From positions 7,492-71,491 of the IMG/VR virus record IMGVR_UViG_3300020236_000046: DNA of 64,000 nt, one strand, 5' to 3'. Below are positions 1-64,000 of the stretch, one piece after another. Both the position numbers and the translations under genes were made by a program. Below the pieces are notes generated by a model. The model saw only the letters and a program-made list of their open reading frames with translations, made no database searches and was not told the origin of the DNA. Origin of the DNA: a virus. Lineage: Duplodnaviria; Caudoviricetes. Numbering within the stretch: position 1 is the stretch's first letter; every line of letters starts with the position of its first letter.

Positions 1-2
1 GG

Positions 3-308
3 ATGGTAGTAAGAACTTTCAATAAGTTTGTAGTGTATGGTGAACAGGAAGTATCCCGTAGTTTAATGGATATATTTGTCAAGGAAGGTTTTGCAGTTTG
101 GGTAGGAGGACATGCGGAATTGAAAAAGGAGAATACGGAAAAAGCGGAAACAGGTTCTTCTGAAAACAAGGACGCGAAAGGCCCATCTGAAAATAAGGAG
201 TCTACTGGTAAAAAAGATGAAGAGGATACTGGAAGTTTACTGGATAAGGTGAAAGATGCTGTAATCGGAAAAAAGAAAGGAATAAAGAAAGAAATGAGGA
301 ATAATTAA
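3..308 (+). CDS. Hypothetical protein with K/E-rich C-terminus, upstream of head-tail connector
   Basis: ORF track; TAATG overlap with next gene. Confidence 0.6.
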   Translation: MVVRTFNKFVVYGEQEVSRSLMDIFVKEGFAVWVGGHAELKKENTEKAETGSSENKDAKGPSENKESTGKKDEEDTGSLLDKVKDAVIGKKKGIKKEMRNN

Positions 309-955
309 TGTCTCTTTTCGATCCTTATGTGTTGAATCAAGGAAAGATTGATCCTTTACAGCAAAATGACAATCGTTCGTGGAAGGTTTCATCTCCTTCC
401 ACGAACCTTGTTGAAGTTAGTCATGTGAAGGAATTTGGTCGTATTGACGGCATCAGTGAGGATGAACTTATTAAATCCATGATAACGTCTGTGACCAGAG
501 CGGCTGAAGCATATTTAGGCCGGTCATTAATAACACAGACTATAACAATGGTAATGGACGTATGGCCTTATAAGGTCGTACAGGGTAATAGATATGAAAG
601 AATAGATTTGCCGTTACCACCATTAATTTCTATTACATCAATAAATACGATAGATGAGGCGGGAGTAAAAACACCATATAGTGCATCTAATTATTTTATT
701 GACACGATAGCAGAGCCAGGTGTTTTGAATATAAAAAGTGGAGTAACACCACCTATAAATTACACACGTAATCAATCAGGATATGAAATCATCTATACGG
801 CAGGATACGGTACAGCCGCATCCGATGTGCCTCAAGGTATTCAAGATGGAGTAAAATTATGGGCACTTACATATTATGAAAAAAGAGTAATGGGAGGCGA
901 ACCGCCGCCAGATGCAAAACGACTATTATTTCCATATAAGATGTTAAGAATATGA
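308..955 (+). CDS. Head-tail connector protein (gp6/phiE125 gp8-like)
   Basis: Motifs 'EDELIKSMITSVTRAAEAYLGRSLITQT', 'IIYTAGYG...DVPQGIQDGVKL'; position in neck module. Confidence 0.85.
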   Translation: MSLFDPYVLNQGKIDPLQQNDNRSWKVSSPSTNLVEVSHVKEFGRIDGISEDELIKSMITSVTRAAEAYLGRSLITQTITMVMDVWPYKVVQGNRYERIDLPLPPLISITSINTIDEAGVKTPYSASNYFIDTIAEPGVLNIKSGVTPPINYTRNQSGYEIIYTAGYGTAASDVPQGIQDGVKLWALTYYEKRVMGGEPPPDAKRLLFPYKMLRI

Positions 956-1362
956 CTTGGAGAGTTTCAGAATTGAGGCATCGAGTTCAGATTAGGGAAG
1001 GTGTGCAAACACCAAATACGTCAGGAGGCGCGGATAGAACTTATAATATAAAGGCCACTGTATGGGCTAGTATGAAACCAATACCCAATAAAAGTGCATC
1101 ATATATTAGAGGCCAACAGATAGAGGATACAGCGACACATACTTTTATTGTGCGTAGGAATGTATCTTTAGGTGTAGATTTTATTGGTGATTCATTGCTG
1201 TTGAAAAAGGATCACTTTCTCTTTGTAGAAATAGAAAGCGATAAGAAAACAGGGCGGTTATTCGATATTATTCGTGTAATAAATATTGATGAGCGTAATG
1301 AGTATATAAAAATAACCACAAGAGAAATGGAAAAACAAGAAGGACAAGGACTAGTCATATAA
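952..1362 (+). CDS. Head closure protein (SPP1 gp16-like)
   Basis: 'ELRHRVQI...TVWASMKP...THTFIVR...VINIDERNEYIKI' pattern; synteny. Confidence 0.8.
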   Translation: MTWRVSELRHRVQIREGVQTPNTSGGADRTYNIKATVWASMKPIPNKSASYIRGQQIEDTATHTFIVRRNVSLGVDFIGDSLLLKKDHFLFVEIESDKKTGRLFDIIRVINIDERNEYIKITTREMEKQEGQGLVI

Positions 1363-1850
1363 TGTTTAGTGTCAGTGTAAAAATACGCGGTATAGGAGCT
1401 TTCGGTGTTCCTGAAATTGAATTACGCCGGTTTTCAAAGCGGATACAGAATCAAATTGAGAATGAAGCATTTCCTGATATTCGACAAGCCGTATTAGAGG
1501 GTGCGATTGAAACTAGAAATGACATCATACTCTCTATGAGGAATAGTCCCGCAACGGGAAAACGGTATTCAAGAGGAGGCGGTAAAGTTCATATTGCATC
1601 CTCTCCGGGAAATCCTCCTAGAGTAGATACCGGAAATTTGATAGGTTCTATAATAATGGATGATAGAGTCGATGAATTTGAAGTCGGTAGTATCATATCT
1701 GATCCTCCTTACCCGGAATATCTTGAAGATGGGACTAAAAAAATGAAAGCACGCCCGTGGTTGACAGGCCCTTTTGAAGTGAATAAAGAAAAAGTAGAGC
1801 GTGATGTAGTTCGTGTGGTGGAACGCGCAATTAGCAGGGTAGTAAGATGA
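1362..1850 (+). CDS. HK97 gp10-like neck/tail completion protein
   Basis: 'ASSPGNPPRVDTGNLIGSI', 'YPEYLEDGTKKMKARPWL'. Confidence 0.85.
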   Translation: MFSVSVKIRGIGAFGVPEIELRRFSKRIQNQIENEAFPDIRQAVLEGAIETRNDIILSMRNSPATGKRYSRGGGKVHIASSPGNPPRVDTGNLIGSIIMDDRVDEFEVGSIISDPPYPEYLEDGTKKMKARPWLTGPFEVNKEKVERDVVRVVERAISRVVR

Positions 1851-2488
1851 AATTAGGTGTTATTGCATTAAAAATTCGCACGGGTACTACTAGATTTGGT
1901 AATCGTGTACTTGGTGTCGCTGAATTTGCATTAGCGGCAAAAGCTACGTTTAGAGGTGATGTTGCTTTTGTTATTCCGTTAAGAGAAGTTGTATCTAATA
2001 ATAATCTGGATAGTGGATTAAATCAGAAAATAACATCTCATTTTGGTGTAGTTGCAGTATTGGTTAACGATTCAAATAGAAAAGATAAAACAGGTTTGAC
2101 GGCATACGATCTTATAGAAGATGTAAGGACAGAACTATTTGGTTCAATTTTAGCATGGCAGATAAGTACGGCCGAAACTGTAATCAGTTATGTCGGAAGC
2201 AGGATATTGGAAATTAATCCCGCATATATTTGGTATCAATATGAGTTTCAATATATGACAAGGATAGATGAAGACGATGGTATTGACGTAGGTGTAAGTG
2301 CTTTAGGTGATTTCAATACACTCTATCAGCAGTATATGTTGGCTCCTGACAGTATATTGCCGTTACCTGCGGGATTACCGACAGCATTAGCCCCGGTAAA
2401 TTTAGATTTGGTCTTTACAAATGAACATGAATTTGATGATAGTTTCTCAAACGATTTTGCTAATTTAGCAGGAATATTAAACCGATGA
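1847..2488 (+). CDS. Tail terminator protein (Mu gp37-like) with C-terminal FDDSFSNDF extension
   Basis: Position before DUF2635 and sheath; 'DLIEDVRTELFGSILAWQ', 'IWYQYEF'. Confidence 0.7.
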   Translation: MKLGVIALKIRTGTTRFGNRVLGVAEFALAAKATFRGDVAFVIPLREVVSNNNLDSGLNQKITSHFGVVAVLVNDSNRKDKTGLTAYDLIEDVRTELFGSILAWQISTAETVISYVGSRILEINPAYIWYQYEFQYMTRIDEDDGIDVGVSALGDFNTLYQQYMLAPDSILPLPAGLPTALAPVNLDLVFTNEHEFDDSFSNDFANLAGILNR

Positions 2489-2501
2489 TTGGAGGTATAG
2501 A

Positions 2502-2729
2502 ATGGTAATAAATGAAACAAGATATGTAAGGCCAGTAGATGGGGTGACTGTTAGATTCCCTGATACTAAAACACCATTGCCATTGGATGGTGCGGTAGTT
2601 CCCTGGGATAGTTATTGGAGGAGGCGGTATAAGGACGGAAGTATTGCGATAATTCTTGCAACTCCACCTGTAGAAGATAATGAATCAGTAAAACAAGAAA
2701 CAAAATCTAATAAAAGGAGGAAATACTAA
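2502..2729 (+). CDS. DUF2635 family protein (Mu gp38-like)
   Basis: 'YVRPVDGVTVRFP..PLPLDGAVVPWDSYWRRRYKDGSI'; directly upstream of sheath. Confidence 0.85.
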   Translation: MVINETRYVRPVDGVTVRFPDTKTPLPLDGAVVPWDSYWRRRYKDGSIAIILATPPVEDNESVKQETKSNKRRKY

Positions 2730-4207
2730 TGGCCATTTCGTTTAACAATATCCCGAATACCATAAGGACGCCCGGTGGATATGTAGAGATAGATAATTCA
2801 AGAGCACTGAAAGGGTTGACGGCAAATCCGCACAAGGTTCTAATTTTAGGGCAAAAAGAAACAGATGGCACGGAGTCAGCTGATACTCTTATTGCTATAA
2901 GTAAGGAAAATATGGCCAATGGATTCTTTGGCCCCGGAAGTATTCTCGCGCGTATGTGTAATGCGTTTAAGAATGCGAATCCTAATACTGAATTATGGGC
3001 CATGATTCTGCCGGAAAATGGAGCAGGAGCAGTTGCATCAGGAGATATAAATATAACAGGTTCCGCATCAGGGGCCGGTACTGCATATCTTTTTATAGGT
3101 GGTGTGCAGGTTTACACTCCTGTAACGTCAGGATGGTCAGGAACCGATGTAGCATCGGCTATGAAATCGGATGTCAATGCGAATTCATTGCTCTGTATGA
3201 AAGCGTCTGGCCCTGTATCTGCTGATAGAATGACTCTGATCGCACGTGCGAGTTGTGCTTTAGGTAATCAGTTTGATTTTCGCTTTAATTATTATGAAGG
3301 ACAAAGTAATCCGATAGGAATAACATTCAGTACAGTAGGCATGACAGGTGGTGCGGCTAACCCGACTTTAGCAGGTACATGGGCGGTTATTGCTAATGAG
3401 CAATTTCAGCATGTTATTCAGCCTTATACGGATGCCGCAAATCTTACTTCTTTAGAAGGTGAACTAGCGACTCGGTTCGGGCCTTTAGTTGATTTGCAGG
3501 GTCATGGATATGTTGCTGAAAGGGCAACACAGGCAAGTGCGACTACTTTAGGTAATTCACGTAACAGTCCGCATAATACAATTATGGGGTATAACAACAG
3601 TCCTACGAATCCGGATGAATGGTCTGCAATAATGGGTGCGGTAGCATCATACAATCTTAATGTTGATCCTGCGCGACCTTTGCATTTCTTGAAATTGAAA
3701 GGGATACTGCCTCCTCCGGTTACGGATCGGTTTACAAGGGCTGAAAGAGATATTCTGTTATATGACGGGATTTCTACTTTTGTTGTAGATAATGGCGGTA
3801 ATGTTCTTATTGAAAGAATGCTGACTACTTATCAGACTAATGCTCTAGGAATTACCGATGTCTCCTATCTTGATATACAAACGCTGTTTACTTTGATGGA
3901 AATCAGGTATCAATATAAACTTAGGATGATAAACAGATTTATCATTCCGAGATTCAAGTTGGCGGATGATTCATTTCAGGTACAGCCGGGAAGCAAGGTA
4001 GCGACTCCGAGTATAGTCAAGCAGGAAACTATTGCTCTATTTTCATTATTGGCGGAAGTTGCTTTGATAGAAAATCTAAGTGAGTTTGTTGATAATTTGG
4101 TGGTCGAAAGAGACGTTACGGATGTGAATCGTGTAAACGTTCTCTTACCTCCAAATTTAATAAACCAATTTCGCCTCCTTTCTGCGCAGATACAATTTAT
4201 TTTGTAG
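2729..4207 (+). CDS. Tail sheath protein (Mu gpL-like)
   Basis: 'MAISFNNIPNTIRTPGGYVEIDNSRA', 'DPARPLHFLKL', 'ERMLTTYQTN', 'DVNRVNVLLPPNLINQFR'. Confidence 0.95.
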   Translation: MAISFNNIPNTIRTPGGYVEIDNSRALKGLTANPHKVLILGQKETDGTESADTLIAISKENMANGFFGPGSILARMCNAFKNANPNTELWAMILPENGAGAVASGDINITGSASGAGTAYLFIGGVQVYTPVTSGWSGTDVASAMKSDVNANSLLCMKASGPVSADRMTLIARASCALGNQFDFRFNYYEGQSNPIGITFSTVGMTGGAANPTLAGTWAVIANEQFQHVIQPYTDAANLTSLEGELATRFGPLVDLQGHGYVAERATQASATTLGNSRNSPHNTIMGYNNSPTNPDEWSAIMGAVASYNLNVDPARPLHFLKLKGILPPPVTDRFTRAERDILLYDGISTFVVDNGGNVLIERMLTTYQTNALGITDVSYLDIQTLFTLMEIRYQYKLRMINRFIIPRFKLADDSFQVQPGSKVATPSIVKQETIALFSLLAEVALIENLSEFVDNLVVERDVTDVNRVNVLLPPNLINQFRLLSAQIQFIL

Positions 4208-4224
4208 TATTATGTTTATTATTT

Positions 4225-5067
4225 ATGAGCTGTTTTGTAAAGGAGATTTGTATATTGCATAGTTGTAGTTATTGTAAACGTCCAGCTAAGGTTCGTTTTA
4301 AGACAGGTAAACGGAGTTGGTGTTGTGAAGACAATATTGCTAAATGTCCTGCTATAAGAGCAAGGAATAGTCGAACAGCAAAAAAGCTAGTTGGTTGGAA
4401 GCACAGTAAAGCAACCAGGCAAAAAATGTCAGAAGCACAGAAAGGCAGGATTATAACGGATGAACATAGAAAGCGATTAAGTGAATCTCATTTAGGTATG
4501 AAGCATACGGAGAAAGCTAAAGCTACAATGAGAGGCCGTATTCCATGGAATAAGGGAAAAACTGATGTATATTCTGATGAAACTAGAAATCAGATATCTA
4601 ATTCATTAAAGGGTAATATTCCATGGAATAAAGGTAAACCCAGATCAAAGAAAACTAGGAAAAAGATTAGTTTATCTCATGTTGGTAAGGTTCTTTCTAT
4701 TGAACATCGACAAGCCATTGGTGATGCCCATAAAGGTCAGAAACGAAGTATAGAAACTCGATTAAAGATGAGTCAAGTGGCTGCAGGTAAGAATAGTTCT
4801 CAATGGAAAGGTGGGATTGCAAAAGAACCTTATTCTCAAGAATGGACTGTTGAGTTAAAGGAGCGTATTAAAAAAAGAGATAATCATTGTTGTCAAAATC
4901 CTGATTGTTGGCAGAGTAATACTAGATTAACTGTACATCATATAGATTACAATAAGAAAAATTGTAATTTAAGAAATCTAATTACTTTATGTGCCAGTTG
5001 TAATAGTAGGGCGAATGCTGATAGAGGGTTTTGGCGGAAACATTATAAACAAATTGTAAACGAATAA
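4225..5067 (+). mobile_element. Free-standing NUMOD3-repeat HNH homing endonuclease
   Basis: Repeated 'HSxxTRxKIS/PWNKG' NUMOD3 motifs; C-terminal 'WKGGI..EPY..RDNHCCQ..VHHIDYNKKN..NLITLCASC'. Confidence 0.9.
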
Positions 5068-5080
5068 GGAGGATATTGAT

Positions 5081-5467
5081 ATGGCAAAGATAACAGGTCG
5101 TGTAGAAGTATTAGTGAACGGAGTGCTTTTGCTTAATAAAGAAGGAGCAATAGCGCGTGGGATTGGGATATCAGGTATTATGCCTGTAGAAAAGGAACCT
5201 ATACTCGGAGATAGTGGCCTTCATGGGTATAAGGAAACCCCTGTAATCGCTGAATGTGAGGTTACTGTAACAGACCGTGATGATGTTATTTTGAGTGATT
5301 TTGCGGTTATTAACGGAGACGGGACAGTAATATTCAGGGCGGCAGGTGGTGGTAAGACCTACACAATGCAGGGAGCGACGTGTCTAGGTAATTTTGAACT
5401 GACTGCTGGTGAAGGTGAAGTTACTCTTAAATTCAATGGCCCGAATTGGGTGGAAACTGCATCTTAA
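5081..5467 (+). CDS. Tail tube protein (Mu gpM-like)
   Basis: Follows sheath; 'KEGAIARGIG', 'GLHGYKETP', 'EGEVTLKFNG'; SD aggagg. Confidence 0.9.
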   Translation: MAKITGRVEVLVNGVLLLNKEGAIARGIGISGIMPVEKEPILGDSGLHGYKETPVIAECEVTVTDRDDVILSDFAVINGDGTVIFRAAGGGKTYTMQGATCLGNFELTAGEGEVTLKFNGPNWVETAS

Positions 5468-5481
5468 TATAAGGAGGATTT

Positions 5482-5790
5482 GTGAAAGATACTATAGTAA
5501 CTCTGAAGTACCCATTTACTATCGCGGATTCGGATGGTGAAAATGGAGTAAGAGAAATCAAGGAATTAAAATTCAGCCGATTGAAAGCGAAGCACATGAA
5601 GGCAATCCCTGATTCTTTTTATGAAAAAGAAGGGGAAAATATGAATGTATCGGAGATGCTGCCTTTGTTATGTAGTATTTGCAGTTTACCTGAAAATGGA
5701 TTGGATGATCTTGATATAGAAGATTTCGGAGAGGTCGCTAAAATGCTACAGGATTTTATGGGCAATTCTTTGAAAACTGGAGGGAAATAG
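5482..5790 (+). CDS. Tail assembly chaperone (Mu gp41/GpE-like)
   Basis: 'TLKYPF..ELKFSRLKAKHM..LDDLDIEDF'; lies between tube and tape measure; GTG start with aggagg SD. Confidence 0.85.
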   Translation: MKDTIVTLKYPFTIADSDGENGVREIKELKFSRLKAKHMKAIPDSFYEKEGENMNVSEMLPLLCSICSLPENGLDDLDIEDFGEVAKMLQDFMGNSLKTGGK

Positions 5791-5906
5791 TATGGGGTAT
5801 AGCATATACATATCATTTTCCTCCCGATGAAATCTGGGAAATGACTATAGAAGATATGATGTTTTGGTACGAAGGAATTAAAAAAATTAGTGAGTGGATG
5901 AAGTAA
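5742..5906 (+). CDS. -1 frame extension of tail assembly chaperone (GpE'-like), likely made by programmed frameshift
   Basis: -1 frame is open 5742-5906 and encodes ...WREIVWGIAYTYHFPPDEIWEMTIEDMMFWYEGIKKISEWMK*; stop overlaps tape-measure ATG (TAATG). Confidence 0.75.
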   Translation, partial: NATGFYGQFFENWREIVWGIAYTYHFPPDEIWEMTIEDMMFWYEGIKKISEWMK

Positions 5907-7969
5907 TGCCGGGAGAAACATTTTCTTTAAGTGTCCTGTTTAAAGTTATAAACAGAGCGACTGCTCCGATGAGAAAGATTGTACGTCAGTTTAATGTGAT
6001 GGGAGTAGCGGCTAAAAAGCTAGGCGGTCACATGCTGTCATTAGGTCAGCAGATGCTGATTGTTGGCCGCGTATTGGCATTTGCAATTACTTTACCTATT
6101 ATATTATTAGGTAGATTGGCGGTTAAATCTGCTGTTGATTTTCAAAAATCATTTACAGGTATCCGTAAAACTGTAGATGCTACGGTAGAGCAATTCAAGC
6201 AGTTGAAAAATGAACTTATTGATATGTCTACAAAAATACCAGTCACTACGGAGGAACTATTTACTATTGGGGAAGCGGCGGGACAGATGGGAGTTAAGAT
6301 TGGGGAGTTAAAAGAATTTACCCGTGTTATTGCCGATTTAGGAGTGTCTACAAAAGATTTAAGAGGGGAAGAAGCCGCTTTTTTCTTATCAAGATTCGCT
6401 AATATCACGGGGATGAACAGGAAGGAATTTCATAATCTTGCTTCCGTTATTGTTAAATTGGGTAATGATTATGCTACATCGGAAGGTCAGATAGCGAAAA
6501 TGGGTTTGATGCTTGCGGCACAAGGCAGAAGGGCGGGATTAGCAGCGGAAGAAATTTTAGGTATGGCTTCCTCTTTGACTTCACTTGGGATCAGGGCTGA
6601 ACGGGGGGGCAGTGCTTTTTCAAGAGTCATGCAATTTATGACTACAGCGGTATTGCGAAAAGGTGGAGAAGAATTAGCCCTTTTTTCTAGGACAGCTGGA
6701 AAATCTGTACAAGAGTTCAGTAAAGTATATAAGGAAAATCCTATAAAAGCGATAATAGCGTTTATTGATGGTCTTACTGCTATGGAGAGTAGGGGCAAGG
6801 ATACCTCATTACTATTGCAAAGACTTGGATTTGGCGGTATACGGCTTACCGATGTTCTAGGGCGTGTTACATCGGCAACGGCGAATTTTAGTGATCATAT
6901 CGCTACTGTTTCAAAAGAGATGGTAGAAAATAAGGCTTTAATAATAGAATCTAATAAATACTATGAAACTATGTGGGGACGTTTTGTTTTAGTAGGGAAT
7001 GAATTGAATCTTTTAGCCCGGTCATTTGGGCTTGTTCTTGCTCCCACAATTTTAACTGTTCTCAAAACGGCAATAGTCCCATTAATCAGATGGATGCGCG
7101 AATGGCATACAGCTACAAAAATAGTATCTATTGGGTTTCTTGGTTTTGTTGCTATATTAGGCCCCTTAATAATTCTCTTGGCTGTGATGATAAAAAGTGT
7201 AGGAATAATATTATTAGCATCAGTTGAATTAACATGGGTATTTACAAAGGTTAAAATAGCTGTGTTGGCTGTTTGGGCGGTCTTTTCTACGTATCTTGGG
7301 ACTATTGCATTAGTAGTTGTAGCGATTGTCGCTGTAAGTTGGGCTGTTTATCAGCTTGTAAAGAATTGGGATGCGCTTAAAGATACGTTAGCTGGTAAAG
7401 CTATTATTGCTGTTATAGGAGCACTTTCAGCTTTACTTATCGGAGCATTTATTGGGATGTTTCCTCTTATTGCCGCTGTTACATTTGCGTTTGTATCTCT
7501 AGCTAATGTTGCTAGATTAGTAATAAAAGAGTGGGGGCCGGTAAAAATCTTTTTTGAGGATTTCTTGGCAACAATTAAAGAGTTTGCAGATATAGGGCCG
7601 CTCAAAACCCTTTTAAAACTATATAAAGATGCAAAGTTTTTATTAAGCCCTACTTGGGTTTCTGGTGCAGAAGATAAAGGAAAGACGGTAGAAGGCGCAA
7701 AGGCATTAGGCAGACAACAGCTGCGTGGGCTATCTGCATCAGGCGTATTTATACCGGAACAGGATATTCGTAAAGTTATTTCTTCTATAATAAAACGCCC
7801 GGCCCCGGCGTATCCTACTAAACAAGAACCTTCTAATATTGAGGTTCTTGTTAAGGTGCAATCAAACGCCCATGCGGAAGTGACTGTAGGAGCTGTAAAA
7901 AAGAGTTCTAATGTTGGTTTTAGGGTACAAGAATTAGGTGATATGTTAACTGCTGGGGATGTCCCATAA
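5906..7969 (+). CDS. Tape measure protein (TP901-family core)
   Basis: 'SAVDFQKSFTGIRKTV', 'EELFTIGEAAGQMG', 'AERGGSAFSR', hydrophobic C-terminal repeats; start placed at ATG 5906 (track starts at 5894). Confidence 0.95.
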   Translation: MPGETFSLSVLFKVINRATAPMRKIVRQFNVMGVAAKKLGGHMLSLGQQMLIVGRVLAFAITLPIILLGRLAVKSAVDFQKSFTGIRKTVDATVEQFKQLKNELIDMSTKIPVTTEELFTIGEAAGQMGVKIGELKEFTRVIADLGVSTKDLRGEEAAFFLSRFANITGMNRKEFHNLASVIVKLGNDYATSEGQIAKMGLMLAAQGRRAGLAAEEILGMASSLTSLGIRAERGGSAFSRVMQFMTTAVLRKGGEELALFSRTAGKSVQEFSKVYKENPIKAIIAFIDGLTAMESRGKDTSLLLQRLGFGGIRLTDVLGRVTSATANFSDHIATVSKEMVENKALIIESNKYYETMWGRFVLVGNELNLLARSFGLVLAPTILTVLKTAIVPLIRWMREWHTATKIVSIGFLGFVAILGPLIILLAVMIKSVGIILLASVELTWVFTKVKIAVLAVWAVFSTYLGTIALVVVAIVAVSWAVYQLVKNWDALKDTLAGKAIIAVIGALSALLIGAFIGMFPLIAAVTFAFVSLANVARLVIKEWGPVKIFFEDFLATIKEFADIGPLKTLLKLYKDAKFLLSPTWVSGAEDKGKTVEGAKALGRQQLRGLSASGVFIPEQDIRKVISSIIKRPAPAYPTKQEPSNIEVLVKVQSNAHAEVTVGAVKKSSNVGFRVQELGDMLTAGDVP

Positions 7970-9228
7970 TGAGTTGGCGTGATAATTTAAGAGATGCTTC
8001 TTATAGAGGTGTTCCCTTCAAAGTATTGAAAATATCCACGGACGTGGGCCGTCGTAATATTTTACATCAATACCCATTTAAGGATGAACCCTATTTAGAA
8101 GATATGGGACAGGATGCGGATGTCTATAATGTAACCGGGTATATTGTTCAAAATAAAAAAAATAATTTTGATTATTTTAACGAACGTAACGCATTAATAG
8201 AGGTGTTGAAAGCACCGGGGCCGGGAATACTGGTACATCCGTGGTTAGGTGATATTACGGTGGGATTGCAGGGAAAGGCCCGGATGGAGGAGTCGTTTAC
8301 CGAAGGCGGGATCGCCCGTTTCGTTATAATATTTGTATTAGCCGGATTAAGTGTATCACCGGCAAAAATTACAGATTATACGGAAAAAGTCAGTAAACAA
8401 GCTGATCGTGTTCAAGATTCAATGGGAACTTATGTAGCCGACGTATATAATCCTGATGGCCCTAGTTATATAAAAGCTTCAGCATTATCTACTGCTCAGG
8501 CTGGTATTGATATGTTGACAAACATCATAACCACTATTTCTAACACTACAAAAGAGATTACTACATTAGGAGGACTTCGTACAAAATTGGAAACCGCAGT
8601 AGGATTAGGCACTACGTTAGCCTCTACGATAAAACAAGCATTTGCTTCTTTTTCAAATATATTGACTGCTTTTGAAAGTATGGGATTTATACTCGCATCT
8701 TTATCATTAGTAGATTTCGGAGTCTCTTCCGATAGTTCTGATGTGAGTATATACGGCGGTACATTAGTTCCTGTATCTGAAACGACTGATTTACGTTCCA
8801 GAGAAGCGGATAATCAGGAATTGATTACAAATTTTTACAGGGTAGGCGGTGTTGCGGAAGCATGTAGAGCCGCCGCTACAATATCTTATAATAGTCATGT
8901 AGACATCCATAATATTATGACGTTGCTGGTAGATGAAATAGATCAACTGCTGAATACAATGGGAAGTAACCCAATAAATGATGAATTATATGATTCATTA
9001 AGAGAATTGAAACCGCTTATTATCGCCGCGTTAGAATCAAAAGGAAGTGCCTTGCCGGATGTGCGTAATTACACGGTGGCTAACGATATAGAGCCTTCAT
9101 TGGTTATTGCGTATGATTTATATAAAGATATAAACAGGGAATCCTCTATAACAGATAGAAATAAAATAATCATGTTGCATCCCGGCTTTCCCCCTAGCGG
9201 AAGTGTTATAGAGGTATTAAGTGAGTAA
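7969..9228 (+). CDS. DNA circularization / tail initiator protein (Mu gp43-like)
   Basis: 'MSWRDNLRDASYRGVPF', 'HQYPFKDEPYLEDMG', 'PGILVHPWLG', 'HPGFPP'. Confidence 0.92.
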   Translation: MSWRDNLRDASYRGVPFKVLKISTDVGRRNILHQYPFKDEPYLEDMGQDADVYNVTGYIVQNKKNNFDYFNERNALIEVLKAPGPGILVHPWLGDITVGLQGKARMEESFTEGGIARFVIIFVLAGLSVSPAKITDYTEKVSKQADRVQDSMGTYVADVYNPDGPSYIKASALSTAQAGIDMLTNIITTISNTTKEITTLGGLRTKLETAVGLGTTLASTIKQAFASFSNILTAFESMGFILASLSLVDFGVSSDSSDVSIYGGTLVPVSETTDLRSREADNQELITNFYRVGGVAEACRAAATISYNSHVDIHNIMTLLVDEIDQLLNTMGSNPINDELYDSLRELKPLIIAALESKGSALPDVRNYTVANDIEPSLVIAYDLYKDINRESSITDRNKIIMLHPGFPPSGSVIEVLSE

Positions 9229-10345
9229 AGATATATTTTTAAATGTCGCCGACCGTAAATACAGCGGATGGAACACTATTCAGTTTTTCAGGTCTATGGA
9301 TAATCTAGGCGGTGTATTTGAGGCTGTTGTAAGTTCAAACAATCCTTTTGATTCATCTCAATTCCCGATAAAGATGGGTGATGTCTATAAATTGCAAATA
9401 GGAGAAAAAGTAATAAGTACGGGATATATTGAAGTTATAAATGTACAATATGACGCTTTAAAACATACAATAAGAGTATCCGGCAGGGATAAAGTATGCG
9501 ACCTTGTGGATTGTTCAAGAGTTGAATCTCCTACAGACTGGAATAATACAACGATAAAAGACTTAATACTTACATTGATTAAACCTTTCGAGCTTGAATT
9601 ATATATAGACCCTAGTGCAACGTCGGTGGCGGCTAAAAAGATAGCTTGGTTTTCTGCGAATCAAGGGGATTCTGTTTTTGAAACTCTTAAACGACTTGCC
9701 ATAACTAATTCTTTGATGCTTGTCGCTATGGGGGATGGTCGTTTGAAGGTGACCCGATCCGGCAGTGAGGCCGCTAACGGGCGATTGGAAACAGGGATTA
9801 ATGTTTTAACAGGGTCATTAGAACAGTCTAATAAAGACAGATTCAGTCATTACCACACAAAAGGATATGGATTCGGGACAGATGAAAAACAGACAAAAGA
9901 TTATATCCATCCTGAAGGGGATGCTCAAGATACAGCGATAAAACGATACCGTCCCTTGATGCTTTTTTCGGAGGATGTAGCCAGTATATTTGGTACCACT
10001 GACCGGGCCTATTGGGAATCCATATTAAGAGCGGGAAATTCAAGAACATTTACATATACGATAAACGGATGGGTACAGCCGGACGGGTCGTTATGGGAAA
10101 ATAATATGTTGATTCAACTTAGAGACACCGTATTCGGTATAACGGATAAAACTAAAATTAACACTTTTTTAATATTTACAACTGTATTTATCTATGATGA
10201 AAAAGGAACTAAAATGGAATTGCGTTTATGTTACCCGTCTAAGTACACGGCATTAGATGCAGTAGGCCGTACAAAGGCGCAGGGTCTTATCGGGTCAATA
10301 ATGACTTTATTTGATCGCAGTACACCTGTAACTGATTTTGAATAG
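9221..10345 (+). CDS. Baseplate hub protein (Mu gp44-like)
   Basis: 'YSGWNTIQFFRSMDNLGG', 'VSGRDKVCDLVDCS', 'DRFSHY', 'RYRPL'. Confidence 0.92.
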   Translation: MSKDIFLNVADRKYSGWNTIQFFRSMDNLGGVFEAVVSSNNPFDSSQFPIKMGDVYKLQIGEKVISTGYIEVINVQYDALKHTIRVSGRDKVCDLVDCSRVESPTDWNNTTIKDLILTLIKPFELELYIDPSATSVAAKKIAWFSANQGDSVFETLKRLAITNSLMLVAMGDGRLKVTRSGSEAANGRLETGINVLTGSLEQSNKDRFSHYHTKGYGFGTDEKQTKDYIHPEGDAQDTAIKRYRPLMLFSEDVASIFGTTDRAYWESILRAGNSRTFTYTINGWVQPDGSLWENNMLIQLRDTVFGITDKTKINTFLIFTTVFIYDEKGTKMELRLCYPSKYTALDAVGRTKAQGLIGSIMTLFDRSTPVTDFE

Positions 10346-10365
10346 TAAATAAAAGAACTTGATAG

Positions 10366-11055
10366 ATGTTTGATAGATTGTTAAGACCGATAAAAAATAA
10401 GATTTTCTTGATGATAGGACGTGCCGTATTGAAAGCCGTAAAAAATACAGAGGGGACACAAAAAATGCAGGCGTTGTTTTTGGCGGATGAATTATTACAG
10501 GACATTGAGAGGTTTCAGGAATATGGTTTTGAAGCATACCCGCATGACGGGGCTGAAATATTGGCAAATTTCGTAAATGGTAACAGACGGCAAGGTGTTA
10601 TTTCATGTGTGCATGACAGACGGCACAGGCCAAAGGATTTAGTTGAAGGTGAAGTCGTTATCTATACGGATGAACATATAAGTGCAGGCGGCCATAGAAT
10701 ACATTTAAAACGTGGTCAAATAATAGATGTCACCGCAAAATCTATTATAGAAACTATTATGGATTCTATAACTAAAAATACTAAAATAGTTGTGATAAAT
10801 GCGACTATAGGCATCACGGAAACTACACCGATAAAAACTATAAACGGTGATTTACAGGTAAACGGTAAAATAACCGCGACAGGAAATGTGAAATCATCTG
10901 GTGGAAATTTAGAAGCTGCATTAGGAAATGTAGATGCTCCTGCCGGTCAACTATCGGATCAGGTAGGTAATATGGCGGGTATGCGGACTATATACAATAC
11001 ACATGACCATAATGAAACAGGCGGTGTCACCGATGCGCCTAATCAGGGAATGTAA
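10366..11055 (+). CDS. Baseplate central spike (Mu gp45-like)
   Basis: 'IERFQEYGF..P', 'HDRRHRP..L..GEVVIY', C-terminal HxH metal motif 'YNTHDH'. Confidence 0.92.
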   Translation: MFDRLLRPIKNKIFLMIGRAVLKAVKNTEGTQKMQALFLADELLQDIERFQEYGFEAYPHDGAEILANFVNGNRRQGVISCVHDRRHRPKDLVEGEVVIYTDEHISAGGHRIHLKRGQIIDVTAKSIIETIMDSITKNTKIVVINATIGITETTPIKTINGDLQVNGKITATGNVKSSGGNLEAALGNVDAPAGQLSDQVGNMAGMRTIYNTHDHNETGGVTDAPNQGM

Positions 11056-11540
11056 TGTCGCATTTTGATTTGAAACTGACATTCAATAATGATTTGATGG
11101 AAGCAGATTTGTTATTTTTAAACAATGATATTGTAACGGATGATGGATTGGAAACAGCCATAATTATTTCATTATTCACGGATAGAAGAGCAAGTATAGA
11201 AGATGATTTGCCGGATAAGGATAATTTGGATTTAAGGGGCTGGTGGGGAGATAGTACGTCTGAAAAAGATAACGATAAAATAGGTTCGTTATTATGGCTT
11301 TTAGAGAGGTCAAAAACGGAACAGGATATTATTAACAAAGCGGAACTTTATGCTAAAGACGCATTACAATGGCTTATTGATGAGGGTATAGCGACAGAGG
11401 TTATAATCACGGTGGAAAGCATAAAAGTGTCAAACGCTTTTTACAGGTTTGATCTGTTAGTGGAAATATTTAGAGGACAGAATCAGCTTTTAGCGGTAAA
11501 ACATGAACATATTTGGGAGGGTACCTTGAATGCCTCTTAA
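11055..11540 (+). CDS. Baseplate wedge protein (Mu gp46-like)
   Basis: 'LETAIIISLFTDRRA', 'RGWWGD', 'IGSLLWLLER', 'YAKDALQWLIDEG'. Confidence 0.95.
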   Translation: MSHFDLKLTFNNDLMEADLLFLNNDIVTDDGLETAIIISLFTDRRASIEDDLPDKDNLDLRGWWGDSTSEKDNDKIGSLLWLLERSKTEQDIINKAELYAKDALQWLIDEGIATEVIITVESIKVSNAFYRFDLLVEIFRGQNQLLAVKHEHIWEGTLNAS

Positions 11541-12624
11541 CAGACCGACACTTTTAACATTGATAGATAGAATCGCAGGTGATGTGACAAGTTCGTTGAC
11601 AGGAGCAAGTACCTTAGCATTGCGTTCCGTTTTACGTGTGTTCGTTCGTGTAGTCGCTGGAGCGATTCATCTTGTTTATGGGTATATAGATAATTTAACG
11701 GAACAGCTTTTTATTAAAACCGCATCATCTTCTTATTTAGATCAGATAGGGTCTGAATATGGGGTAAACAGAACAGCTGCGGCAAAGGCCGCAGGAATAA
11801 CGACTGCGACCGGCACTAACGGGTCTATAATACCTATCGGAACCGAGTTGCAGAATACAACCGGATATGTCTATACAACGGATGTTGCGGTTACTATTAC
11901 CGCAGGTACAGCTTTATTAGCTATAACGGCGAGTGTAGCGGGTGTAGCTTCTAATGATGTGGCTGGAGCGTCCTTAACATTAACATCTCCTATTATAGGA
12001 GTGAATACGGCTACAACAGTGGATTCAAACGCTGTATCTAACGGCGCGGATGAAGAAACTGATATGAATTACAGAACAAGATTATTAGCAAGAAAAAGTC
12101 AGCCCCCGCATGGTGGTTCGAATAATGATTATATAATGTGGGCAAAAGAAGTAGCGGGAGTTACCAGAGCATGGGTACAGGAACAGTATCAGGGTGTAGG
12201 GACGTTGGCCCTTTATTTTGTGAGGGATGGGGATACGAATATATTTCCAGGGGGCACTGAAATAGCTACGGTAACTTCATATATCACACAACATACAAAT
12301 GCCGCGACCGGGCAGGTTATAGGATTGCCTGTGACCGCTTTGCCTGGATTCTTTGTATTCGCGCCGACTCAACTGACTGTAGATTTCAATATAGGTATTT
12401 ACCCGAATACAAGTGCGGTACAAACCGCTATTCGCGCGGAACTGGTGGATTTGTTTTTAAGGGAAGGTGGGCCGGGGAAAACGATATATTTATCCCAAAT
12501 AAGGGAAGCAATAAGTTTAGCTACAGGAGAAGAAAGACATAGATTGAATTCTCCTGTTGTAGACAGTAGTACGGCATATAACGAATTACAGATTGTAGGC
12601 ACAATCACGTTCGGAGCTTTCTAA
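11530..12624 (+). CDS. Baseplate J-like protein (Mu gp47-like)
   Basis: 'GADEETDMNYRTRLL', 'PPHGGSNNDYIMWAKEVAGVTRAWV', 'GVGTLALYFVRD'. Confidence 0.95.
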   Translation: MPLNRPTLLTLIDRIAGDVTSSLTGASTLALRSVLRVFVRVVAGAIHLVYGYIDNLTEQLFIKTASSSYLDQIGSEYGVNRTAAAKAAGITTATGTNGSIIPIGTELQNTTGYVYTTDVAVTITAGTALLAITASVAGVASNDVAGASLTLTSPIIGVNTATTVDSNAVSNGADEETDMNYRTRLLARKSQPPHGGSNNDYIMWAKEVAGVTRAWVQEQYQGVGTLALYFVRDGDTNIFPGGTEIATVTSYITQHTNAATGQVIGLPVTALPGFFVFAPTQLTVDFNIGIYPNTSAVQTAIRAELVDLFLREGGPGKTIYLSQIREAISLATGEERHRLNSPVVDSSTAYNELQIVGTITFGAF

Positions 12625-12625
12625 T

Positions 12626-13393
12626 ATGGGATTTAGCAGTAGTTCATATTTGAAACTTTTACAGTCCTTACTACCTAAAGGCCGGGCATGGACTCGAAGT
12701 CCTGACAGTATATTAACTCAAGTATTGACAGGATTATCTATTGAATTATCTCGTGTAGATGATCAAGTGTTTCAATTAATAAAAGAAAGAGATACCCGTG
12801 CTACTTCTTTATTGTTAACGGAGCATGAACTTGATTTAGGATTGCCGGATGATTGTCTTCCATTAGGAGTATCTATAGCGGAAAGACGTACGACTGCAAA
12901 TTCACGATTAATAAGTTTGGGCGGATTGAATAAGCAGTATTATATCGACCTTGCTTTGACTATGGGATATACAATTACGATAGACGAATTCACGCCTTTT
13001 TGGTGTGGTTCAGGTGGTTCCGGTGAGCCTTGCGGAGCGCAGGAAACGATATTCTATTGGAGGGTAAATATAGACACAGCCGGATTCCCTATTATTTATT
13101 TTATATCAGGAGCTAGTGAATCCGGTGACCCATTAATAAGTACGGGAATAGACGCTACTCCGCTTATATGTTATTTGGAAAAGTTGAAACCGGCACATAC
13201 GATTGTCATTTATCAATATATCGGGCCGTCTTTCAGTACGGATTTTAGTGTTGATTTTGATTCTATTCCTACTTCAAGCACAGCATATCTTGAAGGTGCG
13301 TTCAGTAAAGCATTCAGTTCAGATTTTGACAGGCGTGTAGGAGGAGGTTTTGACAGAGATGAATTTAGTATAGACTTTGACAGACCTATGTAA
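12626..13393 (+). CDS. Baseplate protein (Mu gp48/DUF2313-like) with C-terminal FSxDF repeat extension
   Basis: 'LLQSLLPKGRAW', 'EHELDLGLPD', 'LEKLKPAHT'; about 55 extra residues with three FxxxFxxDF motifs. Confidence 0.9.
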   Translation: MGFSSSSYLKLLQSLLPKGRAWTRSPDSILTQVLTGLSIELSRVDDQVFQLIKERDTRATSLLLTEHELDLGLPDDCLPLGVSIAERRTTANSRLISLGGLNKQYYIDLALTMGYTITIDEFTPFWCGSGGSGEPCGAQETIFYWRVNIDTAGFPIIYFISGASESGDPLISTGIDATPLICYLEKLKPAHTIVIYQYIGPSFSTDFSVDFDSIPTSSTAYLEGAFSKAFSSDFDRRVGGGFDRDEFSIDFDRPM

Positions 13394-13417
13394 TTAATAA
13401 AATGGAGGATTTAGAAA

Positions 13418-13993
13418 ATGGCAGATACACAGAGAACTAGAGCAGCATTGTTGGCTCTTATGGCTGATAACGTCACAGGTAATGTGTCGGCACAGGATTT
13501 CAGGGATTTTATAGTCACTGTAATGGATGCCGAATTTGTAAACCCCGGAGATTACTGGCGACAACCGATTCCAGATCAGGTTACAACGGATAAAACAGGC
13601 CGGGGTTGGATGGATTATAGTCAGGTAGCCGGTTCCGCTTTATCTTTTATGGATGCCTTGTACCTTGTAGCATCTAACGAATGGAGACGTGCGGACGTAG
13701 CGGATTCAACTACTATGCCTGTCATAGGGATAGCAATGGATTCGTATGCTTCAGATGCGACTAACTTACAGGTTCTTCGCGGAGGTATTATTTATGACAG
13801 TGCATTGTCGGCCAGATTTAGTGGGCAGATAGGAAGATTCGTATATCTGGCAAGTGGGGACGCAGGAAGTGTATCCGTGACATTGACAGCTAATAGTAAT
13901 CTTGTCTTGGGTGTAGTCGAACCGAATGGGATTGGTAGTGTAGTGTCAGGTAAATGGCGGTTTGACCCTGAATGGGCAGTTAAAGGCCAGTAA
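13418..13993 (+). CDS. Putative accessory virion fibre/decoration protein
   Basis: N-terminal 'RTRAALLALMADNVTGNVSAQDFRDF' helix motif and small beta domain 'WRRADVAD..PVIGIA'; sits in tail module; SD ggagg. Confidence 0.55.
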   Translation: MADTQRTRAALLALMADNVTGNVSAQDFRDFIVTVMDAEFVNPGDYWRQPIPDQVTTDKTGRGWMDYSQVAGSALSFMDALYLVASNEWRRADVADSTTMPVIGIAMDSYASDATNLQVLRGGIIYDSALSARFSGQIGRFVYLASGDAGSVSVTLTANSNLVLGVVEPNGIGSVVSGKWRFDPEWAVKGQ

Positions 13994-14032
13994 AAGCAAT
14001 TAAGTTTAACAGAGTAAAAAAGGAGGTTTATT

Positions 14033-15265
14033 TTGCATCGTACAGAAGGAGCTAATAATGTCGGTAATTTATTTGCGGATGGCCCTCCGGGTACAACTGT
14101 TGAGGAAAATTCTTTAAATGCGATACAGGAAGAACTTGCAGGTGCGATAGAAGCGGCTGGTATTGTTTTACAGACAGCAGCGACAGATACACGTAATCAA
14201 TTAGCGGCGGTATTTGCACTAAAGGCCAATGATGCAGGTGTAGTACATACTACTGGTAATGAATCTATAGCTGGCATTAAAACTTTTTCCGACAATATTG
14301 TTATGGCTGGCGATAAGTATGTTGGAACATCACTGATTAATTCTATATTTTTTGATGCCTCATCTTCTACTGTTATTAATTCCGCTAACAATATATGGAA
14401 TAATCTGGATTCTGGAAATGTTGCTACAGGCAAGACTTTTAATATTTCACATAATAGCACTAGTGTCGGTGGTAGTGTGTTATTTACAGTAAATGATAGC
14501 GGGTTTGCAGGTTTTAATACAACACCAGTTAATAGTAGAATAGTTACTATAGCTAGTGGCGGGGTAGAAATTCAAAACGGAGCACATACTGCTACTTACA
14601 CGATAAATTCATTGGTTATTGATTATTCAACACCTGATGCACGGTTTTATTCAGTTGGGCCGGATGCTACTACTAAAGGTGGTTTTCAATTAGCAGGGAT
14701 TGAAAGTGATGGTGGCGGGACAGTTATATTTTTAGATATAGACGGAATATCAGGGGCATCTAATTTTATTGGAATTAAAGATACTTCACCTTTTGTTGAT
14801 GATGGTGATGTTTCTAAAAAGATGCTGTTTAGTCTTAGCGGGTTGCCTGGTGCCACTACTATAAATGTCACAGCTCCTAGTGCTGATGGAGTTATGCTTA
14901 CTGATAATAGTACAGCTTCAAGCCTTACAAGTGTGGGGACGCTTACGGCTTTAACAGTTGCAAAAGCAGATATTGGGATACAAATACAACCTTTTTCAAA
15001 TGGGGCTTTAGGGGCACAATCAGCGATTATAGTTGCTCCCGGAAATATATCTAACACAATAGATTTTCATTTACTAGAGGGAAAAGCTATTACGGGTGGA
15101 ATTGTAGCTACTTATCATACTTTTCTTTTATCTCCTGATTACTATACAACAGGGGCAAATACACCAACTTTAGGTGCAAACTGCCCAGGGGCCGCAGGAG
15201 CACCTGACCAATGGATTAAAATTAGTCTTAATGGAACTACAGCATATATTCCAGCATGGACATAA
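14033..15265 (+). CDS. Tail fibre protein
   Basis: Mu-type N-terminus 'MHRTEG..GTTVEENSLNAIQEELAGAIEAAG', 'VVHTTGNESIAGIKTFSD' fibre motif; TTG start with aggagg SD. Confidence 0.85.
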   Translation: MHRTEGANNVGNLFADGPPGTTVEENSLNAIQEELAGAIEAAGIVLQTAATDTRNQLAAVFALKANDAGVVHTTGNESIAGIKTFSDNIVMAGDKYVGTSLINSIFFDASSSTVINSANNIWNNLDSGNVATGKTFNISHNSTSVGGSVLFTVNDSGFAGFNTTPVNSRIVTIASGGVEIQNGAHTATYTINSLVIDYSTPDARFYSVGPDATTKGGFQLAGIESDGGGTVIFLDIDGISGASNFIGIKDTSPFVDDGDVSKKMLFSLSGLPGATTINVTAPSADGVMLTDNSTASSLTSVGTLTALTVAKADIGIQIQPFSNGALGAQSAIIVAPGNISNTIDFHLLEGKAITGGIVATYHTFLLSPDYYTTGANTPTLGANCPGAAGAPDQWIKISLNGTTAYIPAWT

Positions 15266-15269
15266 TGAA

Positions 15270-15416
15270 CTACTGCAAATCAACTCTCACAGTGACCCTT
15301 CCGGTATCACTATTAGCGTTTGGAGCAGATTTCGTAAAACCTGCTCTATCAAGTTTAGGAGGGAGTTCACCGCAGGCAGTAAATAGAAAGATGAGTGTGA
15401 ATATTATTTTTTTCAT
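15270..15416 (-). CDS. Small lipoprotein (48 aa), probably from a leaderless mRNA
   Basis: MKKIIFTLIFLFTA-CGELPP: basic N-region, hydrophobic core, lipobox Cys; TATAAT ends 6 nt before ATG; no SD. Confidence 0.7.
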   Translation of the reverse strand: MKKIIFTLIFLFTACGELPPKLDRAGFTKSAPNANSDTGRVTVRVDLQ

Positions 15417-15422
15417 GCTTAT

Positions 15423-15452
15423 ATTATAGCAAAATATGTTAATTTCATTTAA
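15423..15452 (-). promoter_or_regulatory. Phage promoter motif TTAAATGAAA-N12-GCTATAAT (copy 1 of 4)
   Basis: Identical 10-mer and spacing at 15423, 37334, 42473 and 49505. Confidence 0.75.
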
Positions 15453-15466
15453 GGAGGTAATTAGTA

Positions 15467-15835
15467 ATGGCAATTTTATTTAACAATTTGTATCTGCGGA
15501 TTACAGGGTATTCCGTACAAAGAAGGATTGAGATAATACCTGAAAAAAGAGAAATTATACCTGCAAAGACCAACAAAAAAGGTGAAGTTATTGCAAAAGA
15601 AACATCGGTTGTTCTTGAAAAAGAAAAAAGCCGTATCAGATCTGATACATTAATAGAATACAGCGCATATCTTGATAGATACACGAGGGAAAATAATCCT
15701 CCTCTCTATACCGCAGTGACACCGCTTGATTGGCTTAAAGATTATATACCGACTGGTAAGGATGAAAAAGCAGTGATGGGTTCACTGTATAAAGCATTAG
15801 CTGAATTACTAGATGCTAAACATACGGAGGTTTAA
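15467..15835 (+). CDS. Hypothetical protein (possible fibre assembly chaperone)
   Basis: ORF with aaggagg SD downstream of fibre gene. Confidence 0.6.
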   Translation: MAILFNNLYLRITGYSVQRRIEIIPEKREIIPAKTNKKGEVIAKETSVVLEKEKSRIRSDTLIEYSAYLDRYTRENNPPLYTAVTPLDWLKDYIPTGKDEKAVMGSLYKALAELLDAKHTEV

Positions 15836-15836
15836 A

Positions 15837-16154
15837 ATGGCTGTTAAATTTACTATACCGAAAAAAAGGACGCTCGATACGCTTATCAATGCTCTTGAAG
15901 TTCCTACACAAGAAGGTAATACGGTAGATACCTTGATACGGATCGGTAAAATCAAACAAACCTTAAGGGAAGGGTTTGAAGCGGGTAGTGTCGTGATGGA
16001 TCAAGATGATTTCGATTTTCTTAAAGGACGGTTCAAAGCAGTAACTACATGGTCGGCAAATGACGCTACGATAGAAGCTGTGCCTGAAGCTAATCAGTTA
16101 CTGGATTCCGTCACTGAAATGGGTATACAAAAAAAGAAGGCATCAGGAGAATAG
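15837..16154 (+). CDS. Hypothetical protein (possible fibre assembly chaperone)
   Basis: ORF; start moved to ATG 15837 after ggagg SD. Confidence 0.6.
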   Translation: MAVKFTIPKKRTLDTLINALEVPTQEGNTVDTLIRIGKIKQTLREGFEAGSVVMDQDDFDFLKGRFKAVTTWSANDATIEAVPEANQLLDSVTEMGIQKKKASGE

Positions 16155-16180
16155 TCTGATTTTGTAGACATTCCTCACAG

Positions 16181-16302
16181 AAATGGGCAGGGACACAGTT
16201 ATTTGAGGTAGATAGGTTATGCCTCTCAAATATAGCTTAACTGTAGGCAGACGTAGAATGCTAAAGACCTTTAAGCTTATTCGCCTCTGTCCTTGCCCGT
16301 TT
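16181..16302 (+). other. Predicted long-range RNA stem with inner hairpin at convergent junction
   Basis: 16181-16198 pairs with 16285-16302 (17 of 18 pairs, including 2 G-U); inner stem 16200-16207/16225-16232. Confidence 0.4.
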
Positions 16303-18978
16303 TGCTCCTAATACGTCTCCTGTAGAGGCTAGGCACTCTGCTTTCTTATCTAAGACGGCATAGTCCATAGGCCATTTCTCTAGGTAGGTATCATAAGCAA
16401 GCAGAGCCTTTTCAGGATCGTTTGTACGCATATATATGCCGCCTACTGTAGGAAGGAAGGAATCATATTTTTCAGTTTGTTCAAAGACTATACTTAACTT
16501 CTTTAGTCCTTCATCGATCTTATTTTGCCGTATTAATAGCTGGCCTAGTTCAAATGGGTATCGAAGATTATCAGGAAAGTCCTTTATCAACGCTTCATAT
16601 ATCTTTACCGCATCATCAAGCTGATTAAGAAAGATCGAGGCACTCGCACATCCCCATCGCGCTTCTTCTCTATCGGGTAATAAATCGACGGCTTTTTCAA
16701 GGTATTCAAGAGCTTTTTCAAAATTCTTTTTTCTTCCGTATACTTGTCCTTTTTCTTGTAAGTGAAAATACATAGCCAATTTATCTTTTCCCTGCTTGAT
16801 GTCTTCATTGTGTTGAGTTATCGCTTTTTCTATTTCATCTTCACGCATTGCTATAGCCCTGTTTATTACAGCCGATGCTTTTTGACGTAATATATCACTT
16901 CTGCAATATTGGTCACTTAATATTCTTTTTGCTTCAAGATAGGGACGTGCAAAATTACCTGCATTGAAATATTCATCCGCATCATCTATATCAGGAGCGG
17001 TGTCTCCAATAGGTTCTAATATAGTCTGGTCTTTTGTCCTGTTGTAATTATCCAGTATTGAATGTGTGTTGATATATGTTTCCAATAAATCCGTGGATGC
17101 TTTTTTTGCGGCTTCAATGATAATCCGATTACGTTTAAGTCCGTTTGTCAATTCTGATATATTCTCATTTCGCATTAGTTTTTTAACGGGAAGTTTTCTT
17201 TTTTCAGTCGAACTTAACTCACGACCACCTATTCTTCTGACTGCTCCGTGAATCGCAATACCAACAGCGGGTATTTTTGATGATAATTCTCTGGTTTGTT
17301 TACTTAAATTATCATTTTCTATAATTCTTTGTTGAAGTAATTTAGCGTTTCCTTTTTTCATGGCCTGTTTTATTTTAGTATTTGCTATAAATGTTTCATT
17401 ACAGGAAATTTTTATCTGTTTAAGAATATCAATATCGTTTTCAAGTAAAGGAATTACATCTTCGATTAATTTATCCGCATCAGGAAGCAAGGAACATAAG
17501 TCACTTATTTCAGTCATACGTGCATTGTGAAGAGAGCGTATGCTGTCTTTTATATATTTATCTATTGCTTCCTGTAAAAAGATAGGTTCTGCTCCCCGGA
17601 TACAAGCACCGCCTTCAGTCGCATTTATGACTTTCCGACCGGAAAACTCTATCATGCTTTCCATGCTTGTAATAAATGCAGCTAACCCCACATTAGTATT
17701 TACAGGTGTTCCGTAATATCCCGGTACTTGTTGTTCCGGCCCCATACTATGTTTTTTAGATATATCCTTACTGTATAAACTGCATCGCGGATCGTCTACA
17801 CGCCATTGTAATATTCCGTTTTCATCTTTTTGTACATGTCCTCTTGCATCTACTTGTTTCATGTGACTGTCTTCTGTAAGAGCGAAATCTTGTCCTATCA
17901 TAATTATAGGATCGCCCCCAATATGTACTGCAAGTGAAAACGCCATGTGTGCGACGCTCCCACCTTGATTTAACGCCCCTTTATCTTTTAATATGCTATG
18001 TGTTTTTCCTTCAGAATCTTCACTGACCACAGCGGATATAAACTTCGGGCCTTTATAGGATTTCAATAAAGGTGCGTATGTGCGATTCAATGCGACAAGA
18101 GGAATACCACTATCAAGTAATCCTCGGTAATGCGCCATATTAACTTCGCCGAAATCCACGGTACATATAAAATCAGGTTGAATATCGTAGGCTAAAAGAG
18201 GACGTAATGCCTGACCTACCGCAACAATAATCGCACCATGATAAGCCTTACGCAGTAAATGTATATTACGTGAAAGAGACGGGCCAGTTGAAACCGTTAT
18301 AACGGGTTTCCCTTTGAACAAATCTTTTAGTTCATTCACGCCTCGATGCCGGATAATCCAGGGTAAAGTAGCTATATCGTTATCGGCTATCTTAGCTCCC
18401 GCATCCCCTGATATTGTTCCTATATTGCAACGAATCTGATTTAGTATTTCTGCGGTAAATAAAGTCAATTCATTATATTCTATAAGCTGTTTTGTGTAAT
18501 GCTCAATAACTACGAACCAATCCTCTACAATTTTTTGATTACTTATAGCTTCTAATACCCAAGCTATTTCAGCTTTGCCTGGGGCACAGATTATCAATTC
18601 CCTGTTTTTTATAGGCTTTGAAAAATCGTATCTTTTAAACGCGGTACGAACCATGTGGGCAATAGGTTCTATTACAATTAATTGATGCCCTTTTTCGGCT
18701 TTATTAAAAATATGATTAGTTGCATGGCCCTGTCCTATACCAATCAAAACACTTATATTGTGTTTGAGAGGTTTTACATAGTTAAGAACATCTTTTGAGT
18801 TTTCTATATGATCTTCCCCACTATACGCAGGAATCAATTTAGTTCCTATTGCTACATATAATTTATTTATAGAAGGACATTTAATCCACGTTACGTCAGG
18901 CGTATCAATTATCCATTTATGTAGTTCTGGATAGGCCTCTTCTATCGCTTTAAGATTTTTCTCATATACGTCATTCAT
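16261..18978 (-). CDS. maf: Maf-family (DUF115/MAF_flag10, MptE-like) glycosyltransferase with C-terminal TPR repeats
   Basis: 'FKGKPVITVSTGPSL', 'IQPDFICTVD', 'GGSVAHMAFSLA..IIMIGQDFA', 'VINATEGGACIRG'; TPR helices in the last ~170 aa. Confidence 0.88.
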   Translation of the reverse strand: MNDVYEKNLKAIEEAYPELHKWIIDTPDVTWIKCPSINKLYVAIGTKLIPAYSGEDHIENSKDVLNYVKPLKHNISVLIGIGQGHATNHIFNKAEKGHQLIVIEPIAHMVRTAFKRYDFSKPIKNRELIICAPGKAEIAWVLEAISNQKIVEDWFVVIEHYTKQLIEYNELTLFTAEILNQIRCNIGTISGDAGAKIADNDIATLPWIIRHRGVNELKDLFKGKPVITVSTGPSLSRNIHLLRKAYHGAIIVAVGQALRPLLAYDIQPDFICTVDFGEVNMAHYRGLLDSGIPLVALNRTYAPLLKSYKGPKFISAVVSEDSEGKTHSILKDKGALNQGGSVAHMAFSLAVHIGGDPIIMIGQDFALTEDSHMKQVDARGHVQKDENGILQWRVDDPRCSLYSKDISKKHSMGPEQQVPGYYGTPVNTNVGLAAFITSMESMIEFSGRKVINATEGGACIRGAEPIFLQEAIDKYIKDSIRSLHNARMTEISDLCSLLPDADKLIEDVIPLLENDIDILKQIKISCNETFIANTKIKQAMKKGNAKLLQQRIIENDNLSKQTRELSSKIPAVGIAIHGAVRRIGGRELSSTEKRKLPVKKLMRNENISELTNGLKRNRIIIEAAKKASTDLLETYINTHSILDNYNRTKDQTILEPIGDTAPDIDDADEYFNAGNFARPYLEAKRILSDQYCRSDILRQKASAVINRAIAMREDEIEKAITQHNEDIKQGKDKLAMYFHLQEKGQVYGRKKNFEKALEYLEKAVDLLPDREEARWGCASASIFLNQLDDAVKIYEALIKDFPDNLRYPFELGQLLIRQNKIDEGLKKLSIVFEQTEKYDSFLPTVGGIYMRTNDPEKALLAYDTYLEKWPMDYAVLDKKAECLASTGDVLGAKRARTEANKLKGL

Positions 18979-19556
18979 ATTTTAGTGCCTTCTTTAACAT
19001 GTGAATCATAAAAACCTTTTGACATTGCAAAAACACAAACATCTTCATAACGACCATTCAAAAATACACCTTTTTGGAATGCACCCTCATAGTTCATTTT
19101 TAACTTATTACAGATAATCTTCATTGCTGTATTAGTTTGCGCTGTCCCTGTCCATACTCGATTCATGTTAAGATGATCAAAAGCGTGACGTAGAACTACA
19201 TCACATGTTATCTTACCTATGCCTTTACCCCAATATTCTTTTTCACCAATAAGAATAGCAAATTCTGCACTTCTGTTAATCCAATTTATGGATTGCAGAG
19301 AAATATTACCTATATGAATACCTTTTTTATGGGTGTTAGGTAAAAGGGTAATAGCCCATACAAGTATTTTTTCAGCTTCAATATCCGTTAAAAATTGTTC
19401 TGTCCCTTTTTTACTATGTGGGAATACTCCATGTGAATTGTATCTTGTCACTTCGGCATCTTCAAACCATCTTTGATATCGTAGGGTGATATAAGTCTGA
19501 TTAAAAGGGGATAGAATAAGCAATGAACCATCAGGGAGTTCAATATTATATATCAT
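18975..19556 (-). CDS. GNAT N-acetyltransferase (PseH/RimJ-like)
   Basis: 'HIGNISLQSINWINRSAEFAILIGEKEYWGKGIG'; start at 19556 (SD ggagg, ATGA overlap with pseB). Confidence 0.85.
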   Translation of the reverse strand: MIYNIELPDGSLLILSPFNQTYITLRYQRWFEDAEVTRYNSHGVFPHSKKGTEQFLTDIEAEKILVWAITLLPNTHKKGIHIGNISLQSINWINRSAEFAILIGEKEYWGKGIGKITCDVVLRHAFDHLNMNRVWTGTAQTNTAMKIICNKLKMNYEGAFQKGVFLNGRYEDVCVFAMSKGFYDSHVKEGTKI

Positions 19557-20569
19557 CTTACTTCCTCCATCATTTCTACAAACTGTGTACCTGTCAGCCA
19601 TTGATCGTTAGTATCAGAATAATAGGCTTGTTTTAATCTATTTTCTTTTTGTAGGTATATCATATTAGGTTGGATTTGGTATCCCCCATTAAGATTAATA
19701 GTATAAGGCAATTCTTCTTGTGCGATTAGACATTCGTGGAGTTTTTCCCCTTTACGCATACCTATTTCTTTTATGTTCAAATGCTTTGCGGTTGTTTTAG
19801 CCATAGCCCATAATACCTGTATCATATCTGGAAGTTTCATAGAAGGTAGTTTAGGAATAAATATTTCCCCTCCTATCATTTCACAGCATCTGGCAAGGAT
19901 GAAGTCCGCTACCTGTGATTGAGTACTCCAGAAACGAGTCATTAATTTGTCCGTGATTGTCACAGCATTTCCTTTTTCTATCTGATCCTTAAATATATGT
20001 ACGACTGAACCTCTACTGCCTAATATATTACCATAACGGCAACAGGAAAATTGTGCGCCTTTACTGCCTGAATACACATTACCCTGTATAAACAGTTTTT
20101 CCGCCGCCATTTTTGTTGTGCCATAGAGATTAATTGGATAAACCGCTTTATCCGTGCTGATATTCATAACTTTTTGCACACCTGAATCCAAAGAGGCATT
20201 TAATATGTTTTCCGCTCCGTGTATATTTGTTTCTATCGCTTCTAAAGGATTATCTTCACATGTAGGCACTTGTTTCATAGCGGCAGTATGTATTACTAAA
20301 TCTACTCCTTCTGTTGCCCTTTTAACCCGTTGATAATCTCTTATGTCCCCTATTAAAAATGATACTGGGACATCTTTTAGATGAGTAGGATTAATATTGC
20401 CCAGTCTTTCTTTCATTTTTCTTTTTAGTTCCCATTGCTTCCATTCGTCCCGGCTGAATATTCTTATCCCTCTAGGTTTATGATGTAAAATTAATTGATG
20501 CAATAATTGTTGCCCCAAACTACCAGTCCCGCCAGTTAAAAGTATCTCTTTTCCATTTAACCAACTCAT
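19553..20569 (-). CDS. pseB: UDP-N-acetylglucosamine 4,6-dehydratase (inverting), PseB/FlaA1 family
   Basis: 'TGGTGSLG', 'IFSRDEWKQ', 'HTAAMKQVPTCE', 'STDKAVYPINLYGTTK', 'RYGNILGSRGSV', 'TRFW'. Confidence 0.93.
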   Translation of the reverse strand: MSWLNGKEILLTGGTGSLGQQLLHQLILHHKPRGIRIFSRDEWKQWELKRKMKERLGNINPTHLKDVPVSFLIGDIRDYQRVKRATEGVDLVIHTAAMKQVPTCEDNPLEAIETNIHGAENILNASLDSGVQKVMNISTDKAVYPINLYGTTKMAAEKLFIQGNVYSGSKGAQFSCCRYGNILGSRGSVVHIFKDQIEKGNAVTITDKLMTRFWSTQSQVADFILARCCEMIGGEIFIPKLPSMKLPDMIQVLWAMAKTTAKHLNIKEIGMRKGEKLHECLIAQEELPYTINLNGGYQIQPNMIYLQKENRLKQAYYSDTNDQWLTGTQFVEMMEEVR

Positions 20570-20585
20570 ATAGTCTCCTTTATTT

Positions 20586-20810
20586 TTAGTTACTTTTTAG
20601 TTTTATATATTTTTTGCCTATGCGAATTGTGTATTCCCCACATTTAAGTGCAAATTGTTCATCGGTTATTTTTATTTCATTTACGGATATAGCTCCTTGC
20701 TTGATAAGTCTTCTTACTTCGGAAGAACTTTTTACTGCACCACAGTCCGAAAGTATTGATGACAGAAACTCCGTCTCCTTCTTCCAGTCGTGCTCGCAGC
20801 TCCTTTTCAT
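20586..20810 (-). CDS. Stand-alone S4 RNA-binding domain protein (TyrRS C-terminal-like)
   Basis: 'GAVKSSSEVRRLIKQGAISVNEIKITD...GEYTIRIGKK'. Confidence 0.75.
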   Translation of the reverse strand: MKRSCEHDWKKETEFLSSILSDCGAVKSSSEVRRLIKQGAISVNEIKITDEQFALKCGEYTIRIGKKYIKLKSN

Positions 20811-20897
20811 TTATTATCTCCACCACTCCAAAGCGGATTATTGAAAACTGTTTTCGATTTCTTTTGACCCCATGTCAGGAAATTCAAATTTTTTCAT

Positions 20898-21761
20898 TTA
20901 TTTTTCAGTTAATATTGTTCTATATTGTTTTAACGGCCTTTGCCCGTCTATCGGGTCTGTACGCCACATATCTATATCTATTATATTATCTTTCAGGATT
21001 ATATGCGGATATGGAGGATCAGATGCATCAAGCCCTTCTCTAATGTCATAAATTACTTTTCCTATTTGTTTTGGTTTCCAGCAATGACCGAATTTATATT
21101 CATTCCCTTTTCCGTCTAAATCCAAATGAAATTCTATAGCCCGCGCACCTTCAGCTACGGCCCGATGCAGAACACCCGGTGAAACTGTATGATCCGACCA
21201 CCCAATTCTTATCCCGTATGTTTTTTTTAGTTCCCTTATCCTTTTCAATTTACAATCAACGGGTTTAGCCGGATAATGAGAATTACAATGGTATAAGGTG
21301 ATTGTGTCTATTCTAGGATGAAATGCAAGTAATGTTCGTATGGCTTTATCAGCTTCTTCTTCTGTGGCGTTACCTAGTGATAGAGAAACAGGTAATCCTG
21401 TAGAGGCACAATGTTTTATTAAATTCATCCATAATATTTCATAAGAACCTATTTTCAAACTATCGACGTAGGGACTTAAATGATCAACTGCGTTTAAAGA
21501 AAAGGGCGTACAATGAAATTTAATATTAAGCATTTTGCATACATTTGCTAAATTAGGCAACCAACTTAAAAACAGTTCGCTGTTTTTTAAGTCCTTTGCT
21601 TTTTCTGGATTTCGTATTGGGCTGTATAGGTGTTCAGCATTAAATAATTGGAATTTGACGGCAGTACAACCCATAACAGCCGCCGATTTTATTAATTTAA
21701 CCGCTCTGCTGTAATCCTGGTTATGATTTCCGCCAATATCAGCAATGAATTCAATTTTCAT
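20898..21761 (-). CDS. Nonulosonic acid synthase, NeuB/PseI/SpsE family (short form, no AFL/SAF domain)
   Basis: 'FIADIGGNHNQD', 'AVKFQLF', 'CTPFSLNAV', 'KIGSYE', 'IGWSDHT', 'AIEFH'. Confidence 0.9.
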   Translation of the reverse strand: MKIEFIADIGGNHNQDYSRAVKLIKSAAVMGCTAVKFQLFNAEHLYSPIRNPEKAKDLKNSELFLSWLPNLANVCKMLNIKFHCTPFSLNAVDHLSPYVDSLKIGSYEILWMNLIKHCASTGLPVSLSLGNATEEEADKAIRTLLAFHPRIDTITLYHCNSHYPAKPVDCKLKRIRELKKTYGIRIGWSDHTVSPGVLHRAVAEGARAIEFHLDLDGKGNEYKFGHCWKPKQIGKVIYDIREGLDASDPPYPHIILKDNIIDIDMWRTDPIDGQRPLKQYRTILTEK

Positions 21762-23014
21762 ATTAACTCTTTTCTATGGTCCCAAACTTTCCAAAACGCC
21801 TGGATTACATCATCAAGGCTTTGTTTATCTGCGTTAGGCCCAAATAGACGATGAATAATTATTAGTTCTTTTTTATACATTCTTTCACAGACAGGAGTAC
21901 TATCCCGCCATTTACTATCAGTAAATAAAGGCATCTGATTTATAGGTTTTGTATAACCATTACCTATCGGTACACCTTCCTGTTCCCTGTCTTTTACCGG
22001 CTGTAATTCTGCTTTGACCGCATTAACAAATGTATTACGTGAAATATTGTCTTCTATATTATAATATTTTATTGGTAGAACATAATAGGAATGGGTACAC
22101 TTATCTCGGATAATCGGCATAACAAGACACTCTATACCTTTTAATTCCTTTATAAGGTATTCTACATTTTTTAATCTGGCTTCCAGCAGGGCATCAAATT
22201 TCGTTAATTGCGCTATTGCAATCGCCGCCTGTATTTCAGTTAATCTTAAATTGAAACCAAACATTTTAGGAAATTCTAGTTCGACATGAAGAGTATCAAA
22301 CAAGGAATTATTTACCGCTTCGGCATGATTCCGCAAAAGACGGCATTTATCTGCTAATTCTGAATCATTTGTTAATATAATACCACCTTCACCACAGGTC
22401 ATATGCTTACCCTGATTAAGTGAAAACACTCCTATATCCCCTAACAGACCACAATAGGTATCTCCGTTTTTTGCTCCTACTGCTTGTGCGGCATCTTCTA
22501 TAACCCATATATTTTCACCTATTATATTTTTTAATTTTTTATAATTATAAGGCAATCCAAATAGGCTTACTGGTATTATTGCTTTTGTTTTATCTGTTAT
22601 TCTATCTTTTACAGAATAAGGATCAAGACAATAGTAATCTTCTTCTATATCCGCAAATACAGGAATTCCACCCCATGCCATAGGAGCGGTTGCGGAACAG
22701 GTCATAGAAAATGGGGTCACAATTACTTCATCCCCAGGTCGAATATCTACTGCACCACAAGCTATTATTAATCCACTTGTACAGGAATTAACAGCAATAG
22801 CATATTTTGCATTGAATTTTTTTGCCCATATTTTTTCTAGTGTTTGTACATATTCACCACCATTATGTCCTGCATGATCAGCTTGAAATCCTGTCAGAAT
22901 TCCAGTATCAAGCACTCTGTTTACCATGCTCTTTTCCATATTGCCTATAGTATTTTGTGATGGCAATAATTCAATTCGGACAGGTTTTCCTCCGTTTACA
23001 GCTAATACTGCCAT
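21758..23014 (-). CDS. PLP-dependent sugar aminotransferase (DegT/DnrJ/EryC1/StrS; PseC/SpsC-like)
   Basis: 'AVNSCTSGL', 'EDAAQAVGA', 'FSLNQGKHMTCGEGG', 'GFNLRLTEIQAA'. Confidence 0.93.
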   Translation of the reverse strand: MAVLAVNGGKPVRIELLPSQNTIGNMEKSMVNRVLDTGILTGFQADHAGHNGGEYVQTLEKIWAKKFNAKYAIAVNSCTSGLIIACGAVDIRPGDEVIVTPFSMTCSATAPMAWGGIPVFADIEEDYYCLDPYSVKDRITDKTKAIIPVSLFGLPYNYKKLKNIIGENIWVIEDAAQAVGAKNGDTYCGLLGDIGVFSLNQGKHMTCGEGGIILTNDSELADKCRLLRNHAEAVNNSLFDTLHVELEFPKMFGFNLRLTEIQAAIAIAQLTKFDALLEARLKNVEYLIKELKGIECLVMPIIRDKCTHSYYVLPIKYYNIEDNISRNTFVNAVKAELQPVKDREQEGVPIGNGYTKPINQMPLFTDSKWRDSTPVCERMYKKELIIIHRLFGPNADKQSLDDVIQAFWKVWDHRKELI

Positions 23015-23015
23015 A

Positions 23016-24038
23016 TTATAATCTTCCTCCTTCTATAAGTGGTAAGCCATGTATTGCCCGTCTAGCATTGAATGTTGGGTATCTATATTTCATATACAAC
23101 ATTATTTCGTTAATCATATAGTGAACATACACTGCATGTTCTGGTGTGCAGTGAGGCAAACTACGAGTACTATTTAAAATATCAACGGCGTTGTTGATTA
23201 CACGTGATAATCCAACAGTCAGGTCTGTTTTATTCCGCACACAAGTATTAGACAGATTAGGATAATACCCATAGGTATCTTCCATTACAATAGAATATAC
23301 ATCATTATATATCCCATGATGTGTAAGATTAATTCTTCCATTGCCAGTAAATATATCTATATCAAATATTGAATATTTATTAGCATCAATATTGATTAAT
23401 TCTACATTTTGACATTTTTCAAATCGTAGTTTTATAGAAGACAAATCCTGGGATACATAATCAACTTGAAGCATTTTTCCAAATAAATAATGAAACAGGT
23501 CTAACGCATGGCATCCTTCATGTTCCAGACTTTTTCCATATATTGCACGAGCATGATAAATCTCACTACTTGGAATTTTATCTAAATCATTTTTTATTTG
23601 TTGAATGGCATTAAGATACCGTCTTGTGTAATTGATCATTAATGGAATTCCTGCTTGTCTATATTTATCCATAATTTTTCTGGCTTCCTTTTCAGTGAGA
23701 CAAAAAGGTTTTTCAGCTATAACGAGTTTTGGTCGATATGATACTAGATGATGCAACACCTCATAATGATTTTCAGTAGGAACACAAACAGCCACAATAT
23801 CAGGTTTTTCTGTATTTATCATATACCGAAAGTCAATATATTTTTTACAGTTCCATTTTTCACCTGCTGATTCTACTCTTGATATGTTTATATCACAGAC
23901 AGCTACTAAATCAGTATCAGCACACCGACGATAGAAGGCATGAGCTATTGTAAGAGCATTACCTAATCCTATTCTATCGTATTGATCCGGTTTCAACGCC
24001 CCAATACTACCACAACCTATGACAACTGCTTTATACAC
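23016..24038 (-). CDS. Gfo/Idh/MocA family NAD-dependent oxidoreductase
   Basis: 'VIGCGSIG', 'VAVCVPTENH', 'AEKPFC', 'INYTRRY', 'CHALD'. Confidence 0.9.
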   Translation of the reverse strand: MYKAVVIGCGSIGALKPDQYDRIGLGNALTIAHAFYRRCADTDLVAVCDINISRVESAGEKWNCKKYIDFRYMINTEKPDIVAVCVPTENHYEVLHHLVSYRPKLVIAEKPFCLTEKEARKIMDKYRQAGIPLMINYTRRYLNAIQQIKNDLDKIPSSEIYHARAIYGKSLEHEGCHALDLFHYLFGKMLQVDYVSQDLSSIKLRFEKCQNVELINIDANKYSIFDIDIFTGNGRINLTHHGIYNDVYSIVMEDTYGYYPNLSNTCVRNKTDLTVGLSRVINNAVDILNSTRSLPHCTPEHAVYVHYMINEIMLYMKYRYPTFNARRAIHGLPLIEGGRL

Positions 24039-24812
24039 TTAAACCTTCTTTCTTTTAACCATTTCATTATATTTTAATATATCTGGATTGACTATTAAGA
24101 AATCTAGTATGTCTTCAACAGGGAATAATATATTTTCTTCTTTTACAAATTTTTCAAATAGGTATTTCAGCACTTTATAATCTCTAATTTCATCTAGTGT
24201 GAGACCCCATTCAGGATGCTTGTATTTATTCGGGGCTTCAACATTCAATACTCGATACCCTCCATCTTTTACAATGTTCCATCCTGCATGATCATGGTTT
24301 AATGTGTTGATATTGTCTAATGACCGTGTGTTTTTTCTCATTAAGTAATAAAGAGCTTTTAAAGTATAAACTTGTATATCTAATCCATCAGGCCAAGTGC
24401 GTTCTACAACATTAGAAATATAGTCAATATTATTTTTTCTGAATTCCTTAACAAGTTTATCTATATGGCGGGGATCGACTAATGGACAGTCTGCTGTAAT
24501 GTCTACTATTGTAGTTGCATCAAAAGACATAGCGGCTTCATATACCCGATTCAATACATCATGCTCACTTCCACGATATAATTTTATATTAGGATATACT
24601 CGCGCTATTCTATTTTTATAATTATCCACTATCAGCAAATCACTTTTTTTAACTGTTGTAGCTATAACAACTTCATCAATAGTCTCGGCGGCGGATACCC
24701 TGGCGACAACTATTTCCAGTACAGTCTTGTCTTTCCATAAAGGCAACAGAACTTTACCAGGTAATCTCTTACTATCTATTCTTGCTTGTATTATCGCTAC
24801 TGTTTTATTCAT
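24039..24812 (-). CDS. Acylneuraminate cytidylyltransferase, SpsF/PseF-type
   Basis: 'IIQARIDSKRLPGKVL', 'GSEHDVLNR', 'ITADCPLVDP', 'WPDGLDIQV', 'LTLDEIRD'. Confidence 0.9.
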   Translation of the reverse strand: MNKTVAIIQARIDSKRLPGKVLLPLWKDKTVLEIVVARVSAAETIDEVVIATTVKKSDLLIVDNYKNRIARVYPNIKLYRGSEHDVLNRVYEAAMSFDATTIVDITADCPLVDPRHIDKLVKEFRKNNIDYISNVVERTWPDGLDIQVYTLKALYYLMRKNTRSLDNINTLNHDHAGWNIVKDGGYRVLNVEAPNKYKHPEWGLTLDEIRDYKVLKYLFEKFVKEENILFPVEDILDFLIVNPDILKYNEMVKRKKV

Positions 24813-25012
24813 TTTCTTTTAATTTCTTTAAACGTAGTTACTACATTTGTATCCGCTAGTATAATCCTATCTATTATTTTTAGTGTTTCTTCTACTGGCG
24901 CATAAATAAGAGCGAGTTTAATTAATTCCATCCAATTTTTATTATTCCCCGCTCGAAGTGCTTGTATCTTATTCATAATCTTCCTTACTTTAATTGGGTC
25001 TAATTGAGACAT
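24809..25012 (-). CDS. Hypothetical protein
   Basis: ORF translationally coupled on both sides. Confidence 0.6.
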   Translation of the reverse strand: MSQLDPIKVRKIMNKIQALRAGNNKNWMELIKLALIYAPVEETLKIIDRIILADTNVVTTFKEIKRK

Positions 25013-25611
25013 TTTACTTTCGACACTCCTTTCGTTTGTGTTACTTCAAATGACCTGTCGGCAATTTCTATTAGATCACTGTCATGACTCAACATTATTA
25101 TTTGGATACCTAGTTTTTTACTTACCTCTTTCAACATATCTCCTGCTCGATTTCTTAAATTTCCGAGGAATTTAAAAGGTTCATCCATGATGATAAGAGG
25201 GCGTGTGTGTGGAGTACGTAAACTCCATAAAGCAACACGCAGGGCAAAAGATACAATATCAACCGCGCCGCCACCTTCCTCATTTAACAGGTTCATTTTA
25301 TGCCCGTCACGCAATAAATATAAATCCAGTTCTGTTTTATTCCTACGAACTACAAATTCTGCTTTAAATTCACAGGGCATATCATCATAGACGGCGGAGA
25401 GGGCAAGATTAACAACGTCTGATATATGAAATTCAAGTTCAGCCTGTGTTTTTTTTGCTACTAATTGAATGATGTTACGGGCCTGTTCTATATTTTCAAC
25501 CCGATCTTTTAACTTTTCTATTTTTTCCTTTTGTAATTGAATACCTTTCGCAAGTATTCTTCTTTCGGCTTTCTGCTCTATGAATTTTTTGTTTATTGTT
25601 TCCAGGCTCAT
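25000..25611 (-). CDS. SbcC/Rad50/gp46-like ATPase, C-terminal half
   Basis: Coiled coil, then signature-like 'GGGAVDIVSFALR', Walker B 'IIMDEPF', H-loop 'MLSH'. Confidence 0.85.
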   Translation of the reverse strand: MSLETINKKFIEQKAERRILAKGIQLQKEKIEKLKDRVENIEQARNIIQLVAKKTQAELEFHISDVVNLALSAVYDDMPCEFKAEFVVRRNKTELDLYLLRDGHKMNLLNEEGGGAVDIVSFALRVALWSLRTPHTRPLIIMDEPFKFLGNLRNRAGDMLKEVSKKLGIQIIMLSHDSDLIEIADRSFEVTQTKGVSKVKCLN

Positions 25612-25856
25612 TAGAATCCATACTCATCTTCAAGTGTTATCATACCCTTTTCGATTTCTTTATCTATCTTATCTATTTCCTTTTGTAAATCCTTCAATTT
25701 TTGTGTTGCTCCTTTAGTAGTGCTTGCGTGTTTTTTAAGAGCCGCATTCAGAGTTTCTATCTTACCTTGTAATTGCGCTCTAGCTAATTTTACATCTTCG
25801 ATTTCTTTTCTTATGCCTAGCAATTCTTCTGTTAATGCATCTTTATTTGACATCAT
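25611..25856 (-). CDS. Small coiled-coil protein
   Basis: Heptad-rich sequence; coupled to SbcC C-half. Confidence 0.65.
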   Translation of the reverse strand: MMSNKDALTEELLGIRKEIEDVKLARAQLQGKIETLNAALKKHASTTKGATQKLKDLQKEIDKIDKEIEKGMITLEDEYGF

Positions 25857-26346
25857 TAATAATTACCTCTGGTTTTGAACTACTCACCTTTAAATCATTA
25901 TTGTACTTACCAACATAAGGCTGTTCACAAGATGCGGTAAGCCGCATAAATATCATTTGCCCTATTCGTTGATTTGGTTTGAGGACTATTTTAGTATATT
26001 TAGTAGCATTTCCTAATTCCATTGTCAGTGAAGAATTGTGCCAACCTGGATCACACCATCCTGCCATATTATGTGTTAATCCTTGTCTTGCAAGTGAGGA
26101 TTTTAATGCAAAGAATGCGCCTATATTATCTGGTAGATTAAATATTGTTGTTGTTCCTCCTAGAAAAAAATCTCCTGGGGACAAAATAAGAGTATCTATG
26201 ATTTTAAATTTGTTTCCTTCTTCTGTTATAAATTCAGAGGAAAGACACACATCATAGCTGGCAGAATTTAATAACCTAGATTCAAAAGGAACAATCATAG
26301 TTGTTGATATAGCTAATTCTCTTATTTCATGATCTGGTAATATCAT
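25843..26346 (-). CDS. dcd: dCTP deaminase
   Basis: 'NSASYDV', 'LKSSLARQGL', 'GWCDPGW', 'TMELGN', 'IGQMIF'. Confidence 0.9.
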   Translation of the reverse strand: MILPDHEIRELAISTTMIVPFESRLLNSASYDVCLSSEFITEEGNKFKIIDTLILSPGDFFLGGTTTIFNLPDNIGAFFALKSSLARQGLTHNMAGWCDPGWHNSSLTMELGNATKYTKIVLKPNQRIGQMIFMRLTASCEQPYVGKYNNDLKVSSSKPEVIINDVK

Positions 26347-27065
26347 TATTTCACCTCTATATCATCAAATATGACAGGGATCAGCATTTTAAAATCATGT
26401 AACATAGGAATCATTATTTCCCGCATTTGAGGGTGTGGTTTTCCCGTTATGCCAACAGCCCTCATTTTAAAAATATGCCTCCATTCTCGCAGGTTTGCCG
26501 TAATAACGATTTCTGTCTTTAATCCGATTGGTAGTACATTACGTGCTTCTTCTGGTTTCCATCCGATATCCTTATCCCTTAAACTAAGATATAAACGCTC
26601 TGCGTGATACATAGCCACAAGCCATATAAGAGACCCAGGGTCTCTTATAGTTTCGGGATGTCCATTAATACTCAAACCATTCATCCCTGTATAATAGATA
26701 CTAAATGGCTCATATAATTTGAATCCTTCCCATAATGTTACCCATGGAGGTATTATGAATGTCACGCCGTGTTCTTCTTTTCCATAATCGCAGTAGCGCG
26801 TGGATTCCTGCGAGTAGGAGGCTAGCCGGTGTCGCACTAATTCGTGTGTGACACCACGATCGCATATAATTCGTACTGACACCTTTTCATGTTCGATAAC
26901 ACTTTCATGGCCGCGTTTCAGGATACCTCTGATAAAAGACGTAGCGGAATCAGGTGTTATGTTATCTTCTGATTTATAACAGGTACGCCCGGCCTTTTCT
27001 ATACGTTGAAGTATCTCTAATCCATCAATAGGTTCGATTTCATAGTGAGGTTTTACGATTATCAT
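26346..27065 (-). CDS. thyX: FAD-dependent thymidylate synthase
   Basis: 'GHESVIEH', 'RGVTHELVRHRLASYSQESTRY', 'ARNVLP', 'NLREWRH'; start at 27065 after ggag SD. Confidence 0.95.
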   Translation of the reverse strand: MIIVKPHYEIEPIDGLEILQRIEKAGRTCYKSEDNITPDSATSFIRGILKRGHESVIEHEKVSVRIICDRGVTHELVRHRLASYSQESTRYCDYGKEEHGVTFIIPPWVTLWEGFKLYEPFSIYYTGMNGLSINGHPETIRDPGSLIWLVAMYHAERLYLSLRDKDIGWKPEEARNVLPIGLKTEIVITANLREWRHIFKMRAVGITGKPHPQMREIMIPMLHDFKMLIPVIFDDIEVK

Positions 27066-27088
27066 TATTTCCCTCCTTTTTTTAATTT

Positions 27089-27316
27089 CTAACATATACC
27101 GGATAATCCTGACCTTACCCCATCGCCTACAGTTTGGTGTGTGCGGCCACATTCTTTACATCCCCCACCCGAAGTACGCCAATCTAAGGGAGTATTTACT
27201 GGAGGATTGTCTGCTTCTTCCCGTTCTCCCCGAATTATTAACACTATTAGCATAATAACGCGAGCGAGGATTAAAAATAGAAAGACTGTTAAAATTATTA
27301 TGTCTCTGATACTCAT
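27089..27316 (-). CDS. Hypothetical membrane protein
   Basis: N-terminal hydrophobic helix; aggagg SD. Confidence 0.5.
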   Translation of the reverse strand: MSIRDIIILTVFLFLILARVIMLIVLIIRGEREEADNPPVNTPLDWRTSGGGCKECGRTHQTVGDGVRSGLSGIC

Positions 27317-27331
27317 TTATTTCCTCCTTTC

Positions 27332-27649
27332 TTAGAATAGGGGCGTGGTATCTGTGCCTTGAAGAACATTAAATACAGCATTTTTTTCTCGTTCTAATAG
27401 AACTATTGCTAATTGTGAATATACCCCAATGTCCCGTAAAGTATCCTTTATTGATTCATCTTTAACATGAAGCTCACCACTCCTTAAATATTGTTCTACC
27501 CGTGCAAATTTATCGCTTAATCGTATAATAACACCAACAAAAGGAGACACTCCTAATCTTTGTACGGCGTTTAGATTTCCTAGCGGGTCTTCATCACTGC
27601 CGTAATCATGGCTTTTTCTTAGGTGCAATTCTTTCATTTCATCTAACAA
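27332..27649 (-). CDS. DUF1599-like all-alpha nucleotide-modification-associated protein (start uncertain)
   Basis: 'LHLRKSHDYG..DPLGN..RLSDKFAR..ESIKDTLRDIGVYS'. Confidence 0.65.
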   Translation of the reverse strand: MLDEMKELHLRKSHDYGSDEDPLGNLNAVQRLGVSPFVGVIIRLSDKFARVEQYLRSGELHVKDESIKDTLRDIGVYSQLAIVLLEREKNAVFNVLQGTDTTPLF

Positions 27650-27873
27650 TTCAAGGTATCGTTGTGATGATGGATGTAATGTTTTCTTTATTGATATAGC
27701 CCCATATTTTTTATTCCTTCATGATCCACTTTTCCCTCCTTTTTTTTAACAGTAAGATTTAAAAATTCTTCTATAGTAGAAAATTCAACACCTATTCGTG
27801 CCTTTCCTATTTTTTTTAAATAGTATATTGCTTCTTTTGTTGTCGTAAATAACATTTCATCCCTTTATCACAA

Positions 27874-28101
27874 TTAAAATAATGCACACGCCATATAGTG
27901 AACTTTCATGCCTTTTACTATTTTTTGGTAGTGGTATGCTTTCCATCCTATTTTATAATGATGCTGTTCTATCAATTTTCCAAAAGTAGTTTCTAATACA
28001 TCCCCTATTCTGTTGTTAGGAACTCGGAACATACGAACCCATTTAAAATAGTAATTTTTATCCTTATCAACTATGAATTGAATAACTATAAAACTAGTCA
28101 T
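27874..28101 (-). CDS. Hypothetical protein
   Basis: ORF overlapping the SbcD stop. Confidence 0.5.
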   Translation of the reverse strand: MTSFIVIQFIVDKDKNYYFKWVRMFRVPNNRIGDVLETTFGKLIEQHHYKIGWKAYHYQKIVKGMKVHYMACALF

Positions 28102-29017
28102 TATTCCCTTCTATAGCTTCATATACTATTTCTTTTACTCGTTTACGTGTTTTATTTGTTTTGAAAAAAGAGTCAAGATTTGCCTCAAATGAATGCCCTA
28201 TTTCAATATTTGTTAATACTCGCTCGACAAAAGCGTCTAACCTGGCATTGCGTTCATCCGCTTCTTCTATATAGTCTCGATTTACAACGTCTTTTTCTAT
28301 TGGGATATATACAGGTTTAACCTTATTTTCATTCACATAGTACAAGTACACACGTGGTTTATGGTCTATCTGATCCGCAGTAAGCCTGAAGATACTACCG
28401 GGGTTAACTAATAATCTTCCTTTATGTTCTAAAACAAACGGTTTATGATTATCCCCTGTCACAATAAGGTCATATCCTTTTAATCGTTCAAATAATTTAT
28501 GTGCTATATCAACTTCAATATCCGGCCACGGCTTCTTTCCTGTATACGTCAATATATGACATAGAGCGATTTGTCGTATACTATTATTAGATTGTTCTGT
28601 ACGTGCTTCTAACGATGCCCCCCAATGAAACCCCTTGATTATCAGTTTAAATGTGCCTGGAACAGTTTTAAGGTTTTTAACATTCTTAATAATTTTAATA
28701 GTCCCTGCCGCATCTAGCACTTCTAGTCCTGATTTATGTAATAGATCGATATTGTGATAAGGCATTTCATGCTGGCCGATTGTCACATACATATTACTAA
28801 TATGACGTATAGACCATGCAAGGACTTCAGGACTGCTTTTCCATGCATCTAATAAATCCCCAGCACATAATATTGGTATATTGTTATATGATCTTTGTAA
28901 TGATGCGACAAAGTCAATCTTTCTTTTCATAGTTTTAATGAAATCATCTGTTCTACATTTTGGTATTTTATCCATAATATGCCAATCCGCAGTAATAATC
29001 GCATTAGGCGTATTCAT
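28094..29017 (-). CDS. SbcD/Mre11/gp47-like metallophosphoesterase nuclease
   Basis: 'ADWH', 'AGDL', 'GQHE', 'LCH', 'GDNH', 'NPGS'. Confidence 0.9.
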   Translation of the reverse strand: MNTPNAIITADWHIMDKIPKCRTDDFIKTMKRKIDFVASLQRSYNNIPILCAGDLLDAWKSSPEVLAWSIRHISNMYVTIGQHEMPYHNIDLLHKSGLEVLDAAGTIKIIKNVKNLKTVPGTFKLIIKGFHWGASLEARTEQSNNSIRQIALCHILTYTGKKPWPDIEVDIAHKLFERLKGYDLIVTGDNHKPFVLEHKGRLLVNPGSIFRLTADQIDHKPRVYLYYVNENKVKPVYIPIEKDVVNRDYIEEADERNARLDAFVERVLTNIEIGHSFEANLDSFFKTNKTRKRVKEIVYEAIEGNND

Positions 29018-29766
29018 ATATTATTTTTTGATAGTATGTTCATAAAATAAATATTCCATTTCTTTCTATTATGATTAGTTTTTACATGGCATAGTCTACA
29101 TAATGTTATTAAATTATTAGGGCTATTATTCTTTTTGTTATAGTTTATATGATGCACACAATGTAATTCACTATTCTCTTTACAATCACATAATTGACAT
29201 ATACGATTATCACGATTCCTTATCTGTTCTTTTAACGCCTTATTAAAATTTATTCCATAAGGTTCAAAAGATATGCCGCCTAACCAAGCTGGATTCTTAT
29301 CCCCCGCATATTTTCCTTTTAATGTATTAGATATTTTTTCTCTTACTTCTACTTTTTTCGCTGGATTTTTATTACCTACTATTGTATAACCTTTCTGATA
29401 CATAGGATTATTTTTACCGGATATATTTCTATGGTTTTTAGATATATTTTCTCTAGCTTCTTTAGTATGGTGCTTCCCTAACATCCCTTTAGCATGATTT
29501 TCCTTTAATTTTTTTCTTATGTCTGGTCTTTTAGCTGGATTTTTATTTCCGATCATATCTAATCTTTTTCTACCGAATATAGGGCATTTTTTTCCTCTTT
29601 TATTAAACATTGGATTGTGCGTTCCTCTATTCTGATGACCAGAAATAGCACTATTCCATGTATTCTTTTGTATACCCCATTTTACAGATTTACCACAACC
29701 ACAGCGGCATTTCGGTGTCCTGTCCATAATATGCCAGTCAGCCGTTAAAATACAATCAGGAGTCAT
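29014..29766 (-). mobile_element. NUMOD3/HNH homing endonuclease fused to a copy of the SbcD N-terminus
   Basis: N-terminus MTPDCILTADWHIMDRTPKCR resembles SbcD MNTPNAIITADWHIMDKIPKCR; C-terminal 'WLGGISFEPY..RDNRICQLC..HHINYNKKN..NLITLCRLC'. Confidence 0.88.
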
Positions 29767-29790
29767 AGTTATTCTATTTCCATTCTCTTT

Positions 29791-30000
29791 TTAAAACTTA
29801 TTCTCTTTTTCATATTCATTTGCAGATTCAATATTAATTTTATAAGAACGTCTTATCCTAATACCTGTTAATTTCCCTTCATCAATGAGTCTTTTTACTG
29901 TAGTATCCGATACGTGCCAACGAGCCGCGAGTGTTTGAATTGTGATAAATTTTCGTGGTTCTCCTTTTCTTACACTCATTTTATTTCCATTTCTGTCCAC
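29791..30000 (-). CDS. Excisionase-like HTH DNA-binding protein
   Basis: 'ITIQTLAARWHVSDTTVKRLIDEGKLTGIRIRRSYKI'. Confidence 0.75.
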   Translation of the reverse strand: MDRNGNKMSVRKGEPRKFITIQTLAARWHVSDTTVKRLIDEGKLTGIRIRRSYKINIESANEYEKENKF

Positions 30001-31072
30001 ATACAGGGCATAATCCTTTTGGGTTTATTTTCTTTTCTTTAGCTTTAAGATTTTTTATAGTCTCTTCTGTTTGCTCTAATCTGCATTCTTGCAGATTTAT
30101 TCTTGTTAATACATCATCTATATCATTATATGTTCCATTTAACTGTTCTCGTTTTTCTGTAAGATTAAGCAACTTTTTTACTAATACTTCAGCTTCTTTA
30201 GTGTTTGGTAATGTATCTAATTTATTAGTTTCTTTTGAAAGGCTTTCAAGTATACCTCTTAATTCATCATGCCTTGTTACGAGAGTAGTTCTATCAGTGT
30301 TGATCTGGATTAGATTATTTATAATTGTTTCCGCTTCATCTGTTTTCTTTATTTCTTCCAGTTCTGTTTCAACATCATCAATACTATTTAGAATATTACG
30401 CAGAGTCATTTCTTCAGTTCGTAATATAGAGGCTCGTCCTGTCGCCTGATTTAATCGTTTAATAATAGGTTCAATATCATCAAGATGTGCGTACTGCTTA
30501 CTTTTTTCTTCTGTTTCTTCCAGCAATTCCTGGTTACTTGTAATACTAGAAGCTGTAGTCCGTGACATACCATTAATATGACTTAAAGTATCCCCAATAA
30601 TATCAAGATTAACTATACTGTTTATATATTGAGCGGCTTCTCCTGGACTCATGCCTAATAGAAATGGAGGGTCATGCTGAAGATGTATATTTACAGAATC
30701 AAGATTCACTAGCTGTTTTATCGCATCAGGCACACTTTGTCCAAATGCCTTATATTCATGTCTAAGAGTCTTTAATACACTTTGTCCTTTTTTTATTTTT
30801 GGTTCATATAATATATATGTATTTTTAGATTTTTCCTTAACACGATCTATTTGAAATCCCTTGTCAGTACTTAAAGAGACACACATATCCCCACCCCAAT
30901 GACTGCGGTAGGAATCACCGGAAGGTTTATTGAATGCACACCATATCAAAGCGCGGAGAATAGCTGTTTTGCCCCTACGTGATAAGCCTACGATGACATT
31001 AACACCATCACAAAATTCAAGTGAACTGTTTTGGTGACTTTGAAAATTTATTAATCGGATATTTTCAATCAT
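29981..31072 (-). CDS. SbcC/Rad50/gp46-like ATPase, N-terminal half ending in zinc hook
   Basis: 'IENIRLINFQSH', Walker A 'GLSRRGKT', Q-loop 'IHLQHDPPF', coiled coil, terminal 'CPVCG'. Confidence 0.87.
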   Translation of the reverse strand: MIENIRLINFQSHQNSSLEFCDGVNVIVGLSRRGKTAILRALIWCAFNKPSGDSYRSHWGGDMCVSLSTDKGFQIDRVKEKSKNTYILYEPKIKKGQSVLKTLRHEYKAFGQSVPDAIKQLVNLDSVNIHLQHDPPFLLGMSPGEAAQYINSIVNLDIIGDTLSHINGMSRTTASSITSNQELLEETEEKSKQYAHLDDIEPIIKRLNQATGRASILRTEEMTLRNILNSIDDVETELEEIKKTDEAETIINNLIQINTDRTTLVTRHDELRGILESLSKETNKLDTLPNTKEAEVLVKKLLNLTEKREQLNGTYNDIDDVLTRINLQECRLEQTEETIKNLKAKEKKINPKGLCPVCGQKWK

Positions 31073-31290
31073 ACTTAATCACCACATACATAATCAATTA
31101 TTACTAGTATCAATATTACAGCTTCCCATACAGGTATTTCTATTGTAGAGGTTAAATATTCAATCATTGATCTTTTTCTTTTCCTTTCCATGTTTTTCGC
31201 ATAGCATATCGCAGTCTTTTTAACATATATTTTTTCCCTATATAAAGTACTATGTAAAGAAGTAATGTTCCTATACTGATTTCTATTATG

Positions 31291-31899
31291 CTAGAAAGGG
31301 ATGTCATCATTATACAATTCCTTATATTTATATAGTGCAATTAATAATGCATCAGCAAATCCATCATTGCGTCCTATTAGATTAAACATTTGTGGGAACA
31401 GAGATTTTGCACGTTTTATATTCCTTTTCTTTTTACGGGAATAGAATATAGAAGGTGTTTCATTAAGATGTTTTTTTAACTTGTGTTTGAAGAAATAGGC
31501 AGACCATACTTTTGCTTCTATAGGGGTATGATTTATTCCTAACCCCATTAATAGCCCTTTGATTATTCCAAATCCTTCAAAACTTGTTGCTGTAGTTATA
31601 ATTGTTTGTTTTGCCATTGCTATTGGACGTTCAATGCAGACGGTTTCAATATTATACATACTTTGTAATTTTTTAAATAATTCATATAATTCATATTCAT
31701 GGTATATTGTTCTTTTCTTTGGTACTCCTGGCACAATAGTTCCGTCTTTTTTCATTTTTGGTTTTGTTTTGCTCTTTAATTCCATTTGCAGGACAGGTAT
31801 AGAGTACAATCCAATAGCAGTACCTGAATCCTTTAGAACAGCTATCGCTCCTTTTACGCCTATATCAATACCGATTATGACGTTTATCTTTTTACTCAT
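31291..31899 (-). CDS. RuvC-like Holliday junction resolvase
   Basis: 'IIGIDIGVKGAIA', 'VCIERP', 'DGFADALLIA'. Confidence 0.8.
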   Translation of the reverse strand: MSKKINVIIGIDIGVKGAIAVLKDSGTAIGLYSIPVLQMELKSKTKPKMKKDGTIVPGVPKKRTIYHEYELYELFKKLQSMYNIETVCIERPIAMAKQTIITTATSFEGFGIIKGLLMGLGINHTPIEAKVWSAYFFKHKLKKHLNETPSIFYSRKKKRNIKRAKSLFPQMFNLIGRNDGFADALLIALYKYKELYNDDIPF

Positions 31900-31900
31900 T

Positions 31901-32947
31901 TTATTTGTATTTTGGTTTTCTGTTTATTTTTATCGACTCTTCTATATCGTTCCAGGTATCCCCTACTATTTGTTGTAGTTTCTTTTCTAATCCTTGCTCT
32001 TCTATTTGTAGAATCAAATCATCTCTCGATCCTGTTAAATCTAAATTATGTGCTTCTATTTTTACTTTTGTTTTAAATGACCATACTTTTTCATCGCATA
32101 AGAAATCGACACACGAACTAATATCATCAATTCCGTAATCATAAAATACAGGGAATGCGGCTTCTCTGTATTTCCCTGTCATTTTATTTTTTGTTGTTTT
32201 TACTTTTGTATTTATTCCAATTACCCTGTCTTTTCTTTTTTTATCTTTGATTTTTGCGCCCATTGTGAGCCATACTACATACGATGAATAATAATTAAGA
32301 GCATCTCCTCCGCTTCGACCTTTAATTTTTATAAAAGATACTCCCGTTGAATCCATCCTTGATTGAGATATGACAATAAGCAGACTGTTTGTCTTTTTAA
32401 GTTTCCCGACTATTAATCGCATGATTTCATAAGCTATTTTTGCCTTTTCCTGTCCACGCATTCCCGCTACTATTTTTCCTTTGCGCCGGGCTTCAGCTTT
32501 TTCAGCTTCTTCGTCTGTGATTAAGGCATCCCATGAATCTACTATATATATGAATGGAATTTCCGCTGTTAAAATATTCAGAATGTTATTTTGAAAATCT
32601 CTTATTGTAGTAGATGAACCATTTTCATTTGGTCTTTGTACTCTTTTTCTTAGTATATGACCAAATAACTTTTCATCATCAAATTCATCCGCATTTTCCG
32701 GTTCATCATAATACAATTCATAGTCTTTGAATACCGGATTATGGCATACCTCCGCTAATATAGTTTTAGAAAGCATGGTTTTTCCTGCATGACTATCCCC
32801 GATTATATTTACTACCTTGCCTTTTACAAACCCACCAAAAGGATGATCTGATAAAGCACAATTAAATAATGTTGAACCTGTCGGTATATATCGACTATCA
32901 GCGGCTTTTTTCTTTGTCCCTGTTTTTTTACTATCACCTCTAGGCAT
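31901..32947 (-). CDS. RecA/UvsX-like recombinase
   Basis: 'IPTGSTLFN', Walker A 'GDSHAGKT', 'IVDSWDAL', 'VISQSR', 'SGGDALNYYSS', 'KTTKNK'. Confidence 0.9.
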   Translation of the reverse strand: MPRGDSKKTGTKKKAADSRYIPTGSTLFNCALSDHPFGGFVKGKVVNIIGDSHAGKTMLSKTILAEVCHNPVFKDYELYYDEPENADEFDDEKLFGHILRKRVQRPNENGSSTTIRDFQNNILNILTAEIPFIYIVDSWDALITDEEAEKAEARRKGKIVAGMRGQEKAKIAYEIMRLIVGKLKKTNSLLIVISQSRMDSTGVSFIKIKGRSGGDALNYYSSYVVWLTMGAKIKDKKRKDRVIGINTKVKTTKNKMTGKYREAAFPVFYDYGIDDISSCVDFLCDEKVWSFKTKVKIEAHNLDLTGSRDDLILQIEEQGLEKKLQQIVGDTWNDIEESIKINRKPKYK

Positions 32948-33164
32948 TGCTTAATACCTTTTTTAATTCATTCATATTCACGCGCCATTTTCCATTTTTT
33001 CCTGTGAGTTGCTTGCCTATATTGGTATTTTTGACTATTTTAATGAGTGACGCCCTTTTTGTCGGCCCTCCCATCAAAACAGATACTTTCAAAGCCTCTG
33101 TAATCGTTCCCCATATAATGATGTCATTACTCTTATCCGAATTTTCATTCATTTTATTCCTCAT
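32940..33164 (-). CDS. Small HTH-like protein
   Basis: ORF; 'GKNGKWRV' wing-like motif. Confidence 0.5.
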   Translation of the reverse strand: MRNKMNENSDKSNDIIIWGTITEALKVSVLMGGPTKRASLIKIVKNTNIGKQLTGKNGKWRVNMNELKKVLSNA

Positions 33165-33176
33165 TAGAATTAGAGA

Positions 33177-33205
33177 GGGAGGGGCAGGGGGGTTAACCCC
33201 TGCCC
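33177..33205. repeat. GC-rich intergenic hairpin (GGGAGGGGCAGG family)
   Basis: gggcagggg...cccctgccc stem; 12-mer identical to 48937-48948. Confidence 0.55.
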
Positions 33206-33264
33206 ACGTTCAAGGGGGGCAGTAACTATACACATACCCCTTTACATGTTCCCTCTTATGTATA

Positions 33265-34422
33265 TTAATTGCGTCTACGGCCTCCTGCTTTCTTGCCTGA
33301 CTTTTTCTTACTGCTTTTTTGCGCCTTTGCTTCTTTTTCTTTGCGTTCCTTTTCTTCACTACAGGCTACCCAATACTCACAATTTTCACAGTCTTCATAT
33401 TCATCAGTATCAATACCATAAGTAACATCTTCTAGAGGGCATTCGGGTTCTGTGTCTTCAGCAGACGGATCATCAACAGGAGCATCATCCTTTTCAGATC
33501 GTCTGCTACTCCTTGATGATCGTTTAGACGTATTATCATCTTCATCTTTAGTAGATTCAGTGCTGTCTTTCTCTTCGGTAGATTTAGTGTCATTTTCTTT
33601 TGTTCTTTCAGATTGGTGGCTCCTTCTACGACTAGAGGAACTATAAGATTCATGGGGTTCATTATCATCATTTTGTTCCGTATCTTTATCCGTAATATCC
33701 AGGAAGGCATTACGTAATTCATCGTAGGTAGGTATGATTAATACAGAATCAAGGTCAACAGTTTCATCAAGTATGTCTTCATCATAATCATCTCGTTCCT
33801 CATATTCTACTTTTGTTGCTTTGACATATTTTGTTTTCATAAATTTTTTGTCAACGAAACGTACCTTTAATGTCGCCCCTCCTTTTAACCACGGATAATC
33901 CCAAACAAGGTCTTCATCTTCTGCTTCTTTAAGGTCTTCATCAACCAAATCCCCAAAACAGAAAGGAGATATGTACATGATTTGAACTTTGTCTTTCTTT
34001 TTACCTGCCGCATCAAGGTCAATGACGTTATAAAGATGCTTCATTTTTACCTTCAGCCCTTTAACCGATTCATCATCCTTTCCATGTTCCTCTAAATCCC
34101 TGACATACTGTTCGCAAATAGGGCATTTTTTATTAACTGTTTTTTTCGGGCATATATATGTTTTATTATCCGGCCCAACATTCCTGTGGACGCCAAATAT
34201 AACCCTCATCCATTGTTCGCCTTTTCCTACCTTATGATGATCTGTTTTAGATACAACATAAGGCAAAATATCAAGATAATACTTACCGGCTTCTATATCT
34301 AAAAACTGGGTTCCTTCAGGCATATTAAATAATGTAGATTGTCCACCTGATTGCTGTTCTTCCGCATCCTCCCGTAAACGCTTTCTTTGTTCTTCATTTC
34401 CTTTAGCTCTGCTACTTCCCAT
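33265..34422 (-). CDS. Single-stranded DNA-binding protein (gp32-like) with acidic C-terminus
   Basis: 'LDILPY', 'VHRNVG..ICPK..CPICE', 'LYNVIDL', long D/E-rich tail. Confidence 0.8.
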   Translation of the reverse strand: MGSSRAKGNEEQRKRLREDAEEQQSGGQSTLFNMPEGTQFLDIEAGKYYLDILPYVVSKTDHHKVGKGEQWMRVIFGVHRNVGPDNKTYICPKKTVNKKCPICEQYVRDLEEHGKDDESVKGLKVKMKHLYNVIDLDAAGKKKDKVQIMYISPFCFGDLVDEDLKEAEDEDLVWDYPWLKGGATLKVRFVDKKFMKTKYVKATKVEYEERDDYDEDILDETVDLDSVLIIPTYDELRNAFLDITDKDTEQNDDNEPHESYSSSSRRRSHQSERTKENDTKSTEEKDSTESTKDEDDNTSKRSSRSSRRSEKDDAPVDDPSAEDTEPECPLEDVTYGIDTDEYEDCENCEYWVACSEEKERKEKEAKAQKSSKKKSGKKAGGRRRN

Positions 34423-34558
34423 TTTTTTCTCCTTTTTTTAACCTATTAGATTGATACTTTGATTTGAAGTATGCCATTGTTATTAACCTGACAAATATAT
34501 AAGCATATATTATCAGTAAAACTGCGATAAGAACTTTACCAAATAATGACACCTCCAT
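34412..34558 (-). CDS. Small single-TM protein (48 aa; below track cutoff)
   Basis: MEVSLFGKVLIAVLLIIYAYIFVRLITMAYF...; TAATG coupling to upstream gene. Confidence 0.5.
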   Translation of the reverse strand: MEVSLFGKVLIAVLLIIYAYIFVRLITMAYFKSKYQSNRLKKGEKNGK

Positions 34559-35043
34559 TATCTTTTACGCTTTCCCTTTTGTTTTTTCATTTTTTCTTCA
34601 ACTGCGTCTGTTTGTTGTTTTTTAAGTTCCTCCCCTAATGCTCTAGGTACTTTTGGCATTGCGTTGTATCCTGCTATGACAAGTTTAACTAGATTTTCAA
34701 GACCAGGCTTCTTATGATAATTAATAGCGTTAACGTCTATCTCTGCCATGTCTCTTTCATATTCTAATTCTATTAATTTTTCTTTTGCTTGTTTATGCCG
34801 TTTATCGGTTCTATATGTTGCTTCTATTACCGGCCCTGTCGCTTTCTCCCCTGATTCGATTATTTCTAAAATAATGTCAGAACGAATCCTTTTAACATTT
34901 TCTTCTTGATCCGCTACCGCTTTTGTAAGTTTCACGGCTTTGGCGGAGTATTTATAAAATAGATTAGATTGATTCATCCATTCTATATCTAACGCATCAG
35001 GGTCAATATCAATGTCGTTTTTATATTCAGAAGTTTTATTCAT
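34558..35043 (-). CDS. UvsY-like recombination mediator
   Basis: 'DALDIEWMNQSNLFYKY', helical; lies next to SSB and RecA genes. Confidence 0.6.
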   Translation of the reverse strand: MNKTSEYKNDIDIDPDALDIEWMNQSNLFYKYSAKAVKLTKAVADQEENVKRIRSDIILEIIESGEKATGPVIEATYRTDKRHKQAKEKLIELEYERDMAEIDVNAINYHKKPGLENLVKLVIAGYNAMPKVPRALGEELKKQQTDAVEEKMKKQKGKRKR

Positions 35044-35063
35044 TTATTTTTCCTTTAAACTAT

Positions 35064-35288
35064 TTATTCTATAAAAGGTGGGCATAGATCAAGAATTGCA
35101 ATAGTCACTGCCCACCATGCTATTTTAATTATAAGGGTGCTAATAAGAATGATAAATAACAACCCTATTAGTTTACAACCAAGTATTGACAAGACCTCTA
35201 CTCGGTTAGCAAAATCTATCGGCCATCCCTTTAAACCATCCCCCATAATACGGGAAGTGTCATCATAATCTGCTTTAGCACATTTCAT
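35064..35288 (-). CDS. Hypothetical membrane protein (paralogue of 35304-35519)
   Basis: Shares 'EVLS..LF.I.I.TLI..LD.C.P' pattern. Confidence 0.55.
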   Translation of the reverse strand: MKCAKADYDDTSRIMGDGLKGWPIDFANRVEVLSILGCKLIGLLFIILISTLIIKIAWWAVTIAILDLCPPFIE

Positions 35289-35303
35289 ATTTTTATCCTT
35301 TAT

Positions 35304-35519
35304 TTATCTTATACGAGGTAGACAGAAATCAAGATATGGAAGAGTTGCTATTGTCCATATAACTCCAACTATAAGAGTAATAATAAAACTAATAATGAAG
35401 AGCCATGTTAAATTTCCAGCGATAACCGACAGGACTTCTAACCATATAGCTAGATATTCTTCTTTCGGGCGGCCTTTTTTATATATATCAATATCGTTTT
35501 TATATTCAGATGTATTCAT
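35304..35519 (-). CDS. Hypothetical membrane protein
   Basis: Hydrophobic helices; N-terminus MNTSEYKNDIDI copies the start of 34558-35043. Confidence 0.55.
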   Translation of the reverse strand: MNTSEYKNDIDIYKKGRPKEEYLAIWLEVLSVIAGNLTWLFIISFIITLIVGVIWTIATLPYLDFCLPRIR

Positions 35520-36358
35520 ATTACAAACTCCTTAAAAATAGGAAATCTAGGAATTCCGTATTCAGAAAGTTCTTGATATTTTATAATTATTTTTCTGTTT
35601 TTAAACTTTTGTCCTTGTCTAGAAGCTCTCCAGTAAAGTTCTCTTAAAGAATCAGTTAGTCCAGAACCAACAGTAAATTTATTCTTATTTTGAAACGACA
35701 TTGAGTCTCCAAAAGTTACTGCAAAAGCTCCAAGACTTCCTTTTAATCTTCCTTTACCCTCAACAAGTCCAGTAATGAAAACTTCTAAGTATTTAAAGTC
35801 TTTTCTTTTGAGGAGTTGGGAACATTTCCCTATTTGATAAAGACCTTCAGGAGTTCTATAAATAGAACCTTCAGTTATTTTAGAATGAAGTTTATGTATT
35901 TCCTCTTCTTCTTTTTTATCCTTAACAAGAACAGCAGACAAATAAAATAAATGTTTTGCTTCTGTTGTTGCCTTTGAAAGAACATTTTGTATGTAGTTAC
36001 GTCTAGCTGAATAAACTTCATTACTAATTATATCAAAGCAGTAAAATGTAATTTTACTTTCAAGAGGAGAGATATTTGCACTTTTTCTTCTTACAATTCC
36101 ATTTACTTCATTAAAAGTCATTCCTTCAGCTAGAAACTCCCCATCAAGATTGTACACAAAGTTAAATTGTGAAAGCTCCTTTGTCAAAGAAGGAAGACCC
36201 TCGACTAATAGCCCTTTTCTTGTGTAGAATTTTTTCTTTTCTCGACAAAAAACCCCTCTAAGTCCATCGAGTTTAGTTTGCATAAAGATAGGATAAGAAA
36301 TCTTTCTTTCTAATCTTTTTTTAGCCGTCATGCAGATGTCTTTTTTAACTACTACCAT
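35516..36358 (-). CDS. ATP-dependent DNA ligase
   Basis: KxDG 'TKLDGLR', 'LDGEF', 'FYCFD', 'EGSIYR', OB domain 'VGSGLTD', 'RFPIF'. Confidence 0.92.
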   Translation of the reverse strand: MVVVKKDICMTAKKRLERKISYPIFMQTKLDGLRGVFCREKKKFYTRKGLLVEGLPSLTKELSQFNFVYNLDGEFLAEGMTFNEVNGIVRRKSANISPLESKITFYCFDIISNEVYSARRNYIQNVLSKATTEAKHLFYLSAVLVKDKKEEEEIHKLHSKITEGSIYRTPEGLYQIGKCSQLLKRKDFKYLEVFITGLVEGKGRLKGSLGAFAVTFGDSMSFQNKNKFTVGSGLTDSLRELYWRASRQGQKFKNRKIIIKYQELSEYGIPRFPIFKEFVI

Positions 36359-37282
36359 TTAACCATACCACGCTTCCGAGCATGCTAGAAGTAAATCAAA
36401 TCTTCCATTATTATAAAAAGGTTGTTGAAATGCCTGCCCTACAAGTACAACCTGCGCCTTGTGCTCATTCATAAGAATAGTTGAACAATAACCTATAACA
36501 GCACGCCTTATTTTTTCAGGTTCTACATGTTCCAGGCCATATAATATTTTAGTTATTGATAACCATTTATCTTTTTTAATTAATAAACGACATAAATTAA
36601 TAACCTGTTCTTCCTCATCGGTTGATATATAATTTTTAAGTGCCTTCTCCATTTCATCATCATCTAAATCGATGATAGTATCCAGCATCACTAATGCTTC
36701 TCTTGCAGACCCATTGCAATTTTCCGCTATATCTAATCTTATTTGCAATGGTATTTTTACATCTTCTGCTTTTAGAGTGCTGTCCATTAAATCGAATATT
36801 TCTTTTATTTTAAGGGCCTCAACTTTGAAGGATGTGCATCTGCTTCTAATAGTAGGCAGCAGTTTTTGTGGATCTGTAGTACATAAAATAAAATACACAT
36901 GTTTTGGTGTATCTTCTAATGCTTTGAGTAATGCGGATTGTGCATCTTTGCTTAATTGGTGACATTCATCGAGTATCCAAGTCCGGGACTTTCCTCCCAT
37001 TGGTGATAGGTACATATTTTGCCGTATTTGACGAATAGTATCGATTCCTCGGAAATCCGCACTGTCTACTTCAGACAGGTCTATTTCAGCCGTTTCAAAC
37101 GATTTACTTAATATCCTAGCTAAACTCGTCTTTCCGCACCCTGAATTGCCGTAAAACAGGAAAGAATGCGGCCTGTCTTCAATCCTACGGCCTATTATAG
37201 ATTCTAGGGCATTGACTGTAGATTCATTGCCTACAACCTCATCTAGGAGCGTAGGGCGGTATTTTAAGTGTAATGCAGGCAT
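36359..37282 (-). CDS. Clamp loader (DnaX gamma/tau-like AAA+)
   Basis: 'LHLKYRP', 'GNSGCGKT', 'ILDECHQL', 'ALLKALED', 'TIRSRC'. Confidence 0.92.
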   Translation of the reverse strand: MPALHLKYRPTLLDEVVGNESTVNALESIIGRRIEDRPHSFLFYGNSGCGKTSLARILSKSFETAEIDLSEVDSADFRGIDTIRQIRQNMYLSPMGGKSRTWILDECHQLSKDAQSALLKALEDTPKHVYFILCTTDPQKLLPTIRSRCTSFKVEALKIKEIFDLMDSTLKAEDVKIPLQIRLDIAENCNGSAREALVMLDTIIDLDDDEMEKALKNYISTDEEEQVINLCRLLIKKDKWLSITKILYGLEHVEPEKIRRAVIGYCSTILMNEHKAQVVLVGQAFQQPFYNNGRFDLLLACSEAWYG

Positions 37283-37333
37283 ATTATGTAAATCCCCTCA
37301 TAAGATTAGCTTAATTATATGTTCTTCATATAT

Positions 37334-37363
37334 ATTATAGTAATTTTAGTCGATTTCATTTAA
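37334..37363 (-). promoter_or_regulatory. Phage promoter motif TTAAATGAAA-N12-ACTATAAT (copy 2)
   Basis: Same 10-mer and 12-nt spacer; upstream of clamp loader. Confidence 0.75.
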
Positions 37364-39929
37364 TAGTCATTTCCTTTTTGTGATACCAGGAAGCATCAAT
37401 AGGAGCGAGTTCGTATTCTACAGATAAGGGAATTATAATCCAGGGAAATGCTTTAGGCAGTTCAACTTTTACTATATGGTCTGTTTCATTAATTAAGTCT
37501 TTCAATTCAGGAGGAAAGACATCCTGAACTAAGTTATCATGTATCTGCATACAAAATCTAGTTTTCCAATCATTTTCATATTTTAATTCCAATAACTGCT
37601 TCAATGTAAATAAAAGACAATGAAATGCCGGGCCTTGAATAGGTCTGTTCAGGCAGGCGTTCTTATCCATTATTTCTTCGCACCGGAAACCTGTTACTAA
37701 ATCAATATACCCTAGTTTTTGATATTGTTCCCATTGATCTATTTTCCATTGGTTATATATCTTAAAACGATTATTCCAAAAATCATCTTCTACTTTTTGT
37801 ACGTGATCTATAAAAGTGCTTAATTTCCGTATTCCTTTTAATCTAAGATGTTCTTTTATAGGAATATCTGTGTCTTTTATTTTAAGATTGAATACCGTTA
37901 AATCTTCCCATAATGAAACAGCACATTTTTCATACCAATCTCCATAGAACTCTGGAAATACAAAATCACTCTTTGCCGAATATCGTGCTTCTTTACTTAC
38001 TTCTGGTTCTAAAAGCATATATAGTTCCATACACATATCCCTATGCATGTCAGTAGCGGGGTCTTTCATGTATGTTATAAGTTGTGGGTCTTTTGTGACG
38101 CATGCAGCAATACCGACCTCAAGTGATTTAAAGTCGGTATCTAATAATTGACGCCCCGGACTTGGCATCAAAGCATCACGAATCAACTTTCTTGCTTCTT
38201 CATCACGGACTGGTATGTTTTGTCCATTTGGTCTTGATGAGGAACTTCTATAACTCCTGGCTGTGTTCAAATGATAGAATGGCCTTACTACCCCATTGAC
38301 AGTTTCCCGCATAAAGCCTTCGAGATATGTAGTCAGATATTTTTCCAGTTTACGCATCCGAATCAGTTTTTTAACGAAAGGCAGTTTTATCTTTTCTAGC
38401 ACTTCTGCATCTGTAGACGGATTATCATTATCTGTCATTTTTATAGGTTTTATCTTGAGTTCATTGAATAACAGACGGCTAAGTTGTTGTTGAGAATTAA
38501 GATTTAATGTCTGACTATATAATGTAGACCATATTTTTCCTTCTTTTGAAGAGATGATTTCTTTTTTCAGTGTTTTGATTTCTTCAATCAATTCTTTTCG
38601 TTTTTGTTTACAGTATGAAATATCAATATTCATCCCGGTTTGTTCCAGTTCCATCATCGACAATAGACCGTCCTGAAATTGATTATTAGCTTCCGTTAGA
38701 TTTCTATGCTCTATCTGCTTTAATTGTTTTAGTCCGAGCCTATGTGTAAGCATTGCATCCATCCCGCAATATGTAAGTATCTCTTCTACAGGAGCTTCAT
38801 GTATTCTATTGAATGAGTTTGAATCCTTTTCATTCGATCCTTTAAGGTATTCATCTATATGAGATGAATAATCCAATATCCCGAATTGCACATAAACTTG
38901 AAACTTCAATCCTGTTATCTTTTTTCTATTATCTAAAATATGAGTTCCGGTTTGTGTGCAATGATGCCATCCTTCTATCATATATCCGAGTATTTTATTA
39001 GTCCACATATCTTCAAATTTATTAGAATGAGCTATTTTGCATATTGTAGATTCCTGTAATATTTGTTTCACTAATTGATTCAGTTCATCCGTCATTAAAA
39101 ATGAAACAGCATTGTCAGGACTTGTAGAGAATGATATGCAATATATAAAATGCCCTTGTCTGTATGGCTTCAATCCACTTGTTTCATAATCCAGTGCTAA
39201 ATATTTAGGTTTTTGATCTATAATGTTTAACAATTCTTTTTTAGCTTCACTTACGGTTTTTAATAAACGAACCTTCTTTTTTTCATCTGTAAAAACAGGG
39301 AAATTTATTTTAGTTAGATTTATTGCTCGTTTTATATCTTTTTTGAATGTTACTTCTACCGCATAATTCGGAAATTTCTTTTCTATTGAACGAAGAACAT
39401 AACTAGGATGAAAAGTCGGGCAAGCCCGACTTTTAACATTTCTATCCGGTATTGTCAAGCCTCTCCATCTTGTAATCCCTCCTAGCTTTTCAGGCCATCT
39501 ATGCCCTAAAAATGATTCTAAAGCTATCCCGCCTAATAGGATAATTACTTTTGGTTTGAATGTATTTATTTCTTCCCATACCCTTGACCTGCAATGTTGT
39601 ATTTCATCTAATGTCGGAGTACGATTTTTATTCGGCCTGCAATTTATAGCATTTATTTTTCGGCAATCTTCATCTATATCTATTTCATACTCATCTAATA
39701 TGTCTCTAAAATACCTGCCTGCTTTACCGACTAATTGAGTCCCTTGTTTGTCTTCTGTTGCGCCTGGAGATTCTGCTATAATTAATATTTCTTTTTTACC
39801 TTCCCCAGAGGCTTCCATTTTAGGAGTAAGGCAGTTCTTATCTAATTTACAATACAGACAGCCTACTCCACGTTTCAAGCTCTTTTTTGATTTAGAAGGA
39901 GTATCTACTTTGAAAAATCCTGTTGTCAT
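37356..39929 (-). CDS. polA: Family A DNA polymerase with N-terminal family-4 UDG domain (SPO1-type architecture)
   Basis: UDG: CxxC, 'AESPG', 'NCRP', 'HPSY'; exonuclease 'LDYETSGL'; polymerase motifs 'DFKSLE', 'RYSAKSDFVFPEFYG', 'QIHD'. Confidence 0.93.
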   Translation of the reverse strand: MTTGFFKVDTPSKSKKSLKRGVGCLYCKLDKNCLTPKMEASGEGKKEILIIAESPGATEDKQGTQLVGKAGRYFRDILDEYEIDIDEDCRKINAINCRPNKNRTPTLDEIQHCRSRVWEEINTFKPKVIILLGGIALESFLGHRWPEKLGGITRWRGLTIPDRNVKSRACPTFHPSYVLRSIEKKFPNYAVEVTFKKDIKRAINLTKINFPVFTDEKKKVRLLKTVSEAKKELLNIIDQKPKYLALDYETSGLKPYRQGHFIYCISFSTSPDNAVSFLMTDELNQLVKQILQESTICKIAHSNKFEDMWTNKILGYMIEGWHHCTQTGTHILDNRKKITGLKFQVYVQFGILDYSSHIDEYLKGSNEKDSNSFNRIHEAPVEEILTYCGMDAMLTHRLGLKQLKQIEHRNLTEANNQFQDGLLSMMELEQTGMNIDISYCKQKRKELIEEIKTLKKEIISSKEGKIWSTLYSQTLNLNSQQQLSRLLFNELKIKPIKMTDNDNPSTDAEVLEKIKLPFVKKLIRMRKLEKYLTTYLEGFMRETVNGVVRPFYHLNTARSYRSSSSRPNGQNIPVRDEEARKLIRDALMPSPGRQLLDTDFKSLEVGIAACVTKDPQLITYMKDPATDMHRDMCMELYMLLEPEVSKEARYSAKSDFVFPEFYGDWYEKCAVSLWEDLTVFNLKIKDTDIPIKEHLRLKGIRKLSTFIDHVQKVEDDFWNNRFKIYNQWKIDQWEQYQKLGYIDLVTGFRCEEIMDKNACLNRPIQGPAFHCLLFTLKQLLELKYENDWKTRFCMQIHDNLVQDVFPPELKDLINETDHIVKVELPKAFPWIIIPLSVEYELAPIDASWYHKKEMTIK

Positions 39930-41014
39930 TATTTATGTGTTCCTTTTTTCTTCCCTTTCTTTTTTCCTTCTTTTACTTTTGGTATAGCAGTAGTAAAGCA
40001 ATGCTTAAAATCCTTTCCTTTGAATTCCAGGATTCCTCCACCTTCTAAATCCTTTATTTTTACATTTTGAGCGAGTGTAATTGATTCTGCGACCGGCAAC
40101 ATCTTTATCATAAATGCGGGATCAGTTTCAAAACTGCTTTCTATTCCATCGTAGTTCGTTTTGATAATTTCTTTGAACCATCCGACTTCATTCATTGATT
40201 CTACAATCGTCTTATATTTCAATACACGGATTTTTACTAATTCTCTACCTCTTAATGCACTTGATGCAAATACTTCTGCGGTTCCTAATGATTGTTTGAA
40301 GTTATCAGGGAATTCTATTTTCTTTCCTTTAGTATTTGTAAATATAGAGAGGTCTGGATATTCACCTGTTCCCGTTCTGCATGAAAATACCGTCTTTTCA
40401 CTACTCATAAAATGTATCCAGTTATCAGTGACTGCATACTCGATAGGATTATAGTCAACAAGTATTTTTGCACAATTCGCTGGTAATAATATCGGGGGCT
40501 TTGAATCAATATCATGTGACAGTTTATATATGGTAAAACGCAGACGGTCACATGCTTCGATGTGATTATCTTTAATATGAAGATATGTAAATTCAGGTTG
40601 TATTAAATCCCTGCTTGCCGAAAAGTGACAGAAATCTACAGCTTCAATAAAGTTTTCCGGCAAAGGTTTCCATTTAGTCGGAACACCGATCTCATCTATA
40701 GGAATAGTGATTTCAGTTGTAAGAGCTATACCTGCTTCTGAATTTTTGCCTTTTACTGAAAATTCCTTATCTGTAGTTTCTATTTTCAGTTCTTCTTCAT
40801 TGTACCTAGTCAATAAAGTATATAATTCATTTGCTTTTACCGCACCAGTTAATTGTTTTGATATCGGATGGCTTACTGCTATTTCATTATTGAATGTATA
40901 AACTTTTCCATTTTTAAATACGAATGATGTAGATTGATCTATAATTTCTTTAGTAGCGAGTCCAGGTTTAATATTAGTCAGGCAGGATAAAAGTTCTTCT
41001 CTATTGATTTTCAT
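39929..41014 (-). CDS. DNA polymerase sliding clamp (beta-clamp-like)
   Basis: Size, N-terminal 'INREELLSCL', 'GEYPD' motif; adjacent to polymerase and clamp loader. Confidence 0.75.
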   Translation of the reverse strand: MKINREELLSCLTNIKPGLATKEIIDQSTSFVFKNGKVYTFNNEIAVSHPISKQLTGAVKANELYTLLTRYNEEELKIETTDKEFSVKGKNSEAGIALTTEITIPIDEIGVPTKWKPLPENFIEAVDFCHFSASRDLIQPEFTYLHIKDNHIEACDRLRFTIYKLSHDIDSKPPILLPANCAKILVDYNPIEYAVTDNWIHFMSSEKTVFSCRTGTGEYPDLSIFTNTKGKKIEFPDNFKQSLGTAEVFASSALRGRELVKIRVLKYKTIVESMNEVGWFKEIIKTNYDGIESSFETDPAFMIKMLPVAESITLAQNVKIKDLEGGGILEFKGKDFKHCFTTAIPKVKEGKKKGKKKGTHK

Positions 41015-41036
41015 TGATATGATTCCTTTTTACAAA

Positions 41037-41777
41037 TTAAAAAAATCCACCTTCATATTTATTATTATTTTGTTTTTTTATTTTATCCATACTATATAAT
41101 TTATTAACACTTTTTGGGTACGGATAAATCCCAAATTGTTTTTCCACCCATTTTATCATTTCTTTTTTTTGTTTTTTACTCTCCGCTAAAACATAAAAAT
41201 ACCGATGTTTGGGTTTTAATTTTTGTTTGGTTATACCAGGAAATAATCGTGTTATAAGTTCCCATTTAGATATATTATATTGTGTTTTTTTATTTTTTTT
41301 CCACTCATTACTTCTACTTCTATATATAACATCGTTAATATTTTTTGTGTGTATTTTTTTTCCATTTAAACTATATATACTAGAATCGCCTCCTTCCCCT
41401 GTATATAACCAATTTGTAGCTTGATATATATAACCACAATGATTCATATTTTGATCTGCATAACTAACAATTAATTTTGGTTTTTTTAGTTTTGAAAGGG
41501 CTTGTGATATTAAATAACTTGCAAGATTTTTAGTATTATTTAATATTACTAATCTCTGTAATTCAAATGTTTTCCACGGAGTAGCATTAAACCCTGTTGA
41601 CGGAGGAGTCCCAAAAACACAAACACCTTCAACAGGGTTTAATTTTTTATTTTTAGCCATTAAACCATAAGAAATTATTGCATTTGGCATCGACATAGAA
41701 TAATGATTATTAAGTACAATAATCATTGCTTGTCTCCTTGTTATTGGAGCCACTTTATATGTGTCCGCCAGAGCCAT
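41037..41777 (-). CDS. mom: Mom-like adenine modification enzyme (GNAT fold)
   Basis: 'NNHYS', 'GVCVFG.P', 'ELQRL', 'NLASYLIS', 'IVSYAD..HCGYIYQATNWLYTG'. Confidence 0.8.
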   Translation of the reverse strand: MALADTYKVAPITRRQAMIIVLNNHYSMSMPNAIISYGLMAKNKKLNPVEGVCVFGTPPSTGFNATPWKTFELQRLVILNNTKNLASYLISQALSKLKKPKLIVSYADQNMNHCGYIYQATNWLYTGEGGDSSIYSLNGKKIHTKNINDVIYRSRSNEWKKNKKTQYNISKWELITRLFPGITKQKLKPKHRYFYVLAESKKQKKEMIKWVEKQFGIYPYPKSVNKLYSMDKIKKQNNNKYEGGFF

Positions 41778-41781
41778 AATA

Positions 41782-42435
41782 TTATCTTTTTAGTTTATAT
41801 ATATTATTTTCTTTCTCCATTACATTAAGCAGAATAAGAACAGGCATAGAAAGGCTAAAACAATTAGTTGCGATATTGATTTTATTTTCTCCGCCTTTTT
41901 CCACATACAAACTGTTCGATAATTCTATAATTACTTTTCTGGTTCCACCTTTTTTTAAGGCCGCAACAAGCGCATGGCTTCTGGTATATGTTGATTTTGG
42001 CTTAGACGTTTTCTTTTCTACAGATTTCTTAGCCGCTTTTTTCTTCGCTGCTTTCTTCTTACTTTTCTTTACCGCTTTCTTTTTCTTTGCTGTTTTTGTA
42101 CCCACTTTATTTTCCCCTTTTTCTATTGGTTTAGTTTTATCTACAAGATGTTCAACATCTTTTTTAATCTTTTCACTCCCCGGCCACAAGCCTTCCTGTT
42201 TTAAAAACGCTACTACATCCGAACTGAATTTACCATCATCCTTTGATAAATCAATTTCCTTTGATTCGTCTACAATATCTTTATATACAAGATCGCCCTC
42301 CCGGCCCGGATTGCTTCGTATCGGAGGAGTAAGTTTCATTACATCATTAAATTCTTCAGCAATTTTTCTCATTAATTGAGAATCATCCTGTGTCCCTTTT
42401 AATGATTTTGAATAATCTCTTTTTACTTTATTCAT
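41782..42435 (-). CDS. Protein with histone H1-like K/A-rich segment
   Basis: 'KKKKAVKKSKKKAAKKKAAKKSVEKK'; start at 42435 after aggag SD. Confidence 0.65.
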   Translation of the reverse strand: MNKVKRDYSKSLKGTQDDSQLMRKIAEEFNDVMKLTPPIRSNPGREGDLVYKDIVDESKEIDLSKDDGKFSSDVVAFLKQEGLWPGSEKIKKDVEHLVDKTKPIEKGENKVGTKTAKKKKAVKKSKKKAAKKKAAKKSVEKKTSKPKSTYTRSHALVAALKKGGTRKVIIELSNSLYVEKGGENKINIATNCFSLSMPVLILLNVMEKENNIYKLKR

Positions 42436-42472
42436 ATTTTCTCCTGTTCTATATGTTCCCATTATTACTTAT

Positions 42473-42502
42473 ACTATAGCTATTTCTGTTTGTTTCATTT
42501 AA
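42473..42502 (-). promoter_or_regulatory. Phage promoter motif TTAAATGAAA-N12-GCTATAGT (copy 3)
   Basis: Same 10-mer and spacer. Confidence 0.7.
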
Positions 42503-43713
42503 GTCTGGATTAGTCGTTTTAAAATTAATCCAATTACAGGCACACTCATAGCATTCCCGCAAGTTCTATACCGTTGCGTGTCTGATATAGATATTCCGTT
42601 GCCACTATCATCAATTCCTTTAGCAGTAAATAAATCAGGGAATCCTTGTAATCTCTCTACCTCAATTGGGGTTAGGCGACGGATACTGCCATACTTGTCT
42701 CCGACTTCCAGCGTTCTGCTTGCGCATAGACACGTTCGACCAGGTTTCGTCTTCCCCATAACCCATAGTTGCGGGTTTATTAACTTTGGAATATGTCCTG
42801 TCGTTATCGCATCTATCTGGTCGAAAGGCTTATGAAATATTAGTTCTTGGACTGTTGACCGTTTTTTATCTTTTTGATATGCAAATATTCGCTTATCGGT
42901 TTCGACCCAGCCAGCAACACGTTTCGTTTTTATAAACGGAGTATGGTTCCCACCGCTTCCTGTCGGTAATGTAGGGGATATTCCATCATCACTGTAAATT
43001 CTGTCCTGGTAGTGGGGAGCATTCTCGTCTACTCTTTTTATCAAAGTAGACATATCATCATTTACACCTGCCGCTCTTAGACTTGAGATATATTGAGACT
43101 TGTGATTCCGAATCCGTGTCCTTTTTTTCTTTCCCTGTCTTTGTGTTTCAATAAGATATTTATCGTCTTCTGTGACAGGAAATACTTGCGGTCTGGGTTT
43201 TCCTCTAAAATGCCCGACAAAGTAAATCCGCGCTCGATTTTGGGGCCGAAACCACCTTGTATTAAGAATTTGCCATTGACAGTCATACCCCACGTCGGTG
43301 AGCATTCTAATTGATTCGTAGAAGTCGTAACCTTCATTAACACTGAAAAGTCCCGGCACGTTTTCAGCAATGAAATATTCGGGCTTTTTAATCCGCAGAA
43401 TTCTAACCGCTTCACTAAGTAAACCGCTTCTAGTACCTTCTTTTTGCCCTTTGCGGTTTCCAGCAATCGAATTATCCTGGCAAGGCCATCCGAAAATGAG
43501 ACAGTTGAATTTGACTTTTGGAAGAAACCCTTTAACATCTTTGTCTACCTCGAATTCAGGTTTAAATCTATAACGATATATTGCCCTTGCATATTTATCC
43601 TTTTCACACGCCCCTACTATTTTATACGGTAATTTGTATTGCCTTATAGCTTCATGTGGTGCCCCTATCCCGGCAAAAAGCTCATATGTTTTCATAATAA
43701 ATCTAAAACCCAA
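42499..43713 (-). CDS. DNA (cytosine-5) methyltransferase
   Basis: I 'FAGIGA', IV 'GWPCQDNS', VI 'ENVPG', VIII 'QNRARIY', IX 'RRLTPIEVERLQGFP', X 'GNAMSV'. Confidence 0.95.
   Translation of the reverse strand: MGFRFIMKTYELFAGIGAPHEAIRQYKLPYKIVGACEKDKYARAIYRYRFKPEFEVDKDVKGFLPKVKFNCLIFGWPCQDNSIAGNRKGQKEGTRSGLLSEAVRILRIKKPEYFIAENVPGLFSVNEGYDFYESIRMLTDVGYDCQWQILNTRWFRPQNRARIYFVGHFRGKPRPQVFPVTEDDKYLIETQRQGKKKRTRIRNHKSQYISSLRAAGVNDDMSTLIKRVDENAPHYQDRIYSDDGISPTLPTGSGGNHTPFIKTKRVAGWVETDKRIFAYQKDKKRSTVQELIFHKPFDQIDAITTGHIPKLINPQLWVMGKTKPGRTCLCASRTLEVGDKYGSIRRLTPIEVERLQGFPDLFTAKGIDDSGNGISISDTQRYRTCGNAMSVPVIGLILKRLIQT
43077..43538 (-). CDS. Overlapping +1-frame polypeptide inside the C5 MTase (EcoHK31I beta-like)
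   Basis: 153-codon open frame, GAGGT SD; 'CSPTWGMTVNGKFL', 'LSGILEENPDRKYFLSQK' resembles post-motif-VIII MTase sequence. Confidence 0.65.
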   Translation of the reverse strand: MLKGFFQKSNSTVSFSDGLARIIRLLETAKGKKKVLEAVYLVKRLEFCGLKSPNISLLKTCRDFSVLMKVTTSTNQLECSPTWGMTVNGKFLIQGGFGPKIERGFTLSGILEENPDRKYFLSQKTINILLKHKDRERKKGHGFGITSLNISQV

Positions 43714-44230
43714 TCTTTTTTACTGATTTTTCTATCGTTATTATTGTGTCATTATGAGGGCCGCCGTGGGGGACAAGCAATATCTCAATTATCTCAAATC
43801 CGTTTGTTTTTCCTATACCGCCAGAATTCCAGCCACACGAAAGAACCAGTCCTCCCGGCCTTATTATTCTGGCAATTTCATCTTTAAGTTCCCGCCAATA
43901 TGAACTTTGGGTTGTTTTCGTATTAACGGAGTATCCCAGCTTTTTGTAACTTTCAGAAACTTGGCGCACGCTATAGGGCGGATCATAAAATACAAAATCC
44001 ACTGAGTTGTCATCGAAATCTCGTAGAAATTTCACCGCATCTTGGTTTGACTCTGTTTGATATTGCGGGTCTAGGTCGTTTAATATTTTTGCTATTTTAT
44101 TACTATTGGCAAAAGGGTCTATTGAAAACATTGATTTGTCATGGTAACGCTCAATAATTTCTCTTATTGGTTTTATGCTGAAAGTATTTTTATTGGGCAT
44201 TGCCCAAATACGATTAAATTTAATATTCAT
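43703..44230 (-). CDS. Small amino (N6-adenine/N4-cytosine) DNA methyltransferase
   Basis: 'IDPFAN', catalytic 'FYDPPYS', 'IIRPGG', 'HGGPHNDTI'. Confidence 0.85.
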   Translation of the reverse strand: MNIKFNRIWAMPNKNTFSIKPIREIIERYHDKSMFSIDPFANSNKIAKILNDLDPQYQTESNQDAVKFLRDFDDNSVDFVFYDPPYSVRQVSESYKKLGYSVNTKTTQSSYWRELKDEIARIIRPGGLVLSCGWNSGGIGKTNGFEIIEILLVPHGGPHNDTIITIEKSVKKIGF

Positions 44231-46698
44231 AAATAACTTCCCAATATCACACGCCCAATTTCACGGCACTCAAGTACCTTAACCGTCTGCCTGGAATCCT
44301 TTTCGTCACGCACCATCATTTTACCTATTCTTAATAATCCCTTTTCCTTTTCTTCTTCCGTCTGATTCAATGTAAGAACCATTGTAGTATGTCCCCGCTT
44401 CCGTTTATCCTCACTAAAATCATCTATATTGATCCTCTTTTTCTTATATGACGATGCGGCGGATTGAGTAGCGGTCAATAATAAAATATTTCTCTCTTGT
44501 GATAATGCTCTCATGGATTTCCATGTAGCATTTATACTGTGCCGGAATTCTTTTGAAGCCTCCGGTTCTGTTCCTAGATTATCCGCATAATCAATGCAAT
44601 TATGCGCTAAAACTCCTTGCACAGTGAAGCGATGAAATTGTCCGGCGTTTCTAATATCCCATACCCTCTCCTTTTGTATGGTTTTCTTTTCCATCTTACT
44701 ACGACTTCTTTTATCGTCATTTTTTTGAAATATTGCCTTAATGTTCCGTCCGAATATTTCACAAAAGGATAGACCTGCCGAAACCGATAAATCTTTGCTT
44801 TTGTCATGGGTTTTCTTGTGTGCAAACAATTTTGTCGATGAGTAGACCATCTTATATTTCCAGGTTCGTAATGACCATTGTTGTTTATGCGGTCTAATTC
44901 CAATTTTTTGTTTTCCGGTATCCCCAAATTTTCCTTTATCCATAAACAAGCCTCTGATATACTTTGAAATTTGAACTCGATTCCCCTTTGTCCATAATCC
45001 TTCCAACCCGAAGCTTTTGGGTTTACACATCTGATCTGCATAGCTTGAACTCGGTTGTATAACCATGAAGGGAATCTTTTTGGCTGTAAACACGCTCGAC
45101 AGCCTTTTGCAATACCCCGCCGCAAGTTTCCATATAATACCCATTTTTCTCTTCCACATTGCGTACATTGTATATGGACATAATAAGCGTATTGCTTTTT
45201 CCCCTTTTTGCTCCTTTTTCTTTCTCGTATTCGCACTATCGGAGATATAATTTTCGCCAATCCATATATTTCGTCCAGCACATTCGGTTTGTGCAATTGA
45301 TAATCCCAATCTTTTGCACGACTCAAGACTTCTCCAACCATCTTCTTTTGTCCAAAATAAGTGATTGGATGTAGCTCTAATTCCTGCATATTCGATAATC
45401 TCCTTTTCACCTTTATATATTATCCCGTCATGTGATACCCAAGATAGGCCATCCCATAATCGGTCATTTTTGTTTATTTGTTCAATTGGTATCATTCCTC
45501 GTTCTTTTGTTAAAACTAATGAACCTTCTGGAATGCAAACTACATCTGAAATAAATCCTTCAGACTTTTCCAAGTAATCCAACTGTGTTCGTATATCCAT
45601 TACGTTGATAGCCCCTGCGGGATAGGTAAACAGTTTAAATCTTTTTCCACGCGCTCTTTCCTGTCGTTCTTTGCCTTGATTGAAAGCGTGTCTCCAGCTT
45701 TTAACAGGCTCTACTTCGATATATTTATGCCATAATGCCCCTTTATATGCTTTTGGTTCTTCTTTCTTACAGTATATACAAAGGGCATACCCTTCCTCCT
45801 CCGCCTCTTTCAGACTAATAAGTTTTTCCCCTTTATCATTTTTTATAAACACACCAACATTAGATTTCCGTTCTCTTTTTTCACACGTATCATTTTGGTT
45901 ATGATAACAATCCAATACAGGCATCTTTATTATGCCTGAAAATCTGCGTGTATTCTTGGTTATATTCATATAGATACGCCTTATCACTTGCAGATCACTC
46001 ATATCCCCTACTATAAAATAGGCGACATTACACAATGATCTGTGAGCGCGTAAAGCGAGTTCCATCAACCAATACGATTTACCTCTTTTTTCCGGCCCTT
46101 CAATAGATACAAAATTATCACGTTCAAACGGCCTAACAAAACGTCCTAAATCACCTGGTAATTGAAACAGTATATTTCTTTCTAGCTGATCGAACGCTTC
46201 CTTTACTATATCTTTATCCTGAAATACATTAATGCCTTTATTTGCCGGACGTTCAACTCGCTTATACGCTTCAATAAGTTTTTCAGCTTCTTTTGTATTT
46301 CCTTTTGTCAGATAATTAGCGACATCTTCATTAACCGTTTTTAAATGCTGTGATTTAAGATATGATTCAGCTTGATCAAGTATATACCGCACATTGAATT
46401 TTTCCGCCCGCTCATATTCATCACTCAAATCCGCTAAAAAGGATTCAATAAATTCTGACTGTTCTTCAGGTAAGCCTTTACGTTTTTCACTGTTATATAT
46501 ATCCTGTATATGCTGTTTAGGTGCTTTGCCATACTGCGTATAATAGTTGAAACACCAATCAGCTAATTTACGAACATAAGACATCGAAATGAGGTCAGGG
46601 CTGTATATTGATTCTATGCCTTCAATGAAATGCTTGTTAACTATTAACCCTGTTGCAATCTGTTTTTCAATCTGATTATCAACCTTTCGTATTCTCAT
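44227..46698 (-). CDS. Replicative DnaB-like helicase precursor containing an intein
   Basis: Walker A 'GPEKRGKS'; Walker B reconstituted as DVV|CIDYAD after removing intein; 'TATQS', 'FSEDKRK'. Confidence 0.9.
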   Translation of the reverse strand: MRIRKVDNQIEKQIATGLIVNKHFIEGIESIYSPDLISMSYVRKLADWCFNYYTQYGKAPKQHIQDIYNSEKRKGLPEEQSEFIESFLADLSDEYERAEKFNVRYILDQAESYLKSQHLKTVNEDVANYLTKGNTKEAEKLIEAYKRVERPANKGINVFQDKDIVKEAFDQLERNILFQLPGDLGRFVRPFERDNFVSIEGPEKRGKSYWLMELALRAHRSLCNVAYFIVGDMSDLQVIRRIYMNITKNTRRFSGIIKMPVLDCYHNQNDTCEKRERKSNVGVFIKNDKGEKLISLKEAEEEGYALCIYCKKEEPKAYKGALWHKYIEVEPVKSWRHAFNQGKERQERARGKRFKLFTYPAGAINVMDIRTQLDYLEKSEGFISDVVCIPEGSLVLTKERGMIPIEQINKNDRLWDGLSWVSHDGIIYKGEKEIIEYAGIRATSNHLFWTKEDGWRSLESCKRLGLSIAQTECAGRNIWIGENYISDSANTRKKKEQKGEKAIRLLCPYTMYAMWKRKMGIIWKLAAGYCKRLSSVFTAKKIPFMVIQPSSSYADQMCKPKSFGLEGLWTKGNRVQISKYIRGLFMDKGKFGDTGKQKIGIRPHKQQWSLRTWKYKMVYSSTKLFAHKKTHDKSKDLSVSAGLSFCEIFGRNIKAIFQKNDDKRSRSKMEKKTIQKERVWDIRNAGQFHRFTVQGVLAHNCIDYADNLGTEPEASKEFRHSINATWKSMRALSQERNILLLTATQSAASSYKKKRINIDDFSEDKRKRGHTTMVLTLNQTEEEKEKGLLRIGKMMVRDEKDSRQTVKVLECREIGRVILGSYL
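44599..45537 (-). mobile_element. Intein (313 aa) inserted in helicase Walker B
   Basis: N-terminal C-IPEGSLV, block B 'ATSNH', block F 'VWDI', C-terminal 'HRFTVQGVLAHN', +1 Cys. Confidence 0.92.
44607..45389 (-). CDS. HNH homing endonuclease encoded in the +1 frame inside the intein
   Basis: AAGGAG SD; 'CTQCG..GCRAC', 'RCVNP..WKDYGQRGI', 'LDRINNNGHYEPGNIRWST..QN'. Confidence 0.88.
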   Translation of the reverse strand: MQELELHPITYFGQKKMVGEVLSRAKDWDYQLHKPNVLDEIYGLAKIISPIVRIRERKRSKKGKKQYAYYVHIQCTQCGREKWVLYGNLRRGIAKGCRACLQPKRFPSWLYNRVQAMQIRCVNPKASGWKDYGQRGIEFKFQSISEACLWIKENLGIPENKKLELDRINNNGHYEPGNIRWSTHRQNCLHTRKPMTKAKIYRFRQVYPFVKYSDGTLRQYFKKMTIKEVVVRWKRKPYKRRGYGILETPDNFIASLCKEF

Positions 46699-46760
46699 AT
46701 TTTTTTACACTTTTCATACAATACTTTAATCAAGTTATTTCCTACATATTATTAATTATA

Positions 46761-46859
46761 CTATTCACAGACAGTAACAAACACAGCTATCCCGATTATC
46801 CAGAGTATGACCGCTACACCATGATGAGTTTCAAATAGGGTTTCAAGTTTCAGTTTCAT
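46761..46859 (-). CDS. 32-aa single-TM microprotein (paralogue of 52990-53100)
   Basis: MKLKLETLFETHHGVAVILWIIGIAVFVTVCE; SD aagg. Confidence 0.6.
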   Translation of the reverse strand: MKLKLETLFETHHGVAVILWIIGIAVFVTVCE

Positions 46860-47040
46860 TTTTATTCCTTTCCAACACTTTCTCTTTAGTCAGTTTCATA
46901 GATTCTCCTTTTTTCCTAGAGGGATAATAATTTCCTTCTTGTCTACAAGCAGAGAAACCACCTTCAAAATAACATTTGGTAGATTTCTCGTGAGCGTACC
47001 TGCCTATGTATTCGCATGTTTTACAGCGCGCAAACATCAC
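46843..47040 (-). CDS. Hypothetical Cys-rich protein
   Basis: ORF track; CxxC; SD aggag. Confidence 0.45.
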   Translation of the reverse strand: MMFARCKTCEYIGRYAHEKSTKCYFEGGFSACRQEGNYYPSRKKGESMKLTKEKVLERNKNETET

Positions 47041-47128
47041 TTCTCCTTTACAGCCCCAATAAGTTTGGCTTTTACCTCGACAAGTTCTTCCTTTAAAATT
47101 TCAGCTTCCATAATTATTCTCCCTATTG

Positions 47129-48313
47129 TTATATATTAATTCCAATATCCTCAAATACAACTACTGCATAGCCTTCCCATTTATACCCGGCATATTTAAA
47201 CCATGAGGCAATCAGTTTATCATTGCCGCTATATCTTGACGTGATCCAATTTGCATAATCAATAACAAACGCCTCGAATGTAGGCAGGTATTCTTCTAGG
47301 CGCTCTTTTTTATCTTGCCATACTTCAAACATCTTTTTGATTGTCTGTTCGAGAATACGATATTCGTTCGTTTGCAACTTATCAGAATTACGGGCCTCAT
47401 TTAACGCCTTGCTTAATATCATTACGAGATTATCCAGATCAGGGAATCTTTTTTTCTTATTTCTATTTTCTACATCACTTAATTCAGACACACCATTTAT
47501 CAATACATATAACAACCAGCTTTTTTGTGTCCGAGGATTATAAATTAATTCAGACAGATTTTTAGGTATCCATTTCTTATCTTCGGGCCAATATCCTTCA
47601 GTGAACATTTGAGACAGCATCGCTAACCCGGATAGAATACGTTTTTCATTCCATTGTTTATTTATATATCGTTCAGGAATTTCACATCGCTTTAGCCAAT
47701 TCATATCCAGTTTGTATTTAGATAATTTCCCGGTTTCAAATACCCGTAGTTTCACTACGGCTTCCTTGTAAACGGATTTATTAGGTGATGTATGTTTTCT
47801 TACGTTATTTAATGTATTCCAATAATCCAGATATTTATTAGTTTTTTCTTTAGAGGGGGTCTTTAGGGAACCTTTAAACTTCGGAGAAGTTTTAATGTCG
47901 TCTTTATTTCCTAATAAAGACTTATTACTTACTCTATTACTATACTCATCATTTTTGTTTATCCTGCCTGATCGTTTTTGATTAGGCTCACTTATAACCT
48001 CTAATTTTTTAATGTTTTCGGGATGAGCATGTAATACACGGTATCTTCCATCAAAACCACCCTCTTTTTCTGTTATTAAGCCTACTTTTTTTAGGTTGCT
48101 GATTGCTCTTGTAACAGACACCTCACTTTTATTTAAAAATTTAGCTAAATGTTTTCGACTTGCATAACAACCATCCTTCCCGTCTAAATAATATATTTCT
48201 GTGAATAGTGCTTTTTCTACTAAAGATAAGTCTTTAGTTACCCATAGTTCTTTAGGTATCCAAACACCTTGAAATTCTCGTTTTAATTTATGTTCTTTAT
48301 CTCTCATGCACAC
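47129..48313 (-). CDS. Replication initiator / helicase-loader-like protein with N-terminal wHTH
   Basis: 'FQGVWIPKELW..LSLVEKALFTEI..GCYASRKHLAKFL..SVTRAISNL'. Confidence 0.75.
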   Translation of the reverse strand: MCMRDKEHKLKREFQGVWIPKELWVTKDLSLVEKALFTEIYYLDGKDGCYASRKHLAKFLNKSEVSVTRAISNLKKVGLITEKEGGFDGRYRVLHAHPENIKKLEVISEPNQKRSGRINKNDEYSNRVSNKSLLGNKDDIKTSPKFKGSLKTPSKEKTNKYLDYWNTLNNVRKHTSPNKSVYKEAVVKLRVFETGKLSKYKLDMNWLKRCEIPERYINKQWNEKRILSGLAMLSQMFTEGYWPEDKKWIPKNLSELIYNPRTQKSWLLYVLINGVSELSDVENRNKKKRFPDLDNLVMILSKALNEARNSDKLQTNEYRILEQTIKKMFEVWQDKKERLEEYLPTFEAFVIDYANWITSRYSGNDKLIASWFKYAGYKWEGYAVVVFEDIGINI

Positions 48314-48804
48314 TACCTTTTGTATTTAGAGAATTTATCTTTATTAGCAGGGTTTTGAGTGAAAGAAATAAATGTTTGTTTTAGGGCATTATCTTTAAAG
48401 ATGAATTTGATTTTTTTAGTATTAAGGAATATTTGAATCCCTTTTCTTCCTAATCCCCAATTATCGTGTAAGTATTTTTTTATTTGTAGGAGTGTTATAT
48501 ATTTTTCATTTTCAGGTAATCGTATATTGTATTTAGGTTGAAATTTTACTATTAGTTCAGCTTCTAGTTCATTTAATTGTTTTTGTGTTTTTTCTAAAGG
48601 GATATAGGAATATGAATCAAATATTTTTATATTTGTTTTTATGTGGTGACTAATTCTGTTAAAAGGGTGTTGGGCTTGTCCCACATAAACTATTTCTTTT
48701 TTGTAGATAAGAAAATACATCCCTGATTTATTATCTTCAAGTAATCTAGGTATTTTGTTTTTTATTATTTCTTTTTTTGAAAGAGAAGTTTTTTGATCCA
48801 TCAA
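48313..48804 (-). CDS. GIY-YIG family nuclease
   Basis: 'GMYFL..IVYVGQA..RISHH', 'LEAELIVKFQPKYN'. Confidence 0.8.
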   Translation of the reverse strand: MMDQKTSLSKKEIIKNKIPRLLEDNKSGMYFLIYKKEIVYVGQAQHPFNRISHHIKTNIKIFDSYSYIPLEKTQKQLNELEAELIVKFQPKYNIRLPENEKYITLLQIKKYLHDNWGLGRKGIQIFLNTKKIKFIFKDNALKQTFISFTQNPANKDKFSKYKR

Positions 48805-48820
48805 ATATCTCCTATTTAAA

Positions 48821-48980
48821 TATTAAGGGAGTGGGTGAAATAGGCACCCACTCCCGACTATCACGGGCCATTGCGATAGCGTTATCAGTCTGTAAGTCTA
48901 TATCATTTTTCTATGAAATAAAACCTTAAAATTAAGGGGAGGGGCAGGAAGGGATAGCAACCTGCCCCTCGATTATCGCG
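48821..48980. repeat. Two structurally similar intergenic stem-loop units
   Basis: ATTAAGGG(G)AG-stem-loop-CGA(C/T)TATC(A/G)CG at 48822-48865 and 48931-48980. Confidence 0.55.
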
Positions 48981-49136
48981 AATTATTTCTAATTTGCGCC
49001 CTTTCATGTATTTAATCATAACATATCCCTCACGAGGCGTCACAATCTTGCCCTGTGCTTACCGTATGACCTCTTTCTATACCCTACTATACCTGTCTTG
49101 ATTCAAGTGTGTTACAGAGGAAATAGGACGTAATGT

Positions 49137-49463
49137 TTAAAATACAAGTCTACGATTACTATGACTCTCCATTGCTCTTAGGTCTTCTTTTATTTGTTTT
49201 TTATCTTTTGAATTTAATGTTACATATTTATAGCTTTTGTTCATTGCAGTGAAGCATGCATCATAAAAAAGAATTTCTTTCTTTTTCTTTTCAGGTTTAA
49301 AGAAAGAAAGATCGGTAGCACAGTGAGATGGATCACATTTAACTGTGATTTTAGGCGCGATTGTATGGCACATTTCAATTACTATTGCCCTCATCATGTT
49401 TAATTGTTTTTTAAGTTCTACTATTTCATCTTTCTTTTTAGTTTTCATTTCATTATTCCTCAT
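49137..49463 (-). CDS. Hypothetical protein
   Basis: ORF downstream of promoter copy 4. Confidence 0.55.
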   Translation of the reverse strand: MRNNEMKTKKKDEIVELKKQLNMMRAIVIEMCHTIAPKITVKCDPSHCATDLSFFKPEKKKKEILFYDACFTAMNKSYKYVTLNSKDKKQIKEDLRAMESHSNRRLVF

Positions 49464-49504
49464 TAAATTTGTTTAGTGATTCAGTTATATATTTTCCTTC
49501 TTAT

Positions 49505-49534
49505 ATTATAGCAAAAACAGGTAGTTTCATTTAA
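49505..49534 (-). promoter_or_regulatory. Phage promoter motif TTAAATGAAA-N12-GCTATAAT (copy 4)
   Basis: Same 10-mer and spacer; overlaps primase stop. Confidence 0.75.
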
Positions 49535-50414
49535 GGCCTATCTCTTTCATAATATTATCCGCCTGGGACTGTTTTAAAGCTCCGGGATCGGTCATATCCG
49601 TAGAAAATAGTTCGTAAGTTTCACCGTCGAAATGTGACAGGAGATTCGCTAATTTATTAGCTTGCTTTTGTGCGTCCGGGTCATTGTCAAAAAAGATATA
49701 TCTTTTTTTAAACCTTCGTAACAAATTTACTTGTTCTAGTTTAAACTTAATTCCGAATGTAGCAACGGCCCCGTTTCCTAATCTCCATACGTCCGTAATG
49801 CCTTCAACTATAATAACCGTATCTCCTGGCACATTATCCAGTGCATAGAGGCAATGTTTATGAGGACGTATTTCTTCATTATTAGGGCAGGCTTTATATG
49901 GGGTTTTAGATTTTTCCGTTATATCCCTGCCTTGATAACTTACGATTTTTTGACCATATAATATCGGAGCGATAATACGGAATTTATAATTGCCGATATG
50001 AGATGTTCCCGTGAGATTATATCGTTCTATCAGTTTATCAGGATTAAAGTCGCGGTCTGACAGGTATTGTCTATGCCGGTTATTTAAAGGTAATGAGGAT
50101 GGTAACTGTATCTGCTTTATTGTTCTAACAGGTTTTTTATCCGATTCTATAAAATGTGTTTTATATTCTTTTAATAGTTTGGGAATATCCGCTTTATGAA
50201 TATCTAGTAAAATAGACAATGTCTCATCTACGGGATGCCAGCCACATTTCCAACAATTAAAATAATTGCTATGTATGTTGTAGCCAAGATGATTGCTGGA
50301 ATCCTCACAGTACGGGCATTTAGTATTTAACCAGCCCGCCGCACTGTTCGATCCGTCTGAATTACAATCAATATTGTAATCGGCATATAGTTTTACAAGG
50401 TCATAGTTTTTCAT
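49527..50414 (-). CDS. DNA primase (zinc finger plus TOPRIM)
   Basis: 'CPYC..HLGYN..FNCWKCG', 'YQGRD', 'VEGITD', 'FFDND'. Confidence 0.9.
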   Translation of the reverse strand: MKNYDLVKLYADYNIDCNSDGSNSAAGWLNTKCPYCEDSSNHLGYNIHSNYFNCWKCGWHPVDETLSILLDIHKADIPKLLKEYKTHFIESDKKPVRTIKQIQLPSSLPLNNRHRQYLSDRDFNPDKLIERYNLTGTSHIGNYKFRIIAPILYGQKIVSYQGRDITEKSKTPYKACPNNEEIRPHKHCLYALDNVPGDTVIIVEGITDVWRLGNGAVATFGIKFKLEQVNLLRRFKKRYIFFDNDPDAQKQANKLANLLSHFDGETYELFSTDMTDPGALKQSQADNIMKEIGLK

Positions 50415-52010
50415 TTATCCTTCTTTAAATTTGTTTAGTAATTCAGTTAATAAATTATCATCATCTTCACTTTCTTTCACAGTTTTCCCGTCTAAAACCT
50501 GGGACAGGATTTTTGTTTTCCTATCCAGTATTTTTACTATATCTTCTTCTACCGTGTCTTCAGCTATCAGATACCAGGCTGTCACCTTGTCTGCTGTTTG
50601 ACCTATTCTCAAAACACGATCTTCTGCCTGTATCATTTCTCCTGGCGTCCAACCCAGTTCTACAAAAGCTACATTACTCGCGGCATATAAATCGATACCA
50701 ACACCCGCCGCTTGTATATTGCCGATAAGCAGTTTAGTTTTACTATCGTTTTGGAATGCTTGTTCTGCAAGTTCCCGGTCTTTCATGGATGTTCTACCGT
50801 CTATGATTACGGTTTTGATTTTGTTTTTGAAATGGGCATATAATTTATCAATGACAAAATGATGTGTTACAAACAGGATTATCTTTTCATCACTCTCTAA
50901 AAAATCATCCACCCAGGATATGACAGAATCCAGTTTTTCAGATACTGCAACTTGTTTAAGTTTTTCTATTTTTTGAAGCGCAATAGCTGTATTCTTGTTT
51001 TCTTTTTGCCAGTCATTAAACTCTTCTACCGCATAATTGTATTTTGTCATGTTTATTTCTATAGGTATAACGACCCTTGTTTTTTCCGGTAAATCCGGTA
51101 GAACGTCTTTTTTAAGTCTCCGTATCATCGGGCCGTTTATAGTGAGTTTATCATATAGTTCCGCAGTATTAGTGGCCCCTGTCACGTCCCACCCAAAACC
51201 ATTGAATTTAGCCCCGCAATACCGTTTGATGAAATACCAGTAATCAGGGAAAAGAGTAGGATCAATGATTTTTAGAATATTGTAAAATTCAAATGGTTTA
51301 TTAACAATCGGAGTCCCACTTAATCCTATGACATGAGGTATTTTACGGCAAAGCGACCTAACCGCTCTAGTGCGTTTTGTTTTATTCCCTTTTATATAAT
51401 GACATTCATCCAATATGATTATTTTTATATTTAATGTTTTTAGGTAGGGCAACCAATAATGTAAAATATCATAGTTGATAAACAGTATTTTGTTTTTAAC
51501 GAAATATATAGTCCTGCCTGAAAGTACTTGATGGTCTATAACTCCGAACCATTTTATTGCTTCCCTTCGCCATTTTAATTTGACTGTTGCAGGAGATACT
51601 ACAAGTACCGGGGTTAATTCAGGATGATATTCACACCAGCCTAATGCCTGTAGTGTTTTGCCTAGTCCCATATCATCTCCTATTAAAGCCCTGCCTCCTC
51701 TTGATTCTATATGTGCTACTCCTTTCCTTTGGAATGGATAGTAAGGTAAAACGGATTGAGACAAATCTATTTTAGGTGTTCCTTTTAATTTATTGTTGAA
51801 TTTTTTAATATACCATTGAGAAAGTTCCTTGTTTAATGTAAATTCCCAGTCCCTTAATTGAAGTATTGATTCTAGTATTAGCGGGATAGACCATACTCTT
51901 CTAGTAGGGTGATACTTACGCCCCGGCAACATCTTAATTTTCGCTATGATTGCGGAATCATAGGAAAATATAAGCCATACCTTATTGTCGATTAGTTCCG
52001 CTTTTTTCAT
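50415..52010 (-). CDS. SNF2-family helicase with N-terminal HARP-like domain
   Basis: 'GDDMGLGKT', 'LDECHY', 'LSGTP', 'IRRLKKDVL', 'QAEDRVLRIGQ'. Confidence 0.93.
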   Translation of the reverse strand: MKKAELIDNKVWLIFSYDSAIIAKIKMLPGRKYHPTRRVWSIPLILESILQLRDWEFTLNKELSQWYIKKFNNKLKGTPKIDLSQSVLPYYPFQRKGVAHIESRGGRALIGDDMGLGKTLQALGWCEYHPELTPVLVVSPATVKLKWRREAIKWFGVIDHQVLSGRTIYFVKNKILFINYDILHYWLPYLKTLNIKIIILDECHYIKGNKTKRTRAVRSLCRKIPHVIGLSGTPIVNKPFEFYNILKIIDPTLFPDYWYFIKRYCGAKFNGFGWDVTGATNTAELYDKLTINGPMIRRLKKDVLPDLPEKTRVVIPIEINMTKYNYAVEEFNDWQKENKNTAIALQKIEKLKQVAVSEKLDSVISWVDDFLESDEKIILFVTHHFVIDKLYAHFKNKIKTVIIDGRTSMKDRELAEQAFQNDSKTKLLIGNIQAAGVGIDLYAASNVAFVELGWTPGEMIQAEDRVLRIGQTADKVTAWYLIAEDTVEEDIVKILDRKTKILSQVLDGKTVKESEDDDNLLTELLNKFKEG

Positions 52011-52291
52011 TTTCCTACATATTTTCCGTCGGGGGTTAAAATCGGTTTCTCGTCTACATAAGAATTATCAGGGGCTAATTGCGGTTTACCTCCGACATAC
52101 GATCCGTCCGGCGCACGGTGTGGTTTACCACCTGTATATTTACCGTCAGGCGTTAGTTGAGGTTTATCGTTTACATAACTGCCGTTTGGCGCACGGTAGC
52201 ATTTATTTCCGCTTACATACGTATTATCCGGGCATAATGTAACTGCGTAGACAGGGGATGATAGTAATAACAGGATTATTAGAGGTTTCAT
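52007..52291 (-). CDS. Secreted protein with six 13-aa PDGxY repeats
   Basis: Signal peptide MKPLIILLLLSSPVYA; repeats (L/R)xP(D/N)(G/N)xYxxxKP. Confidence 0.75.
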   Translation of the reverse strand: MKPLIILLLLSSPVYAVTLCPDNTYVSGNKCYRAPNGSYVNDKPQLTPDGKYTGGKPHRAPDGSYVGGKPQLAPDNSYVDEKPILTPDGKYVGK

Positions 52292-52521
52292 TATTCATGC
52301 CCTTCAAATGTTATACGAAGATTAATTTTATTCGCTATAATAAGCTCTAAAATATCTATGAATGACATATCTTTTAATTCATCGATTGGTATTTTACATC
52401 CGCCTGCAATGATAAGATGTGCTTGTACTATATCTAAAAACCTATCAATTTTATTTACTGTTTCTACGGTTAACATAACGCCCCCTTTAATTCGTTCATT
52501 GTTTTCCAAATAACCGGCCAA
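52291..52521 (-). CDS. Hypothetical protein
   Basis: ORF track; start uncertain. Confidence 0.5.
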   Translation of the reverse strand: MAGYLENNERIKGGVMLTVETVNKIDRFLDIVQAHLIIAGGCKIPIDELKDMSFIDILELIIANKINLRITFEGHE

Positions 52522-52970
52522 CTCCAGCCCTCATTATTCCGTAAATATTTAACTATCGCTCCCCTGGCCTTTTTTGGTCTCGTCAGGTCTATAGCCTCGA
52601 ATATTTCATGCGGGGAATTAATTATAATGCTTAATACCTGATGTGCCTCATCCGTTAAATCGTTTTTAATTCCTACGTATTTAATGTATGAATCAAAATT
52701 AAAACACGGGATTTCTACAGGGTCTTTATTAATGTTAAATTTATTGTGTTTTTTAATTGATAATACATACTTGTATAATTCCCTGTCCAGCCGTTTCCAG
52801 AGCCAGGTAGAAAATTTACTGCGTTCAGGGTCGTAAGTTTTAATTGCCTCACAAAAAATCAGATTGCCTTGTGCAATTAAATCATCTACAGGAATATTGG
52901 TTGTGAAATGAAAACTAAACGCTTTTTTAATTATCAGGTTTTTATGCTGATTATAAAATTGATCTGTCAT
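52470..52970 (-). CDS. Sigma-70-like transcription factor (region 2 clear, region 4 divergent)
   Basis: 'DDLIAQGNLIFCEAIKTYDPERSKFSTWLWKRL'. Confidence 0.8.
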   Translation of the reverse strand: MTDQFYNQHKNLIIKKAFSFHFTTNIPVDDLIAQGNLIFCEAIKTYDPERSKFSTWLWKRLDRELYKYVLSIKKHNKFNINKDPVEIPCFNFDSYIKYVGIKNDLTDEAHQVLSIIINSPHEIFEAIDLTRPKKARGAIVKYLRNNEGWSWPVIWKTMNELKGALC

Positions 52971-52989
52971 TTATCCGCCCTATTAATTA

Positions 52990-53100
52990 TTATTCATACT
53001 CTATAAAATCAATTAACAACATCACTACAAACACCAGTACAGCTATTATCCATAAACAAAGGGCCACGCCGTAATGAGTGGTGAATAGTGTTTCGAGCAT
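52990..53100 (-). CDS. 36-aa single-TM microprotein (paralogue of 46761-46859)
   Basis: MLETLFTTHYGVALCLWIIAVLVFVVMLLIDFIEYE; SD aagga. Confidence 0.6.
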   Translation of the reverse strand: MLETLFTTHYGVALCLWIIAVLVFVVMLLIDFIEYE

Positions 53101-53266
53101 TACTTTTCCTTCTTTTCAGTTATTTCATTAACACCTTTTTGCATCTTATCTTTAAACTTTTGCACATCTTCATCAGACATTAAAAACGCATAGGCTCCTA
53201 GCGTTGGGGGCTATAATTTTTCTCCAATTCTCAATCTGTTCTTTAGTTAGCTTTGTAGAATCCATC

Positions 53267-53551
53267 TTACTTTTCCTCCGCTTTTGCGAGTGCGTTTTTT
53301 AAATCATCATATAGTGTGCCTTCGATAAAACCGTGATAGCGAATAAGTGCCAATGCTTTTTTACACATCTCTATTAATTCCTTATGCGTATTGCAAGCCG
53401 TGACAATGAATTCGGCGCGTTTTCTCGTTACTCCAAAATGAGCAGTTTTAGGACTTTCTATGCTAGCAATTTTGTTATGATTAGAATCATATATACTAAA
53501 AACAGCTGCAGGCATTTCGACTATTTTATATAGAATATGTTTAGTTTCCAT
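53267..53551 (-). CDS. Hypothetical early protein
   Basis: SD aaggag; 'RAEFIVTACNTH..LKNALAKAE' is a common phage early-protein pattern. Confidence 0.65.
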   Translation of the reverse strand: METKHILYKIVEMPAAVFSIYDSNHNKIASIESPKTAHFGVTRKRAEFIVTACNTHKELIEMCKKALALIRYHGFIEGTLYDDLKNALAKAEEK

Positions 53552-53561
53552 CTTATCTATA

Positions 53562-53600
53562 CTCCTTTCTAGCAGGGCAGGCCGTTACGCCGTACCCTGC
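53562..53600. repeat. 39-bp hairpin plus SD repeat, copy 1
   Basis: 37 of 39 identical to 55001-55039. Confidence 0.85.
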
Positions 53601-53731
53601 TGTTTATTGTTTGTTAATTTCAATTTATTTTGTTGAATAGTTAATAAAATATGCAAGCGTTTTAAAAACCATTGCCGTTGATCTTCGATTTTAATATCTA
53701 TTTTATCTAATGTTTTTTGTTTCATAATTTA

Positions 53732-54361
53732 TTATTCCGTTAAACAGTTTAGATTATAGTTTTTAACCCATTTATCATAATCAGTTTTTTTCTTATCCGC
53801 TTCGCGGACGGCTTTTTCTTGTGCTTCCTTTTCGGCGCAATATTCGCAGTAGCCGTCATCGTTAAAATGCTCGTATTCCGGGCCGTAATAATCGCCGCAG
53901 TAGCCGCAGGAATGTATTGAATTACATTCATGGCATAACAAGGAGTTAAATTGAATGCCGATACCGCCGTCGCCCTGATAATCATCCGGCGTGAATTCTA
54001 CATCGTCACTGTCCTTATCTTCTCCGCAACACGAACAGGTAAGAGGGATCAGATTGTCGGATATATCAGGATCATGTTTATCTACCCATTGAGCGCACCC
54101 TAACACGCCGTGGACATTAGATTCTTTTGCGAATTCCGCTAGATCTGCCGGGTTAGAAAAATTGTAGATGGAAAAATCCTTTCCCACTTTGTCTGTCGTA
54201 TTAGTGAGACGGGTTTTTAATTGTTCTTTATGATCGATCCCCGCATACCCGCTGGAGTGAATATTGAAAAACTTGCCGTTTTTATCAACTAGGCAGTAAT
54301 TCCACTCCCAGACACATCCGTCATATCCGCCGCCTTGATACTCAATTAATATATTTTTCAT
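53732..54361 (-). CDS. Hypothetical Cys-rich early protein
   Basis: Four CxxC-like pairs; ORF track. Confidence 0.7.
   Translation of the reverse strand: MKNILIEYQGGGYDGCVWEWNYCLVDKNGKFFNIHSSGYAGIDHKEQLKTRLTNTTDKVGKDFSIYNFSNPADLAEFAKESNVHGVLGCAQWVDKHDPDISDNLIPLTCSCCGEDKDSDDVEFTPDDYQGDGGIGIQFNSLLCHECNSIHSCGYCGDYYGPEYEHFNDDGYCEYCAEKEAQEKAVREADKKKTDYDKWVKNYNLNCLTE
53855..53895. repeat. 41-bp exact duplication, copy 1
   Basis: Identical to 55418-55458. Confidence 0.9.
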
Positions 54362-54660
54362 AATTTCACCCTCCGGGTAGTTGTTGTAAGTTCGTTCAGG
54401 TAGTTGGGTTTTCTATTATATTCCTGTTCAATGAACCACACTGCGGCTTTGTCATCTGTCGCGTAAAACTCTCCGAAGTCGCAGTTATAATGCTTGCGCC
54501 TGGGGTATGGGTAATGTCTGATCGCTTCGTTTGAAAAAGTTTTAACGTTTAAAAATATTGTAATTAAACGTCTATCCTCTAGCGATAACTGGCCTTGATT
54601 AAATGCGTTGTCGATCCGTTGAAGGTCATTTTTGCTCCAGTGCCGTACAGTTATACTCAT
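54358..54660 (-). CDS. Hypothetical early protein
   Basis: Coupled ORF. Confidence 0.6.
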   Translation of the reverse strand: MSITVRHWSKNDLQRIDNAFNQGQLSLEDRRLITIFLNVKTFSNEAIRHYPYPRRKHYNCDFGEFYATDDKAAVWFIEQEYNRKPNYLNELTTTTRRVKL

Positions 54661-54992
54661 AATTTCACCTCAATTGGTAATGGTTTAGATAGTTCGATGC
54701 GCTCGATAATCGCACCATCTTCATCAGCCTGTCGATTAACGTCGTCGACAACAAAACAGACGGCCTCGCCTTGCCCTAACCGTTCACGGGCCGCGATCAA
54801 TGCCTCTTTTTCGTTTAGTGCGTCTACGTTGAACGTCGCGGTTGCGATTACCCGTGATGATGCGGTAACTGTGTAGCTCGTCATCTCACTATTAGCGGCA
54901 ATTTGGCCGGCTTTTTTGATATCCACGTCTGTGAGAGCATGAGGACCGAACCTGTAATGTTTTTTTCCAGCAAACCACTGTAAATTACTCAT
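54657..54992 (-). CDS. Hypothetical early protein
   Basis: Coupled ORF; aaggag SD. Confidence 0.6.
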   Translation of the reverse strand: MSNLQWFAGKKHYRFGPHALTDVDIKKAGQIAANSEMTSYTVTASSRVIATATFNVDALNEKEALIAARERLGQGEAVCFVVDDVNRQADEDGAIIERIELSKPLPIEVKL

Positions 54993-55000
54993 TTTCTCAT

Positions 55001-55039
55001 CTCCTTTCCAGCAGGGCAGGCCGTTACGCCGTACCCCGC
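55001..55039. repeat. 39-bp hairpin plus SD repeat, copy 2
   Basis: See 53562-53600. Confidence 0.85.
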
Positions 55040-55048
55040 CATGATTGA

Positions 55049-55357
55049 TTATTTAATTTCCTCCCTCATCGCCAGGCCGTACCATTCATACGTTGTCCCG
55101 CCAGTTTCCACTACGTCCCAATTTTCAAATTCAAATCCGACACATTTTGGGAACCGTCGGGATGTGGTTGAGATTAGAATCACGTCACCGTTTGCCAGCA
55201 TGTACAGCGGGTATTTACCACCGCGCGTACCCTCTAGTTCTGTTTCAGCAACGATGCCCCCGGAATTTTTTACATGGGTATTTAACCGTCCGCCGTATGG
55301 GAACTCGATATCGGTAATTGTGCTCATCTTCTCATCTCCTTTTAAATTGTTTGCCAT
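55049..55357 (-). CDS. Hypothetical early protein
   Basis: ORF track; start uncertain. Confidence 0.6.
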   Translation of the reverse strand: MANNLKGDEKMSTITDIEFPYGGRLNTHVKNSGGIVAETELEGTRGGKYPLYMLANGDVILISTTSRRFPKCVGFEFENWDVVETGGTTYEWYGLAMREEIK

Positions 55358-55360
55358 CTA

Positions 55361-55498
55361 TTAAAAATCCAATTGGTCGTTTCGATAATCGTCAATTTCT
55401 ACATCTGTCGGATAGCGGTCATCGTTAAAATGCTCGTATTCCGGGCCGTAATAATCGCTTTCATAGATGAACCCGCTATCCAGTAGATTAATTAGCAT
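55361..55498 (-). CDS. 45-aa acidic peptide sharing DYYGPEYEHFNDD with 53732-54361
   Basis: Read by hand: MLINLLDSGFIYESDYYGPEYEHFNDDRYPTDVEIDDYRNDQLDF. Confidence 0.45.
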   Translation of the reverse strand: MLINLLDSGFIYESDYYGPEYEHFNDDRYPTDVEIDDYRNDQLDF

Positions 55499-55634
55499 AT
55501 TTTTATGACAGTTTTCGATCTTTATAACTACCGTCAAAAGATTTATAGAAATGTTTATAATGCCTATTCATTATTTCTATCTCCATTTTATGTATTAGTT
55601 GCATTAGATTGGTAATAGTCGGTAGTCTGTATAA

Positions 55635-55850
55635 TTAGCTGATTATTCTCACCTCGTCACAAAAAGTATCGCGGTATTGCTCCTCGGTGAGTTGAGGGTT
55701 CCATTTAAGCCAGTCTGATTTATGACATTCGCTACAGGCCGTTCCAAATCCGCTATTGAAAAAATGAATCATTCCATGACGGTGTAATTGCCCATCACTG
55801 TTACATACGTGAGCCCGCCCTTTATCATTGCCGCACATTTTACATTTCAT
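55635..55850 (-). CDS. Hypothetical Cys/His-rich early protein
   Basis: CxxC pairs; ORF track. Confidence 0.6.
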   Translation of the reverse strand: MKCKMCGNDKGRAHVCNSDGQLHRHGMIHFFNSGFGTACSECHKSDWLKWNPQLTEEQYRDTFCDEVRIIS

Positions 55851-55975
55851 TATCCTATCCCTTTATATGAAAAAATGTAGAAATGAGAATAAGGATATAA
55901 CACTAAGAAAAGTGCCTTTTGAATTGTTTGAATTATCCCTATTCATATAAAATAACCTATTTTTTATTTGAGTAC

Positions 55976-56005
55976 AGTATCGCATATTCTACCGATAAAA
56001 GTCAA
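55976..56005 (-). promoter_or_regulatory. Candidate host sigma70 early promoter TTGACT-N18-GATACT (TG-extended)
   Basis: At head of the minus-strand early cluster. Confidence 0.45.
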
Positions 56006-56274
56006 GTGAAAAGTGGATAAAAATACAGCTATTTTTTTCAAAACGATGCGTATAGTACGGATCGTATCGGTAATATAGATAATCCCGCTGTCTGTCAGTC
56101 ATAATCCCCTGTACAGAGTATATCACGGGTGCGCACTGTTTGCGTGTTTTGCGCCGTTTATGTCCGTATGTGTATATTATTGATTATATTGATAGTATAT
56201 GGGTAATTCATGTGATATGCGGGATATGAGCGATTTTATCTAAAATAATTTTGTAGTTGGTATAGGCTGATTAT

Positions 56275-57630
56275 ATGCCTAGCCGCCCGCGAAACCGACA
56301 CTCGAAAAATCCTGTGGTTTTTCACTCTCTCGGCGACAAAAAAACAGGGCCTAAAAATACAGCTAAAAAGGCTATATTCAAGGCAGATATAGGTGGAAAA
56401 CTACAGGTAAAACTGTTGGAAAAAGCCACAAAAGTAAAGGCTAAAACACTAGCTAAACAAACAGCCCGTAAAGCCCGTATGGCAATAGAAGTTAGAAAGC
56501 AAAGGCGTATAAAGCGACAGGCTCTAAAACAGTCAAACAAAGGCGGGGCCTTGATTGGAAACCCGTCAATTAAGTGCACCTCCTCCCCTTTTACCCGTTT
56601 GCGGATCGGGTTAGATAAACCTGGTAATAGTAGGCAAATAGCCCGATCCGATAAAAAACAGGCTGTCAGATTGCCGCCTGACGACAGTAAACGGCATAAG
56701 GTAGGCGATAGTATAGGCCGTGATATAGGCCGTAATATAGAGGATCATGTGGTATCTAGTGATGATAGTAACCGGGAAGTGGATAGGAATCATCTATCGG
56801 CATTAGAAATAGATGATAATGGGATGGGTAATGAGAAGATAATGAGAATCAAAAGTAGTGGTAATGAGAATCAAAATCACACGAATGATAGACGAAAATC
56901 GACGAGCAGGCAAAAAAAATGTAGTAACATCCCTGACACCACCGCGCAGAAAATTCCCACTTCTGAAAAAGTTGATTTCCTGCAGGACGACTCCAACGAA
57001 AACCCGGATGAAAATATAAATTTTTCGTCCCCTGAAAAAAGCGGGTCTGTCCGGGGACGGAAGAGTAATGTGCGGGTATCCGCTTACAACCCGAAAAAGC
57101 ATCCGAAAGCGGCCTACCTGCTATGTTCCAAGTACGGGGCGGACAACAAGCAGCTTACGACGGCTTTTAGCATCAGCACGTTCGCATTGTACTCATGGAT
57201 GCGGCGTAATCCTGAATTTAAGGAAGCTATCGTAAGTGGTAAGGATGAGTTTGATAGTGAGCATGTCGAGAAGAAACTGTTGCAGAGGGCAATAGGGTTT
57301 ACATATACGGAAGTCAGGACTGAAAAGGTTATACTGAAGAATAGCAAGAACAATAAGAACATATCTGTGCCCGGCACTAAAATTACAAGGACGGTAAAAA
57401 CTGAAAAGCCTGATGTACTGGCGCAGATATTTTATTTGAAGAACCGGCAGCCCTTGAGATGGAAAGACGTTTATAAGAATGAGAGCACTATCAATCAAAG
57501 TATAACTCATAAGGGGGAAATCAAGATTGACGACTGTACTGACAGAGCGGAAAAAGTCGCAACCATCCTGTATAAGGCGGGAGCACTTGACGGACGAGGT
57601 AGTTCAGGCCCTAAAGCCAAAGTTAACTAA
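56275..57630 (+). CDS. terS: Terminase small subunit (HTH in C-terminal part; start uncertain)
   Basis: 'GADNKQLTTAFSIS..LYSWMRRNPEFKEAI..GK..VEKKLLQRAIG..PDVLAQIFYLKNRQP'; precedes terL. Confidence 0.8.
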   Translation: MPSRPRNRHSKNPVVFHSLGDKKTGPKNTAKKAIFKADIGGKLQVKLLEKATKVKAKTLAKQTARKARMAIEVRKQRRIKRQALKQSNKGGALIGNPSIKCTSSPFTRLRIGLDKPGNSRQIARSDKKQAVRLPPDDSKRHKVGDSIGRDIGRNIEDHVVSSDDSNREVDRNHLSALEIDDNGMGNEKIMRIKSSGNENQNHTNDRRKSTSRQKKCSNIPDTTAQKIPTSEKVDFLQDDSNENPDENINFSSPEKSGSVRGRKSNVRVSAYNPKKHPKAAYLLCSKYGADNKQLTTAFSISTFALYSWMRRNPEFKEAIVSGKDEFDSEHVEKKLLQRAIGFTYTEVRTEKVILKNSKNNKNISVPGTKITRTVKTEKPDVLAQIFYLKNRQPLRWKDVYKNESTINQSITHKGEIKIDDCTDRAEKVATILYKAGALDGRGSSGPKAKVN

Positions 57631-58918
57631 GTACATCCCTCATGTGCCTACGCCGAAGCAGCAGGCCTTTCTTTGGCTTACTTGCAGGGATGCTTTTTTC
57701 GGAGGTGCGGCGGGTGGTGGGAAAAGCGATGCATTGCTCATGGCGGCCTTGCAATATGTCGATGTGCCGGGGTATAGCGCGCTTCTCATAAGGGATACTT
57801 ACAAAAACCTGAACAAGCCCGATAGCCTGATGTCAAGGGCGCATGAATGGCTTACGCACACGGATGCGCATTGGAACGGGGAAAGGTCGGAATACAGGTT
57901 TCCGGTTGACGGGCGTTATGCCTACGGAAAGGCGGCTATAAGGCCGGTGGCATCTACCCTTAGTTTCGGCTATTTGGACAATCCTCGTGACCACTTTAAC
58001 TATCAGAGCGCCGCTTACCAATATGTCGGCATTGACGAAGTAGTGGCAATAAGGGAAAAACAGGCATTGTACCTTTTCAGTAGGTTGCGCAAGGCTGTGG
58101 GATATGAGAATCTGCCGATTCGCTTTAGGGCGGCGAGCAACCCTCCTACACGTGAACAACTATCGATAGGCTCATGGGTGAAGGACAGATACGTTAATCC
58201 TAAAACCAGAAAGAAAAATGTAATATTCATTCCCGCCCAACTGGAAGATAACCCATACTTGGATGCGGAAGATTATGAACAATCGCTTAATGAACTCGAT
58301 CCCGTAACGAGAAAACAGTTAAGGGACGGGGATTGGGAAATACAGGTAAAGGGCCGGATATTCGACGCATCGGATTTTGTGATGATAAAAGAACCGCTCA
58401 AGGATGTAATACGGACTGTCCGGTATTGGGATATGGCGGCAACCGAACCGTCTAATGAAAACAAGCAGCCCGCCTACACTGTCGGATGTAAGATGAGTAT
58501 TACCAGACAGGGATTCCTGTGCATAGAGCATATAAGGCGGTTCAGGCGGAACCCCGGCGTAACTGAAACGATAATCAGGCAGACTGCGGAAGTAGATGGT
58601 ATGGCGGTAAGGATACGGATGGAACAAGAACCCGGTGCGAGCGGTAAAATGGTAATAGCAAACTATATGCGCCGTGTTCTATTAGGATTTCAATTTAGGG
58701 GTGATAAGGTAACGGGAAGTAAGTTTACCAGAGCACTTCCCTTGAGCACACAAGTTGAGGGTCATAACCTTTATATGCTTGAAGCTCCGTGGAACGAGTC
58801 TTTTATCGATGAAGCTGAATTATGGCCTGATGGCCCGTTTTTAGATCAGATAGACGCGGCAGGAGGAGCATTGGGTGATTTGACTATGAAATCTATGCCC
58901 GGTATGAGGGCATGTTAA
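57527..58918 (+). CDS. terL: Terminase large subunit
   Basis: 'FFGGAAGGGKS', 'YVGIDEV', 'RAASNP', 'RYWDMAA', 'EQEPGASGK', 'DQIDA'. Confidence 0.95.
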   Translation: MTTVLTERKKSQPSCIRREHLTDEVVQALKPKLTKYIPHVPTPKQQAFLWLTCRDAFFGGAAGGGKSDALLMAALQYVDVPGYSALLIRDTYKNLNKPDSLMSRAHEWLTHTDAHWNGERSEYRFPVDGRYAYGKAAIRPVASTLSFGYLDNPRDHFNYQSAAYQYVGIDEVVAIREKQALYLFSRLRKAVGYENLPIRFRAASNPPTREQLSIGSWVKDRYVNPKTRKKNVIFIPAQLEDNPYLDAEDYEQSLNELDPVTRKQLRDGDWEIQVKGRIFDASDFVMIKEPLKDVIRTVRYWDMAATEPSNENKQPAYTVGCKMSITRQGFLCIEHIRRFRRNPGVTETIIRQTAEVDGMAVRIRMEQEPGASGKMVIANYMRRVLLGFQFRGDKVTGSKFTRALPLSTQVEGHNLYMLEAPWNESFIDEAELWPDGPFLDQIDAAGGALGDLTMKSMPGMRAC

Positions 58919-58973
58919 AAATTATAATGAAAATATATTTTTTTGGGGTGAACGAATTTGGAGGGTATTGTAA

Positions 58974-59339
58974 ATGATACGAACAATTAATGTGTTGGCA
59001 AATGCGGCTGGAGTTTTTACATCTGCACTACCTGTCAACGCATACGGACGGTTTAACATATCCATTAAGGTCGGGTTGTCTTTTATTACAGATCCGACCG
59101 CGTCTACATTCAGTGGGGATATTACTCTGCAGCGGCAGTTTCAGGATAATAGCGACCCTGGCGCAAGTATATGGCGTGACGTTCAATCATGGTCGGTTCT
59201 CGCGGCGGACGCATTAGGAGGCGGGGTAGAAGCGGTACGGGCTACTAGAGAGCCTGAAGGCGCTAATTACCGTCTGGGGATAAAGACAGGGGAGTATTAT
59301 GCGGTAGGCGGCTGTTTCTTGCGTTTAGGGGGAGAATGA
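58974..59339 (+). CDS. Hypothetical (putative virion) protein
   Basis: ORF with ggag SD. Confidence 0.6.
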   Translation: MIRTINVLANAAGVFTSALPVNAYGRFNISIKVGLSFITDPTASTFSGDITLQRQFQDNSDPGASIWRDVQSWSVLAADALGGGVEAVRATREPEGANYRLGIKTGEYYAVGGCFLRLGGE

Positions 59340-59545
59340 CCGTGGAATCGGAAGTACAGACAATTCCTACTTGCACGGCCATACATGAAGGTATCAACAA
59401 ACAGGTAAATAGTCATGCGGATGATATAACAGTTTTATATAAACGAACTGAACGTCCTACATGGATATTAATGTATTTAGTAAGCACACTTACCGGCATA
59501 ATAGGGTTTGAATCAGCATATATTCTCATGGGTATTGTCAGATGA
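59336..59545 (+). CDS. Hypothetical protein with C-terminal TM helix
   Basis: Coupled ORF; hydrophobic end. Confidence 0.55.
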   Translation: MTVESEVQTIPTCTAIHEGINKQVNSHADDITVLYKRTERPTWILMYLVSTLTGIIGFESAYILMGIVR

Positions 59546-59721
59546 TTAATCGCCCTCATCAAATACGCAACTTAAAGTTTCATTCTTTTGAAGACGCAAA
59601 AAAACAAGGTGTATTTTTCTGTCCGGTTATGGTGCGTGTTATACGTCTTTGTTCGGCCCCGGATAAAAATTCTTTTCAAGTCTGTAAACAATGGACTTTA
59701 GTAATACCGCTTAATTAAGGA

Positions 59722-59967
59722 ATGATGGATATGGCTTTGACTAAAGAACGAAGAAATAAAAGTTGGGTAGAAAAATATGCCGTTTCTATTTTAGCTCCTC
59801 TTACCGTATTTCTTATTGGCGGGTTGATTAAAACTTATGTGGACGTAAAACAACAACAAGTGTTTATCAATCAAATTGAAAAACAGATTGAAGAGATAAA
59901 GGTTAATAACAGGGATATTCATAAATCAATGTGGCGTACATTTAACGAAATAAGGCCGCGTAATTAA
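59722..59967 (+). CDS. Small membrane protein (TM plus coiled coil)
   Basis: 'YAVSILAPLTVFLIGGLI' followed by heptads. Confidence 0.55.
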   Translation: MMDMALTKERRNKSWVEKYAVSILAPLTVFLIGGLIKTYVDVKQQQVFINQIEKQIEEIKVNNRDIHKSMWRTFNEIRPRN

Positions 59968-59982
59968 TAAAGGAGAGGAAAT

Positions 59983-60408
59983 ATGTCACAAGCGAGTGAT
60001 TATTTAGAACAACAGATACTGGATCATCTGTTTAGAACAAGTACGTTTGCTAAACCGGCTGTATTATTTTTAGCTTTATATACGGTCACTCCGACAGATG
60101 CAGGTGGTGGGACTGAAGTAGCTACTACCTTAGGCGGGTATCAAAGATATTCTATGACTCCGGCAAATGCCGATTGGTCAAATGTTACAACTGGCGGGAC
60201 TATGAGTAATATTGTTGTGATGAGTTTTGAAGCCGCCCCCATATCCGATTGGGGTGTAGTTGTTGCGTTTGGTATACATGATGGTAGTGCCGCGAGTGAT
60301 ACAGGTAATCTGCTTATATGGGGGCCTCTTACGAATAATAAAACAATTAATGCGGGGGACGGTACGCCGGAATGGGGTGTCGGGTCTTTTGCTATTACGC
60401 TTGCATAG
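59983..60408 (+). CDS. Minor virion/fibre-associated protein
   Basis: 'ASDYLEQQILDHLFR', 'LFLALYT..P.DAGGGTEV', 'VVAFGIHD..GNLLIWG.L..KTI..GD' family pattern. Confidence 0.75.
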   Translation: MSQASDYLEQQILDHLFRTSTFAKPAVLFLALYTVTPTDAGGGTEVATTLGGYQRYSMTPANADWSNVTTGGTMSNIVVMSFEAAPISDWGVVVAFGIHDGSAASDTGNLLIWGPLTNNKTINAGDGTPEWGVGSFAITLA

Positions 60409-60421
60409 GAATGTATAAATT

Positions 60422-60535
60422 ATGAGAATCTGTGTCGATAGTGGTCACGGTGGACAGCTGGGTGATGGTGACAGACCGCTTGGCGCTCTCGGCACCGCAT
60501 TCGCTTTATATGCAATAAACCACTTTTTGGGGTAA
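60422..60535 (+). pseudogene. Remnant N-terminus of an Amidase_3 endolysin
   Basis: MRICVDSGHGG matches the 'I.lD.GHGG' start motif, then diverges and stops after 37 aa. Confidence 0.55.
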
Positions 60536-60548
60536 AGGATGAACCGGA

Positions 60549-60977
60549 ATGCCTGAATTCGGACATAAATCTTTAGAGCGCCTTTCAACGTGCGATCCGC
60601 CGTTGCAGTGGCTTTTCAATACTGTCATAGAGCGGTACGACTGCACGATCCTTGAGGGAGAACGCGGCCAGGAGAGACAAAACCTGTTTGTCGAACAAGG
60701 GCTGTCGAAAGTCAAGTGGCCGGACGGCAAGCATAACGTAAAGTCGGAGGATAAAAAAAAGGGAATCAAGAGTAAAGCGGTAGACGTTGCGCCGTGGATA
60801 AACGGCAAGGCATCGTTTGAACCGCGTCAATGTTACTTCTTTGCCGGATACGTCAAGCGCGTTGCCGAGGAGCTCGAAATAAAAATCAGGCTCGGCGCCG
60901 ATTGGGACAGTGATGGCGACGTTAACGACCAGACGTTCCGGGACATCGTTCATTTTGAATTAGCGGAGGAGCGGTAA
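60549..60977 (+). CDS. Endolysin, M15 family (L-Ala-D-Glu-type) peptidase
   Basis: 'GERGQERQ', 'KHN..SKAVDVAP', 'LGADWDSDG..DIVHFEL'. Confidence 0.9.
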   Translation: MPEFGHKSLERLSTCDPPLQWLFNTVIERYDCTILEGERGQERQNLFVEQGLSKVKWPDGKHNVKSEDKKKGIKSKAVDVAPWINGKASFEPRQCYFFAGYVKRVAEELEIKIRLGADWDSDGDVNDQTFRDIVHFELAEER

Positions 60978-61462
60978 TGAACTTGCGGGATATTCTTAAA
61001 AAGTTCGGCGGCCCGGTTGCGGCGTTATTGGCTCCCGCCACTGGCGGCCTGTCTATCGCGGCGGTCGAACTGGCAAAAAAGTTAACGGGGGCGGAAACGG
61101 AAAAAGAGGCCGCAAAAGTTTTTATCTCAAACCCGGAACTTATGGTGAAGTACAAGCTCGATTTGGAAACCATAGCGGTTGCAAAATTGGAAGCCGACGC
61201 GAAGGTAATAGAGAGCGTTGGCAAAACCCAGCGCATAGAAGCAGTGTCTGATGATAAATGGCAAAAACGTTGGCGGCCTACCGTTGGCTTCACCTTCGCC
61301 GCTGTAATTATAAACAACTATATTCTCATCCCCTGGGCGCAGGGACTGGGCCTTAACGTAATTCCGATTGAAATCCCGCCGAACGTATGGCTTGCGATGG
61401 GCGGCGTTTTGGGCGCGGCGGCCTGGACACGCGGCAGGGAAAAAGAGGCGCGGGTTAAATAA
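60977..61462 (+). CDS. Holin (3TM gene-transfer-release holin-like)
   Basis: 'KWQKRWRPTVGF', 'WLAMGGVLGAAAWTRGREK'. Confidence 0.8.
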   Translation: MNLRDILKKFGGPVAALLAPATGGLSIAAVELAKKLTGAETEKEAAKVFISNPELMVKYKLDLETIAVAKLEADAKVIESVGKTQRIEAVSDDKWQKRWRPTVGFTFAAVIINNYILIPWAQGLGLNVIPIEIPPNVWLAMGGVLGAAAWTRGREKEARVK

Positions 61463-61491
61463 TTATTTTTTTAAAAAGAAGGAGTAAAAAA

Positions 61492-61674
61492 ATGAATCAG
61501 TATAAAAGTATTTTAACGAGTAAAACCTTTTGGGGTTCTGTTATTCAGCTTGTTGGCGCACTAGGGTTGTCTCCGATTGTTGACGTCAGCGTAACTGCAA
61601 GTGCGATTGTGTTGGTAATCGGGTTTGCAGTAGCTATTTATGGCAGGATTACTGCAAAAAAGATAATCAGTTAA
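61492..61674 (+). CDS. Small 2-TM membrane protein (holin-like)
   Basis: 'KSILTSKTFWG..AIYGRITA' motif. Confidence 0.7.
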   Translation: MNQYKSILTSKTFWGSVIQLVGALGLSPIVDVSVTASAIVLVIGFAVAIYGRITAKKIIS

Positions 61675-61678
61675 TCAA

Positions 61679-62080
61679 ATGAAAACTTTATTTATATCAC
61701 TGGTTTTAATGTTTATGTTTGTAAACTATGCTTGTGCCAGACCCACACAACCAATCTCCGGCGACCCTATAAGTGCGGACGAACCGACTACCAACATGGA
61801 CGGCTCCCCGCTTACGGATTTGGCCGGGTACAAGATTTATTGCGGTGTACAACCACGGACAACGGTCGACTACCCGACAGAGATAGATTTAGGAATGCTC
61901 ACCCCTGTTGCCGGTCGGGTGGATTCTATTTTACGGATGCCGACAGCGGGGACGTATTATTGTGCATGGACGGCATACGACAGTTCAGGGTACGAGAGCG
62001 ATTACTCGGTCGAGATTATAAAAACGATAACAGGCGTCTCATTATCTGATATTCCGGGGTCTCCTAAAAACATACAATAA
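61679..62080 (+). CDS. Secreted fibronectin-III-like protein
   Basis: Signal peptide; 'PTTNMDGSPLTDLAGYKIYCG..YYCAWTAYD..ESDYS'. Confidence 0.7.
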   Translation: MKTLFISLVLMFMFVNYACARPTQPISGDPISADEPTTNMDGSPLTDLAGYKIYCGVQPRTTVDYPTEIDLGMLTPVAGRVDSILRMPTAGTYYCAWTAYDSSGYESDYSVEIIKTITGVSLSDIPGSPKNIQ

Positions 62081-63633
62081 TGGCTAATTATTATGTCGAT
62101 AGCGTTTCGGGCAGTAATGCTGATAACGGCACGACACAGGCCCTAGCATGGGCGACAATTGAATATGCGAAAGAATCGGGCGGGTTAAGTGCCGGTGATA
62201 AAATATGGCCGAGAAGGGGACATACGGAAATACCCACAAGCGACCTGGTTCCTATTTACAGCGGTTCGGCTGGTAGCCCAATTTCAGTTATAGGTTGGCC
62301 GAGAGCGGCAATACCTAATACGACTATCACATCGGCGACATGGACGAATGGAAGCACGACTGTCGATTTAGTTGTAGGTGTGACTTTAGCAAGTGCGGCG
62401 CATATAGGTAGATATGTTACCGCTCCGAATGGAAAAATCTTTTTAATCACAAGGATAATTGATGCAAATACGCTGATAATCGACAGGGAATATCCCGGCC
62501 CGACAGTGACCGGGACAAGCGGGTTATTTCAAATTGAAGCGGATGAGGATTATTCGACAAGGCCTACAGATGTCGATGGCTGGGACAGTGATGCGGATAC
62601 GCTTGCGGAGATAGATTTCAATAGTACGGCATATCAGATGTATCTGCAAAATATCTATTACTGGCATTATAAAAATATGCAATTTACAAACTGTGCAGAC
62701 CCAAGTGGAATTATACGAACAGGTAACTCACGCGCCGTCGCATTTACAGGATGTTGGATTCATACTACCTCAAATGTGTTGTTATTTGCTCCGACAAATG
62801 CCGCTGTGTTTCTTGAGCGGGTAATTATTACAGGTAGTGGCGCAGGTGCCGCGCAAAGAGGCGTATCGATACCTTTAAATGGGTTTCTTTCATTTAAAGA
62901 TGGAGCGGTTTACAACTGCGGTGATTGGGGATTCAGAACTTATGGGAGAATTTATCTCGAAAATGTAAACATCGGAGTTGAGGTCGCGAACGGCGATGAT
63001 GATATTGCTGTTAATAACGCAAGCCAAATATGGGGAAGAGAAGTAAAACTGGGCGGTACAAATGGAGATGTACTTTTAGAAGGCGATTTCTCTTTTGATA
63101 TCCAGGTTGCATTTGAAAATTATGGGAAAGTGCTCGGCGACCACAAAGTTTGGTATGTGGGAGGTTCTTATAAAAATGTAGATGTCGGGGCGACAAACGC
63201 TCCAAGCATCGCAAGTTCATCCGGTAATACGGTAGATTTACTGGAAATTCTACCGACTATAAACAGGCCGAACGTCCCGGTATGGACGTTTAATATGAAC
63301 ATCATGGAAGTCGATGCGGACAACACCAGTAAAACGTATACGCTTTACCTTCAGAATAATATGTCGGCGACTTTAAACAGTAGTGATGCGAAAGGTGATA
63401 TTTGGCTGGTTGCAGAGTATGTCGATGCGTATAACGATGTAACTGCCTACTGTATTGGTAAAATTGAATCGGCCCAGACAGATATTTTAGCGAGAGCGGA
63501 TGATACTGATTGGGACAGTCTCACCGTCACAGTTCAGCCTGCTATCGCGTCAAAGGTTCGATTAAAATTATTCATTTCGGCCTATTCGGCTACAGGCGGT
63601 ATTTACATTGATCCGTTAGTAGTAATAAGTTAA
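62080..63633 (+). CDS. Virion spike/fibre-like protein with pectin-lyase-like beta-helix
   Basis: 'YYVDSVSGSNADNGTT..AWATIEYA..GD.IW' N-terminus; beta-helix-like middle. Confidence 0.65.
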   Translation: MANYYVDSVSGSNADNGTTQALAWATIEYAKESGGLSAGDKIWPRRGHTEIPTSDLVPIYSGSAGSPISVIGWPRAAIPNTTITSATWTNGSTTVDLVVGVTLASAAHIGRYVTAPNGKIFLITRIIDANTLIIDREYPGPTVTGTSGLFQIEADEDYSTRPTDVDGWDSDADTLAEIDFNSTAYQMYLQNIYYWHYKNMQFTNCADPSGIIRTGNSRAVAFTGCWIHTTSNVLLFAPTNAAVFLERVIITGSGAGAAQRGVSIPLNGFLSFKDGAVYNCGDWGFRTYGRIYLENVNIGVEVANGDDDIAVNNASQIWGREVKLGGTNGDVLLEGDFSFDIQVAFENYGKVLGDHKVWYVGGSYKNVDVGATNAPSIASSSGNTVDLLEILPTINRPNVPVWTFNMNIMEVDADNTSKTYTLYLQNNMSATLNSSDAKGDIWLVAEYVDAYNDVTAYCIGKIESAQTDILARADDTDWDSLTVTVQPAIASKVRLKLFISAYSATGGIYIDPLVVIS

Positions 63634-64000
63634 TGGCTACAAAATATACACTTTCTTACGGACAGGTTAAAACTAAAGAGACTAGTACAGTTCCGGTTGT
63701 AAAACTAAGTTATGGGCAGTTGTATATTTATTTTCTATATACTGCGAGTGGGGCAATATTAGAAACTGCAGTATCTTTAGCATTTACTGCATCGGTAGCG
63801 TTGACTAATGTAATTAAACTGTCCGCAGTTCCATCATTATCATTTATAACAATATTTGCAATAACAAACTATATCAGATTAGGTGCGTCCGTCAATATGG
63901 CATTCACGACAACAAACCAATTAACAAATTATATTAGATTTGGGGCCTCTCCTGTTATTAATTTCACTATATCATCATCAGGATTGACGAATAAGATTCA
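63633..64000 (+). CDS. Partial ORF, putative fibre-like repeat protein
   Basis: Open from ATG 63633 (TAATG) to window end; roughly 22-aa repeats ending 'LTN.I'. Confidence 0.6.
   Translation, partial: MATKYTLSYGQVKTKETSTVPVVKLSYGQLYIYFLYTASGAILETAVSLAFTASVALTNVIKLSAVPSLSFITIFAITNYIRLGASVNMAFTTTNQLTNYIRFGASPVINFTISSSGLTNKI

Follow-up and report, generated by a model that had tools for sequence, protein, structure and literature searches.

A Maf–TPR protein encoded with a pseudaminic acid-like pathway in a lineage of tailed phages: possible O-glycosylation of the virion

In the present study, we found that a tailed phage carries an operon-like module for a sialic acid-like donor sugar together with its own Maf protein, and that this module recurs with the same gene order in 47 viral contigs of IMG/VR. 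The explanation that we regard as the best, which we hold with about even confidence, is that the operon is native to the phage and vertically inherited, that its products would make a CMP-activated pseudaminic-type sugar, and that Maf would transfer this sugar to Ser/Thr residues of a protein, the likeliest acceptor being a protein of the virion.

The phage record, IMGVR_UViG_3300020236_000046, is the complete genome, 71,491 bp in length, of an uncultured tailed phage, with an exact 91-bp terminal repeat (CheckV estimate, 100%). The cluster occupies positions 16261-25012 on the minus strand of the window, which is the whole stretch of 64,000 nt that was analyzed. A preliminary description of this DNA had listed eight co-oriented and mostly coupled genes between 16261 and 24812; all eight were present on the minus strand with intact frames, and a Pfam search assigned each of them to the family that had been named. 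Most of the genes abut or overlap their neighbors by 1-4 nt, resembling one operon that runs on from an SbcC/Rad50-like gene upstream. The features are as follows.

24809..25012, minus strand: orf67, 67-aa helical mini-protein; conserved, with no Pfam or NCBIfam match
24039..24812, minus strand: cytidylyltransferase, 257 aa; Pfam CTP_transf_3, E 5.6e-24, residues 5-138
23016..24038, minus strand: Gfo/Idh/MocA NAD-dependent sugar oxidoreductase, 340 aa; Pfam GFO_IDH_MocA, E 1.9e-18
21758..23014, minus strand: PLP-dependent sugar aminotransferase, PseC/LegC-like, 418 aa; Pfam DegT_DnrJ_EryC1, E 8.9e-76
20898..21761, minus strand: NeuB-family nonulosonate synthase, SAF-less, 287 aa; Pfam NeuB, E 2.1e-49
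20586..20810, minus strand: stand-alone S4 RNA-binding-domain protein, 74 aa; Pfam S4, E 4e-7
19553..20569, minus strand: PseB-like UDP-GlcNAc 4,6-dehydratase, 338 aa; Pfam Polysacc_synt_2, E 3.3e-90
18975..19601, minus strand: GNAT N-acetyltransferase, presumed PseH-like step, 208 aa; Pfam Acetyltransf_3, E 6e-20
16261-18978, minus strand: Maf, 905 aa; Pfam MptE-like (former MAF_flag10/DUF115) and TPR
17065..18978, minus strand: Maf body, residues 1-638, with an N-domain, the MptE-like/MAF_flag10 catalytic domain and a helical domain
16264..16785, minus strand: C-terminal TPR array of Maf, residues 732-905; Pfam TPR families, presumed acceptor-docking domain
13418..13993, plus strand: p191, tail-module protein with a decoration/cement-type fold; candidate acceptor, as a lead only

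The cluster is native phage DNA, being neither host flank nor chimera, because the genome is complete with its terminal repeat and the synteny is kept in the 47 viral contigs. The GC content of the module (34-38%) matches that of the phage replication module, and its flanks are lytic-type replication genes and Mu-like tail genes, not flagellar genes. The view that the cluster is not flanking host DNA was thus upheld. The opposite possibility, namely a misjoined flagellar glycosylation island or a recent and decaying passenger, draws on several homologs that occur in metagenome-assembled genomes (MAGs) labelled as bacteria or archaea; however, these labels span unrelated phyla, the contigs concerned are phage-sized or short, identical synteny from replication to tail genes is found in dozens of independent assemblies, and the motifs are invariant with all frames intact. 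An origin as an assembly artefact or host DNA, to which we assign a negligible probability, was rejected on the basis of the closure by the repeat, the recurrent synteny, the phage-like composition and the intact frames.

Besides the 47 contigs, the same gene order was identical in six further metagenome contexts, and full-length homologs of Maf-TPR with 35-46% identity were present in more than 120 protein clusters; about 100 or more related phages carry the module. In 35 viral loci, the sequence extends 9 kb or more upstream of Maf; among these, with NeuB counted by a family HMM, GNAT was present in 35, NeuB and the DegT aminotransferase in 34 each, the Gfo/Idh/MocA enzyme and PseB in 33 each, and the cytidylyltransferase in 30. 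The gene set sought in viral databases recurs, and in most relatives it faces Mu-like baseplate and fibre genes; its location away from tail genes in three contigs counts against the best explanation. When the lineage was sampled independently of Maf, via p191, 26 of the 31 genomes had Maf within 10 kb of p191, and 3 others had it farther away on that contig. A core function is suggested by the share of the genome that the module takes up (approximately 12%) and by its retention throughout a deeply diverged lineage.

Two small genes were placed differently from the preliminary description. The S4 gene, which had been counted as part of the system, was found in 0 of the 47 related viral loci, and in locus L002 only 18 nt separate NeuB and PseB; the S4 gene represents an insertion of 0.3 kb peculiar to this phage, outside the pathway and the conserved module. 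On the other hand, orf67 had been missed and is a ninth, conserved accessory member: tblastn detected it in 19 of the 47 loci, mostly between GNAT and Maf, and in one locus (L033) it is fused onto the C-terminus of GNAT. Its core reads IRxxNNKxWMxLLRLAxxxAPEE, with R20, N23, N24, W27, M28, P39, I50 and D54 invariant, and residues 20-58 gave a weak structural alignment (TM 0.40) to an Atlas cluster of viral GNAT proteins of 232 aa. Orf67 is probably a partner of GNAT.

Regarding the 905-aa gene product, the predicted structure indicates a complete Maf that keeps its motifs and carries a TPR array at its C-terminus; this bears out the initial identification as a Maf/DUF115-TPR protein. Its MptE-like domain (PF01973, residues 209-369) scored 145.3 bits against a Pfam gathering threshold of 34.6, and 148 bits in the search on the genome. 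The model of residues 1-638 superposed on residues 8-644 of 5MU5, the Maf of Magnetospirillum magneticum AMB-1, with a Z of 25.4 and an rmsd of 6.4 over 517 aligned residues (VIA-align; Foldseek E 3e-15), and matched cellular Mafs of 626-633 aa among the Atlas structures with TM values of 0.72-0.78 by target. The STGPS...QPDF segment of the phage protein aligned with GSGPS...QPDF of 5MU5 (GPS at 231-233, PDF with D269), and T231, G232, P233, P268 and D269 were invariant across 36 Maf family members; the catalytic residues are accordingly not degenerate. We infer that D269 is the same Asp as the essential D247 of Maf-1 and D261 of Maf-2. Identity to 5MU5 is 13-14%, and that protein, which is cellular and flagella-associated, differs further in lacking a TPR extension. 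The NCBIfam PseD flagellin-modification model gave 102.3 bits against a cut-off of 670, over model positions 90-385 only.

Pfam TPR families matched residues 705-900, and the model of residues 732-905 aligned with the TPR domain of MamA at a Z of 20 (rmsd 2.2, 171 residues). The array also matched the TPRs of O-GlcNAc transferase (OGT) and resembles those of SPINDLY and other protein-binding TPRs, and it is presumed to be an acceptor-docking domain. Within the family, the TPR region is 33% identical versus 57% for the catalytic domain, an observation that weighs against the best explanation. A target other than protein (bases of the phage DNA, a lipid carrier, or a sugar of the capsule or LPS), or an MptE-like domain acting as a pyrophosphokinase, was also considered and appears improbable. 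The cluster sits among genes for nucleotide metabolism and DNA modification (ThyX, a dCTP-deaminase-like gene, Mom and a C5 methyltransferase), in one relative a gene of the thymidylate synthase family lies directly upstream of Maf, and PF01973 includes the archaeal kinase MptE, which scored as well as 5MU5 in a single-sequence search. However, the superposition on Maf covers the entire 638-residue body beyond the core domain, the TPR array is similar to those of protein O-glycosyltransferases and of other proteins with protein-binding TPRs, and the strict co-inheritance of Maf with NeuB and the cytidylyltransferase fits a CMP-sugar donor.

The canonical route to CMP-pseudaminic acid in Helicobacter and Campylobacter is PseB-C-H-G-I-F. 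Steps resembling PseB, PseC, PseH, PseI and PseF are recognisable in this one phage operon, and the Pfam superfamily assignments of the PseC-, PseH-, PseI- and PseF-like genes are solid; this part of the proposed pseudaminic pathway held. Every enzyme fell below its NCBIfam equivalog cut-off (PseB 407.75, PseC 423.5, PseH 93, PseI 340 and PseD 670 bits), and PseG was missing. The dehydratase came closest, with 364.5 bits for PseB, its best match by far (FnlA 226, LegB 58). The aminotransferase scored 192.6 bits for PseC and 169.5 for LegC, GNAT 34 bits for PseH, and the synthase 148 bits for NeuB and 136 for PseI, both sub-threshold. The top NCBIfam matches of the cytidylyltransferase were KdsB-type and sub-threshold, with none to PseF, and the enzyme is presumed to be a CMP-nonulosonate synthetase. 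In the complete genome, no match was obtained to the PseG hydrolase (TIGR03590, at E up to 1), to NeuC/LegG (Epimerase_2), or to a SAF domain, which the canonical synthase carries at its C-terminus; the closest solved structure to the phage NeuB is 6NCS, a 290-aa SAF-less synthase (E 9e-26). The phage module also differs from the canonical pathway in adding the 67-aa helper and the Gfo/Idh/MocA oxidoreductase, a conserved yet non-canonical member that is closest, among solved structures, to the glycoside 3-oxidoreductase DgpA (7xr9; E 2.4e-12, NAD domain only). By known enzymes, the donor pathway is incomplete because a PseG-type hydrolase is absent. For this reason and because all of the enzymes are sub-cut-off, the sugar may only be called "Pse-like" on sequence grounds, and another 5,7-diamino nonulosonate may be the product.

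From the gene content, origin and conservation of the module and the fold and motifs of Maf, each of which was established above, we infer the chemical steps, the sugar and its acceptor as follows. In the host cytoplasm during infection, the PseB-like dehydratase, the DegT aminotransferase and GNAT, the last probably aided by the 67-aa protein, would convert UDP-GlcNAc to a UDP-2,4-diacetamido-6-deoxyhexose. The nucleotide may then be removed by an enzyme other than PseG, the top candidate being the Gfo/Idh/MocA enzyme through NAD-dependent 3-oxidation and elimination, or alternatively by a host enzyme. The SAF-less NeuB would condense the freed sugar with PEP, the cytidylyltransferase would activate the product using CTP, and the Maf body (residues 1-638) would move this pseudaminic-type 5,7-diamino nonulosonic acid onto Ser/Thr of the specific protein gripped by the TPR array (732-905). 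If, as seems likeliest, that protein lies on the surface of the phage's own virion, the progeny would bear an acidic sugar coat.

We favor the assignment of the acceptor to the virion, with about even confidence. A virion acceptor is favored because Mafs act in the cytoplasm, where virions assemble, because the phage has no flagellin gene, because the module faces fibre and baseplate genes in most relatives, and because its usual neighbor p191 is predicted to have a capsid-decoration fold. The absence of a flagellum, which had been assumed, agrees with a search of the complete genome for Flagellin_N, which gave no match at E up to 1. The model of p191 (AF2, pLDDT 76.5), a protein with a mean column identity of 57% over 25 relatives, had phage decoration or cement proteins as all of its top 19 matches (VIA-align), ranging from Adjutor (Z 10.7) to lambda gpD (Z 5.0), and p191 may be regarded as a candidate acceptor, as a lead only. 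Ser/Thr-rich fibres were among the virion targets suggested initially; no Ser/Thr-rich tracts were found in the virion proteins of the phage, which counts against a virion acceptor.

Every characterized Maf glycosylates flagellin and is strict for its cognate acceptor (PMC11339370), and this speaks for the alternative that the same pathway and Maf chemistry serve to modify a surface protein of the host, such as flagellin or pilin, and might in this way block superinfection, prevent the trapping of progeny on debris or shut down motility. We consider a host acceptor rather unlikely, and clearly less probable than a virion one. The TPR of Maf-1 binds flagellin, conserved D0/D1 regions of flagellin could let one TPR type serve many hosts, and the operon lies on the strand of the replication genes and is probably expressed before the late genes. 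Moreover, the closest cellular relative, a 996-aa Maf-TPR in a Thermodesulfobacteriota MAG (locus L014), is 35% identical over the full length, equally in the TPR and catalytic parts, and because of this the phage TPR could still recognise a host protein. On the other hand, the gene set is of the lytic type, with no integrase seen in it, which would leave little time for modified flagellin or pilin to reach the surface; an entire donor pathway of 8.7 kb appears costly for exclusion; and the donor would already be available in a host whose flagella are glycosylated.

At the L014 locus, Maf-TPR lies immediately downstream of a PseB with 49% identity to that of the phage, and an all-Thermodesulfobacteriota cluster is a near neighbor of the phage protein in the Atlas. 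In contrast to the phage module, the locus has a full-length NeuB (349 aa), lies among cellular sugar-nucleotide genes and a GH57 gene, and contains no phage genes; in an unrooted tree, its Maf-TPR and the phage proteins are separated with 99% support.

Among characterized systems, the phage Maf may be likened to Maf-1 of Shewanella oneidensis MR-1, a 'bipartite' flagellin pseudaminyl-transferase in which the C-terminal TPR binds the acceptor and Asp247 is essential (Unay, Kint & Viollier, bioRxiv 10.1101/2023.12.03.569772). In both, a C-terminal TPR follows a MAF_flag10 body and the catalytic Asp motif is kept; Maf-1 is cytoplasmic, its donor is of the CMP-Pse type, and its gene lies next to those of the donor pathway. 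However, Maf-1 is cellular, 822 aa long, encoded in a flagellar locus and directed at flagellin, and its sequence similarity to the phage protein appears remote, the likeness lying in the architecture. According to a preprint on FlmG, the flagellin glycosyltransferase of Caulobacterales (bioRxiv 10.1101/2022.03.25.485807), Maf enzymes work in the cytoplasm, and FlmG likewise docks its acceptor through a TPR, while the transfer of Pse or Leg there falls to a second, catalytic domain; its TPR is N-terminal, however, and its catalytic domain has a GT-B fold unrelated to Maf. In HRPV-1, the spike protein VP4 bears 5-N-formyl-legionaminic acid, which affects adsorption (PMC6137143). A structural protein of a virus of prokaryotes thus carries a nonulosonic acid, as proposed here for the phage; in contrast, that glycan is N-linked and made wholly by the archaeal host, the virus encoding no part of the pathway (PMC6137143).

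A phage-encoded nonulosonate/Maf system was not described in the literature that we searched, in line with the preliminary description. Mycobacteriophage-encoded glycosyltransferases reportedly decorate the phages' own capsid and tail proteins in the cytoplasm (Freeman et al. 2023, Cell Host Microbe); these differ in being ordinary glycosyltransferases with host-derived hexose donors, and involve neither a nonulosonate pathway nor Maf.

Maf enzymes and pseudaminic-type sugars have so far been known only as tools of bacteria for decorating flagella and the cell surface, and this toolkit is here a conserved core module of a phage lineage without flagellin. Whichever the acceptor, the nine genes, including the private S4 gene, represent a compact cassette for the engineering of cytoplasmic protein modifications resembling sialylation and a candidate for a new PseG-free route of freeing the sugar from its nucleotide, and the TPR domain may be used as bait for its binding partner, which makes the acceptor choice of Maf enzymes open to experiment. 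If the target is in the host, the module would represent a new type of takeover of the cell surface by phages. If the target is in the virion, the phage particle would, as far as we found, be the first with a nonulosonate coat that a virus itself encodes, and Maf would gain its first acceptor other than flagellin; an acidic, sialic acid-like coat could affect how the particles adsorb and aggregate, how stable they are and how hosts or animals recognise them. In its most specific form, which we put forward tentatively and with somewhat less than even confidence, this large lineage of uncultured myoviruses would make its own sialic acid-like sugar, with the Gfo/Idh/MocA enzyme in place of PseG, and would O-glycosylate its own particle, possibly at p191, by means of a Maf guided by its TPR.

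Between positions 16261 and 25012, nine genes are densely packed on the minus strand, to eight of which Pfam gave a family:

24809-25012, minus strand: orf67, an ORF for a 67-aa protein without a family match
24039-24812, minus strand: cytidylyltransferase (CTP_transf_3)
23016-24038, minus strand: Gfo/Idh/MocA oxidoreductase (Gfo)
21758-23014, minus strand: DegT-family aminotransferase
20898-21761, minus strand: NeuB-family synthase
20586-20810, minus strand: small stand-alone S4-domain (RNA-binding) protein, between NeuB and PseB
19553-20569, minus strand: dehydratase (Polysacc_synt_2; PseB)
18975-19601, minus strand: GNAT
16261-18978, minus strand: 905-aa protein (Maf) with an MptE-like domain (formerly MAF_flag10/DUF115; 145 bits), then TPR repeats

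The NCBIfam models recovered the same kinds of enzymes, yet each scored below its equivalog cut-off: PseB reached 364.5 (cut-off 407.75) and PseC 192.6 (cut-off 423.5), the NeuB protein was a near tie between NeuB (148) and PseI (136), the match to PseH was weak, and the cytidylyltransferase was assigned to KdsB-type models, not PseF. Therefore, regarding the preliminary description of a phage-encoded nonulosonate pathway with its own Maf, the gene set was confirmed, while the name pseudaminic acid was not. The S4 protein, which had been counted among the pathway members, was missing from all 47 related loci, and its gene is an insertion private to this phage.

The cluster is phage DNA. The IMG/VR record (71,491 bp, with the window as bases 7492-71491) carries direct terminal repeats and is rated 100% complete by CheckV, and an exact 91-bp repeat was checked at both of its ends. 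The cluster is flanked on one side by Mu-like tail genes (sheath, tape measure, baseplate hub, Baseplate_J, gp48, and fibre) and on the other by a lytic-type replication module encoding SbcCD, ThyX, a dCTP-deaminase-like protein, RecA-like and gp32-like proteins, a ligase, and a clamp with its loader, together with PolA, an intein-bearing helicase, a primase, Mom, a C5 methyltransferase, and a phage sigma factor. The rest of the genome holds head genes and a holin-endolysin pair; no integrase was seen in it, and flagellin and tRNA genes were absent. Considering the completeness of the genome, the phage genes on both sides, and a GC content of 34-38%, which matches that of the replication module, the earlier view that the cluster does not represent flanking host DNA was borne out. 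In 50,697 GenBank phages, a collection in which the record of the window itself may have been masked, megablast with the cluster and tblastn with Maf gave no match, and NeuB gave two weak matches with less than 30% identity. A close cultured relative was not found by comparisons of the sheath (approximately 40% identity to Mu-like phages), polymerase (approximately 24% to SPO1-like phages), or terminase (approximately 40% to psiM2 and Gordonia phages).

The lysis cassette (60549-61462, plus strand), located between the terminase and head genes, encodes an endolysin of 142 aa (phrog_465) together with a holin of the 3-TM type known from gene-transfer agents (PF11351). Naming a host from the holin and endolysin was set aside as the clues were too weak, as was naming it from MAG labels, which cover unrelated phyla. 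A scan of 15-26 kb for promoters and terminators returned counts at the chance level, including those for the sigma-70 consensus. Since a Sigma70_r2 protein is encoded at 52470-52970 (minus strand) and the sigma-70 consensus around the cluster is at the chance level, the phage probably uses promoters of its own.

The transferase is a real Maf, is intact, and ends in a putative acceptor-docking tail. A confident AlphaFold model based on 36 homologs (pLDDT 89.5, pTM 0.83) found its best solved match in 5MU5, the Maf glycosyltransferase of Magnetospirillum magneticum (Foldseek E 3e-15), and VIA-align superimposed 517 residues at Z 25.4, with 1-638 of the model corresponding to 8-644 of the chain; residues 1-657 were also covered by ESM Atlas models of cellular Mafs (626-633 aa). 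The GPS motif and the aspartate of QPDF (D269) align with 5MU5, and GPS, D269, D275, H283, H344, H372, and D377 are invariant among the 36 homologs; therefore, the catalytic residues are not degenerate. Residues 732-905 were modeled as a five-repeat TPR resembling those of MamA (Z 20) and O-GlcNAc transferase, and Maf-1 of Shewanella oneidensis has the same architecture of a Maf body with a C-terminal TPR.

A search of 5.8 billion proteins returned more than 120 clusters of full-length Maf-TPR homologs (35-46% identity), the contigs of which were mostly 20-100 kb. In the six contexts opened, the gene order was the same (cytidylyltransferase, Gfo, aminotransferase, NeuB, PseB, GNAT, and Maf-TPR), with small ORFs, an HNH endonuclease, or a thymidylate synthase in between, and the module faced Mu-like baseplate genes in four, namely, all of those with a contig that reached far enough. 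In one related locus, a thymidylate-synthase-family gene (L008:8977-9777) is positioned within the cluster directly upstream of Maf. Some of these contigs were filed in MAGs named WWE3, Promethearchaeota, and Alphaproteobacteria, and only 11 loci emerged when 185,579 species genomes were scanned, all in MAGs of unrelated phyla; we read most of these contigs as mis-binned phage contigs. Forty-seven IMG/VR viral contigs carried a Maf-TPR protein, and in the 35 of these that extend 9 kb or more upstream of Maf, family HMMs detected GNAT in 35, NeuB and the aminotransferase in 34 each, Gfo and PseB in 33 each, and the cytidylyltransferase in 30. Sampling by the tail protein p191 instead of Maf gave an independent view of the lineage: of 104 viral contigs, 31 extended 8 kb or more downstream; Maf was within 10 kb of p191 in 26 of these 31, and in three of the five exceptions, the cluster was elsewhere on the same contig. 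The module is a hallmark of the whole phage lineage. Of the locus scans of viral and genome contigs, those based on alignments recovered related loci, and those with a single protein returned none. Two contigs of 56-60 kb from unclassified bacterial MAGs (L016 and L017) encode divergent Maf relatives of approximately 1000 aa, with 29-30% identity across the first 520-590 residues and no pathway gene detectable within 8 kb.

The p191 protein (13418-13993, plus strand; 191 aa), whose gene has baseplate gp48 on one side and the variable fibre on the other, is the most conserved distal tail protein. Its model shows a capsid decoration or cement (gpD-like) fold behind two N-terminal helices, an assignment that rests on VIA-align, the top 19 matches of which were all phage decoration proteins (Z 10.7 for Adjutor, 10.3 for HFTV1, 9.8 for Patience, and 9.7 for Pam3, down to 5.0 for lambda gpD), with Foldseek being below the threshold (best E 1.5e-3). 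A decoration-type fold from a tail module is unusual. Conservation of the fibre (14033-15265, plus strand) in relatives is limited to the first 80-200 residues, and the distal parts are swapped, as in the related locus L006, which has a 706-aa beta-helix/NosD tailspike; this swapping is in keeping with a lineage that infects varied hosts.

The pathway is conserved and non-canonical. Profile searches of the complete genome gave no match to PseG, and neither the NeuC/LegG epimerase family nor a SAF domain was matched in it. The solved structure nearest to NeuB, 6NCS (290 aa), is a cellular precedent for a NeuB lacking SAF, and the real gap in the pathway is the nucleotide-sugar hydrolase. Gfo is the single conserved enzyme of the cluster left without a role; among solved structures, it comes closest to DgpA, a glycoside 3-oxidoreductase whose action readies a bond for elimination. 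The orf67 protein, a member of no known family, is helical with invariant R20, N23, N24, W27, M28, P39, I50, and D54 (R-NN-WM-P-I-D). Its position shifts within the cluster across relatives, most commonly between GNAT and Maf, and, by structure, residues 20-58 aligned weakly (TM 0.40) with a cluster of viral GNATs of 232 aa from the Atlas. Because it is joined to the C terminus of GNAT in one lineage (L033:2669-3487), we lean towards a putative accessory module or partner of GNAT. An analogy to GlfM, the four-helix adaptor (89 aa) of Maf-2, was also considered; the likeness is positional, and the fusion favors the GNAT partner.

Regarding the acceptor, we consider the chances of a virion protein to be about even, because Maf enzymes act in the cytoplasm, where the phage particle is assembled, the phage supplies the entire donor pathway, the module has been kept in a lineage with Mafs that have diverged to 33% identity, and it usually faces the fibre genes. 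With its decoration-type fold, p191 is a candidate acceptor, as a lead. We consider a host protein to be a less likely acceptor; in its favor, every known Maf acts on flagellin in an acceptor-specific manner (PMC11339370), and a genuinely cellular relative exists. The latter, a PseB-Maf-TPR pair on a Thermodesulfobacteriota MAG contig (L014:6867-10988; Maf of 996 aa), resembles the phage protein equally well in the TPR and in the catalytic part; it is surrounded by sugar-nucleotide genes, two cytidylyltransferases, a full-length NeuB, and a GH57 gene, and 13 kb of sequence contained no flagellar gene. The phage module may have come from such a cellular pair or have passed into it; the Maf-TPR tree, which is unrooted, comes from a quick search, and includes one row (L055) that is a wrong ORF fragment, gave no direction of transfer. 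The Ser/Thr-rich fibres previously proposed as targets did not emerge, as no tract stood out among the virion proteins (the fibre had the highest count, with 12 in 30 residues). Neither this absence nor the lower conservation of the TPR within the family (33% vs. 57% identity for the catalytic domain) settles the acceptor.

The preliminary description knew of no phage Maf or nonulosonate system, and a literature search likewise found no relevant account of a phage-encoded Maf, nonulosonate, or pseudaminic pathway. One of the two nearest precedents is virion glycosylation in mycobacteriophages, which, as Freeman et al. are said to have described in 2023, uses ordinary glycosyltransferases. The other is HRPV-1, the spike of which bears a legionaminic acid that the host alone produces (PMC6137143). 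BFVD contains short, uncharacterised MptE-like proteins from uncultured phages; therefore, genes of this type have been catalogued and apparently not studied. The module described herein is a real and conserved phage module.

Follow-up and report, generated by a model that had tools for sequence, protein, structure and literature searches.

An HNH-like homing-endonuclease-type gene overprinted in the +1 frame of a helicase intein of a hydrothermal-vent phage

How can one stretch of phage DNA carry a helicase intein in one reading frame and an endonuclease-like gene in an overlapping frame of the same strand, and which of the two proteins is maintained by selection? The locus that raises this question lies in a 64,000-nucleotide stretch (the window, GC content 37%) of a complete 71.5-kb phage genome from a hydrothermal-vent metagenome. 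On the minus strand, a single open frame (44227..46698) encodes an 823 aa helicase precursor consisting of an N-extein, an intein and a C-extein. The N-extein (45538..46698, minus strand, 387 aa) contains the Walker A motif GPEKRGKS at 46098-46075 and ends in SDVV, while the C-extein (44227..44598, minus strand, 123 aa) starts with CIDYADNL, which supplies the Cys+1 residue and the Walker-B Asp-Tyr. Searches against PHROG matched the precursor to the DnaB-like replicative helicases of phrog_19 (E = 1.2e-14) in two stretches flanking the intein. Neither the helicase, the intein nor the +1 ORF discussed below had a match in the Pfam or NCBIfam libraries, and a search of PDB sequences with the profile of the N-extein found nothing beyond weak matches to the Walker A of RecA, so that the helicase class rests on phrog_19.

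The insert between the exteins is 313 codons long (44599..45537, minus strand) and interrupts the Walker-B strand of the helicase two residues ahead of the Walker-B Asp, as claimed in the initial annotation, of which the coordinates and all splicing blocks were confirmed. The block A nucleophile C1 (codon 45537-45535) is invariant in all 29 aligned inteins, and the same alignment shows invariance of T56 and H59 in block B (TSNH, 45372-45361), of D294 in block F (VWDIRNAG, 44664-44641) and of N313 at the C-terminus (VLAHN), which is directly followed by Cys+1 in CIDYAD. When the intein was modelled in the helicase frame (frame 0) with AlphaFold2, residues 1-85 and 286-313 reached pLDDT values of 95-97, and with the whole intein model the top Foldseek matches in the PDB were all inteins or other HINT domains (probability 1.00, E = 2e-3), for example Ssp DnaB (1mi8) and Npu DnaE (4kl5), with an rmsd of 2.2-2.9 Å over approximately 95 columns. 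An alignment-based scan with the N-extein identified the nearest helicase homologues in IMG/VR, and all 79 of these lack an intein and have a contiguous PDV[VI][VI][IV]DYAD sequence at the insertion point. From the blocks and the predicted fold we infer that the insert is a bona fide class-1 intein, which is expected to splice.

Within this intein, the +1 frame contains an ORF of 260 aa (44607..45389, minus strand), which encodes a protein of HNH-like, homing-endonuclease type carrying a CxxC...CxxC zinc ribbon, as assigned by PHROG, AlphaFold2 and BFVD comparisons. It starts with an ATG at 45389, runs over block B, and ends with a TAG at 44609-44607, of which the last base is 8 nt from the last base of the intein; these positions agree with those first reported for the ORF. 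Across the +1 ORF the helicase frame contains no stop codons, where 24.7 would be expected (analytic P about 1e-14), and this bears out the earlier remark that the central part of the splicing frame stays stop-free. The expectation was obtained by keeping the +1 protein fixed and drawing its codons from the usage of this phage, and none of 20,000 such draws gave a stop-free helicase frame. The avoidance of stops can be seen directly in codon choice, with T at the third position of +1 codons found in 0/80 cases ahead of codons starting with AA, AG or GA, versus 59/179 elsewhere. A chance open frame in GC-rich DNA was also considered, and is ruled out by the GC content of 37% and by the 22 stops in the third frame across the region.

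The same intein with its overprinted +1 gene was found in approximately 40 other phage contigs. These comprise genomes that stem from isolates (Javan prophages of Streptococcus and vB_Gva_AB1, a phage of Gardnerella) and approximately 35 metagenomic contigs, with a GC content ranging from 0.38 to 0.67. From these relatives 37 inteins were extracted; the ORF is in the +1 frame relative to the host gene in 36 of them, is intact in 36/37, and the host frame across the insert is free of stops in all 37, thus extending to the homologues the stop avoidance which had been proposed as a check.

To see which frame is selected at the protein level, substitutions were counted per region in pairwise, frame-agnostic nucleotide alignments. 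In 36 inteins the wobble position flips at intein codons ~75 and ~285, going from the helicase frame to the +1 frame and back to the helicase frame. For codons 1-75, the N-terminal splicing domain (45313..45537, minus strand), the third position of frame 0 is the most variable codon position, and substitutions that are synonymous only in frame 0 outnumber those synonymous only in +1 by 431 to 149 (14 to 1 when the window is compared with its relative L088). For codons 76-285 (44683..45312, minus strand), which form the frame-0 filler and the core of the +1 gene, wobble is at +1 position 3, with 1394 substitutions synonymous only in +1 versus 343 only in frame 0 (85 versus 20 for the window and L088). 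The filler itself is rich in K, S and R when read in frame 0, has a pLDDT of 37-50 and cannot be aligned among relatives. Selection in the helicase frame returns for codons 286-313 (blocks F and G, 44599..44682, minus strand), into which the end of the +1 ORF extends, with 117 substitutions synonymous only in frame 0 versus 53 only in +1. Since the pairwise counts share branches, they do not represent independent events. Both proteins are under selection, but in alternating regions, and in the middle region frame 0 is only kept free of stops. The view that about 780 nt are constrained in two frames needs correcting, since with regard to amino acids the constraint alternates between the frames.

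These patterns bear on two explanations in which the +1 ORF is not a functional gene. It could be a decaying relic that is still open but no longer functional, within an immobile mini-intein with a junk middle, and the non-canonical catalytic motif described below would fit with this; we nevertheless consider it very improbable given the frame-specific purifying selection seen both across the family and in the lineage of the window, the ORF being intact in all but one of the extracted inteins over a wide range of GC content, and the confident fold predicted for its product. Alternatively, assembly or sequencing frameshifts could have displaced an endonuclease domain that is truly in frame with the intein. 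The genome is indeed a metagenome assembly, but such an error would need two compensating indels at the same two places in approximately 40 independent assemblies, including isolate prophages, and the +1 ORF continues through blocks F and G, where frame 0 is selected, almost to the intein end; we therefore give this explanation practically no credence.

With regard to translation of the +1 ORF, which we assume to take place from the helicase mRNA, a Shine-Dalgarno-like AAGGAG is located 10 nt upstream of the ATG (45400..45405, minus strand), in agreement with the ribosome binding site that had been predicted. It also encodes a Lys-Glu of the intein with AAG and GAG codons, which this phage uses in a minority of cases (23% and 16%, respectively). 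No sigma-70-like promoter was found on the minus strand just upstream of the +1 start. Among sequencing runs, the stretch was found in one DNA run, from a hydrothermal-vent metagenome which is probably the source sample, and in no RNA run. The ATG is missing from the conserved position in 16/37 relatives, which must therefore start elsewhere, and these have another ATG or GTG within approximately 8 codons. A Shine-Dalgarno-like core is present in 15 of the 21 inteins with the conserved ATG, versus only 1 of the 16 lacking it. The +1 frame could instead be reached by programmed ribosomal frameshifting, giving a fusion of the N-extein, the N-terminal part of the intein and the HNH-like protein, and this would be in keeping with the relatives that lack the conserved ATG and with those in which +1 is open far upstream, such as L010, where it is open from as far as intein codon 10. 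Against this, many members have a +1 stop 2-3 codons upstream of the ATG, the Shine-Dalgarno-like core tracks the ATG, and alternative start codons are close by where that ATG is missing, making frameshifting an unlikely route, for which we see only a slim chance.

The +1 protein was initially described as a clear HNH endonuclease, and this holds only in part. In PHROG it matches the HNH endonuclease family phrog_374 (E = 5e-22), followed by phrog_3377 (3e-18) and a third HNH family (7e-12), with a weak match to endonuclease VII (5e-4), and 51 homologues were found in metagenomes. Its AlphaFold2 model has a mean pLDDT of 83.6, high for residues 30-240 and below 50 for residues 1-24, and shows strands at 164-167 and 179-182 followed by a helix at 184-188. 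This model had 89 matches in BFVD at E≤1e-3 (best 4e-11), several of which are annotated as phage HNH/AP2 homing endonucleases. Comparisons with experimental structures and canonical profiles gave little: Foldseek with the whole model found no match in the PDB at E≤1e-3, a wide structural search with VIA-align reached Z-scores of 5-6 only, the +1 profile had only a chance zinc-finger match in PDB sequences, and the Pfam HNH models did not match the +1 family, with HNH_3 reaching only an E-value of 0.15 in 1 of 31 members. The best-ranked nuclease fold was PacI (3m7k), at a weak Z-score of 5.3 which is below the level separating real from common arrangements.

The catalytic residues also differ from those of a canonical HNH enzyme. 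The position of the general-base His, at the end of the first strand, is an Arg (D166-R167) in all 79 embedded and free-standing relatives of the +1 protein, and there is no invariant His in the core among these. The structural Asn (N178) is invariant in 79/79, as are two Tyr and one Asp, and the metal-ligand position in the helix (residue 187) is N in 42, Q in 34 and S in 3 relatives. The +1 product is thus best described as HNH-like, based on PHROG and the predicted fold, rather than as a canonical HNH endonuclease, and with the general-base His replaced by an invariant Arg, its nuclease activity and DNA cleavage are to be regarded as putative. A protein that is made but does not cleave DNA, having instead a sequence-specific role in DNA binding or nicking, or some other role, while homing depends on another nuclease or has ceased, would explain the invariant Arg, the missing His and the missing match to canonical Pfam HNH models, as well as the AP2 or DNA-binding annotation of several structural neighbours. 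However, the model appears to retain the ββα topology together with the invariant Asp, the structural Asn and the Asn or Gln in the helix, and the sporadic distribution of the intein and its conservation above that of the exteins fit with active homing. PacI itself is reportedly an HNH enzyme with a Tyr in place of the His, according to the paper on its structure, and two Tyr are invariant here. We consider a non-cleaving role rather unlikely.

How the gene came to be inside the intein can be approached from the relatives. Their host genes encode DnaB-like helicases, where the insertion site is unchanged, as well as SF2 helicases and DNA polymerase I. For the intein-bearing helicases of L007, L008 and L010 the N-extein shares only 25-31% identity with that of the window, versus 58-65% for the splicing domain and 48-53% for the +1 core. 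The splicing domain has diverged in step with the +1 gene (Pearson r 0.64, Mantel 0/2000), and the embedded +1 genes form nearly a single clade, which together point to an old unit that has moved between host genes. It had been proposed that a free-standing HNH gene invaded a mini-intein out of frame and is tolerated because the filler is spliced out. The stop avoidance, the wobble switch, the AlphaFold2 models and the presence in approximately 40 contigs are all in support of this, but, given the co-divergence and the near-single clade, the HNH-like gene was not captured recently by a mini-intein in this phage. A more far-reaching and, in our opinion, doubtful version would have one capture ancestral to all embedded copies, after which the pair hopped as a unit among the DnaB-like helicase, SF2 helicase and PolA genes, driven by a new Tyr- or Arg-assisted, PacI-like His-Me-finger nuclease, or by homing without a double-strand cut of its own.

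The account that we favour as a whole, and hold to be probable, is that of a spliced intein with an internally initiated and selected +1 HNH-like gene that drives homing. The 823 aa precursor would be made, and the intein would excise itself and join SDVV to CIDYAD. Ribosomes would also start at the internal AAGGAG and ATG just ahead of block B and read the +1 frame, giving a 260 aa product with a predicted zinc ribbon, ββα core and helical tail, from a family that is otherwise frequent in phages as free-standing homing-endonuclease genes. Over the 210 codons of the middle, protein-level selection acts on the +1 reading only, with the basic frame-0 filler, for which no confident fold is predicted, policed only against stops and tolerated because it would be spliced out; at both ends, where the +1 ORF overlaps the splicing blocks, it is the helicase frame that is selected. 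The most likely target of the +1 protein would be intein-less helicase alleles at DVV|(V/I)IDY, and the unit as a whole would thereby home.

Inteins whose homing endonuclease is encoded in a different frame, to which the initial annotation had pointed in actinobacteriophages, have indeed been described by Gosselin, Arsenault and Gogarten, where the ORF is endonuclease VII-like (IPR004211) and lies in 'frame 3', and with DNA polymerase, minor capsid, terminase and thymidylate synthase as host proteins (bioRxiv 10.1101/2025.01.02.630785). Those inteins and the one described here have in common a host-frame intein with a same-strand, shifted endonuclease-type ORF between the splicing blocks, a stop-free host frame in which the central part lacks recognisable structure, and a proposed origin from a free-standing endonuclease gene invading an intein. 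They differ in that here the frame is +1 (frame 2), the site is the Walker B of a DnaB-like helicase and the host is a vent phage, and, as judged from the description of the endonuclease VII-like ORFs, in that here the protein belongs to a 'DR...N...N' HNH-like family. Similarly, brucellaphages of the Tb/Pr group have an intein with an out-of-frame HNH gene in their large terminase, where a SNP that is silent when read in one frame is missense when read in the second, an arrangement mentioned in passing and without selection analysis (Virol J 2015, PMC4422536). The host gene is there a terminase and here a helicase.

A hidden, out-of-frame HNH ORF is also present in the ShiLan domain (Pacc40 insertion) of phage DNA methylases, for which the route of translation is an open question (Arsenault et al., Genes 2025, PMC11855218). 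Both contain an HNH ORF that is out of frame, with a stop in the last bases of the insertion and a host frame that is open across it, but the ShiLan domain has no splicing domain and its filler stays in the mature protein, whereas the canonical blocks and HINT fold of the intein described here suggest that its filler should be removed. In canonical inteins whose HNH or LAGLIDADG domain is in frame, such as Ssp DnaB, we find the same Cys1, TxxH, terminal HN and Cys+1, and likewise a replicative helicase as host; there, however, the endonuclease is a domain of the intein polypeptide and not the separate product of another frame. Fractured genes, as Dassa et al. reportedly described them in NAR in 2009, are said to consist of split inteins whose halves are separated by a free-standing endonuclease gene. 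These share with our locus a separate homing gene in the place where an endonuclease is usually inserted into an intein, but have two ORFs and trans-splicing, in contrast to the single continuous 823-codon ORF found here.

The layout is real and under selection, and out-of-frame intein endonucleases were already known from brucellaphages (2015) and actinophages (2025), which matches the initial expectation that the novelty would lie mainly in the helicase site and lineage. With this locus, the short list of inteins with overprinted homing genes gains the Walker-B site of a replicative helicase and a phage lineage from a hydrothermal vent, and the evidence for frame-specific selection is cleaner than in the papers cited, with the wobble phase switching twice within one ORF. 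Gene callers annotate the host ORF only, as seen for the Javan prophages and for the phage of Gardnerella, and as a consequence such inteins resemble mini-inteins or inteins in decay, while the endonuclease genes within them are left out of counts. That the loss of the general-base His is conserved in a family which still behaves as a homing gene is of biochemical interest, and the filler provides a natural test of the sequence space open to a reading frame that is unselected but stop-free. The finding also supports the view of intein origin in which splicing came first and the endonuclease was captured later.

The window covers most of a complete phage genome of 71,491 bp with direct terminal repeats (IMG/VR), and the only sequencing run containing its stretch is a hydrothermal-vent metagenome. 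On the minus strand, positions 46698-44227 encode an 823-codon DnaB-like helicase precursor, which has a Walker A motif GPEKRGKS at 46098-46075 (minus) and gives a phrog_19 match (E 1.2e-14) split into two stretches by an insert. This insert is, as the initial annotation had described, a 313-codon intein (45537-44599, minus). It has the full class-1 signature set: Cys1, block B as TSNH, block F as VWDIRNAG, then VLAHN followed by Cys+1 of CIDYAD. Because the 79 nearest helicase homologues (IMG/VR, 31-43% identical) lack the intein and read uninterrupted across the site (...PDV[VI][VI][IV]DYAD...), it can be placed in the strand leading into the Walker-B Asp-Tyr, which bears out the proposed interruption of Walker B. 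The adjoining C5 DNA methyltransferase gene (42499-43713, minus) contains a nested 153-codon ORF in another frame (43077-43538, minus).

Inside the intein, the +1 frame contains a 260-codon ORF running from an ATG at 45389 to a TAG at 44609-44607 (minus), with an AAGGAG Shine-Dalgarno-like site 10 nt upstream of the ATG (45405-45400, minus); the remaining frame is interrupted by 22 stops across the intein. When the +1 protein was held constant and its codons redrawn from the usage of the phage itself, 24.7 helicase-frame stops were expected and none of the 20,000 draws was stop-free (analytic probability ~1e-14), whereas the actual sequence has none. A T at the third +1-codon position is found in 0/80 cases before codons starting with AA, AG or GA, versus 59/179 elsewhere, and the open helicase frame across the +1 ORF is therefore actively maintained, in agreement with the coordinates and the stop-free helicase frame first reported. 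Homologues, where the initial annotation had suggested looking for stop avoidance, give the same picture: all 37 related inteins, taken from IMG/VR, further assemblies and phage records of isolate origin, are free of host-frame stops, and 36 have a +1 ORF of 192-305 codons, ending within ~5 codons of the intein end in most and up to ~20 in a few.

With regard to expression, 21/37 inteins have ATG as the +1 codon that overlaps the conserved Tyr preceding block B, many of them with a +1 stop 2-3 codons upstream of it, while the other 16 have another ATG or GTG within a few codons. An SD-like core is located 5-20 nt upstream in 15/21 inteins with this ATG versus 1/16 without it. In the window it is spelled by AAG-GAG, which are minority codons of this phage (23% and 16%), and no promoter-like site was found directly upstream of the +1 start on the minus strand. 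The simplest reading is that the +1 ORF would be translated by internal initiation on the helicase mRNA; frameshifting into +1 is a much less probable alternative.

The most variable codon position switches twice along 36 of the related inteins, being helicase-frame position 3 in intein codons 1-75, +1-frame position 3 in codons 76-285 and helicase-frame position 3 again in codons 286-313, with the selected frame being helicase (frame 0), +1 and helicase, respectively. Frame-agnostic nucleotide alignments of 18 closer intein pairs agree with this pattern: differences synonymous only in +1 versus only in frame 0 numbered 1394 vs 343 in the central region, 149 vs 431 in the N-terminal 70 codons and 53 vs 117 in the C-terminal 28 codons, totals which count sites and not independent events, because the pairs have branches in common. 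Near-identical pairs taken individually gave 22 vs 2, 29 vs 3 and 25 vs 9 in the central region, and the window and its closest relative (L088, 75% nucleotide identity) gave 85 vs 20 centrally and 1 vs 14 in the N-terminal region. Selection thus shifts from one frame to the other along the intein, and in mid-intein frame 0 is only policed against stops. The helicase frame is indeed kept stop-free, but the proposed double constraint on the ~780 nt does not apply throughout at the protein level.

The AlphaFold2 model of the frame-0 product (29-sequence alignment) has pLDDT 95-97 at residues 1-85 and 286-313, and 37-50 at residues 87-285. The confident parts resemble inteins of solved structure, among them Ssp DnaB (1mi8) and Npu DnaE (4kl5), with prob 1.00 and rmsd 2.2-2.9 Å over ~95 columns, and every top structural match is to an intein or another HINT domain. 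The frame-0 sequences could not be aligned in mid-intein save for a shadow of a +1 motif (R..RQ...LR.G under DRINNNGHYEPGN). The +1 product (31-sequence alignment) has a mean pLDDT of 83.6, high at residues 30-240 and below 50 only at residues 1-24, the stretch overlapping block B.

The view of the +1 protein as a clear HNH endonuclease stands only in part. PHROG families annotated as HNH endonuclease match it (phrog_374 at 5e-22, phrog_3377 at 3e-18; 'endonuclease VII' only at 5e-4), as do 89 BFVD structures at E<=1e-3, several of which carry an annotation as HNH or AP2 homing endonuclease of phages. Searches of Pfam, NCBIfam and PDB sequences gave no match, nor did Foldseek of the model against the PDB at E<=1e-3; among solved nuclease folds PacI scores best, though weakly (Z 5.3). 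The model contains a CxxC...CxxC ribbon together with a putative beta-beta-alpha unit. Among 79 embedded and free-standing relatives, the core residues C121, Y132, D166, R167, Y174 and N178 are invariant and R135 (78/79) and R180 (76/79) nearly so, but Arg takes the place of the HNH general-base His in 79/79 and no His is invariant, because of which the protein is best described as HNH-like rather than canonical HNH; we infer DNA cleavage from the behaviour of the family, not from catalytic residues. PacI reportedly (from its structure paper) has Tyr in place of this His, and two Tyr are invariant in the 79 relatives. The Asp-Arg pair (+1 residues 166-167; window 44610-45389, minus; also related loci L039-L086) stands in place of the Asp/His-His of HNH enzymes family-wide, also in the 41 phage genes that are free-standing. 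It is a conserved, non-canonical active site in a group for which 'HNH endonuclease' is a widespread annotation.

The splicing domain with overprinted +1 gene is present in three host proteins: DnaB-like helicases with the same insertion site as the window (L007, L008, L010, L088, L089), SF2 helicases with the insertion adjoining motif VI, and family-A DNA polymerases, including those of Streptococcus Javan prophages and Gardnerella phage vB_Gva_AB1. For L001-L003 (Streptococcus phages Javan255 and Javan113, and vB_Gva_AB1), GenBank has only 'DNA polymerase I' at locus 2531-3457, and the 259-262-codon +1 HNH-like ORF within the intein is unannotated. Identities of splicing domain and +1 core are correlated (Pearson r 0.64; 0/2000 Mantel permutations reach r). 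In a FastTree phylogeny of 79 relatives, one side of a branch holds the 36 embedded +1-frame genes, the +2-frame gene of L045 and three free-standing genes, the embedded label requires 2 changes versus ~26 under shuffled labels, and the gene of the window belongs to a clade with support that comprises six helicase-site inteins; a single capture of an HNH-like gene by an intein is suggested only, because the tree is quick with a midpoint root. Among the intein-bearing helicases the N-exteins are only 25-31% identical, the splicing domains 58-65% and the +1 cores 48-53% (58% for L089, excluded from the N-extein comparison), and helicases closer to that of the window are without intein, a sporadic distribution as would be expected of a mobile element. 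The initial annotation's reading of a mini-intein invaded out of frame by a free-standing HNH gene is supported, with the refinement that the unit is old and not a fresh invasion.

Several loci depart from the common arrangement. L045, the single exception among the 37 inteins, is a PolA intein (3268-4113) with a 263-codon HNH-like ORF in +2 that nevertheless falls, on a long branch, inside the embedded clade, which suggests that the relative frame can shift by indels without the gene ever turning in-frame. The JGI metagenome contig L005 has two dual-coded inteins in tandem in one SF2-helicase-like gene (2869-3765 and 3880-4803), ~40 codons apart, each with its own +1 HNH-like ORF (278 and 266 codons). 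In the rearranged copy L024 (2895-4774) an HTH/sigma-like ORF lies upstream and continues in frame into the HNH-like ORF as a fusion; the host frame is open only over the post-block-B intein and PolA C-extein, and stops fill the N-terminal polymerase half. L040 (633-2924) is a PolA gene with two inteins and a host frame closed upstream of 633, and the HNH-like ORF of its upstream intein clusters with free-standing genes, not the embedded clade.

An out-of-frame HNH gene in a large-terminase intein of brucellaphages was noted in 2015 (PMC4422536). Similar inteins of actinophages, which the first reading had mentioned, are described in a 2025 preprint: their endonuclease VII-like ORF lies in 'frame 3', and capture of free-standing endonuclease genes is proposed (10.1101/2025.01.02.630785). 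Inteins with an out-of-frame endonuclease ORF are therefore already known as a kind, and the ShiLan element (PMC11855218) is an intein-less analogue of the arrangement in the window. The observation is confirmed and its first reading supported with two refinements, an old unit and a non-canonical nuclease, and the known kind is extended by this helicase site, a lineage of vent phage, the HNH-like 'DR' family read in +1 and a selected frame that switches twice.
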